From the NCBI GenBank assembly GCA_024402835.1, contig JAKSSZ010000001.1, forward strand, positions 1 to 30,086: a stretch of DNA of 30,086 bases, written 5' to 3'. Position numbers and translations under genes: made by a program. The notes below the pieces were generated by a model. That model saw only the letters and a list, made by a program, of their open reading frames with translations. It searched no databases and was not told the DNA's origin. The stretch comes from Alphaproteobacteria bacterium (lineage in GTDB: Bacteria > Pseudomonadota > Alphaproteobacteria > Rs-D84). How positions within the stretch are numbered: the stretch's first letter is position 1; each line of letters opens with the position of its first letter. Of this stretch, positions 1 to 30,086 are shown piece after piece.

Positions 1-91
1 GGTGCGGGGGGGGGGGGGGGGGGGTTGGTTGGGGGGGGGGGGGGGGTGGGGTGGGGGGGGTGCGTGCGGGGGGGGTGGCGTGCGGGGGGGG
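1..91. other. G-rich low-complexity run, probable sequencing/assembly artefact at the contig end
   Basis: Almost pure G runs that switch abruptly to AT-rich sequence at ~92. Confidence 0.8.
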
Positions 92-138
92 GGATTGAAT
101 TACTTGAAACAATTTGTTGCTTTTACTATGATCTGAAT

Positions 139-354
139 ATGGATAAATTTACGATTGATTTTATCAGAGGAAGAATCGATGAAGCTGTCCAGCAACATCC
201 TGGTGTTCGGGCTTTGAATGTTCCTATTACTGGGAAGCTTTATAATTACATGATTTCATATGATACTGTAAATCGTACGGTCACCGGCGTCGTTTTGCAA
301 CTGAGCCATAATAAACGTAGACCCATAACATTATCTGATATTTTAATTAAATAA
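139..354 (+). CDS. Hypothetical protein (71 aa)
   Basis: ATG at 139 in the non-artefactual part of ORF 25..354; no clear SD; convergent overlap with the next gene. Confidence 0.35.
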   Translation: MDKFTIDFIRGRIDEAVQQHPGVRALNVPITGKLYNYMISYDTVNRTVTGVVLQLSHNKRRPITLSDILIK

Positions 355-1023
355 TGATAGTTGTTTTGGCGGTAAATTGAGTTTGTATTTTCCGTTTTGA
401 TCAGATTTTATGATCCTGCGCCAATATTTATTATGGCTAAAGATGTCTTTGATTCTGTCGGAAGTTGAATCAATATCTTTTAATATTCGCTTACCATACA
501 TCCAAGGATTACCATTTTCTCTTGCTTGCCACAATCGCTTTATAACCTTGGCCTGTTGCTCACCAAACTTGTATTCTTGTCCACACCATATAAAACAAGT
601 AAAATCATCCGAGATCAATTCAAAAGCATTGTCTGTATGCGGTATGTTCCTATAAAGTACCTCAAAGTTCTCTACCTGTTCCATAGGAATTACGAGATCA
701 AAAAAGCCCACAAAAAATGGGGCTTCTAGGATTGTTTTCATATCGTAATTGCCGATATGAGAGATTTCTATTTTTTGGTTTTTATTTTTGAACATCAGAT
801 AAATATAACGATGATCTATATACAGTTTGCTCAATTTCTGCAACAGATCATAACAAGGACCGGCTTGTGATCTTGCCAGCGCAATCTCTATGGCAGCAGG
901 TCGTAGATAGAGCCTTATTTCACCTGTTTCGGCCAAAGCTTCTATTATAGATGTCCTACATTTCCAGCGTTGCGCCAAATCCTCTATATCCAAAAATGCT
1001 ATAGGAAGATTCAGGTCGTTCAT
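343..1023 (-). CDS. Putative DNA-binding protein: N-terminal HTH-like segment, C-terminal winged-helix-like domain, terminal QLSLF motif
   Basis: LDIEDLAQRWKC (Xis/MerR-like); FGEQQAKVIKRLW...PWMYGKRIL...GKYKLNL resembles island-associated wHTH hypotheticals; ends KQLSLFN. Confidence 0.7.
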   Translation of the reverse strand: MNDLNLPIAFLDIEDLAQRWKCRTSIIEALAETGEIRLYLRPAAIEIALARSQAGPCYDLLQKLSKLYIDHRYIYLMFKNKNQKIEISHIGNYDMKTILEAPFFVGFFDLVIPMEQVENFEVLYRNIPHTDNAFELISDDFTCFIWCGQEYKFGEQQAKVIKRLWQARENGNPWMYGKRILKDIDSTSDRIKDIFSHNKYWRRIIKSDQNGKYKLNLPPKQLSLFN

Positions 1024-1045
1024 GGTGTCTCTTTTGTTCGTTGTT

Positions 1046-1083
1046 AAAAAGAAAAAAGGGTTGTTGAAAAATCAACAACTCCT
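1046..1083 (-). terminator. Rho-independent terminator-like hairpin
   Basis: Minus strand GAGTTGTTGA-TTTT-TCAACAACCC followed by TTTTTTCTTTTT. Confidence 0.55.
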
Positions 1084-1203
1084 TTCCTTTATTATAATAG
1101 TAAACAAACTTTTTAGCTTTGCACCATTTTTATTTTTACCTGGTTTGCTTGATTTTTTTATCTGCTGTGTTATAATTTGTGCACTTTCCCCCCCACATAA
1201 GAA

Positions 1204-1464
1204 CTATTTCCTAGGAAACATTTCAACAGGTATGTTTATTCGTATCAATAGCCCTTGTTTTTCTTTTATGATTTGCATCTTTCGTTCTTTGTTGCTTAAG
1301 ACATATTTGGCAGTAAGTTTTTTATTGTCTTTGTTAATCCTGATAAATTGGAACCCTTGTTTCTCACACTCTGCTATCGCTTGTGCATTGTCATTCTTGA
1401 ATTTGTCAGAAACTTTCGCTGCAGCATGCATTACACCTGCCAAATCTTCCTTATAGTCTTTCAT
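1204..1464 (-). CDS. Hypothetical protein (86 aa)
   Basis: ORF in a tightly packed minus-strand operon. Confidence 0.6.
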   Translation of the reverse strand: MKDYKEDLAGVMHAAAKVSDKFKNDNAQAIAECEKQGFQFIRINKDNKKLTAKYVLSNKERKMQIIKEKQGLLIRINIPVEMFPRK

Positions 1465-1627
1465 TGCTTTTTCTTTGTTTTGATTGTTCTTTATATTTTT
1501 GTAGTGCGAATCTTAAACCATCTTCATAGCCCAGCCTATATTCGTTACATTCTTGAACTTTTAGAAATTCATCCTGTTCTTTTTCGGTCTTTTTGATTTC
1601 TTTTTCTAATATCTGTATGTATTTCAT
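1451..1627 (-). CDS. Small hypothetical protein (58 aa, MKYIQILEKEIKK...KSNERL), absent from the ORF track
   Basis: Hand translation; ATG overlaps the upstream TGA (ATGA at 1624-1627); fills the gap in the operon. Confidence 0.6.
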   Translation of the reverse strand: MKYIQILEKEIKKTEKEQDEFLKVQECNEYRLGYEDGLRFALQKYKEQSKQRKSNERL

Positions 1628-1905
1628 TCTTCAGCCCCTATAAATATAATTCCAAACCATTTACGCATCAGATCCATATGCCCTTTATATGATGTTTGTG
1701 CATCTCGTTCTTGGTTGAATTGGGCTTTTTCTTCGGCTGACAGTGCGAGTTCTTGAACCAGGCGATTAGCTACCCCAAACAGATAGAAAACGTTGCCCTG
1801 TGGCCCCTTTGTGTCGATTATTATGCCTGTTGGGTATTTGGCATCAACTGGTTCTTGTTGTTCAGCAAGTTTCAGTTTTTTCAGCAGTGTTTCCTTCGTT
1901 TCCAT
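1624..1905 (-). CDS. Phage-type small hypothetical protein (93 aa)
   Basis: IDTKGPQGNVFYLFG resembles the D.tGPdGNAF motif of small phage proteins (recalled, not searched). Confidence 0.65.
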   Translation of the reverse strand: METKETLLKKLKLAEQQEPVDAKYPTGIIIDTKGPQGNVFYLFGVANRLVQELALSAEEKAQFNQERDAQTSYKGHMDLMRKWFGIIFIGAEE

Positions 1906-2419
1906 GTTTGTTCCTTTTGGTTAATCGTTCTTGTATATAACCCCACACCATTTCAAGTTCTCTGACACTAGTGTGTTCAGAATTAAGCCATATTCCTGGT
2001 GTGGCATATACGGTGTTGTTTTCACAGCCAATAATTTTTCGTATCAAATCTTGTACATTTGGCTTTCTCATTTCGTAATGAATGGCCGCTTTGTATAACA
2101 ATCTTTTATCTATAGACGGTTGTGTTAAAGCATCACCTGTATGCAAACTCCAAAACTCTGCCAGTTTTAATTTATGCAACATGGCTATTTTTATCATAAC
2201 CACTCCAAGCGTTTTTGGTTCTGGACCATCCAACATTTGATCTGCCAAATGCCTACCGGCTTTACTATTTAAAAATTCTATAATTTCATCTTCCGTTTTT
2301 TCTGGGTATAACCCAACCAATCTTTTAACCATTACATCCCAGATGTTGTTGGTTGATTCTTCATCAAATGAATTTTTGATTGTTCCGTAAAAACCAAATT
2401 CTTTATTTATTTCAATCAT
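1862..2419 (-). CDS. Prophage/island-type hypothetical protein (185 aa)
   Basis: FGFYGT...W...IIEFLNSKAGRHLAD resembles a conserved hypothetical family of proteobacterial prophage-like islands. Confidence 0.65.
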   Translation of the reverse strand: MIEINKEFGFYGTIKNSFDEESTNNIWDVMVKRLVGLYPEKTEDEIIEFLNSKAGRHLADQMLDGPEPKTLGVVMIKIAMLHKLKLAEFWSLHTGDALTQPSIDKRLLYKAAIHYEMRKPNVQDLIRKIIGCENNTVYATPGIWLNSEHTSVRELEMVWGYIQERLTKRNKHGNEGNTAEKTETC

Positions 2420-2421
2420 GA

Positions 2422-2673
2422 CTAATCCTCTTGTACTGTTGTGTCAAACTTTATGTCTTCGGATCCTTTAAAATCCTTTGGAATGTCGTAGCCGATCTTA
2501 CGTAATAGGGTTACTATTTCCCTTTCTGTGCGACCGTCTTCAATCCAACAATATGCAGTGCTTTCAGTGATGTATTTAGACCGTAAAGCCTTACAAATTT
2601 TTTCTATCCCTGTGCCGGTGGCTATTTCGTACCCCAGCGCAGCCAGATATATGTTTTTCGTTGGTTTTCTCAT
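2422..2673 (-). CDS. Hypothetical protein (83 aa)
   Basis: ORF ending 2 nt before the next start; operon context. Confidence 0.6.
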   Translation of the reverse strand: MRKPTKNIYLAALGYEIATGTGIEKICKALRSKYITESTAYCWIEDGRTEREIVTLLRKIGYDIPKDFKGSEDIKFDTTVQED

Positions 2674-2739
2674 GTTTTTACCCCTTTGGTTGTGCTGTAC
2701 ATTACCGTAATAAAACGGTATATCCAGTTAATAATTCGC

Positions 2740-4005
2740 TTATTTGCATATGGCCTCCGTTATGTGATTTACCGCCTTAAATGTCCCACTATCCGCATAA
2801 TGTGTATAGTGTTCGGTCGTTGCTAAACGGCTGTGTCCGGCAGCATCTTTGATGGCATTCATGTTTTCGCCCAAGTTGGCCCCCATTGTGATGAATGAAT
2901 GGCGCAGATCGTGTAACCGCATATGGGGCAGTCCAGCATCTTTTAGGATCCATTCAAACGGCTTTCTGATATTATCCACCGGTTTGTCTTTATCAAATAT
3001 CCCAGGGAACACATATTTGCTACCCAGCAATTCGGCTTCTTTCATCGCTATTTCTAATTCCTTAACCGCCGCATCGGACAGCTTTACGTCTCTGGCACCC
3101 GTTTTACTGTCTTTCAAGTGAATCATCTTTTCTGACAGCGATACTTCGTCCATTTCAAGGTCTCGTATTTCTGATCTGCGGCATCCTGTTAAAGCCAATA
3201 CTTTTAATACACGAAACATACGTGGGTGCATTCTTGATCTTGAGGATGCAGTTTCCAACGATTTAAAAAAGCGTTTATAACCATCAAGATCTAATATGGT
3301 CGGTTTGTATGTCGGGTTAGTGCCACGTTTGACATAACCGCACAGGTTGGATCCATGTGGCATGAATCCATATGATTCACACCAATCCCAGAAACTTGAT
3401 ATCAACGACAAGATTTTATTCGCCGTTGAAAAGGATGTCCTTTTTGCCCATTCAGCATAAGCGTCTATCAGGTCTCTTGATTTTATGTCTTGTATAAACT
3501 TTCTGCCGAACAGCGGTTTAATGTATGACCGGTATTGGATAAGATCTGTTTTCTGTGTGCTTGGTTTTTTATGCAACGCACTGTACTTATCAACGTAAAG
3601 CATAAAGGCATCATTGAATACTTGTTTTGTAGAAAACTTTATCAATTCATTTTTTAAGTCGTTTTTCTGCAAAGTTTCAACAGTCGTTTCCATCTGTGCC
3701 GGTTGGGCATCAACTGGTAGGTTTATATTACCCAGCAATACCATTTTGCGCCACTCCTTAGCTCTGGCATACACTTCCTCTACATTCGTAAATTCAGACC
3801 ATTTACCCATAGCTATAATCTTTCTATTACGCATCTGTTTTAGTTTGCACGAGAAGAAAAAACTTATTGTTTTTGTTCTGTAGTAATATCTTAAAAACAG
3901 ACCCGGGATAGTCCCATCTGAAATTTGCATATTCACATCCCCAGTCAGTCGTTCAATCCAACTGTCTTTGAATGCGCGTGTTTTGCATAGCCATTTTTCT
4001 GACAT
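2740..4005 (-). CDS. int: Tyrosine recombinase/integrase with N-terminal arm-binding (DUF4102/P4-like) domain
   Basis: Catalytic motifs LTGCRRSEI (R), DSKTG (K), HDLRH (H-x-x-R), GH and HY; N-terminal DGTIPGLFLR; SD AGAGG; adjacent to att. Confidence 0.95.
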   Translation of the reverse strand: MSEKWLCKTRAFKDSWIERLTGDVNMQISDGTIPGLFLRYYYRTKTISFFFSCKLKQMRNRKIIAMGKWSEFTNVEEVYARAKEWRKMVLLGNINLPVDAQPAQMETTVETLQKNDLKNELIKFSTKQVFNDAFMLYVDKYSALHKKPSTQKTDLIQYRSYIKPLFGRKFIQDIKSRDLIDAYAEWAKRTSFSTANKILSLISSFWDWCESYGFMPHGSNLCGYVKRGTNPTYKPTILDLDGYKRFFKSLETASSRSRMHPRMFRVLKVLALTGCRRSEIRDLEMDEVSLSEKMIHLKDSKTGARDVKLSDAAVKELEIAMKEAELLGSKYVFPGIFDKDKPVDNIRKPFEWILKDAGLPHMRLHDLRHSFITMGANLGENMNAIKDAAGHSRLATTEHYTHYADSGTFKAVNHITEAICK

Positions 4006-4080
4006 GTTTTACCTCTTAGTTTGGTTGCATACAACATGCCTCTAAAAACAGGAACATCCAGTAAAAAGAACGGAAAAAGA

Positions 4081-4275
4081 TCATATCCGATTTTCCTTGC
4101 TTATACGGTCCAACCATGCTAATACGTCCGACTTTCTGTACCTGACCGTATTTTTGCCCATATTGAAATATTTTGGCCCAATTTTCTTCATTCTGAATTT
4201 TGCTATGGTATATGGAGCCAATCCAAGCATCTTCGCAACTTGTCTGGTCGTTAACAAATAATCTTGATCTTGCAT
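4081..4275 (-). CDS. Excisionase/AlpA-like HTH protein (64 aa)
   Basis: LLTTRQVAKMLG...GPKYF...VRYRKSDVLAWL; start reassigned to ATG 4275 with SD AAAGGA; upstream of int. Confidence 0.85.
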   Translation of the reverse strand: MQDQDYLLTTRQVAKMLGLAPYTIAKFRMKKIGPKYFNMGKNTVRYRKSDVLAWLDRISKENRI

Positions 4276-4372
4276 ATTATGTCCTTTGGGTTTTGTTATA
4301 CATTTTGACGATAAAGCCCGGACCATATTTTTTCTAGTCAGAAAAATCCAAAAATTTCCAACTTGTTTTTAT

Positions 4373-4521
4373 GAAATCAGAGTTGAAATCAGCGATGGTT
4401 TTACAGACATCAATTTAGAAATCAGAGCAATAATCAACACTGATATCGGGCTTGAAATCAGATATGAAATCAGCATAGATATCAGACCTGAAATCAGATA
4501 AGAAATCAGGGCAGAAATCAC
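4373..4521. repeat. Array of 12 degenerate GAAATCAG octamers with 12-bp period and variable 4-nt linkers
   Basis: Copies start at 4373, 4385, 4406, 4418, 4430, 4442, 4454, 4466, 4478, 4490, 4502 and 4514. Confidence 0.9.
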
Positions 4522-4661
4522 AATGTGTTTTGTATGCTTAGGGTTGCTTTGATATGATTGTTGAAAAAGATTATAGCTTACCATACATTCAATATGTGTT
4601 AAGTGTCGCAAACCCACAGAATCCGCGGCACACAGCCCGATTATACCAAATTGCCCCTTAG

Positions 4662-4706
4662 CTGTTAATCCGTATGTCACTGGTTCGAGTCCAGTTGCCC
4701 GAGCCA
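4662..4706 (+). tRNA. Partial tRNA-Asn(GTT): 3' half only (anticodon loop to CCA), att junction between elements 1 and 2; not an intact gene
   Basis: CTGTTAA loop, TCCGT, T arm ACTGG-TTCGAGT-CCAGT, acceptor TGCCCGA-G-CCA; upstream sequence cannot form the anticodon stem, D arm or acceptor 5' strand. Confidence 0.88.
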
Positions 4707-4716
4707 CAGATTACAA

Positions 4717-4744
4717 GGGGTTCGCAAGAATCCCTTTTTCTTTT
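4717..4744 (+). terminator. Rho-independent terminator after the tRNA fragment
   Basis: GGGGTTC-GCAA-GAATCCC followed by TTTTTCTTTT. Confidence 0.85.
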
Positions 4745-4750
4745 AAAAAT

Positions 4751-4773
4751 CTATATGCTACCTATATGCTACC
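4751..4773. repeat. Tandem 11-bp direct repeat CTATATGCTAC x2, putative integrase arm-type sites
   Basis: Perfect tandem repeat ~45 bp right of the att core; homologous pair at 18495-18514. Confidence 0.65.
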
Positions 4774-5089
4774 AAAAGCGGCTGTTTTTTCACTAAATAT
4801 TTGATATTTTTGAGCATATCAAAAACAACCATATTTTTTACATATTGCCCTGGGAGGGGTGGTGCCCACCATGCGAAATGTGGTTATGGTGTTTTAACTT
4901 ACGCAATGATTTCATTTGACGAATATGATGAACATATCACAAATATTTAATACATATAAATCACACAATGACTTACTGTATGATCAATTGTATACACTAC
5001 AAACATATCGTATTAAAGTGATATTCAATAGTTTTTTGTATATTTTTATCCAATTTTATGTTATAATCTCCTGTAGAGATGGGGAAATC

Positions 5090-5119
5090 TTGACTTTTTA
5101 TATATTTTGTTTTTATACT
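5090..5119 (+). promoter_or_regulatory. Putative sigma70 promoter of Panacea-toxin operon 1
   Basis: TTGACT-18 bp-TATACT, 20 nt upstream of ATG 5140. Confidence 0.5.
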
Positions 5120-5139
5120 TTAACCTAAGTGGTGGAATC

Positions 5140-5649
5140 ATGGCAATAAAATTTAATATGAATACACAAAAGGCAATAGAATCTGTTCTGTGGATCATTC
5201 AGAACGGAGAGTCCAACATGTACAATATTTGGAAGATTTTGTTTTCTGCCGAAAAGTATCATTTGAATAAGTATGGTCGACCAATCACTGGCGATAGATA
5301 TATTGCGATGGAATATGGAACTGTTCCAAGTTGGTTGTATGATGCTTCTAAAATAAAACGTCAAGGATTAGGTTTTTACAGAGATAATAACTCGTTACTT
5401 GCAGAACGCGTTCCTGTTATGGATTATTTTTCAGAAACCGATTTAGAAGCACTGCAACACGGGGTAGCGGAGTATGCGGGACTTGATTTTATAGCTGTTA
5501 GAGACAAAAATCACCAAGAGCCGTGCTGGAAAAAGAATTATGCTATGCGTGGAGATAGCGATAGTGCCCCAATTCCTTTTGAAGATATCATAGAAGAGGA
5601 CTGGCTTCGTGAAGATTTAAAAGTTCTTTCTCATAGCATGGTTTTGTAA
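5140..5649 (+). CDS. Panacea (DUF4065/SocA-like) antitoxin domain protein
   Basis: IWKILFSAEKYHLNKYGRPITGDRYIAMEYGTVPS matches the DUF4065 pattern; start reassigned to ATG 5140 with SD GGTGGA. Confidence 0.85.
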   Translation: MAIKFNMNTQKAIESVLWIIQNGESNMYNIWKILFSAEKYHLNKYGRPITGDRYIAMEYGTVPSWLYDASKIKRQGLGFYRDNNSLLAERVPVMDYFSETDLEALQHGVAEYAGLDFIAVRDKNHQEPCWKKNYAMRGDSDSAPIPFEDIIEEDWLREDLKVLSHSMVL

Positions 5650-5650
5650 T

Positions 5651-6028
5651 ATGGCTGAAATATCAGATGTTTTTGTAATAAATGTTAGAGATAGTAACAT
5701 AAACAATCGAGAAACTAAGCATTGTATTTGTATATCCGTATCAAAAGATAAGTATCTGGTTATTAATACGGAACACCGACAAATGTACGATGATTTTGAA
5801 ATCAAGGCGTCAGATTACCCTTTTTTAAAGGGTAAAGACAGGTTTGTATGTTGTGCATCAGTTCATAAATTTTTACCAGATAGAATTATATCCGAAAGCG
5901 TTGGAAAATTAAAATATCCGGACATGTTGAAAATAATAGAAAAAATCCAAAATTCGAAAATTTTGGATAAAAGTGAAAAAAATGATATTTTGCCGGATTT
6001 AATTGAATGGCAATTAGATAACTCTTAA
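5651..6028 (+). CDS. Putative toxin, PemK/MazF-like fold
   Basis: 1 nt after the Panacea stop; KHCICIS..KYLVINT...YPFLK..DRFV...VGKL pattern is PemK-like (inference). Confidence 0.55.
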   Translation: MAEISDVFVINVRDSNINNRETKHCICISVSKDKYLVINTEHRQMYDDFEIKASDYPFLKGKDRFVCCASVHKFLPDRIISESVGKLKYPDMLKIIEKIQNSKILDKSEKNDILPDLIEWQLDNS

Positions 6029-6075
6029 AGTTTTTCTTTGCAAATTTTTCCCCCAGACATAAGTCTGAGGGTGAT

Positions 6076-6459
6076 TTATTTAAATCCTTTTTGCTGAGCT
6101 TCGTATGAAACCTTGAACTTTTGTTTTGTTATTGGGCCGTTTGGAAACGGGATTTGTGGTGCATCTGCGGTCAAAGATAGGAACAATTTAATTGCTGCCA
6201 TATCCCCGTACAATGCAGATGAAACCAATTGTGCAAGAATCCCATCCATAATGGTTGGATCTTCTATGTGGTACTTGTCTATGAACCTTTTGCGATTATA
6301 ATCGTTGTCAAAAGGCATCGGTGAGCTGGCCATAGAAGCAACCATTTCACGTAATTTTTTACGCTCACGGCGTACTTGACCAGACACCAGGCCACCAATC
6401 TGGCCGAGTTCTCGGGCTTCGTTCGGGCTTAATACTCTCAAATTCTGTTCATTTGCCAT
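6076..6459 (-). CDS. Terminase-small-subunit-like / KGG-type phage protein
   Basis: MANEQNL...EARELGQIGGLVSGQVRRERKKLRE...ALYGDMAAIK resembles proteins found upstream of terL; SD AGGAGG. Confidence 0.6.
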   Translation of the reverse strand: MANEQNLRVLSPNEARELGQIGGLVSGQVRRERKKLREMVASMASSPMPFDNDYNRKRFIDKYHIEDPTIMDGILAQLVSSALYGDMAAIKLFLSLTADAPQIPFPNGPITKQKFKVSYEAQQKGFK

Positions 6460-6470
6460 TTGTTGCCTCC

Positions 6471-8489
6471 TTAGTATGGTAAGTCATCAAGTGTGACATT
6501 GTGACAATCGGCAGTATTACAGGTGTTTTCTGTCACGGTGTCACAACTGGAAACAGGTATGTAACGTTTGAAGGTATCATCAAAATCTGACAGATAATAC
6601 TTTCTGCTTCTGTCATCAACCCCTTCCCTGGTCTGCCTTGGAAATATTCCAAAAAACTTCAATTGGCGTGCCAGTGCACTTGGAGACATTTGGCGGCCTT
6701 TGTTCCATTCAGGCCAAGGGCTGGTTTCTATCTTGTTCAATTCTTCCACCAAATCATTAGAAGCCATCCACCCTTTTGGAACATTCTGTAATATACCCTT
6801 TATGTCTATTAACAATTGGACTCTCACAGAATTTTCATCGTTACTGCTGTCACTTTTAATCAATTTTAAAATAGCAGTTTCCAATCTGTCGTGCCATTCT
6901 GGGGATATTGCATCCGATATCGCAAACAGGATTTCAGATACATCAGCGGTTCTGTCATTTAATGCACTGGGGACATTTGGGGTACCGTCCACTATTTCTT
7001 GTTCGTGATCCATAATGAAGCGTTTGCATTTACTACGCAATTTGTTCATTTCCTGATGCACCTGCCGATAACGCAATTTTTCTATTTTGTCTGCGAGTGT
7101 CTTGCGTTTCATAGTGATTGTGAGGCTGCGATCTTTAACGGTTGTTGGTATATTTCCAATGGCAGCAATTGCACAGGGTGCAAAACAATCAAATAGCTTT
7201 GGTTTCATACTGCGACCATTTGTTTCGGTACACATAATTTTTTTACCACGTTGGAAACCAGAGTTCAGCACTTTGCACAATGTATCATTGTCATTGTCCA
7301 GATACCTATCTGCTTCATCAGCCAATAGTGTGATTGTGCCCTTTTGTATTGTGATCATTCTTGCCATAGATGGGCCTGTGATACTGGACACCTGTAGCGG
7401 TTTATAACACAGATATTCCAGTATATCCAAAAATGTGGTTTTTCCACATCTGGGTTCTGGGCTGTGAATAAACAACCTTGGTGTGAATACATAATCTCTC
7501 AAGATATATGTATGCAATATCCACATTACAGATACTTCCGCGGCACCGTCTGGCAGATACACATATTTTTTGATCGTGTTAACAAGATCGTTTGCCAGCG
7601 CAGTTCCATCAACCGGCTCTGGCCATGGTGTGACATCCGGCAACAAAAAATCTTCTTGATTGCTACCTGCCCCACGCCATTTTGCTGTAATTTGTGCCAA
7701 AGCCAAGTCAGAACCACTCAATTTGGTACCCGCTGAATTTACACGTACAAAAATCTCTGTTACTTCTTCATAAGACAAATTCTTTAATTCAACGATATCA
7801 AATACATCTTCGTTACTTAGAACATTCCTTAACGTTGTAAGTCTTGTGTTATATTTTTTTATATTAGGATCATCTAACTTGAAACCGTTTTCTTCTAAGA
7901 ATGTCAGATTATCTTTAGATTTGAAAAAGTCTTTCAAGGACACCCAATTCTTTTGACTATCAAAATTAGGATCTCCTGCAACCATAAATGTTCTGTCTTT
8001 ATTGTCTTTTACTTCATCCTCGTCTTCTTCCTCTTGATCATCGTCTGCATCCGTAACGGCTTCAATTACATTGTCATCAGGGATTTCTTGTTCAATAAGT
8101 CCTTCTGGATGATCAAGATTGAAAATAATATCAATTTCTTTTGTTTTTTTTCCTTTGCCCTTTACTTCTACTTTTTGACCAGTCAGCAATTTACACAATG
8201 AAGTCAATCTTTGCTGGCCGTCTAGTAACAACAAGTAATTTGATTGGTCTGACACCTCTGATTTTACGTTCAAATCAAAATCACGCGTTTGTATGTTTTC
8301 AAGATCCTTGCTATCTGGACGCCACATTAACAAACTACCCACCGGATAACCACGGTATAAAGAATCTATAAAATCACGAACTTTTGTTGCCTTCCATACA
8401 TAACCGCGTTGCATTTCTGGTAATCGAATACTTTGTTCCGCGGTAACCATCTTGACCAATTCATTTATGCTGTGTTTTATCCTTCCCAT
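6471..8489 (-). CDS. Chimeric protein: N-terminal DUF262 (GmrS/ParB-like) fused to a DUF3631-type P-loop replication protein
   Basis: aa 1-~275: LPEMQRGYVW, LLDGQQRLT, IFVRVNSAGTKL; after ~aa 280: PWPEPVDG, SPEPRCGKTT (Walker A), LLADEAD (Walker B), C-terminal PWPEWNKG..LARQLKFFGI. Confidence 0.8.
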   Translation of the reverse strand: MGRIKHSINELVKMVTAEQSIRLPEMQRGYVWKATKVRDFIDSLYRGYPVGSLLMWRPDSKDLENIQTRDFDLNVKSEVSDQSNYLLLLDGQQRLTSLCKLLTGQKVEVKGKGKKTKEIDIIFNLDHPEGLIEQEIPDDNVIEAVTDADDDQEEEDEDEVKDNKDRTFMVAGDPNFDSQKNWVSLKDFFKSKDNLTFLEENGFKLDDPNIKKYNTRLTTLRNVLSNEDVFDIVELKNLSYEEVTEIFVRVNSAGTKLSGSDLALAQITAKWRGAGSNQEDFLLPDVTPWPEPVDGTALANDLVNTIKKYVYLPDGAAEVSVMWILHTYILRDYVFTPRLFIHSPEPRCGKTTFLDILEYLCYKPLQVSSITGPSMARMITIQKGTITLLADEADRYLDNDNDTLCKVLNSGFQRGKKIMCTETNGRSMKPKLFDCFAPCAIAAIGNIPTTVKDRSLTITMKRKTLADKIEKLRYRQVHQEMNKLRSKCKRFIMDHEQEIVDGTPNVPSALNDRTADVSEILFAISDAISPEWHDRLETAILKLIKSDSSNDENSVRVQLLIDIKGILQNVPKGWMASNDLVEELNKIETSPWPEWNKGRQMSPSALARQLKFFGIFPRQTREGVDDRSRKYYLSDFDDTFKRYIPVSSCDTVTENTCNTADCHNVTLDDLPY
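6492..6545. repeat. Paired heptamers TGTGACA x2 facing TGTCAC(G/A) x2, ori-like inverted repeat
   Basis: 6492 and 6500 (TGTGACA), 6531 and 6539 (inverted); arms match at 13 of 15 nt. Confidence 0.7.
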
Positions 8490-8713
8490 AGTAAATACCT
8501 TTGTTTTATTTGCGTCTCGTAAGTATTATATCCTATAATTGCAGAAAAAACAACCCGTTATGACCAGCAAGGTTGTGATACTGCAAGATTTATGGGTAAG
8601 CAAGAATTGTACGAAACATCAATCTACGAAGCCCATCTGGACCTTTTACGCACCTGGTTCGGGGTTGAGTTTGTTCGAGGGTTAGATTTAAAAGATACCT
8701 TTTGTGCTTTTTA

Positions 8714-8742
8714 TTGACTTTTTGTATAAATTATGGTATAAT
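8714..8742 (+). promoter_or_regulatory. Near-consensus sigma70 promoter upstream of Panacea-toxin operon 2
   Basis: TTGACT-17 bp-TATAAT with extended -10 TG; a second TGtTATAAT has its -10 at 8846-8851. Confidence 0.7.
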
Positions 8743-8877
8743 ACCCAACATGAGCAGCAGGATGTTTTTTGTTGCTTTTTTTATTTTTTAGTTCTATTTT
8801 TCCAAAAAATCAATTTTATGCTTTTATAATCCTAGTAAGTTATGTTATAATTGCACTGAACCGAAAGAGAAAACATC

Positions 8878-9342
8878 ATGTGTCAGAAAACACGGCAACT
8901 TTTGGCGCTTATTTTGCGCGATGGTCCACGAGGAGTTACTAGTTTGTTAAAAATATCATATCTAATTGACCTGGCAGCTATTCGTAATATAGGGTATCAA
9001 ATATCAGAATTTAAATATATTCGTTGGAATTTTGGTCCGTTTGATAGCGCAATATACAAAAATCTAGAAAATATGCGAGAAGAAGGGATTATTTCTGCTG
9101 ATTCGCAATTTATTGGTACAGATGAACATGTAATTTACAAGCTTAAAGATCCAGATTTAGTCGCTGCAAATTCTTTGACGCCTCAAGAACAAGACCTTGT
9201 TACAGAAATGCCTCAGCATTTACAAGGTTTTGGGGCAAAAACCTTGACAGAAGTTGCATACAACAGAAAACCAATGACATCCATTGGTGCTAAGCTTGGT
9301 GGTACAGAACACATGGGCGAATTTTTAAATATGCATGCTTAA
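8878..9342 (+). CDS. Panacea (DUF4065/SocA-like) antitoxin domain protein
   Basis: LLKISYLID...YIRWNFGPFDSAIY is the DUF4065 signature. Confidence 0.85.
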   Translation: MCQKTRQLLALILRDGPRGVTSLLKISYLIDLAAIRNIGYQISEFKYIRWNFGPFDSAIYKNLENMREEGIISADSQFIGTDEHVIYKLKDPDLVAANSLTPQEQDLVTEMPQHLQGFGAKTLTEVAYNRKPMTSIGAKLGGTEHMGEFLNMHA

Positions 9343-9838
9343 TAAATTTGAATATTTTCAGCCATTTTGGTGTTACGTTGATGAACAATCCTTAGAAGAA
9401 TCTACAGGGGTTTGCAAACGCAAATATAAGCTATGTGTGGGGGTTATGCCTTTTATCAGCGAAGTTTTGTACTTCTTTGTGTCTACATCTAAAAACTCTA
9501 CCAACCCAAACCTGACCTTTTATGTCGATGAAAATGAATGGCTTAATTTGGTCGAGAAAGGCAAATACTTGAAAGGCAGAGCAAATTTTGATATAAGAAG
9601 GATTGTTAACGAAAGCAAGGATCTTTTAACCCAAAAATTTAAAGCCGGACAAATTGCTTGCGTTGCTCGCTTACCTGATATAAAAAAATTTTTTATAAAA
9701 CGGTGTTTTGATAATTTACACAAAAATCAGAATTTATCACCACATGAGCAAAAAAATCTAAAACAAATTGGGGATTTACTCCCTGATGCTATACTTTCGC
9801 AGGAAGCCCGTAGCTTTATTGCACATTTCAATATTTAA
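9335..9838 (+). CDS. Putative toxin, possibly PemK-like
   Basis: 8-nt overlap with the Panacea gene; KYKLCV...LYFFVST...YLKGRANFD pattern parallels 5651..6028. Confidence 0.5.
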   Translation: MLNKFEYFQPFWCYVDEQSLEESTGVCKRKYKLCVGVMPFISEVLYFFVSTSKNSTNPNLTFYVDENEWLNLVEKGKYLKGRANFDIRRIVNESKDLLTQKFKAGQIACVARLPDIKKFFIKRCFDNLHKNQNLSPHEQKNLKQIGDLLPDAILSQEARSFIAHFNI

Positions 9839-9839
9839 A

Positions 9840-10181
9840 TTATTTTCTAACTACATTTGTAACGGATGTATAATATGTATCGTTTTCACCACGGATGGTG
9901 CGCACAACGTAATCAACATCAAAATACTGATATGTACCGTCTTTTTCGTTATATTTGGTGACCAGTTTAGCAGAACAAGCACGACGTTGTGGCGTCACGT
10001 TGGTAAATACCTCCATTTCCACAACCTCTTCAAATCCAACTATATCCTTTTGATAGTTTTCTTTGGCTAGCTCTGTTAATAATTTTTTAACCGATGGACT
10101 CCAACATTCTGGCGCAGGTTCGGAACACCCAACCAGCGCAAACGAGATTAAACATAAAAACAATACACGCAATATTCTCAT
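9840..10181 (-). CDS. Putative lipoprotein (113 aa)
   Basis: MRILR basic N-region, hydrophobic core, lipobox LVG-C; SD AAGGA; start reassigned to 10181. Confidence 0.75.
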   Translation of the reverse strand: MRILRVLFLCLISFALVGCSEPAPECWSPSVKKLLTELAKENYQKDIVGFEEVVEMEVFTNVTPQRRACSAKLVTKYNEKDGTYQYFDVDYVVRTIRGENDTYYTSVTNVVRK

Positions 10182-10212
10182 TCCTTCACCTTTTATTTCA
10201 TAAAGCGCATGT

Positions 10213-13200
10213 CTATTCAAACACCTTATCCAATTCTGTTTCTATCGTCCCATTTTGGGCTGCAGGTAACGCATCATACTGTCTAAAATTGTGTTTTTTG
10301 ATGGTTATATCGCTATCAAATCCCAAAATATAGGCCGTTGAGATTTTATATATGATTTCCGTTGGGGCCAAACCGTATACTTGCTTTTCAAATATATGTT
10401 TCAATCTGGCTTTGTCATCTGGGAATAATTTACGCAGTTTCTTACTTTGATACAACCTTTTTACAATTTCGGTTATGTACATTCCAGATTTCATGTATAA
10501 GTCTATAAAGGTTTTATCCGGATTATCAAAACAACCTGGATTCTCTTGTTCCAGATAATCAACCATTTCTTTTACAACTTTCTTGGGTGTAAAGATTTGA
10601 TTGGTTTTCTGTGGTGGTATATAGTCAAAAATGTCTTCTTTGCTGGACTCGTCAAAATAATTCGCCAGTTTTGCTTTCAGATTCAAAAACTCTTTCACTG
10701 AATCATTAAAGACAACAGGATCAAACAAATGTCCTTCAAAATGCTTGGTTTCGCCTGTCTCAGAATCTGTATAATCACCACCATCACGCAAGAATCTGAA
10801 TTGATCTAAGGTAATACTGGTAACGTCTTGGAAAACATCATCTGGGATAATCTGATCGAAGTTTTCCAATGTTGTGTTCTCGTCCCCATAGGCCATAAGG
10901 AAAGATGGTATAGTTCTGGAAAATCCACGCAAATGGGCACGGACAGATTCTTCAATACCTTCTTTTTCTTTCTTGCGTTTTTCGGTTTCAACGGTTTTTA
11001 CTATGGTTTCACCGGCATTTTTTACAACCGTGTCCACACTACCTTTTACCGTATCTATAAATGTTTTATGAATCTTGTTTTTCTGAGAGTCATATTTGGC
11101 ATTAATTTTTGCTATTTCTGTTTTAGATGATGCCTCTGCTATTTCTTTATTTCGTTCTAATTCATTCTTGTTATTTTCTATTTGATATGCAGAATATGCC
11201 TTTATCAAAGCTGTATTTGCATCAGACGTAATTGCCCTGGATACTGCTTGTTGGGCACTTTTACTCATTTCAGTGCCGTATGACTCTTTTGCAGTTTCTA
11301 CCAAAGATGTTGTAACGGTATCAAAGGCTGCCTTGTACTTTGCAAATTCATCAGGCTCACCAGCTTTTTGTTGATTTATTTCGTCTACTGTATCTAATAA
11401 ATCTTGACTAAGCCCATATATTTTATCACCAAATACTTCCTGTGCCTGGCCAATAACTATATCTTGTGAAACTTCAACTTCGCCTTCGTCATTAATTGCC
11501 AGATTTTCTTTTATTTCTGGAGTTACCAATACTTGTTCTTTTGTTGGTTCCAGTTGCTTTATAACATCTATGATCTCTGTTGGTGCATTGAATATATTAC
11601 TTATGTTTTGGAACAAGAAATTACTCATAAACCCACGTCTAACGACCTCTTGCGAATGAATCTTGCGTGGGATGGACAATACTTTTTCCGCATCCAACGT
11701 TATCATTTCACCTTCTTCGTCTTCACCATATACAGGGAAAAAGTTCAATAATTCGTATACATGTTTCTTTCTTGCTGTAATATCACCTTTGCCAGAAGAA
11801 GTATCCGGGCTCAAGTTATTCGCAAATTGTTCTACTATGGTCAAAGTTCTTGCCGGATCAAAATCAAACACATATGCATTTTCTTTTCTATAAAAATCTT
11901 TATTTATTTTAAACAAACACGGGTTTTGTGCACGAAAAGCCGCTTGCATATATAGTGCTGGACTTTCAATATTACTTAGCATTAAAACGGCAGTCCATTC
12001 TGGCACAGTTATACCTGTTGTTAATTGTCCCACAGATAAAGTTATTGTTTTATCGTGTTCAGCAATTGCTTTTTTTACTCTATCCAAAGATCTTTTGTTT
12101 TCTTCATCATCATCTATTCTGCCATTGCCAGCCGCCAAGACAACTTCATATTCACCAAAAACCTCATGATCACGCAGTTTTTTAGCTAATGCTTTTGCAC
12201 TGTCAACACGATTTAATAACCAAAAAGTATGCCTTAATTCATCACGTAATTCTGGCGTAGAGAATGGAAACCTAGTTTGGTTGATCAACGCATCTAAAAA
12301 CTTGTCTACTGCCTCTTCATGCTTGAATCTACCATCAGAATTTGTGGCAAAAAATTCGTTCAAATCAAATGCGTACTCTTCATTTTGCCCATCATTATTA
12401 AAGTCTGCACCCGTTCTTGCTTTAGCTAATACTATTTCTGACATTTGATAGGTGTATAGATTTAATTGAGGCAAAGATTCATACGGATTTTCTATTCCTA
12501 GATTTTTAGAATTTTTATACCATTCTCTTTTTGCTTTCTGTTCATCTGCATAAGTCCAGTTGAATATAGCTTGTTCTTCAAACTTATTATTTGCCAAAGC
12601 TTTAAATGTTGTACCAGTCAAATGAAGAGTATATTTACGTTTTATTTGATCAAATGCTATATCAGTCTTATACGTATCTACACCTTCATGGGCTTCATCA
12701 ATCACTAATATATCCCATTCTAAATCTGCTATTTCTTTTAATTTATTATGTTTTCCTCCAAAGTAAATAGACCCTTTTAAATCTTGCAATGAAACGAACT
12801 CTATACAACCTTTATGGTTTGGCTCTGATAAATGTTTATTAATATATACTTCCCTACTCAATACATATTTTTTGCCCTTTAACTCGTCTACCTGACTAAC
12901 GAAATAGTATCCAGATTCTGTTCCCATAAACTTTACATAATCATCATACCAAGAATTTGCAATAGATGGCCTATTAGTAACAATTAATACTTTTTTTGCA
13001 CATAATTTTTTGCACAAATCATATGTAGATAATGTTTTTCCAAATCTTGGTTTACAATTCCACAAATACTCTGGTTCAGAGCTTTCTCCATTCGTTCTGA
13101 AATAATTATTTGCATAATTTACCGCTTTATATTGTTCTTCACGTAAATTATATGACATAGCAGAACTAGATTCATAAATACCCATGTTATCTCTAAATTT

Positions 13201-13557
13201 AATAAATCGCTCATGAGAATCTTGTGGACTTATAAAAAACCATTCCGTAAGTTCATTGTGTTTGTTGCCTTCTTGATCTGTATATTCATACGATTCTTGT
13301 TGAATATCATCTTTTACCAAATACGCATGAAAGGCTTTGTCATTAAAAGTTTTACCATTTTTAAACACAGCGTCTTCAACCCATTCTGTTATATGTCGTA
13401 CAGCAAGTGTTTGAATTTGTTCCCTAATACGTGTTTCTACTTCTCGTTCTGTATAACCTATCTTTGTCCAACCATTTTTTGATGGTATATCAGGAGTTGT
13501 ATAAGCATAACATTTTGGTTCAACTTTTTTACTGGTAGATATATTTAATTTTGTCAT
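10213..13557 (-). CDS. Restriction subunit: GIY-YIG(T5orf172-like) nuclease, SF2 helicase and C-terminal N-half of an amino-methyltransferase fold
   Basis: CYAYT..GWTKIGYT..TRIREQ..EWF; CKPRFGKT; IDEAH; QAAFRAQ; C-terminal QIFTP / FIDLYMKSGMYI / VYGLAPTE / NFRQYDAL. Confidence 0.85.
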   Translation of the reverse strand: MTKLNISTSKKVEPKCYAYTTPDIPSKNGWTKIGYTEREVETRIREQIQTLAVRHITEWVEDAVFKNGKTFNDKAFHAYLVKDDIQQESYEYTDQEGNKHNELTEWFFISPQDSHERFIKFRDNMGIYESSSAMSYNLREEQYKAVNYANNYFRTNGESSEPEYLWNCKPRFGKTLSTYDLCKKLCAKKVLIVTNRPSIANSWYDDYVKFMGTESGYYFVSQVDELKGKKYVLSREVYINKHLSEPNHKGCIEFVSLQDLKGSIYFGGKHNKLKEIADLEWDILVIDEAHEGVDTYKTDIAFDQIKRKYTLHLTGTTFKALANNKFEEQAIFNWTYADEQKAKREWYKNSKNLGIENPYESLPQLNLYTYQMSEIVLAKARTGADFNNDGQNEEYAFDLNEFFATNSDGRFKHEEAVDKFLDALINQTRFPFSTPELRDELRHTFWLLNRVDSAKALAKKLRDHEVFGEYEVVLAAGNGRIDDDEENKRSLDRVKKAIAEHDKTITLSVGQLTTGITVPEWTAVLMLSNIESPALYMQAAFRAQNPCLFKINKDFYRKENAYVFDFDPARTLTIVEQFANNLSPDTSSGKGDITARKKHVYELLNFFPVYGEDEEGEMITLDAEKVLSIPRKIHSQEVVRRGFMSNFLFQNISNIFNAPTEIIDVIKQLEPTKEQVLVTPEIKENLAINDEGEVEVSQDIVIGQAQEVFGDKIYGLSQDLLDTVDEINQQKAGEPDEFAKYKAAFDTVTTSLVETAKESYGTEMSKSAQQAVSRAITSDANTALIKAYSAYQIENNKNELERNKEIAEASSKTEIAKINAKYDSQKNKIHKTFIDTVKGSVDTVVKNAGETIVKTVETEKRKKEKEGIEESVRAHLRGFSRTIPSFLMAYGDENTTLENFDQIIPDDVFQDVTSITLDQFRFLRDGGDYTDSETGETKHFEGHLFDPVVFNDSVKEFLNLKAKLANYFDESSKEDIFDYIPPQKTNQIFTPKKVVKEMVDYLEQENPGCFDNPDKTFIDLYMKSGMYITEIVKRLYQSKKLRKLFPDDKARLKHIFEKQVYGLAPTEIIYKISTAYILGFDSDITIKKHNFRQYDALPAAQNGTIETELDKVFE

Positions 13558-14582
13558 TATGCCATCTCCCTTACATGTGTTTCAATAAACTCAATTTCAT
13601 CTTTATCCAATCCGTATTTTTTATAGAGTTGTAAATCTATTTCATGAATGGATTTTGACCAATCAATATCCGATTTATCTGTAAAATCTTGCAAAGGAAC
13701 ATATTTCCATACAGGTCTAGAATTACTTTGGGTTACTTTTAATATCCCCAACATAGCTCTACAAAATTTTGTTTTTATATATTTCATACAATTTATTGCT
13801 AGATTTTTATTGTTAAAATTACCAATTGATAAAAATGTTTGGGTGTGGCCAACAAGTGGTTCGCCAACAAGTGGTGTTGAAAGAACTTCCCCCAAAGCAC
13901 CAGATCCGTTAGCATTTGGAAGAAAAACTTTATAATTATTAAAATTATTTGGTGCAACAATATATCTTGCATCTATATACATATTAGCCCGTTCATTGTT
14001 TTTTCTACCAACAATACAAACTGAATTTGAAAATTTTTTTTCAAAGAAAATCATATTATATAAATTATCTAACACATTAGATTTTAAATCATATTTATGT
14101 CCCTTACTTAATAACGCTTCAATATCTGGGTGTTCTTTATGCATAAACTCTGTAAAATGATATGATTCTGCTGCGTATATAATTTCACACATATTTGTTT
14201 TAAATTTCGTTTTTACTTTGTTCAAAATAGAATTTAGCTCTTTAAACGATGTAAAAAAACCAATTTTTCCGTATTTAACTTTGCTGTTTCTACAAGTAAT
14301 AGCAATTCCACCTTTTATATCTGTATTTGCAAATATTTTTTTACTAGCAGGTTCATAATCAAGCACTTTAAAATATTCGTCTTCCAACATTTTTTTATTC
14401 CAAATTTTCGGTGTTGAACCAGCATCAAATAAAAATCTTGCGGGGTGGATCATTATTGTAAATTTAGATAATTGATATGCAGATTCTAAAAAATGGTTAT
14501 ATACTGGTGGTGCATAACTTTCATTTTTTCCAATTGTTGCTTCTTGGTACGGAGGGTTTCCTATACAAAAATCAAATTTCAT
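13557..14582 (-). CDS. Adenine methyltransferase C-terminal half (motif IV NPPY onward plus target-recognition domain), Eco57I-like
   Basis: Begins MKFDFCIGNPPYQE; IHPARFLF; ATGA overlap with the upstream gene and TAATG overlap with the downstream gene; start reassigned to 14582. Confidence 0.85.
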   Translation of the reverse strand: MKFDFCIGNPPYQEATIGKNESYAPPVYNHFLESAYQLSKFTIMIHPARFLFDAGSTPKIWNKKMLEDEYFKVLDYEPASKKIFANTDIKGGIAITCRNSKVKYGKIGFFTSFKELNSILNKVKTKFKTNMCEIIYAAESYHFTEFMHKEHPDIEALLSKGHKYDLKSNVLDNLYNMIFFEKKFSNSVCIVGRKNNERANMYIDARYIVAPNNFNNYKVFLPNANGSGALGEVLSTPLVGEPLVGHTQTFLSIGNFNNKNLAINCMKYIKTKFCRAMLGILKVTQSNSRPVWKYVPLQDFTDKSDIDWSKSIHEIDLQLYKKYGLDKDEIEFIETHVREMA

Positions 14583-15568
14583 TCTTGATCCTTTTTTATA
14601 TCTTTGAAATAAACTGGTCGGTTGTTTTCCCAATCCATAATACTACATGGCATGGACAGGGTTGTTTGTAATTCCGTTGTATCAAACAGGTTCCTGTTTG
14701 GGTTATCTATGGTGCCGGTTGGCGTGCAATCACTTAATCCATCCATTTGCCAGATGTTCCATGCGATTATTTGGGCTATCTTTTTTTGTTTTTGAATATT
14801 TGGTTCACTGCCAAATTTGAATTTATAATTATCAATAAATGTGTACAGCAGGTTTTCACGTGCCAGCAGCAAATTATCCCCCTGGTATTCATAACCGTAT
14901 GTGCTTTGATATGCTTTTACCACCCAATCAAACCAATACCGCTCTGAATTCATATTTTCATTGATAACACGCAATTTTCTGTCCAGTTGACCGATACGTT
15001 GTTCTATGGGTATTATTTTCCCATTTGTTGTGTCGTATGGTGATACCAGGTATGGGGCCTCGCCACATGTAATTTCCAGGCGTTTTGATAATACATATTT
15101 GTGCCATTGATTTGATCCGGATGGGAATATTGGTTCGTTTGTTGCCAGCCAGGTATGATCATCGTTAACGTTGTTGAAAACATTTGACCGCCCAAACCAT
15201 TCTTCGTCACAATAATTATTCATTTCATTGCATATCCATGATGGGGTAAAGACCTCGGCATGGGTGCGTGTGCGTTCTTTTTGATAACACTTTTCTTTCA
15301 AAATACGTGGTTGAATCAGGTTTTTGTTTTTATGTCTGGCAATCAAATCACGGGTAATTTGACACCCAGATTTATATTTACAACCATAACCAGAATAATC
15401 ATCACATGCCCACAGGATGTTTCGACCTGTGCTCTTGTCTTGCAACAATATATCCAAAATATCTTTATGTAAATCCCGTTCAATAATATCAATGGCAGCA
15501 ATATCACAATTAGCATCCATTTCTGGAATTTTACATTTTTTAATATTCTTTTGGTCAAGTACTGCCAC
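14579..15568 (-). CDS. Adenine methyltransferase N-terminal half (motifs X, I, II, III; SAM-binding)
   Basis: AEVFTP (X), LEITCGEAPYL (I), YGYEYQ (II), NIWQMDGL (III); no NPPY; GTG start. Confidence 0.8.
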   Translation of the reverse strand: MAVLDQKNIKKCKIPEMDANCDIAAIDIIERDLHKDILDILLQDKSTGRNILWACDDYSGYGCKYKSGCQITRDLIARHKNKNLIQPRILKEKCYQKERTRTHAEVFTPSWICNEMNNYCDEEWFGRSNVFNNVNDDHTWLATNEPIFPSGSNQWHKYVLSKRLEITCGEAPYLVSPYDTTNGKIIPIEQRIGQLDRKLRVINENMNSERYWFDWVVKAYQSTYGYEYQGDNLLLARENLLYTFIDNYKFKFGSEPNIQKQKKIAQIIAWNIWQMDGLSDCTPTGTIDNPNRNLFDTTELQTTLSMPCSIMDWENNRPVYFKDIKKDQE

Positions 15569-15845
15569 GATAATAGAATCCTTTCATTTACAAAAAACTT
15601 AGCCCAAAATAAGGGATAAAGTCAAGAGAACAATACTGCTTCACTTTGAACTTTGACAGATCGTTTACAAATGGGTATGGCCTCATGGAGATAGGGTTGC
15701 TTTTTCCCGGTGGTTTTGCAACCAAAATTGAAAAAAATCCAAATTTATACCACACTGGAAATTTACAACATCTAAAACAGTACAACAATTGGACACTATT
15801 GTCGAAAGTCGCATAAATTCGCCGCTTTTCGTTGTGTATATTAAC

Positions 15846-15874
15846 TTGACAGTAGATGAATGTTCTTTTATAAC
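15846..15874 (+). promoter_or_regulatory. Strong sigma70 promoter of the 59-aa gene
   Basis: TTGACA-17 bp-TATAAC. Confidence 0.7.
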
Positions 15875-15928
15875 ATCTTTGTAATAAAAATAGATATTTG
15901 GGCGTTTGTATAAACTAAAGGATGAAGC

Positions 15929-16108
15929 ATGGCAATAAAATTTGAATGGAGCGGATCGGATGTGCTTATAAAAACAATTACAGGCAACCAACTATATACA
16001 ATCAGACAAGCCCGCGATGCATACCATGATGGATCTGATATTGTGGTCATTTCTAGTACTATGAGCCAAATTAGGTTTACAAAAGACGGAATAAGAAAAT
16101 TTGAATAA
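15929..16108 (+). CDS. Small hypothetical protein (59 aa, MAIKFEWSGSDVLIKT...DGIRKFE), absent from the ORF track
   Basis: Hand translation; SD AAAGGA; consensus promoter upstream; aligns with 18061..18255. Confidence 0.75.
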   Translation: MAIKFEWSGSDVLIKTITGNQLYTIRQARDAYHDGSDIVVISSTMSQIRFTKDGIRKFE

Positions 16109-16129
16109 TCAAAATTGACCAAGCAAGAA

Positions 16130-16792
16130 TCAGATTACAGGATTATTTTTAGAAACATTACCCATTAATAAATCTACTAATTGCAAATCATCTTGGGTCA
16201 TCTGCGTTTCACTTGCTCCTGCGTTTATACATTTCCAATAATCCTTGGCTAATTTATATGCTAAATCTTTTATTTGCTGAAAATTTATATCTCTTAGTCC
16301 TAACACATGTTCTCTAATATCTAATGATATCTTTAAACACCCTTGAATAACAAACATAAAATCTTTGCAATAACATTTTGGTTCATCAACATTGTCATAG
16401 ATATTATGGCATAAAACATCTCTCATATTTTTCAGCCTAATTGAATATTCTGATGCAAATAGTTCCTGTAACCTGTCTGTAAAAATGTGTTTTATTATGT
16501 CTCTGTCATTCTTGTTATCACAAAATTCTGGATGATTCATTATTTTACTAATAGAAAACATTGTTATTTTATCACCATGCGCTGGTTCTATAAGTTTTTT
16601 TGTAGCAATAATTAAGCGCTCTCTAATAGAATAAAACGTATACCTAAACACAAAACAATCTTGACGTGTACTCAATTCGCTATTATAAGAAGTTAGATAA
16701 ATATAACTGTCAATATATGCACTTGTTGCTTTCTCAAACAGATTTGAAACTAGGACCTTTAACTTTTCTTTATTTTTCGGTTTTAACTCCAT
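16130..16792 (-). CDS. HEPN-like (AbiU2-type) putative RNase
   Basis: All-helical pattern with an R-x4-H motif LKNMRDVLCHN; SD AGGA; 16 nt downstream of fic. Confidence 0.6.
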   Translation of the reverse strand: MELKPKNKEKLKVLVSNLFEKATSAYIDSYIYLTSYNSELSTRQDCFVFRYTFYSIRERLIIATKKLIEPAHGDKITMFSISKIMNHPEFCDNKNDRDIIKHIFTDRLQELFASEYSIRLKNMRDVLCHNIYDNVDEPKCYCKDFMFVIQGCLKISLDIREHVLGLRDINFQQIKDLAYKLAKDYWKCINAGASETQMTQDDLQLVDLLMGNVSKNNPVI

Positions 16793-16808
16793 AATACTTT
16801 ATCCTATA

Positions 16809-17867
16809 CTATTTATTCAAAATGTAAAACACACCCTTGGTGGAACCTTGTTTTTTTAAGTAACCCTTTTTTACCAGGACTTGGACCGCCTTACGGACTG
16901 TTTCTGGGTTCTTGCCGGTGGCTGTCACAATCTCTGGCATGGCCATTTCTGGTTTATTGGCAAACAACCCCAAAATCATCATATGGGTTGCAGATAGTTT
17001 GTCACTTCCTGCTTTTTTCAGTTTCTTGATCTTGTCTTCCAAATGTCTTTTCTGTTTTACCAACGATGAGATAAAGAATGTCAGCCACGGTTCGTAATTC
17101 ACATTGTCCTTCCAGATGGTTTTCTGGGTTCCACGTAATGCACGATAATATGCGTCTTTACTGGCCTCTATAATCGACTCCATCGACGCGTATGGCATAT
17201 AACCATAACCGCTTTTTAGCAAAAGCATCACAGTCAAAGCACGTGACATTCTACCATTACCATCTGTAAACGGGTGGATTGATAAAAAGTGCACTACAAA
17301 TACGCCTATTGTGATAATAGGATGAAAATATTTATCTTCCAGAGTGTTATTGGTCCATTTAATTGTCTCTTCCATCAGGCGTGGCGTATCAAATGGTGTT
17401 GCCGTTTCAAAGATAGAACCAATTTCATTACCACCTGCATCAAAAGCAGCCACACGATTGGAGTCTTTCTTATATTCGCCACGGTGACGTTCATCCTTGT
17501 CAGAATACGCCAATAAAGTTTTGTGCAACTGTTTGATATAGTTTTCCGTCAGAGGAATGTCTTTGTAATTGTCGAAAATTGTGGTCAACAGGTCAGAATA
17601 ACCGGCAACTTCCTGTTCATCACGGGTTGTAAATGATTTTTTATCAATGTGACTAAACAGTGCCTCAATCTGTTCATCGGTCATCTTGTTTCCCTCTATA
17701 CGGTTAGACGACCCAACAGATTCAATTGTTGCGATACGCTTCATAACCTTCAATTCATCCGGGGAAGGACGATCAACCCCACCGGACCACAGGCTGTTGA
17801 ACTTATCAATTTCGGAAATCCCATTGAGCATTTCTGCTGTAATAACTATGTCACGATTGCTTATCAT
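16809..17867 (-). CDS. fic: Fic family AMP-transferase with N-terminal inhibitory motif and C-terminal winged helix
   Basis: Canonical HPFTDGNGRMSR; SNRIEGN matches (S/T)xxxE(G/N); C-terminal wHTH PETVRKAVQVLVKKGYL; SD AGAGG. Confidence 0.93.
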   Translation of the reverse strand: MISNRDIVITAEMLNGISEIDKFNSLWSGGVDRPSPDELKVMKRIATIESVGSSNRIEGNKMTDEQIEALFSHIDKKSFTTRDEQEVAGYSDLLTTIFDNYKDIPLTENYIKQLHKTLLAYSDKDERHRGEYKKDSNRVAAFDAGGNEIGSIFETATPFDTPRLMEETIKWTNNTLEDKYFHPIITIGVFVVHFLSIHPFTDGNGRMSRALTVMLLLKSGYGYMPYASMESIIEASKDAYYRALRGTQKTIWKDNVNYEPWLTFFISSLVKQKRHLEDKIKKLKKAGSDKLSATHMMILGLFANKPEMAMPEIVTATGKNPETVRKAVQVLVKKGYLKKQGSTKGVFYILNK

Positions 17868-17886
17868 GTATTTACCTCTATATTTT

Positions 17887-17974
17887 TACCAAATATTACC
17901 AGAAAAAACCAAAAAGTCAAGAAAACCTACCAAATATTCCCAGATATTACCAAATAAAGGCGTTTTATACCAGA
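17887..17974. repeat. Seven TACCA(A/G)A-like direct repeats with ~10-bp phasing over the fic promoter
   Basis: Copies at 17887, 17897, 17907, 17928, 17938, 17948 and 17968. Confidence 0.75.
17893..17920 (-). promoter_or_regulatory. Putative sigma70 promoter of the fic-HEPN operon
   Basis: Minus strand TTGACT-16 bp-TAATAT with extended -10 TG. Confidence 0.5.
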
Positions 17975-18015
17975 AAAACATTACTACATTGCGACTCTCC
18001 CAGCGCACAGAATTA

Positions 18016-18044
18016 TTGATTTGCACAGTTCTATTATATATAAA
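18016..18044 (+). promoter_or_regulatory. Putative sigma70 promoter of the 64-aa gene
   Basis: TTGATT-17 bp-TATAAA. Confidence 0.5.
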
Positions 18045-18060
18045 TTACAAAGGATCAATT

Positions 18061-18255
18061 ATGCAAAAACAAAATTCATACGACATGCATTATAGACTCA
18101 GATACGATACAGTAGAAATTACAACTCCAAGAAAAAAAGACAAATTATACTTCCCTAATTCTCGTTCAGCTAAACACACAAAATTTGGAATAGAAATTGA
18201 ACCCATCTCAGGCACTAAGTATACAGTTGATGAATGGGGAATTCGGCATTGGTAA
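18061..18255 (+). CDS. Small hypothetical protein (64 aa, MQKQNSYD...WGIRHW)
   Basis: Real start at 18061 inside ORF 17686..18255; SD AAAGGA; paralog-like match to 15929..16108. Confidence 0.7.
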   Translation: MQKQNSYDMHYRLRYDTVEITTPRKKDKLYFPNSRSAKHTKFGIEIEPISGTKYTVDEWGIRHW

Positions 18256-18430
18256 AGTTTCTGGTCGCACATCAAAGTTCATATTCTGATATTTTTTATT
18301 GTTTTTTTAGAGTGTTTATGATAGTATCCACTTTGAGGCAACAAAAAGAATAAAACGAGTAATGAACAGATGCGGCAACCTCAAGCATTCTGGGCATTCT
18401 AAGCAATCTGAATCTATAAGCTATCTGTTT

Positions 18431-18448
18431 TCCAGTTGCCCGAGCCAC
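18431..18448 (+). repeat. att core: 18-bp copy of the tRNA-Asn 3' end, junction between elements 2 and 3
   Basis: TCCAGTTGCCCGAGCCAC, identical to 4690-4707. Confidence 0.9.
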
Positions 18449-18457
18449 GAATTCCAA

Positions 18458-18485
18458 GGGATTCAGCAGAATCCCTTTTCTTTTT
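18458..18485 (+). terminator. Rho-independent terminator after the second att core
   Basis: GGGATTC-AGCA-GAATCCC followed by TTTTCTTTTT; stem homologous to 4717-4734. Confidence 0.85.
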
Positions 18486-18494
18486 ACTTTGGTG

Positions 18495-18514
18495 TTTGCT
18501 ACCTATTTGCTACC
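18495..18514. repeat. TTTGCTACC x2 at 11-bp spacing, putative integrase arm-type sites
   Basis: Same position and spacing relative to the core as 4751-4773. Confidence 0.65.
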
Positions 18515-18599
18515 AAAAACAACTATTTTTGTTATGTAAAAGTCTTGAATATTGAGTACTATCTAGTATGATACAAGCTAAGGAAAACAAAGGATTTGC

Positions 18600-19433
18600 A
18601 TGTTCGATATAGAAATTTTAGATACTTGTACATTACAACAAGCTTGCGAATGGATCGCTTTTGGTTGGGAACCAATGCCACCAAAATACAAGGCGTACTG
18701 CAACCATATAAGACCACACAACCCAAACGATATATTGTCACTAGATTCTTTTTTTGAAACCCCACCAGAACCCACATATAAATGGGATAAATATAGTGGC
18801 GACATGCACCGTGCATGTTCCAAACTAACTATAGCATTGTTACAAAAAGAGATTATAGCGTACGGTAATCAAAAAGCTTATAAAAAGTATTTTCCTTCAG
18901 CAGAAAAACAAGCAATTAATTTTGGAAACGACGATGTATTGGATTATCAACACAATCAAATAAAAGTGGAACTTTTAGGGAAAATCAGCCCAAACGATTT
19001 ATTAATTGAAGAAAATATAGAAATAAATTTCAACCAACTAAAGAGAGTTTTCCCACACGAAGGACAAGAGCAATCTCGTAAAACATTCAAATTAACATAT
19101 GAAGAAGATGATTCTGTATATTTATACACAGGAAACCTACAAAAAACTCTTATAAAAAAGTTTGCTAAGAACGACAATAAAAGCAAAGAAGTCATAAAAT
19201 ACATCATGCAGCACCCTAGCAAACTCATAACTCGTGACGAGATAATACAATGCGGCATCAAAGGGTTTGATAAGGCAGATCGTATTGACAATATATTAAA
19301 AAATGCGTTTGCCAACTTGAATATTTATAAATGTTTTTTCAAAAACCCAAAAACAGCAAGTGTAGAATTTGTAGAACAAATAACAACTTTAGATATTGAT
19401 TCGGCCGAAATAGATATGATTGTTATTAAATAA
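18600..19433 (+). CDS. Hypothetical protein with possible C-terminal winged helix (277 aa)
   Basis: TLQQACEWIAFG N-terminus as in island-end hypotheticals; KEVIKYIMQHPSKLITRDEII is wHTH-like; SD AAAGGA. Confidence 0.7.
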   Translation: MFDIEILDTCTLQQACEWIAFGWEPMPPKYKAYCNHIRPHNPNDILSLDSFFETPPEPTYKWDKYSGDMHRACSKLTIALLQKEIIAYGNQKAYKKYFPSAEKQAINFGNDDVLDYQHNQIKVELLGKISPNDLLIEENIEINFNQLKRVFPHEGQEQSRKTFKLTYEEDDSVYLYTGNLQKTLIKKFAKNDNKSKEVIKYIMQHPSKLITRDEIIQCGIKGFDKADRIDNILKNAFANLNIYKCFFKNPKTASVEFVEQITTLDIDSAEIDMIVIK

Positions 19434-19627
19434 AACGTGTAGAAAATACTATTCTACCCTACATTTATGTATATGAAATCACTCACAACACGTCTTTATG
19501 GTGTGTTTTTTGTATATAAAAACGATCACACCCAGTTATTCCGTGATTTGTGAAGCTTTTTGATCCCCACGTTGTTATTGTGATTATGAAAGTTAAACAG
19601 CACGTTTAACCATTAATCACAATACAG

Positions 19628-19834
19628 ATGGAGCAAGCTATGATAAGTACAAAAATATTGATGACGCAAAAAGAAGCCGCAGAGTATTTAGGTACAACTG
19701 TTGGCACATTGAACACCTGGAGACATTACGGCAAGGACAATATCCCCTTTGTACGCTGGGGAAATCGTATTCGTTACCGGAAAGAAGACCTGGATACGTG
19801 GATTATGAACCAGATCGTACACCCCAACAACTAA
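19628..19834 (+). CDS. Excisionase-like HTH_17 DNA-binding protein
   Basis: LMTQKEAAEYLG..TLNTWR..IPFVRWGNRIRYRKEDLDTWI. Confidence 0.88.
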   Translation: MEQAMISTKILMTQKEAAEYLGTTVGTLNTWRHYGKDNIPFVRWGNRIRYRKEDLDTWIMNQIVHPNN

Positions 19835-19895
19835 TAAAATATTTCCACAAAAATCAATCCATATACGCACGTGCGCAAAACAAAGGAAGTAAAAC

Positions 19896-20540
19896 ATGAA
19901 AGAAGAAAGAGATTTATATCAAAAATACGCAGATATGATGGCCGAAGAAAACGGCGATTATTACAACACAGAAGCCTTTGCTAAACATTTAGCAAATAGC
20001 CCAGTTTGGGAAACAGTTGATAAATTAGCGGGATACGAAGAAAAACTATTACAACGTGCTTTACAAGAAATAAAAACGAAAAAAGAGTGGCAAGATTTAG
20101 AGGCAGAAGACATGAGGCCAAAAGCTATTGGCGTTAGACCGCACACATCGGCTTTCGAATTACTTGACCGCTACAAAAACAGGATCCAGCGCACTTACAG
20201 AGTTGAAGAATGGTTTCTAAAAAAAATTGCTGAATGTGATAAAATAATTGCAGAAACAAATACATGGCGAACCAACAGCAAAAGGAAAGCCAATAAATTG
20301 AAACATTGGCGTGGTGAACGAGTCGAGTTTTATAGAAAATACAGATATCATATTGATCAAAGCAACAGATATGAACGATTAATCTACAAATGGGCCAGTA
20401 TTTGCGAGCTGATTAAACAAGCCGATACTGCTAAAGAGATTGAGGCAGAAAAACAAGGTGTCGGAAACAAATATGGCTATAACCCATTTATGCAATCCCG
20501 CGAAACCGCCACTGATGTATTCACAGATGACGAGGATTAA
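19896..20540 (+). CDS. Hypothetical helical/charged protein (214 aa)
   Basis: SD AAAGGA; 2 nt before the recombinase start. Confidence 0.65.
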   Translation: MKEERDLYQKYADMMAEENGDYYNTEAFAKHLANSPVWETVDKLAGYEEKLLQRALQEIKTKKEWQDLEAEDMRPKAIGVRPHTSAFELLDRYKNRIQRTYRVEEWFLKKIAECDKIIAETNTWRTNSKRKANKLKHWRGERVEFYRKYRYHIDQSNRYERLIYKWASICELIKQADTAKEIEAEKQGVGNKYGYNPFMQSRETATDVFTDDED

Positions 20541-20542
20541 AT

Positions 20543-21139
20543 ATGACAGTATATGCCTATTTAAGGGTCAGTACAGATGCCCAAGATACAGAGAACCAGC
20601 GCATTGGCGTGAACAACAAAGCCCTTGCGCTGGGCATCGCCATAGACAAATACATTATTGACGACGGAGTATCTGGTACCAAGGAACCAGAAAAACGTGC
20701 GTTGGGCGGGATATTGCGCAAATTAAAAGCTGGCGACATCATCATTTGCAGCGAAATATCCCGTCTTGGACGTAAATTGTTCATGATAATGGAAATACTA
20801 CAAAAATGTATGAATTGCGGAGCAAAATTATACACAGTAAAAGATAATTACGAACTGGGGGACAACATCCAATCAAAATGCCTTGCTTTCGCTTTTGGGC
20901 TATCTGCCGAAATTGAACGAGATTTAATCAGCCAGCGCACAAAAGAAGCCATGGCACGTCGTAGAGCTTGCGGTTTACATACAGGTAGAAAGCCCGGAGC
21001 AAAGAACTTTCACCGTAAATTAGATGGCAAAGCACCAATTATTCAAAAACTATTATCCGATGGCATTTCTCGTAGGCAAATAGCTAAAAAATTAAAGGTT
21101 GCTCCCACGACTATCAATACTTTTGTTAATAACCTTTAA
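20543..21139 (+). CDS. Small serine recombinase (resolvase/invertase family) with C-terminal HTH
   Basis: YAYLRVSTDAQ (catalytic Ser), DDGVSG, SRLGR, ERDLISQRTKEAM..GR.PG, HTH SRRQIAKKLKV. Confidence 0.93.
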   Translation: MTVYAYLRVSTDAQDTENQRIGVNNKALALGIAIDKYIIDDGVSGTKEPEKRALGGILRKLKAGDIIICSEISRLGRKLFMIMEILQKCMNCGAKLYTVKDNYELGDNIQSKCLAFAFGLSAEIERDLISQRTKEAMARRRACGLHTGRKPGAKNFHRKLDGKAPIIQKLLSDGISRRQIAKKLKVAPTTINTFVNNL

Positions 21140-21199
21140 CCTTTTTTATCGAGGGGCAATATTGTTCAATCTACTTTGTTTTTTAGTGTTAAAATGGTC

Positions 21200-21228
21200 T
21201 TGATATTATAGGATAAAATGTGTATATT
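21200..21228 (+). promoter_or_regulatory. Putative sigma70 promoter of the mod-res operon
   Basis: TTGATA-17 bp-TATATT. Confidence 0.55.
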
Positions 21229-21278
21229 GTTGCCATAGAATTGAACTGTTTTAGGGCTGAACAAATAAGGGCACAACT

Positions 21279-23198
21279 ATGGCTAATTTATCTAAGATCA
21301 AACGTGACAGAATGATAGAATTTCTGGAACAACTAAAAAAGCAACATTCTGATGACGCATCTATTCGTGCCTTTAATGAGATAGAAAACCAATTAAGAGA
21401 TAAAAAATACGGGCTTGTTTGGGAAGAACATTCCGAACAAGTTGATGATACATTAAAAGAAAACATCCCCGTATTAGTGGCTGATGAAGAACGACGTTTG
21501 TGTAAAGATAAATCTTTGCTTTGGAATTTCATTATCGAAGGCGACAATTTGCAAGCATTATATCTACTAGAAAAAACCCATAAGGGCAAAATAGATTGTA
21601 TTTATATTGATCCACCATATAACACAGGTGCACGTGATTGGAAATATAATAACGACTATGTTGATGGTAATGATGTATATCGCCACAGTAAGTGGCTATC
21701 AATGATGAAAACACGCCTTACAATAGCAAAAGAATTATTAAATCCGGACAATTCTGTTCTCATATGTACAATTGATGAAAAAGAATATATGCATTTAGCA
21801 TGTTTGTTAGAAGAACTATTCCCAACCGCAAAAATGCAAATGGTTAGCAGTGTAATCAATGTAAAAGGAGTGGCTAGGGATAAAGAATTTGCAAGAGTTA
21901 ATGAATACGTATTTTTCATACAAGTGGGGGATGCTTCTGTAGAAAGACTAAATCTACCTTCTGAATGGTTAGGTAACGTCAAATCTTCTGGTCGTGACAA
22001 ATTGCGATTAGGTTCTTTATTAAGATCCGGCAGTAATAGCGAAAGAAGTCATTCTCCTGGATGTTTTTATCCATTATATTTTTCAAAAGACGGCAAATTC
22101 TCACACGCAGGAGAACCTCTTCCTTTAGGGGTATCTACTGACTCAGTCCAGATTCCAGAAGGACTAGTTGCCATATGGCCAATGCATAAAAATGGCTCTG
22201 AAGGGGTATGGCAATACTCCAAATCTGGTTTTGAAAAATTACTTAAAGACGGTTTCGTATTTTTTGGAAAGTTAAAAGATAATAAAATTGGCGTATCTTA
22301 CGCTCCAAAGGGGGTACAAGATAAAATCAAAAAAGGCGAATTCTTAATCAAAGGAACCAGAGAAGACGGTAGCGTAATCATTGATGATTCTGAATATGAA
22401 GCTTCATATATACCTGGCAACCAATGGTCAATTCCTTCACATAACGCCACAGAATATGGAACAAAATTAATACAAGACATCCTGCTTAGCAAACGATTTA
22501 CTTTTCCAAAATCACTATATGCTGTTCATGACGCAGTAAGATTCTTTGTGGCGAGCAAACCAAATGCTATCGTGTTAGATTTCTTCGCTGGTTCTGGCAC
22601 AACTGGCCATGCTGTTAATCTATTAAATGCCGAAGATAACGGTCATCGTACTTGGATTATGGTTACCAACAATGAAATATCAGAAGCAGAAGCCAAAGAA
22701 TTTGAACAACAAGGTATAAAAAAAGGCGATAAAGCGTGGGAAGAAAAAGGTATCGCCAAATATGTTACTTGGCCCAGGACTATATGTAGCATAAACGGCG
22801 TGGATGTTAATGGCAATGCACTAAAAGGCGATTACATTGGCAGCAACATACCTATGTCGGACGGCTTTAACGCCAATGTTAAATATCTAAAATGCGAATG
22901 GACACCAAGAAAACCTCAAGATTATCTGTTAAGTAATGCGCTGGGGTTACACATAAAAGAAATGATCGAATTACAATACGCCATTGAAATTGACAATGTA
23001 AAAAATGTACTGATACTGAATAAAGATGATTTCAAGAACATTGCAGATAACAAGGAAACTTTCGAACAGATTGAAAATGTCTGGGTTAACCAAAATATTA
23101 TCTTTAACTCGACGGAGTTAAAGATTCTTGAATCAAAAAAATACAAATACATCCCCAAAGAATTCTTTGGCCAGGAACTGCGGGAGGCAGCAGAATAA
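21279..23198 (+). CDS. mod: Type III R-M methyltransferase (Mod, beta class)
   Basis: IIEGDNL, IYIDPPYNTG (motif IV) before FTFPKS and VLDFFAGSGTTG (motif I); TAATG overlap with res. Confidence 0.93.
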   Translation: MANLSKIKRDRMIEFLEQLKKQHSDDASIRAFNEIENQLRDKKYGLVWEEHSEQVDDTLKENIPVLVADEERRLCKDKSLLWNFIIEGDNLQALYLLEKTHKGKIDCIYIDPPYNTGARDWKYNNDYVDGNDVYRHSKWLSMMKTRLTIAKELLNPDNSVLICTIDEKEYMHLACLLEELFPTAKMQMVSSVINVKGVARDKEFARVNEYVFFIQVGDASVERLNLPSEWLGNVKSSGRDKLRLGSLLRSGSNSERSHSPGCFYPLYFSKDGKFSHAGEPLPLGVSTDSVQIPEGLVAIWPMHKNGSEGVWQYSKSGFEKLLKDGFVFFGKLKDNKIGVSYAPKGVQDKIKKGEFLIKGTREDGSVIIDDSEYEASYIPGNQWSIPSHNATEYGTKLIQDILLSKRFTFPKSLYAVHDAVRFFVASKPNAIVLDFFAGSGTTGHAVNLLNAEDNGHRTWIMVTNNEISEAEAKEFEQQGIKKGDKAWEEKGIAKYVTWPRTICSINGVDVNGNALKGDYIGSNIPMSDGFNANVKYLKCEWTPRKPQDYLLSNALGLHIKEMIELQYAIEIDNVKNVLILNKDDFKNIADNKETFEQIENVWVNQNIIFNSTELKILESKKYKYIPKEFFGQELREAAE

Positions 23199-25444
23199 TG
23201 TTTTTAGGTGATATTATAGATTTTCAAACAACACATATTGAATCTTTATTAAAAAAGTGCGCAGATCACGAAGAAGTTGTTTTATGTGCCCCGACAGGTT
23301 CTGGCAAAACAGTAATTGCCAGCAGATTTATTGATGAATATCTGGATGAAAATCCAGACACTGTGTTTTTATGGTTATGTCCCGGTGCCGGTGGTTTGGA
23401 AAAGCAATCTCAACAAACATTTGAAGAATTAACATCCGGTATACAAGATGGTGATGTTTACGATTTCATAAATGAACCTAACCCAAGGGGTAAGGTTTAT
23501 TTTATAAATTGGGATAAAATAAATAAAAAATCAAATGTCGTATTACGTGAGGGCGAACATAAGGATTTGATGACAAAAGTACAAGCATGTCATAACAGTA
23601 ATATAAATATATTTATGATGATCGATGAAGAACATAAGTACAGAGATACAGCAAACGAATACATAGCAACCATACAACCTGTACATGTTTTAAGAATTTC
23701 TGCTACCCCTATTGGTAAAGGCGATGCGGAAGAAAAAATCACGGACGACGAAGTAATTTCTGCAGGACTTATTGCCGCAGGTATATCTATTAACGAAGGT
23801 TTGTCTCAAGCCATTCAAGATAATAACAATATAGATGACGACTTACGTTTATTAGAGTTAGCGGACAGCAAACGCAAAGAAGTACAAGCAGAATATAATA
23901 AACTTGGTCTTAATATACGTCCTTTGGTTTTAATCCAATTTCCGAATGGTCGTGAGGAATGGATTGAACGTGTAAAAGTTGCCCTTGCTAAAATGGGCTA
24001 CAGCGAAGAATCTGGATTAGTTACCTCTTGGTTCAGTGGCGACCATCCGGATAATCCGGAAGAAATAACTAAATTAGATGGACAATACGCCTTCTTGTTA
24101 TTCAAACAAGCAATTGCTACTGGATGGGATTGTCCACGTGCTAAAATATTAGTTAAATTACGTGAAGGCGGCACAGAAAGATTCAATATTCAAACGATTG
24201 GACGAATTCGCCGTATGCCACAAAGGCATCACTATGATAATTCAATCATAGATAATTGTTATCTATATACATTAGATAATCAATTCAGTGAAGGCTTGAC
24301 AAATAGCATATCTGATTCTTTTTATCTGTATCAATACAAAAAGAAAAGTAAAGCCCCTGGTATCCAGCTAGTAAAAGAAACCCTGAATGGGAGTGATAGG
24401 TTTGCCGTGGATCCGGAAGCAGTTGTTATGGCGATAAGAAAGGCCATGTTAAAAGAGAGTGATCTGAATAAAAATGGCGTATTAGAAAGAAAAGAATTAG
24501 AAATAACAAAAGGTTATGTTTTTGGCACTATTTTAAAAACAACGGCCATTGAGGGCGTGGCCAGAACAACGCACGATATTAAGACCTTAAATTCTGTTTT
24601 TGGTGGCGAACATGAAATTGATAATCATGAAGACGGCTTTATTATCAGAGATGCAAAAAGAAAAATCGCCGCCTCAATGGGTATTGATGAAAACATATCA
24701 AATAATGCCCTTAGAATTTTGTTCGGTCCGGAAGACAAACAAATGTCACTGCTATCACCCGAGGAACAAAATTTTGAACATAAAAATAAGCTTATTATCG
24801 ATATGTCTTTGCGGGAATACAATGCATTTTTAGTTAATAACAGAGACAGATTAATAGAAACTTTCACTAATGTTAATAAAACAGAAATCGGCGAATTTAA
24901 AGAAACAGAGATCAAAGAATCTGAGTGGGGTATTCCCGTTCAACAATATTATAAACAACACAAAAAAGTACAATCTGTAACCATTTTACAGAAAAATGTG
25001 TTTGAAGGTTATGGTGATAATATTTTGATAGAACCCAACCGTACGGCTTCAGAACAAGCATTTGAAAAGTGGTGTGAGACCTATGATGCTGTGAAATTTG
25101 TTTATAAAAATGGGGATAAAGGCGATGAATTCTTTAGCATCGTATATCGCAAGGCATTTAGACGTAATCATTTTTATCCCGATTATATAATTGAAACTAC
25201 AAATGGGGAAATCTGGATTATTGAAGCCAAGGGGGGCATGTCGTCAGATGGCACATCAAAAAACATTGATGAATATGCTAAAAACAAATTTGATGCCCTG
25301 AAAACATATGCAAAAAAACATCCGGAAATAAAATGGGGGTTTGTGCGCACTTTCGGCCCACGCTTATACCTAAGTAATACAGAATGGTCTGAGGACATGA
25401 GTAACCCGAACATCTGGAAGCCTATTGAGATGTTTATTCCTTAA
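23198..25444 (+). CDS. res: Type III R-M restriction subunit (Res): SF2 helicase plus PD-(D/E)xK nuclease
   Basis: APTGSGKT, IDEEH, GWDCPRAKILVKLR, QTIGRIRR, FYPDYII...IIEAKG. Confidence 0.9.
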   Translation: MFLGDIIDFQTTHIESLLKKCADHEEVVLCAPTGSGKTVIASRFIDEYLDENPDTVFLWLCPGAGGLEKQSQQTFEELTSGIQDGDVYDFINEPNPRGKVYFINWDKINKKSNVVLREGEHKDLMTKVQACHNSNINIFMMIDEEHKYRDTANEYIATIQPVHVLRISATPIGKGDAEEKITDDEVISAGLIAAGISINEGLSQAIQDNNNIDDDLRLLELADSKRKEVQAEYNKLGLNIRPLVLIQFPNGREEWIERVKVALAKMGYSEESGLVTSWFSGDHPDNPEEITKLDGQYAFLLFKQAIATGWDCPRAKILVKLREGGTERFNIQTIGRIRRMPQRHHYDNSIIDNCYLYTLDNQFSEGLTNSISDSFYLYQYKKKSKAPGIQLVKETLNGSDRFAVDPEAVVMAIRKAMLKESDLNKNGVLERKELEITKGYVFGTILKTTAIEGVARTTHDIKTLNSVFGGEHEIDNHEDGFIIRDAKRKIAASMGIDENISNNALRILFGPEDKQMSLLSPEEQNFEHKNKLIIDMSLREYNAFLVNNRDRLIETFTNVNKTEIGEFKETEIKESEWGIPVQQYYKQHKKVQSVTILQKNVFEGYGDNILIEPNRTASEQAFEKWCETYDAVKFVYKNGDKGDEFFSIVYRKAFRRNHFYPDYIIETTNGEIWIIEAKGGMSSDGTSKNIDEYAKNKFDALKTYAKKHPEIKWGFVRTFGPRLYLSNTEWSEDMSNPNIWKPIEMFIP

Positions 25445-25459
25445 ATTCTAAGGATTTCA

Positions 25460-25700
25460 TGTTCCCCCGGAAAACACCAACTGGAAACAAATCCGGGGGT
25501 CCGAGGGCGTTGTTGGCTATATACCGGAATACGAAGTCCGGGCTAACTCAAGACCCCGAAAGTACCGCAGACAATGGCGGGAATCTGGTTGTTATGCAAA
25601 CCAACAGGGAGGCCAGCCATTTGCCCTCCATCGTAACAATCCTTTCGGATTGCCCAGCAGGTCAGGCCGAAGATTTCTGCAATTCTGCTAGCTTGCTACT
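25460..25700 (-). ncRNA. Candidate structured non-coding RNA (~240 nt), family not recognised
   Basis: About 52% GC by hand count in an AT-rich context; several hairpins and a long-range helix; GAAA tetraloop and G-U pairs favour the minus strand; dedicated promoter. Confidence 0.6.
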
Positions 25701-25703
25701 AAC

Positions 25704-25732
25704 ACTATAAACGCAAGACATTGAAAAATCAA
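25704..25732 (-). promoter_or_regulatory. Sigma70 promoter driving the candidate ncRNA
   Basis: Minus strand TTGATT (25732-25727)-17 bp-TATAGT (25709-25704); no plausible minus-strand CDS downstream. Confidence 0.65.
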
Positions 25733-25737
25733 AGAAC

Positions 25738-28614
25738 CTACCCCTTTGGGCACCAATATTTTTGGCAATATGCATGCATGTCGCAGTTGGTGCAGCGTGT
25801 CTCGTTCCTTTTTCTCATGGAATAATCTTTTGCTTCAATTTTATGCACAACAGCAGTAACTTCACCAATAGTTTTTGCTATGGCTGATTCATTTCGTGGG
25901 AAAGTAACATATGGGACACCATCCTCTGCATTTGTATAGTAGAGATGCATATTATCAACTTTTTCGCCATATTTTTCTTCTACAATATGTGCATAAATTT
26001 CCAATTGCCGTTTGTACCGTTTCAACTCATCCTTGCCTTCATCAGAGTTTATATCTGGTTTCTTCTCGGCCTTAAAATCGACAATATCTACATGTCCCGC
26101 TTCTTTACGGATCAAATCAATCGTTCCTTTAAGATTATAATCCTTTTCAATAAAAGACACGTCTACTTCTGCTTCCTTAACCCTATCCCAATCGTTTTGT
26201 TCACGCTCCGCATAGTTTAGAACCTGTCGTAAAGCATCAAGACGAACGGGTTCACTCAAGAATAAGTGTTCTTTCTTTTTAATATCTTCATAATTCTTAT
26301 TCAACCAGGTTTTAATATTCTCAGCGGTTACCGCTTTTGTCCGTCCATTTATAATGGCCTTGTGTATATCTTCGATGGTTTGATGAACCAATGTACCAAA
26401 TATGATGCTGCCTTGGCGAACCGGGGCGAACCCAAGTTCTTTGAAAAACTTATATTGAACAGGACAGTTCTCATACACAAGTATGTGCGATGTAAAAGCA
26501 TATTCATTTTTGATATTAGTTGGCTTGATTTTCTCAAGTTCAATCCTCGCATATTCAGCCGAAGTAACACTTCTCCAATCTGTAGCTGCACTATATGACT
26601 CAATAAATTTTCTGCTTGGTATACGTCGTCCTTGTACTTGTTCTGGGCAACTCAAACACAATAAATTCTGTGCACGAGAATACGCAGTATAGTAAAGGCG
26701 CATAAAATCAAAGTTTTTTGTTTTCTCTATAGGTTCAAACGGCTTTTTATGATAAAATTCGCTTTGTAGAATTTCATCAAGTTCTGTATATTGTTTGCGT
26801 GGCGATTCCCACAAAGAACACACAAACACGACGGGGAACTGCAAACCTTTAGATTGATGTATCGTCATAAACGACACAAAACCAGAGGGTGCATACTCTG
26901 ATTCGTCTTCGTACTCTTCAATGCCGCCCCCATACAGAAAACACAAATAATTCACATAGAATTTCTTTAGTGCAGACCCAATATTCTTTGCCGTAAAAAC
27001 GTTTATATTTTCAAGGTATTCAAATTTGGTCAGCATTTGAGTAAATCTGGCAAGATTTCTGGCTGGACGTCCATCATGGATATTTGCCACGGCATTATCA
27101 CCCAAGTATTTTGCAAACACATCAAACTGAAACAGTTTGTAAAACAAACCTGATAAAGCATAATCCAATGAATGTTTTTCAAGTGCTGCATGTTTTTGTA
27201 TCCGTTCATGCACAAAGTCACGCAATTTACCATCCTTGCTCATGGCGTCTTTAAACTTAATTATGCAAGATTCTATGTATCTTTTATAATCGATATCAAA
27301 TTCATTTTCTTCAAAATAATTGTAATAAAGCACACATATTGCACCAACTGCTAACTGTATTTCCTCGCGCTGAAAGAAAAGGTTTGAACGGGGCGAATAG
27401 ACGTGAATTTTTTTACTTTCCAGATAATTTGACAATTCAATAGCATGTGGATTTCGAACAGAACGAAATAAAAAAACGACCTGATTCAAGTCAGTAATAA
27501 TTCCACACCGCTGCATGTCTTTGAGAAATTCTACAATTTCTTCGCACCAAGCAGAGGATCCTGTAGCAGAGACTCTCAAAACGGATGGATATTCTCGGTG
27601 TTGTACTTCTGTGTCAGGATCTGCGACAACCATTTTGTCAAATCGATACTGTTCACCTGGGGTTTCACCGGTCCAATCCTGCTGTTTCATCCAATTATTA
27701 TAAAAATCGATTATGCCAGAATGAGAGCGATAGTTTTTTGTAAGTTCTATACGAGTACAGTGATCAAAATTATGCTCAAATTCAAGGATATTACGAATTG
27801 TTGCCCCACGGAACCGATACAAACCCTGATCATCATCACCCACAACACAAATATTTTGTTCAGGGTTAAGCATTTTCAAAATGATACGTTCTTGAATAGA
27901 ATTAGTGTCTTGATATTCGTCAATCATAAAATATTTGTACCTTGTACGTAAAATCTCAAGAACATCAGGATTATTTTCAAGCAACATCAAAAGTTCATAT
28001 TGGATCTTGGAAAAATCCAGCGCATTTTGTTCTTCCAACAATTCTTCGTACGCTCTATATATGGCGGCCAAATTATGAACCGCAGGAATTGTGCTTTTCT
28101 CTAAATCAGAAACGGATAGAGCTTCTTCAGAGACTTTATTAACCCAAGATGCAATAGTTCCTGCCTGCTTCCACAATCCCCCCGAACCAATAACCGATGC
28201 GGTATCATCAAGACTACGGAATTTGTATATATTCTTGTAAATCATATATTGTTGATCAAACTGATCCCAAATACTATAATTGCGTTTTAATCTGGTACAA
28301 TCTCTAAATTCTTCAAGTATGTTTAAAAAGATGGAATGTAAGGTCCCGACACAGAGATCATTTATATTTACTTTTAGTTTGGCTTCATAAACCCGATTAG
28401 AAATACGAGTAATAAGCTCTCTGGCGGCTTTTTCCGTAAAAGTTGCAATAAAGATATTTTCTGGTGTGGCCAGTTCGTCCGCTAAAAGGTGATATACACG
28501 CTCAACCAACGTAAATGTTTTACCAGAACCGGGTCCGGCTATAATAAGCACAGGGCCACTAATAGTATCAATTGCCCGTTGCTGATCTTCATTCGGCGGC
28601 AGTCTTTTGGACAT
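25738..28614 (-). CDS. UvrD/PcrA-like SF1 helicase fused to a C-terminal PD-(D/E)xK nuclease with 4-Cys Fe-S staple (AddB/AdnB/Cas4-like)
   Basis: AGPGSGKT, IDEYQDTN, VGDDDQGLYRFRGA, NYRS, TIHQSKGLQF, YTAYSRA; ENCP...GTIDLI..IVDFK..QLEIY...CTNCDMHAYC; SD GGGAG. Confidence 0.9.
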   Translation of the reverse strand: MSKRLPPNEDQQRAIDTISGPVLIIAGPGSGKTFTLVERVYHLLADELATPENIFIATFTEKAARELITRISNRVYEAKLKVNINDLCVGTLHSIFLNILEEFRDCTRLKRNYSIWDQFDQQYMIYKNIYKFRSLDDTASVIGSGGLWKQAGTIASWVNKVSEEALSVSDLEKSTIPAVHNLAAIYRAYEELLEEQNALDFSKIQYELLMLLENNPDVLEILRTRYKYFMIDEYQDTNSIQERIILKMLNPEQNICVVGDDDQGLYRFRGATIRNILEFEHNFDHCTRIELTKNYRSHSGIIDFYNNWMKQQDWTGETPGEQYRFDKMVVADPDTEVQHREYPSVLRVSATGSSAWCEEIVEFLKDMQRCGIITDLNQVVFLFRSVRNPHAIELSNYLESKKIHVYSPRSNLFFQREEIQLAVGAICVLYYNYFEENEFDIDYKRYIESCIIKFKDAMSKDGKLRDFVHERIQKHAALEKHSLDYALSGLFYKLFQFDVFAKYLGDNAVANIHDGRPARNLARFTQMLTKFEYLENINVFTAKNIGSALKKFYVNYLCFLYGGGIEEYEDESEYAPSGFVSFMTIHQSKGLQFPVVFVCSLWESPRKQYTELDEILQSEFYHKKPFEPIEKTKNFDFMRLYYTAYSRAQNLLCLSCPEQVQGRRIPSRKFIESYSAATDWRSVTSAEYARIELEKIKPTNIKNEYAFTSHILVYENCPVQYKFFKELGFAPVRQGSIIFGTLVHQTIEDIHKAIINGRTKAVTAENIKTWLNKNYEDIKKKEHLFLSEPVRLDALRQVLNYAEREQNDWDRVKEAEVDVSFIEKDYNLKGTIDLIRKEAGHVDIVDFKAEKKPDINSDEGKDELKRYKRQLEIYAHIVEEKYGEKVDNMHLYYTNAEDGVPYVTFPRNESAIAKTIGEVTAVVHKIEAKDYSMRKRNETRCTNCDMHAYCQKYWCPKG

Positions 28615-28769
28615 CGTCTCCCCCCTTTTTCAATAAGAATTTTACCAGTTTTTACAAAACAAATCAACGCTAACATACTTGACAAAAAGCCGATTGGTAT
28701 TGAAATTGTAAAAAAAAGTCCTATATCAACGTAATGGGGCGTGGTGCCCAGAACAAGGGGGTGTAAGAA

Positions 28770-30086
28770 ATGAGTGAGGATATGAATAAGTTTTACGGGT
28801 CTCTCCGTGATGAGAATGACTACGAATATGGTCATGGGAAGAAACATCTTGAAAGATTGTCTGGTTTATATACAGACGATTGTCACTTTATTTACGAAAT
28901 TTTACAAAACGCAGAAGATGCCAAAGCTTCTGAGGTAAAGTTTGTATTATATAGAGATAGACTTGAAATATTCCATAATGGTGAAGCCTTTAATGAAAAA
29001 AATGTTAGAGCTATCACACAAATTGCCGAAAGCACCAAAGAAGACGAGCTGAATAAAGTCGGAAAGTTTGGGTTGGGATTCAAATCTGTTTATTCGGTTA
29101 CAAATGAACCAGAAATCCATTCTGGTGATTATGATTTCAAAATAGCAGAATTTATACGACCTTATCCTGTTGCACACAAAGATGTTCCAGCACCATATAC
29201 CACATTATTCATACTCCCGTTCAAAAGCGAAAAGAAAGAGCATGTCTATGATAAATTGGGACACAAGTTTCAAGATTTAGAACTAAAAACAGTTTTGTTC
29301 CTTTCTAACATAAAATCAATATGTTGGGAAATTGATGAAGATGACCAAAGTTTCTATAAAAAGTCTGGGACATACCTCAAAGAAGATGCCACAGATAAAA
29401 AAACGGGATTCAAGCGAGTAACATGTTTGTCTGATACGTCTTCAGTGCCAGATCAATGGTTCGTGTTTTCAAAAGGTAGTAAGGAAGAGGCCTTCATAGA
29501 GATCGCTTTCAAATACGATGAAGAAAAGAAACAAATTGTACCAGCAAATAATACTGATCTTGTGGTATTGTTTCCAACCGAAAAAGAAACGGGCCTTAAT
29601 TTTGTTATAAACGGAAACTTTCAAACGACACCAGCCCGAGATAATGTTCCACCAGAAGAAGAACATAACAAAAAGTTGATCGGATGTGTTCAGGAGTTGT
29701 TGAAAAAAATTATACCTGAGATGAGGGACAAGGGGTTGATGGATGTATCATTAATGAAGACTTTGCCAACAGATAAAAGACAATTTGAATCAGACAAAAG
29801 AGCATTCTTCAAACCGATTTATGACACAGTAAAAGAATTATTCAAAACCCAGAACTTGATTCCTACAACAGAAAAAGCGGTTTATGCCAAAGCTGGTGAT
29901 TTAGCTGCGGCCACTAGTAGTGATCTGACTGAAATATATACGCCATACCAAAAAAAATGGCTTATAACTACTATCACCAGAAATAACAAGAACAGTGATT
30001 TGTTTTACTACCTTACTGAAGAATTGAATATACCTGTTATTAGTCCACAACAGTTTTGTGAAGACTATCTGTCTAAGGAATACTTA
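28770..30086 (+). CDS. Sacsin-like GHKL ATPase protein, 3'-truncated by the window edge (absent from the ORF track)
   Basis: Hand translation is open to the end; FIYEILQNAEDA, IFHNGEAF, VGKFGLGFKSVY, FPTEKETGLNFVINGNFQTTPARDN; SD AAGGGGG. Confidence 0.85.
   Translation, partial: MSEDMNKFYGSLRDENDYEYGHGKKHLERLSGLYTDDCHFIYEILQNAEDAKASEVKFVLYRDRLEIFHNGEAFNEKNVRAITQIAESTKEDELNKVGKFGLGFKSVYSVTNEPEIHSGDYDFKIAEFIRPYPVAHKDVPAPYTTLFILPFKSEKKEHVYDKLGHKFQDLELKTVLFLSNIKSICWEIDEDDQSFYKKSGTYLKEDATDKKTGFKRVTCLSDTSSVPDQWFVFSKGSKEEAFIEIAFKYDEEKKQIVPANNTDLVVLFPTEKETGLNFVINGNFQTTPARDNVPPEEEHNKKLIGCVQELLKKIIPEMRDKGLMDVSLMKTLPTDKRQFESDKRAFFKPIYDTVKELFKTQNLIPTTEKAVYAKAGDLAAATSSDLTEIYTPYQKKWLITTITRNNKNSDLFYYLTEELNIPVISPQQFCEDYLSKEYL

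Follow-up and report, generated by a model that had tools for sequence, protein, structure and literature searches.

The window analyzed here, a stretch of 30,086 nucleotides, begins with the end of a temperate prophage that is integrated in a tRNA-Asn gene, this being the att-proximal early end of the element. The genes and sites of this end are listed in Table 1. On the minus strand, the integrase gene is preceded by an excisionase-like gene, xis, which probably starts at the ATG at 4275, with AAAGGA ahead of this codon; the longest reading frame extends to 4326. Homologues of the integrase contain an Arm-DNA-bind_3 domain. Between xis and the att core lies an array of short repeats, the subject of this study, followed by the remaining P arm, in which the box CCCACAGAATCCGCGG at 4613-4628 is conserved, its counterpart in homologues being (A/T)TTTCTGCGG. 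As the tRNA fragment comes after the array, the array is placed in the P arm of attR. Searches of the window with ARAGORN and Rfam found no tRNA or RNA family; the tRNA-like 3' end is a fragment, and a complete tRNA-Asn(GTT) is found on contig C87 of the assembly. A shorter repeat of the tRNA end is also seen at 18431-18460 of the window.

Table 1. Genes and sites of the prophage end in the window.
Feature	Position	Strand	Remarks
Early prophage genes orf226 (343-1023), orf86, orf58, orf93, orf185, orf83	94-2673	-	Order conserved in homologues
Small gene	139-354	+	Lies among the early prophage genes
int, P4-type tyrosine integrase	2740-4005	-	Phage_integrase, 1.3e-21; PHROG 1
xis, Xis-like HTH_17 (excisionase-family) gene	4081-4275	-	Pfam HTH_17, 4.3e-9; PHROG 66, excisionase/regulator
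Putative -10 hexamer of the xis-int promoter	4295-4300	-	TATAAC; read by eye, without a good -35
Imperfect palindrome	4330-4345		TTTTCT-AGTC-AGAAAA; between the xis start and the repeats
Type II (xis-proximal) repeats	4342-4361	+	Two 10-bp direct repeats, AAAAATCCAA and AAATTTCCAA; read from the sequence
Type I iteron array	4373-4521	+	12 octamers, consensus tGAAATCAG; 12-bp period with one 21-bp step
Remaining P arm	4522-4661		140 bp, between the array and the att core
att core	4662-4707	+	3' part of tRNA-Asn(GTT), anticodon loop to CCA; fragment only

The eight minus-strand genes between 343 and 4326 are all found again, in identical order, in metagenomic contigs. The order of the early genes is the same in L192-L199, L204-L207, L210 and L222-L229 (L numbers are our labels for related contigs and lineages), where the replication and packaging genes come next. 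Longer homologous contigs continue with a small divergent gene, a second HTH_17 gene, a gene for 136-151 amino acids (orf151) and a DUF6291-like gene for ~200 amino acids, after which DUF6362, ParB-methylase, TerS, GpA-type TerL, portal and protease genes are found. The contig of the window breaks inside the prophage, its bases 1-93 being poly-G junk, and neither the rest of the phage, with its initiator gene, nor a homologue of DUF1376 or orf206 was found in this metagenome-assembled genome, which should be read with the 82% completeness of the assembly and the broken contig in mind. The 88.5-kb contig L222 is 97-98% identical to positions 94-4712 of the window and was taken as the complete version of the window's phage. 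Judging by the source names of homologues of the DUF6291-like protein, the hosts are uncultured gut or rumen Alphaproteobacteria. Contigs of other gut or faecal public runs are related to window positions 94-4700 and lack the DNA beyond 4846; their matches end at 4662-4702, which fits a mobile unit terminating at the tRNA fragment. We also considered 1-4707 as a small island or ~5-kb satellite that mimics the DUF1376 origin of a helper. This idea was dropped, as complete homologous contigs hold a full prophage with a DUF6291-like gene of its own.

The octamers of the array start at 4373, 4385, 4406, 4418, 4430, 4442, 4454, 4466, 4478, 4490, 4502 and 4514. Seven of them read GAAATCAG, and the other five are GATATCAG, GACATCAA, ATAATCAA, GATATCGG and GAAATCAC. 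The intervals are 12 bp in 10 of 11 cases and 21 bp in one (from 4385 to 4406), a step that splits the array into two copies at 4373-4392 and ten at 4406-4521. The linkers (n = 10) are 4 nt long and mutually unrelated, and TRF reports arrays of period 12, 24 and 36 over 4418-4520. An earlier note, made from the sequence alone, had described 12 octamer copies with variants, intervals of 12 bp except for one of 21 bp and ten differing 4-nt linkers; our reading of the sequence, together with TRF, bears out the copies and the spacing, and the linkers are exactly those listed there. The note's placement of the array between the Xis gene and att holds as to position, but the element is the end of a prophage and the att core lies 140 bp off. 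The linkers are indeed too short for CRISPR spacers, as the note had argued, with 8-bp repeats and 4-nt linkers here as against repeats of at least 20 bp with spacers of similar length. We also accept its argument that divergent linkers at a fixed period speak against recent slippage, as the genuine slippage or coding repeats met with this pattern have linkers that do not differ. When the genome contigs were searched with the last base of the pattern relaxed, most of the matches listed were perfect repeats of the coding or microsatellite kind, their linkers all identical.

In the window, exact GAWATCAG is found nine times, always in the array, where 2.26 ± 1.54 occurrences are expected; none of 100 shuffles had nine or more. 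In a pattern search of the 802-kb assembly, the octamer doublet had no second occurrence outside the array. With its 12 direct copies of one short motif at a fixed period, the array is well above the three copies by which an iteron cluster is recognized.

Between xis and the array lies a candidate xis-int promoter. The putative -10 hexamer was missed by a promoter consensus scan, and TGTATAAC/CGTATAAC is retained at this place in L192 and L203. Read by eye, the order upstream of this hexamer is palindrome, 10-bp repeats and array, the last at about -86 to -234. The palindrome may serve the xis-int promoter as an operator or activator site, and TTTTCTAGnnAGAAA of the palindrome region is kept in L192/L204, L196, L199 and L203. 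The type II repeats sit between the palindrome and the 12-bp array; similar pairs are found in L203, L200, L201, L224 and L210, and the class is expanded to 4-8 copies in L196/L229 and L198/L212, lineages that do not have the type I (12-bp) array. The 46-bp stretch on the xis side of the array (4327-4372) is 78% AT, compared with 64% for the whole window. A strong minus-strand promoter match, TTAACA-17-TATAAT (4668 to 4640), was what the consensus scan found instead; it straddles the att core and was not relied on, as it is not conserved in the homologues.

The earlier note had proposed searching for the array next to homologous integrases. An array is present upstream of every integrase homologue for which upstream sequence is available, and each of these has the same layout, namely xis, repeat array, 130-200 bp and a tRNA-Asn fragment, with a complete tRNA-Asn in place of the fragment in L198 and L068. 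The motifs, copy numbers and periods differ between lineages (Table 2). In L198/L212 and L196/L229, the att side has only a TTTATCRC array with a 10-bp period, and the in-gene iterons, which are described below, stay GAWWTCA at 12 bp. As these lineages keep the in-gene iterons, the att-side type I array is dispensable, its coupling to the origin is not a simple one, and the in-gene origin can exist without it. Some coated repeat array seems to be required upstream of xis, a position that two repeat classes can serve.

Table 2. Att-side and in-gene arrays of the window's phage and its relatives (copy numbers in brackets or in words).
Lineage	Att-side array	Att-side period	In-gene array
Window/L222	tGAWATCAG (12)	12 bp	GAWATCAG-type (12)
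L203	Window's array, linkers altered		
L192/L204	Degenerate GAAATYRG (7-8)	12 bp	L204: GAWATCAG (6)
L224	Degenerate (6)		GAAATCAS (3)
L199/L210	Five TGATTTCA-ATAT	12 bp	L210: TGAWWTCA (5)
L225/L226	Five CGATTTCG	12 bp	L226: CGAWATCG (4)
L220	Four or five TTATTT(A/C)A	12 bp	TTAAATCA/TTATTTCA (5-6)
L198/L212	Eight TTTATCAC	10 bp	
L196/L229	Four TTTATCRCT	10 bp	
L033/L215			Five to six units

The contig L203, which carries an integrase fragment 89% identical to that of the window, allows octamers and linkers to be compared directly. Only 2 of 96 octamer positions are changed between the two, as compared with 11 of 44 linker positions (Fisher p = 5e-5). In the non-coding DNA nearby, 10 of 97 positions are changed in the interval between xis and the array and 19 of 140 in the rest of the P arm. 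In the closer relative L222, no change was seen by eye across the 149-bp array. The substitution pattern, which the earlier note had asked to be classified as codon-like or motif-like, is motif-like, and the octamers are under selection, with the linkers free. Eight conserved positions followed by four free ones are what a row of short protein-binding sites predicts, and not what a codon pattern or slippage does.

When IMG/VR was scanned for GAWATCAG in three units spaced by 12 bp, 41 contigs were returned, where fewer than 0.01 chance matches were expected by our own estimate from the information content of the pattern and an assumed size of the collection. About 25 of these hits lie inside a DUF1376 gene, with AACCAAG-type repeats after them. 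These DUF1376 phages carry GAAATCAG at a 12-bp period with variable linkers; one of the contigs has a DnaB-like helicase gene two genes downstream, and no convincing HTH_17 gene was found in the DUF1376 phage loci that were retrieved. Another hit, L033, is related to the window's phage (its integrase is 52% identical), and its array lies in the ~200-amino-acid gene upstream of DUF6362. The family of this gene can be related to DUF6291, as the L212 protein scores 29.2 bits against a cut-off of 27.2 bits, with the others below the cut-off. It forms 115 clusters in the protein collection, none of which is informatively named. An hhalign comparison of the DUF6291-like set with the DUF1376 set gave a probability of 92.8%, a value partly carried by the low-complexity stretch that the iterons encode.

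In L222, the DUF6291-like gene contains, at about 8210-8360 of that contig's locus, 12 GAWATCAG-type units at a 12-bp period, in the order GAAATCAG, GATATCAG, GAAATCAG, TAAATCGG, GAAATCAG, GAAACCAG, GATATCAG, GATGTCAG, GGAATCAG, GATATCAG, AATTTCAA and GATTTCAG, and these are followed by a 60-bp stretch that is 82% AT. The in-gene and att-side arrays of L222 are in inverted orientation, about 5.3 kb apart. In 16.7 kb of this contig, the occurrences of exact GAWATCAG number nine in the att-side array, six in the gene and two elsewhere. An AT-rich run also follows the in-gene units of L204. In the lambda origin, iterons and then an AT-rich element lie inside the initiator gene O, and by analogy the in-gene array is a probable replication origin of the phage in the lambda-O style, with the DUF6291-like protein as the putative initiator. 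In the AF2 model of this protein, two helical domains predicted with confidence flank a disordered linker (residues 75-133), the linker being the part encoded by the repeats and the AT-rich run, a layout that we take to resemble that of lambda O. Foldseek found no meaningful structural match for this model in the PDB. Iterons and an AT-rich element lie inside the initiator gene also in SPP1 oriL (gene 38; PMC6316719) and, with the AT-rich element after the iterons, in the putative origin of Francisella phage KIRK (PMC7924643). Our search of the literature on DUF1376, DUF6291 and YdaU found no paper describing such origins or an att-side copy of them.

The repeats at the probable initiator gene recur as the att-side array of the same replicon in L222, as well as in L204, L210, L220, L224 and L226. 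When the k-mer spectra of these six pairs of arrays were compared in a matrix, the in-gene array of the phage itself was the best match for four of the six att arrays, and the two misses are degenerate arrays that belong to the common motif class. The observed trace was reached by one of the 720 permutations at both k = 7 and k = 8; this number comes from six related phages with the linkers included, and the test should be taken as supportive and not as a strict probability. Motif changes run in parallel on the att side and in the gene in three lineages, the exceptions being the two lineages with a 10-bp array. A switch of the flanks in both arrays (T..A to C..G; TGA to TTA) would be hard to explain unless one protein, or two co-evolving ones, read both.

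We interpret this array, which is real, selected at its octamers, conserved in its position and covarying with the in-gene array, as probably a group of 12 auxiliary sites (iterons) for the protein by which the probable origin of the phage is also recognized, located in the distal P arm of attP (attR in the prophage) and upstream of the xis-int promoter. Of the options raised in the earlier note, a protein-binding array is strongly supported by the comparison of sequences, with octamers that are conserved, linkers that drift and an array that is kept in every related phage examined. Its iteron option fits best, given the same octamer and period in the in-gene array and the covariation of the two arrays, and a parS-like site found no support. 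That the repeats of an origin are copied beside xis and int suggests a link between replication of the phage and its excision. We infer both the identity of the binding protein and the effect of its binding, and the following scheme should be considered in this light. Upon induction, the replication operon (second HTH_17, orf151 and initiator) would be expressed, and the origin-binding protein, most likely the DUF6291-like initiator itself, would coat the in-gene origin as well as the att-side array. Occupation of 12 adjacent sites at 12 bp per site would produce a continuous protein coat that winds round the helix by about 51 degrees per site. On the att side, this coat may switch xis-int transcription, or may stiffen or bend the distal P arm and alter the architecture of attR, and either change would tie excision to the commitment to replication. 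Looping may also pair the att-side array with the in-gene array, which has the opposite orientation, the former then serving the origin as a crr-like or handcuffing partner; in each phage the two arrays have similar copy numbers, which fits such pairing without proving it. The two exception lineages lead us to rank a local role (xis-int control or attR architecture) first and pairing with the origin second.

The initiator is favored as the binder by the repeats within its own gene and by the DUF1376 phages, which share the octamer and the period and have no convincing HTH_17 gene in the loci retrieved. Against it, phages with different iteron flanks have DUF6291-like proteins that hardly vary in the N-terminal domain, so that specificity must reside in a few residues or in another protein. 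A further-reaching scheme, possible but in our opinion doubtful, gives the initiator an additional part in site-specific recombination, as a regulatory or architectural factor that coats the 12 sites and makes excision, or the blocking of re-integration, dependent on the initiator level, which would directly couple excision to the commitment to replication; in the sister lineages, another repeat-binding protein would take this place as an interchangeable module.

Other explanations of the array should be weighed against auxiliary origin iterons. The array abuts xis and lies within the P arm, and each phage encodes two paralogous HTH_17 proteins, one near each array. Accordingly, one might picture a filament of a recombination directionality factor (RDF), in which Xis polymerises head-to-tail on the 12 sites, bends the P arm and autoregulates xis-int, in the manner of P2 Cox and 186 Apl, and in which the in-gene array is occupied by the paralogue, whose gene lies two genes upstream of the DUF6291-like gene. 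For Cox and Apl, tandem sites at two loci are established. Between motif classes, Xis proteins differ in their recognition-helix region, which the three GAWATCAG lineages have in common, and in the two lineages whose in-gene motif is altered, the second HTH_17 protein shows K to Q or K to R changes. Both HTH_17 proteins are, however, highly variable (35-66% identity even within one motif class), which makes this correlation anecdotal, and the Xis proteins of the two TTTATCRC lineages have no common distinctive helix. Such a filament is made unlikely also by the DUF1376 phages, with the octamer and its period in-gene but no convincing HTH_17 in the retrieved loci, by the AT-rich stretch, typical of an origin, that comes after the in-gene array, and by the distance of the array from the core, which at 141-289 bp is at or beyond the usual reach of intasome arms. 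If the array were instead an oriR-like, true second origin, or a barrier to replication forks to which the initiator binds, and had no part in xis-int control, the match of its iterons and copy number with those of the in-gene origin (12 and 12 in L222) and the AT-rich stretch on its xis side would be accounted for. There is also a precedent in SPP1, where oriL and oriR are both bound by gp38 and oriR has been proposed to block the fork and trigger the theta-to-sigma switch (PMC6316719). Yet the AT-rich flank is much weaker than the in-gene one (78% as against 82% over a longer run) and overlaps the xis promoter, an unrelated 10-bp array replaces the type I array in two lineages that retain the in-gene origin, and the conserved position directly upstream of xis points to a local role; we therefore regard a second origin or barrier as rather improbable.

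Two further explanations start from the integrase and from the reading frames. The arm repeats of P4 are tandem 12-bp units, and with Arm-DNA-bind_3 in the integrase homologues and an array within the P arm, the octamers could be arm-type sites for the N-terminal arm-binding domain of the P4-type integrase. In P4, however, such sites come in pairs and not in dozens, whereas the array has 12 copies, counted on the P arm, the arm of this prophage that the window covers; the octamer array is also found inside a replication-type gene, including in phages where no link to an integrase was seen, and other candidate arm motifs (TATGCT-like) lie nearer the core. Arm-type sites are thus very improbable. 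Reading frames do span the array, one of 112 amino acids on the minus strand (4369-4707) and one of 71 on the plus strand, and the minus-strand frame is open in L203 too. The repeats might on this basis encode a small repetitive peptide (LISx repeats on the minus strand or EIRx repeats on the plus strand), or they might be neutral slippage repeats. The 112-amino-acid frame, however, begins within the tRNA fragment, and the frames that cross the L204, L210 and L220 arrays have at most 64 codons from stop to stop. For these reasons the coding reading is rejected, and with it the minus-strand (Leu-Ile-Ser-X)n peptide of the earlier note. A Pfam search with the array frames gave no hits, and the pattern of eight conserved and four free positions, with linkers that diverge at a fixed period, leaves coding and slippage alike with a negligible probability.

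If auxiliary origin iterons are indeed what the array represents, the layout suggests a way, open to test, in which the phage could coordinate its replication with its excision. The data further support a working function for DUF6291 and its distant relative DUF1376, two families that would comprise phage origin-binding initiators with the origin inside their own gene. The sites follow a recognisable grammar, being 8 bp long with a GAWWTC core and recurring every 12 bp. In uncultured prophages, such arrays can serve to find origins and att-side control regions.

Parts of this arrangement are known from other systems. The in-gene partner array, and not the array of the window, resembles the lambda origin in having iterons and then an AT-rich stretch in the linker-coding part of an initiator gene. 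Lambda, however, has no second iteron cluster at attP, and its iterons are about 19 bp, compared with 8 bp at a 12-bp period here. For the rival RDF filament, the closest match by analogy would be the Xis, Cox and Apl arrays, in which direct repeats in tandem, about one helical turn apart, lie in the P arm beside the excisionase gene and overlap or adjoin a promoter. Known RDF arrays have 3-7 sites at a 10-11-bp period within about 150 bp of the core, whereas here 12 sites at 12 bp lie 141-289 bp from the core and share their motif with an origin-like array. Extra iteron arrays outside the origin that bind the same initiator are found in P1 incA, with its 9 iterons, and F incC, and these are comparable in size. 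They are, however, plasmid copy-number control loci by the rep gene, with no tie to site-specific recombination. For an in-gene origin with a second site of the same protein, the closest analogue appears to be SPP1, in which gp38 binds both oriL, inside gene 38, and oriR; as proposed here, an origin-binding protein has direct repeats together with an AT-rich element in its own gene and a second set elsewhere (PMC6316719). SPP1 differs in being virulent and without an att site, and its oriR has a clear unwinding element of its own and lies among late genes, whereas the second array here is in the attP arm by xis-int.

The closest known match for octamer iterons in two clusters, one of them beside attP, would by analogy be the crr of P4. 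The P4 record (NC_001609) has crr at 4291-4590, the attP core at 4078-4097 and ori at 9086-9809, and the order is int, tandem 12-bp arm repeats, attP core and crr. In crr, ~200 bp away from the attP core, ten 8-bp "ori type 1 repeats" are annotated, and ori has the same octamer six times. Common to the two systems are a P4-type integrase and an 8-bp repeat for initiator binding that forms two clusters ~5 kb apart, the first at the origin and the second separated from the attP core by a couple of hundred bp. They differ in that the P4 iterons (TGTTCACC) occur in both orientations, at irregular spacing, inside two 120-bp repeats, as against 12 direct copies at a strict 12-bp period here, and in that int and crr of P4 are on opposite sides of the core, as against an array directly upstream of the xis promoter, on the xis-int side. 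The P4 initiator is the alpha primase-helicase, whereas here it would be a small DUF6291-like protein whose own gene contains the origin, and the att-side array is dispensable in some lineages here. In the literature, we found origin repeats duplicated beside attP described only for P4. New in comparison with these systems is that the attP arm, upstream of xis-int, carries the iterons of the probable origin as a full-size copy, and this in temperate phages of uncultured gut Alphaproteobacteria whose putative initiators come from families of unknown function.

Several further features accompany the 12-bp array at the prophage end, and their positions are collected in the table below. The 10-bp repeat class was also found at the equivalent position in the homologous loci L196/L229 and L198/L212; the window holds two copies, and lineages lacking the 12-bp array hold four to eight. 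Closer to the tRNA-Asn 3' fragment that forms the att core, the conserved box, which may be a site for the integrase, Xis or a host factor, is kept at the equivalent position in L192-L202 and L220, is present also in the loci L068 and L065, and frequently lies within the palindrome CCGCAGAWWTCTGCGG. The sigma-70-like match beside it is directed through the 12-bp array toward xis. Its -35 element matches the tRNA anticodon loop in reverse complement, so that the predicted promoter straddles the att junction. Conservation of this match was absent in the homologues.

Features of the window by position
Feature	Position	Remarks
Second repeat class, 10-bp period, AAAWWTCCAA / TTTATCRC	4342-4361	Directly upstream of the xis promoter
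Conserved box (A/T)TTTCTGCGG	4613-4628	About 35-60 bp from the att core, on its upstream side
Strong sigma-70-like promoter match, TTAACA-17-TATAAT with TG	4640-4668	Minus strand
Tandem 11-bp repeats, CTATATGCTAC x2 and TTTGCTACC x2	4751-4773 and 18485-18510	
Two Panacea antitoxin pairs	within 4708-30086	
GmrSD_N-DUF3631 fusion	within 4708-30086	
Restriction-modification genes	within 4708-30086	
Fic	within 4708-30086	
Resolvase	within 4708-30086	
UvrD-PD-(D/E)XK helicase-nuclease	within 4708-30086	
Sacsin-like HATPase	within 4708-30086	

The junction itself differs in some relatives: in L068:6830-7372 (genome G022) and in L198, the tRNA-Asn that adjoins xis-int is not a 3' fragment but complete, and it carries its own promoter. 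In L068 a tRNA 3' fragment follows about 240 bp after the complete tRNA-Asn, an arrangement that may represent a collapsed mini-element. Beyond the prophage end, the window from 4708 onward is a defence-rich island, in which the two sets of 11-bp repeats come after the terminator that trails each tRNA-Asn fragment and resemble P'-arm sites for the integrases of the elements next in line in the tandem array.

At its other end, the window opens with a G-rich, homopolymer-like run (1-93), and this is the only contig of the assembly ending in such a run; the run most likely arose as an artefact of sequencing or assembly, terminating the contig within the prophage. In sequencing run X1, the probable source sample, assembler word depth was 9.2 over the prophage (94-3700) versus 5.5-9.6, mostly 5.8-8, over host DNA (4800-9000); this hints weakly at a prophage depth somewhat above that of the downstream host DNA, although word depth should not be equated with copy number.

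Arrays with a 12-bp period also occur elsewhere. Downstream of a 50%-identical integrase, L065:6300-7850 (contig 8 of genome G002) carries several tandem modules, each with a different 12-bp-period array (ACGATATCGTAT, GATTTCAGATAT, TAGCGATATAGC), GTGCGCAC-type inverted repeats and a common CGCTCGCCGTTACCC end. In about 25 viral contigs of IMG/VR (among loci L019-L058; e.g. L036:3830-4570), three to five GAAATCAG units per contig, with a 12-bp period and variable linkers, are followed by AACCAAG/AACCAAT repeats, and in all of them both repeat types are housed within a DUF1376 gene. The second gene downstream of the DUF1376 gene in L042 encodes a DnaB-like helicase. The layout of these GAAATCAG arrays resembles that of the in-gene origin of lambda O.

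Follow-up and report, generated by a model that had tools for sequence, protein, structure and literature searches.

Type ISP restriction-modification (R-M) enzymes such as LlaGI and LlaBIII (PDB 5ffj, 4xqk; PMC3553950, PMC2790908) carry on a single polypeptide, in this order, an Mrr/PD-(D/E)xK nuclease, an SF2 motor, a helical linker, a gamma-class methylase and a target-recognition domain (TRD). Type ISP enzymes translocate by means of ATP and cut when head-to-head sites collide. In Bacillus subtilis and Vibrio, the conserved DnmA-YeeB-YeeC operon encodes an asymmetric-site adenine methylase alongside an SF2 helicase and a protein of the T5orf172/GIY-YIG kind (PMC9973331). Its methylase is MmeI-like and complete in one chain, helicase and nuclease are two distinct proteins, and neither a split fold nor a second N-terminal half is described. 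Type IIG/IIL and solitary gamma-class methylases (Eco57I family PF07669, MmeI, DrdV, CamA, M.BseCI, BrxX/PglX) are single chains with no helicase motor and one AdoMet-binding half. In Type I systems a separate, two-TRD HsdS is common to methylase (M2S) and restriction complex (R2M2S), and the specificity gene is a freely exchanged cassette. DNA methylases split naturally or artificially also exist, M.AquI and M.EcoHK31I among them. Assembly of the fold from two polypeptides is likewise seen with split or complementing C5-methylases, e.g. M.SssI fragments (PMC3404938). These split methylases are cytosine-5 enzymes, divided elsewhere in the fold, and each has a single partner; none is known to choose between two partners of which one belongs to a restriction motor.

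The locus considered here lies on the minus strand of the window, a 30,086-nucleotide stretch of an alphaproteobacterial contig, and is an intact three-gene DNA R-M system, a variant of Type ISP/IIG-like R-M. Its adenine methylase comes in two pieces. The catalytic, DNA-reading piece (P2) appears to be shared by two cofactor-binding halves that would take turns with it, a free one (P1) and another at the end of a nuclease-helicase (P3). We assign a probability of about 0.6 to an ATP-dependent, Type ISP-like three-protein system in which P2 pairs with P1 for modification or with the P3 N-half for restriction. The gene coordinates and motifs of the original prediction, including the ATGA and TAATG overlaps between genes, were all borne out when the sequence and translations were re-read (Table 1).

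Table 1. Features of the three-gene locus (positions in the window)
Feature	Coordinates	Strand	Remarks
P1, free cofactor-binding (AdoMet) half of gamma-class N6-adenine methylase	14579..15568	-	329 aa, GTG start
P1 motif X, AEVFTP	15242..15259	-	residues 104-109; invariant in family
P1 motif I, LEITCGEAPYL	15047..15079	-	residues 164-174; E-x-x-C-G-E-A-P invariant
P1 motif II, YGYEYQGD	14876..14899	-	residues 224-231; conserved acid E227, E in 21/21 sequences
P1 motif III, WQMDG	14738..14752	-	residues 273-277
P1/P2 junction	14579..14597	-	A_AAA_AAG 14597-14591; SD-like AAGGA 14593-14589; ATGA 14582-14579
P2, catalytic half (motifs IV-VIII) and TRD	13557..14582	-	341 aa; proposed shared subunit
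P2 motif IV, FDFCIGNPPYQ	14544..14576	-	GNPPY invariant in family
P2 body, residues ~15-265	13788..14540	-	replaced in near relatives (other samples) by a similarly long, unrelated sequence
P2/P3 stop/start overlap, TAATG	13555..13559	-	AGGGAG upstream
P3, whole gene	10213..13557	-	1114 aa
P3 residues 1-130, T5orf172/GIY-YIG-like nuclease domain	13168..13557	-	T5orf172 E=0.0013, sub-threshold (19.6 bits, cut-off 20)
P3 residues 131-640, SF2 helicase-like ATPase	11638..13167	-	Walker A KPRFGKT, DEAH; ResIII 1.2e-11
P3 residues 641-880, helical linker/coupler-like region	10918..11637	-	no family match
P3 residues 881-1114, second N-half	10216..10917	-	ends exactly at would-be motif IV start

P1 begins with a helical region, carries all four of the predicted motifs X, I, II and III, and is without a (D/N)PPY. 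E165, E227 and D276 are invariant across the family, and the acids for cofactor binding are kept in P1; its motif I resembles that of M.TaqI. PADLOC model MTase_II PDLC03390 covers P1 at full length (2.5e-109), whereas Pfam gives no match for it. P2 has its own ATG at 14582 and N-terminal sequence MKFDFCIGNPPYQ. As predicted, it opens at motif IV, in the gamma-class form (D/N)PP(Y/F), and continues through motifs V-VIII to a C-terminal TRD; structural alignment matches the TRD region to CamA, M.BseCI and MmeI. Only positions 70-171 of the 171 in Pfam Eco57I (PF07669) are matched by P2 (1.3e-15). In the window, P1 and P3 each carry motifs X to III, and everything from motif IV on lies on P2; fused homologues carry X, I, II, III and IV on one chain.

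In P3 a T5orf172/GIY-YIG-like nuclease is followed by an SF2 helicase and, at the C-terminus, by the second N-half. The GIY-YIG call holds for homologues, which pass the cut-off of PF10544/PF13455 (T5orf172/MUG113, GIY-YIG clan), and Y19, KIGYT, R43, H77 and E105 are conserved; the window's own match falls below the cut-off. Walker A and DEAH motifs are invariant in the family. Residues 641-880 are the least conserved stretch of P3. In P0251, a natural colinear P3+P2 fusion, the helical residues 860-959 directly before the methylase (approximately P3 860-975) align with the pre-methylase regions of LlaBIII, BsaXI and HsdM; since the aligned segment lies mostly past residue 880, residues 641-880 are a putative coupler.

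The second N-half of P3 has motif X as NQIFTP (986-991), motif I as FIDLYMKSG (FIDLYMKSGMYI, 1017-1028), motif II as VYGLAPTE (1060-1067), where the acid is absent, and motif III as NFRQYDAL (1090-1097), followed by the stop. The original prediction called this half degenerate. Motifs X to III without NPPY are indeed there, but the half shows no decay. No other part of P3 is as well conserved: identity is 72-88% between phyla and 76-88% over >7,600 proteins, and the motif set is peculiar to the family. At least 21 of 23 diverse sequences have no acid in motif II, K-x-G is nearly invariant and K-S/T-G stands in place of G-x-G, while the TP of motif X, the acid of motif I and most Asp residues of motif III are retained. 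Is AdoMet binding then lost? The absent motif II acid does not prove it. Between P1 and the P3 half, profile homology is detected at motif X only (hhalign probability 36%). The P3 half is colinear with natural fusions that run on into FDxxxGNPPY.

Where does the locus stand among described systems? PADLOC classes its parts as MTase_II and REase_MTase_IIG. The P3 helicase region corresponds to positions 335-627 and P2 to the C-terminus (1010-1359) of REase_MTase_IIG PDLC03626; the two proteins match opposite ends of this one Type IIG model, which no single protein spans from end to end, and P1 and P2 match stand-alone methylase models (for P2, MTase_II PDLC03375). As in Type ISP enzymes, an SF2 helicase-like ATPase lies between nuclease and methylase, the order of domains is the same, and the family's natural single-chain homologues are ~1,300-1,500 aa long. 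In contrast to Type ISP, the system consists of three polypeptides, its methylase is divided after motif III and before motif IV, and its nuclease is of the T5orf172/GIY-YIG-like kind; a further, canonical AdoMet-binding half (P1) is encoded in every case, and the motor-borne half is without the motif II acid. Type IIG/IIL enzymes have the NPPY half and TRD fold in common with P2, but the present locus divides that fold and encodes two halves as alternatives to each other. The likeness to DnmA-YeeB-YeeC is one of functions combined in an operon rather than of compared sequences. Type I systems share the logic of a common specificity subunit, yet P2, with its one TRD, is also half of a catalytic Rossmann fold, and the locus has neither an HsdS coiled-coil nor a complete HsdM; family profile searches gave no HsdS or HsdM matches among the locus proteins.

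AF2 models were made for an artificially joined P1~P2 and for the natural fusion P0251:860-1447; what the models say on the P3 half therefore comes from the homologue P0251, not from the window's P3. Both models show a complete gamma-class methylase fold whose Rossmann domain spans the junction, and CamA, MmeI and LlaGI are the closest structures (CamA Z 19-20, MmeI Z 18; DrdV and BrxX are also among the best matches). The P1~P2 model (pLDDT 83, CamA Z 19) has a complete class I Rossmann methylase fold, with P1 residues ~105-329 forming its first half, and single-domain Rossmann methylases (KsgA/Erm38) align to 87-435, past the break at 329/330 (Z 10-12). Because the prediction is on an artificially joined chain, the model is supportive of a heterodimer and not proof of one. 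To the P0251 model (pLDDT 86, CamA Z 20, LlaGI Z 18.6), ErmC'/KsgA align at 117-346, past the junction at 245, and the P3-type half is predicted to provide Rossmann strands 1-3. The predicted methylase-TRD parts are LlaGI-like and superpose on LlaGI/LlaBIII with Z 16-18.6: 16.7 (5ffj) and 16.3 (4xqk) for P1~P2, 18.6 and 17.7 for the P3C-P2 fusion.

P2 varies where its neighbours do not. In a contig of run X5, 753 bases of the P2 body are exchanged for 765 others, and in one of run X9, 900 bases for 967 others, with P1 and the P2 3' end still ~94% identical to the window. Identity to loci L001 and L002 is only 17-36% for P2, against 76-88% for P1 and P3. With its body swapped in near relatives, P2 acts like a specificity cassette, and as far as sequence comparison goes it is the exchangeable module of the locus. 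A conserved P3 half beside a freely varying P2 is unlike simple co-evolving partners.

The fusions are informative. The 150 best representatives (at 50% identity) with a P2 module have it as a free protein in 59 cases (fragments among them), behind a P1-like half in 38 and behind a P3-like helicase in ~53; the fusions to either partner are all colinear, as is the P0251 alignment across the P3C/P2 junction. In 62 complete loci there are three layouts, [P1][P2][P3] (19 split), [P1-P2][P3] (13) and [P1][helicase..N-half-P2] (29), and every layout has two N-halves and one NPPY/TRD half. P0283 is a fourth, single-chain form with both N-halves ahead of one NPPY. A canonical N-half is retained beside every fused form; in the P3-P2 fusions P0251 and P0270, an N-half-only gene stands immediately upstream. 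In the P1 tree, at least 5-6 changes between the split and the P1-P2 fused form are seen, which is what two working forms would lead one to expect. Domain fusions, constant layout content and AF2 folds together favour the predicted shared NPPY+TRD subunit, by comparative and structural inference.

The fused layouts would leave one N-half without an obvious partner, unless free P2 arises from an internal start or domains are exchanged. A start codon 7 codons ahead of the GNPPY G, with an SD-like motif, is present in 23/29 and 11/13 of the fused genes, against 5-6% of control windows; since fused genes keep this internal start, free P2 is possible in every layout. Conserved K-(E/G)-G codons coincide with the SD-like motif, however, and M/V/L at the start position could be a protein-level constraint.

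How might two halves and one P2 work? The methylase would be divided between an AdoMet-binding subdomain (motifs X, I-III) and a catalytic subdomain (IV-VIII), and P2, as bearer of the latter and of the TRD, would carry the sequence specificity. With P1, the canonical AdoMet-binding half, P2 would form the modification methylase, which by analogy with CamA, MmeI, BrxX and LlaGI probably methylates one strand of an asymmetric site. With the variant N-half of P3, P2 would give the GIY-YIG-like nuclease and SF2 motor a sequence-specific, methylation-sensitive reader, and P3 would therefore restrict unmodified DNA. Given K-S/T-G for G-x-G and no motif II carboxylate, P3:P2 is probably poor at methyl transfer or incapable of it; if so, the N-half that holds P2 would set modification against restriction. 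We infer these complexes, their activities and the one-strand modification; anatomy, conservation, fusions, motif differences and predicted folds are the observations behind them. A stronger version is tentative and, on balance, doubtful: P2 would be mobile and toggle between a cofactor-competent P1 (methylation) and a cofactor-blind P3 N-half (restriction), the half-Rossmann exchange deciding the outcome and the conserved internal starts yielding free P2 even where it is fused.

Might both assemblies be active? P3:P2 would then be a full Type ISP/IIG-like enzyme whose P3 half binds AdoMet, and P1:P2 an accessory methylase, much as Eco57I is accompanied by a separate methylase, M.Eco57I. Natural P3-P2 fusions do match the Eco57I methylase profile over its full length and are predicted to have the fold of a complete methylase, and the residues retained in motifs X, I and III fit. 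But a common catalytic half and TRD would modify the same base, so that a second methylase adds nothing obvious, and with the family-wide loss of the motif II acid, the K-S/T-G change and the canonical N-half kept beside every fused form, this alternative is rather unlikely. Less probable again is a P3 half that is a docking or regulatory pseudo-domain, tethering the nuclease-motor to a self-sufficient P1:P2 as Type III Res is recruited by Mod. That the P3 half is much more conserved than P2, persists with a complete methylase fused behind it (P0283) and in [P1-P2][P3] layouts has no free NPPY partner would agree with docking; NPPY-TRD placed directly and colinearly after a P3-type half in 29/62 loci and many representatives does not, nor does the predicted supply of catalytic Rossmann strands 1-3 by the fused half.

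A programmed -1 frameshift at A_AAA_AAG, making a single-chain P1-P2 methylase the working form in this clade, is very improbable. The heptamer is in the right register, the window, L001 and L002 all have P2 in the -1 frame, and colinear fused P1-P2 genes exist; however, P2 has its own ATG and SD, conserved Lys-Lys-Gly codons explain the heptamer, and both heptamer and frame relation vary among other loci, where P2 is in the +1 frame, in frame after a stop, or beyond spacers, whole genes or IS. That the split is an assembly error, or an ordinary methylase gene turned into a pseudogene by a frameshift, can practically be dismissed: the A6 run at the junction, where one more A would fuse the frames, is its one attraction, but among the thousands of homologues no form is commoner than the stand-alone half, a full-length PADLOC model exists for each half, and contigs from independent metagenomes span the P1/P2 junction without indels.

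The split between the methylase halves is real, and it recurs in many species with differing junctions, in some with genes or IS between the halves. P1 and the P3 C-terminus have >7,600 homologues each, and a P1 homologue is present in at least 597 species representatives, numbers far beyond chance. As the original prediction held, homologues bear generic annotations ('restriction endonuclease subunit M', 'Eco57I domain protein', 'DEAD/DEAH helicase'), and a literature search found no published description of the split-methylase, two-N-half arrangement. If the shared-P2 reading is correct, it would explain thousands of generically annotated genes as a very common R-M design of many phyla, in which specificity changes by the swap of one small gene and the half-domain that completes the enzyme separates modification from restriction. 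It would also extend the shared specificity subunit of Type I to a shared piece of catalytic fold, a natural fold complementation usable for programmable methylases. The family is found as well on plasmids of Enterococcus faecium, Bifidobacterium longum, Lactiplantibacillus and Pediococcus.

The restriction-modification (R-M) system in the window is real, intact and widespread and represents a variant of a known R-M design. Comparative and predicted-structure evidence supports its interpretation, as in the original prediction, as one in which a single catalytic half, P2 (NPPY and TRD), would be common to a small N-half, P1, and to the N-half of a nuclease-helicase, P3. The genes are co-directional and lie on the minus strand. 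The translation of P1 carries motifs X, I, II and III, and (D/N)PPY is absent from it. P2 does open at motif IV, and a second N-half without NPPY (P3C) is indeed found at the end of P3, in the order NQIFTP, FIDLYMKSGMYI, VYGLAPTE and NFRQYDAL, then the stop codon. The predicted overlaps that link the three genes, ATGA (P1 stop/P2 start) and TAATG (P2 stop/P3 start), are present in the sequence, and SD-like sequences precede the starts of both P2 and P3. All that the original prediction read from the sequence is borne out.

Features of the split methylase in the window and in homologous loci (L) of other genomes
Feature	Position	Strand	Description
P1	15568..14579	-	329 aa, GTG start; AEVFTP, LEITCGEAPYL, YGYEYQGD, WQMDG
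P2	14582..13557	-	341 aa, ATG at 14582; N-terminus MKFDFCIGNPPYQ
P3	13557..10213	-	1114 aa; weak T5orf172 (GIY-YIG clan) match, residues 17-113, and ResIII helicase domain
Insertion between methylase halves	L062:6872-8452		MNT/HEPN-like pair and 278-aa gene
Insertion between methylase halves	L072:6886-7929		347-aa gene
Insertion between methylase halves	L076:6328-7371		347-aa gene
Insertion between methylase halves	L087:7038-8222		IS256 transposase; Bifidobacterium longum plasmid
Two-gene layout	L088:6010-12345		282-aa N-half and 1,412-aa helicase-methylase; E. faecium conjugative plasmid pK195-6b-A

In P2, Pfam matches the latter part of the Eco57I methylase profile only (positions 70-171 of 171), and in P1 it finds no domain. 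With PADLOC, P1 is a full-length match to the stand-alone 'Type II methyltransferase' PDLC03390 (2.5e-109) and P2 is assigned to another stand-alone 'Type II methyltransferase', PDLC03375. A 1,359-position Type IIG model in PADLOC is covered by P3 at 335-627 and by P2 at 1010-1359; the presence of both on one model was the first hint that they form a single protein in other organisms. Sequence searches of the PDB with P1, P2 and P3 gave nothing useful, and NCBIfam has no matching model for any of them.

Is the split an artefact? Homologues of P1 number >8,000, most of them 310-330 aa long and a few fused to an Eco57I domain; the fusions align colinearly with P1 and then with P2, whose Met they retain. 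The junction varies among 19 split loci. The combination of a -1 frame for P2 with the heptamer A_AAA_AAG is confined to the window and its two closest relatives; the other split loci have P2 in the +1 frame, in the frame of P1 but past a stop codon, or downstream of a spacer. A programmed frameshift as a conserved feature was rejected, as neither the heptamer nor the -1 frame is kept across the compared junctions. Between the halves, relatives can have an inserted MNT/HEPN pair, a gene for 347 aa or one for 58 aa, and split methylase genes tolerate such separation. The window's own junction is crossed without an indel in assembled contigs of other gut metagenomes. The varied junctions, the inserted genes and these contigs together exclude an assembly frameshift, the explanation that the original prediction had set against itself.

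With which partners is P2 found? A phmmer search with P2, run filter-free against 1.8 billion representatives, gave 2,932 matches. Of the best 150, 59 have the module free (some of them fragments), 38 carry it after a P1-like half and about 53 after a P3-like helicase protein. The fusion protein P0251 (1,447 aa) consists of the P3 nuclease, helicase, middle region and C-terminal half, with P2 beginning six residues later, and the tail of the window's P3 and the head of P2 align colinearly with 16 fusion proteins through X, I, II, III and FDxxxGNPPY. Directly upstream of P0251 and of a second P3-P2 fusion, P0270, a further gene encodes a canonical N-half that lacks NPPY (HGEVFTP, LEPSAGEGAFL, YGIELLED). 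P0283 (L083:4001-8413) is a single chain of 1,470 aa that carries nuclease, helicase, P3-type variant N-half, canonical N-half and one NPPY/TRD; no separate N-half gene lies beside it. A survey of 62 complete loci, seeded on P1, found P1, P2 and P3 as separate genes in 19, a P1-P2 fusion with a separate P3 in 13, and P1 with a helicase-N-half-P2 fusion in 29. Two N-halves and one NPPY/TRD half are present in all 62 P1-seeded loci. In a P1 tree the helicase-fused layout forms one clade (support 97/84), and the split and P1-P2 fused forms interconverted at least 5-6 times.

Predicted structures point in the same direction. P1 and P2 were joined as one chain (P1~P2) with an X marking the break; 20 natural fusions made up the MSA, and the AF2 model (pLDDT 83.4, pTM 0.76) best matches CamA (Z 19.1, residues 86-654), with MmeI at 18.4, LlaGI at 16.7 and further matches to DrdV, BrxX and M.BseCI. 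The small Rossmann methylases KsgA and Erm38 align to residues 87-435, which span the break at 329/330. For the P3 half, the natural fusion P0251 stood in for the window's P3 C-terminus and P2. The model of its residues 860-1447 (pLDDT 85.9) matches CamA (Z 20.2), LlaGI (18.6) and also DrdV, and the alignments with ErmC', KsgA and Dim1 cover model residues 117-346, a stretch that includes the P3C/P2 junction (245). As methylase alignments run across both junctions, the prediction is that P1 and P3C each contribute strands 1-3 to the same Rossmann fold. BLASTP and hhalign comparisons of P1 with the P3 C-terminus align only motif X, and the case for a common fold therefore comes from structure prediction and the fused homologues. 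The P1/P2 break falls at the known border of the AdoMet-binding subdomain with the catalytic one, the unit by which amino-methylase classes are circularly permuted.

The two N-halves differ in their motifs. The P1 family has a motif I Glu, a motif II Glu (YG[YF]E) and a motif III Asp/Asn that are invariant or nearly so. In the helicase-borne halves, 23 diverse sequences of which were compared, the TP of motif X alone is invariant, and K-x-G of motif I comes close. In place of the motif II acid they have Ala, Pro, Thr, Cys, Ser, Leu or Tyr, and in no case Asp/Glu. The window's P3 half belongs to a group of >7,600 proteins at 76-88% identity, and this C-terminal N-half is the most conserved part of P3. 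These residue patterns suggest that the helicase-borne half is probably constrained, non-canonical and a poor AdoMet binder.

Stoichiometry is puzzling in the fused layouts, where one of the two N-halves has no free partner. Could free P2 still be made? Fused genes have a start codon 7-10 codons before the G of GNPPY (mostly ATG, several GTG/TTG), and upstream of it 23 of the 29 helicase fusions and 11 of the 13 P1-P2 fusions have an SD-like motif, compared with 5-6% of control windows from the same ORFs. The retained start and SD-like motif make an internally translated free P2 possible, and such translation may provide it in every layout, with the caveat that the SD-like bases are codons of a conserved Lys-Glu/Gly-Gly and that M/V/L could be a structural requirement.

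P2 is also the variable member, with only 17-36% identity to the closest relatives, compared with 76-78% for P1 and 55-88%, by segment, for P3. Contigs from other samples (public metagenome runs X5 and X9) are ~94% identical to the window in P1 and the P2 3' end, and the P2 body (13788-14540) is swapped for unrelated sequence of similar length; in both runs, of which X9 is a pig gut sample, a different body lies between conserved flanks. This variation would be expected of a specificity cassette, and the X5 and X9 bodies indicate cassette exchange in natural populations. A second P2 or TRD cassette was not found in the window's own genome (82% complete), and upstream of P1 (15569-16130) a search for an invertible element showed only weak imperfect inverted repeats, the longest 72-80% complementary.

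Closest in working, as compared here from genes and predicted folds, are LlaGI/LlaBIII (Type ISP), whose defining features of a single polypeptide and an Mrr nuclease are absent here; the proposed sharing of P2 recalls the shared specificity subunit of Type I R-M. The DnmA-YeeB-YeeC cluster (PMC9973331) is a different system that combines these domains in another arrangement; MANTIS/Gao_RL, of unrelated composition, is different too. Searches of a largely open-access literature turned up no account of a methylase divided between motifs III and IV that has two alternative N-halves.

Relatives of P1 occur in at least 597 species representatives, among others of Alphaproteobacteria, Bacillota, Bacteroidota, Verrucomicrobiota, Planctomycetota, Fibrobacterota, Actinomycetota, Melainabacteria and Mycoplasmopsis. 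Those closest to the window's system are in MAGs of Alphaproteobacteria/'Candidatus Enterousia'. The window's genome is an incomplete animal-gut MAG (802 kb, 156 contigs), of which the window is one entire 30-kb contig; 802 kb is very small for a host whose island is so rich in defence and toxin-antitoxin genes. Plasmid-borne relatives, under generic gene names, are present in Enterococcus faecium, Bifidobacterium longum, Lactiplantibacillus, Pediococcus and Loigolactobacillus. In the E. faecium layout (L088) an HTH regulator gene comes before the two genes and a DUF262 gene after them, which makes this a possible defence cluster on an Inc18 plasmid. In the window, a small gene (9840-10220, minus strand) overlaps the P3 stop by 8 nt. 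No gene like it adjoins P3 in the other loci inspected; it encodes a lipoprotein-like signal (MRILRVLFLCLISFALVGC...) from Met14 and could be a surface exclusion protein or a passenger of the island.

Follow-up and report, generated by a model that had tools for sequence, protein, structure and literature searches.

What does the GC-rich block between two convergent genes encode? In the window (the whole 30,086-nucleotide stretch that was analysed), such a block separates the stop codons of a type III restriction gene (res) and of a UvrD/PD-(D/E)xK helicase-nuclease gene (Table 1). A preliminary description, made from the sequence, had placed there a single unrecognised structured RNA of about 240 nt with its own minus-strand promoter, and had suggested it as a partner of the helicase-nuclease or as an antisense regulator of res. 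The block (25445-25737) displayed a GC content of 52%, about 4 standard deviations above the genome mean (32.7%, with a standard deviation of 4.6% in 250-nt windows), and was one of about nine islands reaching 50% GC in the 802-kb assembly. Window DNA from about 21750 onward was missing in 40 genomes of the same genus.

Table 1. Position of the features of the block and of its flanking genes in the window.
Feature	Position	Strand	Evidence
Type III restriction res gene, convergent (flank, outside the RNA)	23198..25444	+	Pfam ResIII
RNA2, 5'-truncated (3' two-thirds kept)	25455..25556	-	core 89% identical to the free-standing L077/G676 copy
ORF83, 83 codons, accidental frame across the block, not a gene	25459..25710	+	codon-position pattern, no relatives
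RNA2 terminal GC-rich stem, no U-tract after it	25508/25499 to 25464	-	
RNA2 CCGGA/UCCGG hairpin	25541-25524	-	pair probability >0.94
Deletion junction, GGTT microhomology on both sides	25553..25557	-	alignment A3
Hairpin B, CCGC-N8-GCGG, read-through region after module A	25565..25580	-	pair probability 0.94-0.99 in both variants
Module A, intact copy without U-run terminator	25588..25702	-	covariance model R2, 138.6 bits (by construction); covariation in alignment A7; MFE -43.5 kcal/mol
Module A GGAGG/CCUCC hairpin	25629-25608	-	module A model
Module A variable hairpin, GNRA type in the window	~25654-25635	-	pair probability >0.94
Module A closing stem, 12 bp	25696-25685 with 25607-25596	-	all 12 pairs covary
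Sigma-70-type promoter of module A: TTGATT (-35), 17-nt spacer, TATAGT (-10)	25704..25732	-	consensus scan and homology to the L096/L095 promoters (TTGACT-17-TATACT)
UvrD/PD-(D/E)xK helicase-nuclease gene (flank, outside the RNA)	25738..28614	-	Pfam

Promoter, known RNAs and coding potential

The minus-strand promoter of the preliminary description was present. A consensus scan alone returned such sites at chance level (3 sites versus 3.4 expected); the -35 element, the spacer and the -10 element of this one were homologous to those of other members of the RNA family presented below (L095 and L096). Derivation from an ancestral methyltransferase promoter was considered and dropped, as the spacer, the -10 element and the start region fit the promoters of that family.

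The block also proved to be as unrecognised as first described. No Rfam 15 family reached its gathering score in the window. With the threshold relaxed to E ≤ 10, the highest-scoring match (21.6 bits) was a CRISPR repeat outside the block, with nothing meaningful on the block itself. Rfam matches on the RNA were likewise absent from related loci, L065 and L086-L091 (E ≤ 10; E ≤ 0.01) and L095-L101 (E ≤ 1). ARAGORN detected neither a tRNA nor a tmRNA in the block. The RNase P RNA (C72, 188 bits) and the two-piece tmRNA (C110, 144 bits) of the genome were both found at other sites, so that the block is not the genome's copy of either. The model of the small SRP RNA (RF00169) did not match the block even at E ≤ 10. 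The same model found nothing in the whole 82%-complete assembly (G000), where the SRP RNA gene has either diverged or escaped assembly.

Other islands of at least 50% GC were seen in G000 (C12:1049-1384, C23:1016-1320, C95:5301-5738, C124:8494-8769, C137:2953-3354, C149:2462-2745 and C1:1-265). None of them was recognised by Rfam at E ≤ 0.01, only C13 holding tRNAs, and they may be further unrecognised RNAs or foreign DNA.

The absence of a credible coding sequence, which had also been claimed, was upheld. A plus-strand frame of 83 codons (ORF83) spans the block and follows an AAGGA Shine-Dalgarno-like sequence located 4 nt 5' of its ATG, but its variation spoke against a protein. Compared with a 95%-identical relative (L038-L040), 13 nucleotide substitutions, causing 10 amino-acid changes, were spread evenly over the codon positions (5/3/5) and therefore gave no coding signal; in L065, the frame was shortened to 52 aa. 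Pfam held no match to ORF83, and phmmer against 1.8 billion representatives retrieved only its own two look-alikes at the same locus. Six-frame translation of the block displayed no other long frames. An 83-aa protein product was considered extremely improbable on these grounds.

Module A, a structured small-RNA family

Module A, of which the window holds an intact copy, is a structured small-RNA family of about 110 nt, absent from Rfam and previously undescribed. Members were collected with blastn, using a long form of the RNA (described below) against all 328 genomes of the order, which gave partial matches. The best of them (L087, G666) displayed a TTGACT-17-TATACT promoter, an RNA of about 100 nt, a 10-bp closing stem and a U7 tail; matches in L088 and L090, inside apparent protein-coding sequence, were discarded as chance. 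Four sequences then served to build a covariance model (R2), which detected a complete copy in G467 with a score of 92 bits; blastn with the G467 copy added two copies each from G691, which belongs to a different genus, and G042, which belongs to a different family. A weak third G691 copy was recovered by R2 with filters off. The R2 score of the window copy is high by construction, and independent copies scored 42 to 98 bits. The sample remained small, with ten sequences from about six lineages, found in five of the approximately 330 species of the order. No copies were obtained from the plasmid, phage and IMG/VR collections, and a metagenome scan with a 22-mer of module A returned nothing.

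All copies share a conserved core around UGCAGAAAUYUUCGGCC. The core signature (UGCAGAAA..CGGCC, ACGAUGGAGGG and GGCCUCCC) was present in the window together with a fully paired closing stem, and the UGCAGAAA stretch was invariant across module A and predicted to be single-stranded. In the alignment of the ten copies (A7), which was fitted to the covariance model and hence favours pairing, 91.8% of the cells paired (75.0% in shuffled alignments), changes on both sides occurred in 21 of 31 pairs (9.7 in shuffled alignments), and the covariation score reached 0.508 (0.196 when shuffled, 0.04-0.09 with slid partners). None of 500 shuffles matched A7 on any of five measures. An unfitted MAFFT/RNAalifold alignment already displayed three compensatory and three one-sided changes in the closing stem. 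Folded alone, module A of the window had a minimum free energy of -43.5 kcal/mol (z = -3.8); the 251-nt fold of the whole block was unremarkable and alike on both strands (z = -2.15 and -2.10 for the minus and the plus strand, respectively).

Most local elements of the structure first proposed were recovered. All the strings quoted were located and can pair as described, the GNRA, CCGC/GCGG and CCGGA/UCCGG hairpins had pair probabilities above 0.94, and the minus-strand orientation was backed by covariation and by G-U pairs, those of the closing stem in the window being A-C mismatches on the plus strand. The long-range architecture was not retained. The helix GAGGGC..UGGCUG/UAGCCA..GCCCUC had a pair probability of about 0, carried two mismatches in L038 and spanned units that relatives encode as two distinct genes, while the UGGUU/AACCA hairpin thought to be enclosed by it had a further, third mismatch in L038. 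The CUAGCAG/CUGCUGG pairing was superseded by the covarying closing stem (Table 1).

Module A copies have the form of independent transcription units. A promoter-like site was found at a fixed distance in all ten copies, ending about 6-8 nt before the RNA. A U-rich tail lies directly 3' of the closing stem in all seven copies outside the window lineage, so that in other genomes this stem also serves as an intrinsic terminator. The closing stem of the window, L038 and L065 is instead followed by CAUAACAAC, with no U-run, and the window copy was thus regarded as a read-through variant of module A. No conserved small open reading frame was found in module A: frames through the conserved AUGGAGGG shift among members, so that no peptide is conserved. 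Complementary sites for the conserved stretch were searched within 3 kb of each copy, and the best duplexes were no better than those of shuffled seeds.

The distribution of module A was sporadic, some species harboring several copies. Most copies oppose their flanking genes and sit in a gap between co-oriented genes. The upstream gene convergent with the copy was a portal-LPD3 fusion in L087, a portal-LPD13 fusion in L104 and a PBECR1 protein in L103, while three copies within 2.7 kb (positions 3821-6503 of L102, G691:C6:34500-44500) bracketed an LPD3-PBECR1 gene. LPD3, LPD13 and PBECR1 are domains of phage polyvalent proteins, PBECR1 being a nuclease domain of the BECR fold (PMC5512222). Polyvalent-protein genes adjoined module A in four of six independent contexts. 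In G467, the copy is flanked by a tRNA gene and the tmRNA gene. The helicase adjoined module A only in the window lineage, and in none of the seven copies outside it, which were located in prophages or next to tRNA/tmRNA genes.

A link between module A and nuclease-bearing polyvalent-protein genes is tentatively put forward from these contexts. Its usual site would be opposite the 3' end of phage portal-polyvalent-protein genes (LPD3, LPD13 or PBECR1), in convergent orientation. The family would most likely consist of small RNAs of mobile elements with a regulatory or protein-binding role, the UGCAGAAA stretch and the CCUCCC element presumably forming the working surfaces. If the association with polyvalent proteins holds, it would suggest that toxins injected by phages are controlled at the RNA level. 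As a separate observation, the L102 copies adjoin a HigA-like antidote gene (dnstrm_HI1420) and a 92-aa partner.

Fusion of module A with a truncated RNA2

Read against the loci of relatives, the block is a mosaic: a 240-nt deletion has brought the intact module A into contact with a second unit, RNA2, which is truncated. The RNA of about 240 nt in the preliminary description was accordingly confirmed in part: it is structured, has its own promoter, and its 5' part of about 110 nt is supported by covariation, but it is a deletion fusion of two modules and not a single unit. The locus offers an example of how an apparent GC-rich "single RNA" may be a fusion of this kind.

Sister strains carrying a longer spacer (L065-L068) were located via the 52-aa frame in the phmmer scan, and their gene order is the same as in the window. 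In L065 and L068, the spacer is 529 nt long and consists of the 5' part of the window block, 240 extra nt and the 3' part of the window block (alignment A3). The extra DNA encompasses a third unit (RNA3), an intrinsic terminator, a promoter (P2) and the 5' 55 nt of RNA2. The terminator-like stem of L065 is followed by UUUGUCUUUGU and has the intrinsic-terminator form on the minus strand only, and P2 (TTGATA-17-TATACT) lies in an AT-rich stretch. Module A and RNA2 are therefore separate in the sister strains, with RNA3, the terminator and the second promoter between them. As L077 and L065 share P2 and the RNA2 5' part of about 55 nt that is absent from the window, the ancestral state is the long form, from which the window and L038 derive by deletion. 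The window lineage lost the 240 nt between GGTT microhomologies.

RNA2 occurs alone in L077, a locus obtained from a metagenome pattern scan and 100% identical to G676, a different species of the same genus as the window. There it is convergent with a Type ISP restriction-modification gene, among a truncated helicase fragment, a DUF4379 gene, a GmrSD gene and an integrase fragment. Between the full-length copies of L065 and L077, the promoter was 79%, the core 89% and the middle 53% identical, the middle still forming a hairpin. Helix H1 of full-length RNA2 (9-10 bp) buries an AAAGGAA motif and includes a U-A to C-G change between L065 and L077, and the hairpin CC[G/A]G-ACCC-C[C/U]GG passes through G-C, G-U and A-U pairs in a compensatory manner. 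RNA3 of L065 and a free-standing copy in L086 differed by seven compensatory and three one-sided changes among 27 pairs, none of which was broken. Short RNA2-like units with U-tails were found in L086 and L087, and in L086 RNA3 and the short unit come after a portal-PBECR1 fusion. An RNA2 model (R1) run against 150 genomes of the genus retrieved a single weak match, AT-rich and terminator-like. Downstream of module A, the motif of about 28 nt containing hairpin B recurs in G471 and G681, in G471 within a hairpin followed by a U-run.

A short frame was observed in full-length RNA2 (L065:4925-4990, minus strand; L077:6270-6325, plus strand). It comprises 13 codons, begins 5 nt after AAAGGAA with AUG in L077 and AUU in L065, and displays the peptide pattern xLAxxGDxxxFLS with three synonymous third-position changes, the Shine-Dalgarno-like motif before it being buried in H1. 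It could be a leader peptide or a chance frame, and was taken out of the window by the deletion.

Like the closing stem of module A in the window, the RNA2 remnant lacks a U-tract, and no terminator was found between the promoter and res. Since neither unit is followed by a U-run, transcription should pass hairpin B and the RNA2 remnant and run antisense into the 3' end of res, and the module A promoter would now make a chimeric read-through RNA.

Neighboring genes, rival explanations and comparison with known systems

Eight loci encoding homologues of the helicase-nuclease (L043, 78% identity; L041 and L042, 77%; L044, 73%; L045 and L046, 66%; L035, 63%; L036, 46%) harbored neither the RNA nor a GC-rich block. 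All eight carry a co-oriented N6_N4 methyltransferase gene 50-65 nt 3' of the helicase, followed, wherever the contig continues, by a gene of about 890 aa (ResIII/TnsA-like). L041 has a divergent Tiamat TmtA gene upstream as in the window, which makes the loci syntenic. The mod and res genes of the window are unrelated to the methyltransferase/Res-like pair linked to the helicase, and belong to a widely transferred type III restriction-modification cassette, 73-95% identical across many gut taxa.

Two other origins of the block were tried and rejected. Inversion by the neighboring resolvase was discarded, no inverted repeats being found between the block and the mod upstream region and the window mod/res not being orthologous to the helicase-linked pair. 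For a remnant of lost methyltransferase or Res-like genes, tblastn gave a chance-level match (E = 0.03) that overlapped the real res C-terminus.

Several features of these neighbors were recorded in passing. The helicase, the N6_N4 methyltransferase (about 580-670 aa) and the ResIII protein of about 890 aa with a TnsA-like N-terminal nuclease form, in that order, a conserved three-gene operon (L041:4001-10889, L043, L045, L035:3001-8859 and L036), which adjoins Tiamat TmtA in L041; the window helicase has lost both partner genes. The helicase-nuclease gene of sister strains is broken and reads as two frames (L038:6280-9146, 751 and 217 aa; L065:5347-8219, 359 and 592 aa) and TmtA is also broken in L065 (8373-10990), the locus decaying in part of the population. 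The central part of mod (window 21860-22495) does not align with L038 and L065, with flanks about 92% identical, a pattern consistent with an exchange of the target-recognition domain. Fuller islands with the same type III system (L076:7028-11207; L047:6357-10244) continue past res with HNH_3, a gene of about 226 aa, variable cargo (DarT-DarG in L076, an AAA_14/DUF4143 ATPase in L047) and an Arm-type tyrosine integrase, a half that the window does not have.

The RNA was initially proposed to serve the co-oriented helicase-nuclease as its own guide, scaffold or antitoxin within a new RNA-associated defence module, and its position directly 3' of the helicase on the same strand, in a defence island with type III restriction-modification and Tiamat TmtA, fits such a role. 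This claim was contradicted by all the comparisons and abandoned as very improbable, because a methyltransferase gene occupies the corresponding place beside all eight homologues (46-78%), none of the seven RNA copies outside the lineage lies beside this helicase, and the RNA is kept in sister strains although their helicase is frameshifted. The adjacency would rather be an accident of island rearrangement. Antisense control exists in some restriction-modification systems, and the fused RNA of the window could mainly act as a cis-antisense regulator of the convergent res, or by transcriptional interference with it. The interval from promoter to res is without a terminator, and RNA2 is convergent with a restriction gene in two islands (res here, Type ISP in L077). 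The support, however, comes from these two contexts only, six res homologues (74-92% identical) have no block downstream, and elsewhere its own terminator halts module A short of the convergent gene. This function was therefore judged unlikely.

A better contender, possible but not favored, is that the family is real while the window copy is an inert relic, the junction debris of recombined defence modules. Block divergence was 5.2% from L038, with 4.9% at neighboring synonymous sites, and 5.4% and 8.3% for the two block halves from L065, with 4.0-5.5% at synonymous sites; being at or above the neutral rate, it gives no evident sign of constraint on the window copy. The loss of the terminator, the 240-nt indel polymorphism among near-identical strains and the decay of flanking genes in sister strains point the same way, but module A retains its promoter, all core motifs and a fully paired closing stem, and the six substitutions that distinguish the window from L038 at paired positions all preserve pairing. 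A purely DNA-based role, with the block serving for recombination or attachment or simply terminating transcription in both directions instead of being an RNA gene, would agree with its location at module junctions near truncated genes, with the copy lying between tRNA and tmRNA genes (classic integration sites) and with hairpin B lying within a terminator-like hairpin elsewhere. Strand-specific G-U pairs that become A-C mismatches on the other strand, conserved promoters at a fixed distance, U-runs on one strand only and the lack of inverted or direct repeats linking the block to the island ends make this quite improbable. The block is instead probably a patchwork of short RNA genes, each a transcription unit in its own right, which are carried about by prophages and defence islands among small-genome gut or rumen Alphaproteobacteria. 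An RNA-guided helicase-nuclease defence system is hence removed as a lead, and is replaced by a covariation-supported small-RNA family, absent from Rfam, in prophages and defence islands of these uncultivated bacteria.

Short units with their own promoter and intrinsic terminator among phage genes are known from phage 'moron'-type elements and from the lambda OOP RNA. Module A resembles them in a base composition unlike that of its neighbors, in opposing the flanking operon and in being convergent with the 3' end of the upstream gene. It has no sequence or Rfam relationship to them, most of its copies stop before the convergent gene so that antisense overlap is not the rule, and, unlike these units, the family is modular, with A, RNA3 and RNA2 in varying combinations. 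Module A also shares features with the trans-acting AbcR and alpha-r small RNAs of Alphaproteobacteria and their CCUCC anti-Shine-Dalgarno motif, namely a length of about 100 nt, its own promoter and terminator and a conserved CCUCCC. It differs from them in that no match to those Rfam families was obtained, that its CCUCCC is paired with GGAGG in the model, and that it occurs sporadically and follows mobile elements rather than the core genome.

Two types of toxin-antitoxin system offer further parallels. In type I systems such as RatA/txpA and SR4/bsrG, the antisense RNA overlaps the toxin gene at the 3' end. Like these, module A is a small structured prophage RNA convergent with a gene of toxic activity, but its neighbor encodes a large polyvalent protein rather than a small hydrophobic peptide, and no conserved overlap or complementarity was found for it within 3 kb. 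The RNA antitoxins of type III systems (ToxI) are tandem direct repeats located upstream of an endoribonuclease gene and co-transcribed with it. By analogy, a structured RNA beside an encoded endoribonuclease might bind and neutralise it; unlike ToxI, the block is without tandem direct repeats and, in prophage contexts, module A lies downstream of the nuclease gene on the opposite, convergent strand. A broader reading, in which A, RNA3 and RNA2 would be interchangeable RNA cassettes travelling with the toxin-domain C-termini of polyvalent proteins (PBECR1, LPD3, LPD13) and with restriction genes, and acting as RNA antitoxins or expression brakes for those nucleases, was considered improbable. 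If true, it would describe an RNA-based layer of immunity against injected phage weapons, possibly captured by defence islands.

Apart from the block, a repeat of about 90 nt was noticed in the window (18431-18521 and 4690-4789) and elsewhere in the genome (G000:C87:162-216). It was also present in other genomes of the genus (G007, G014, G027 and G036), sometimes in multiple copies.
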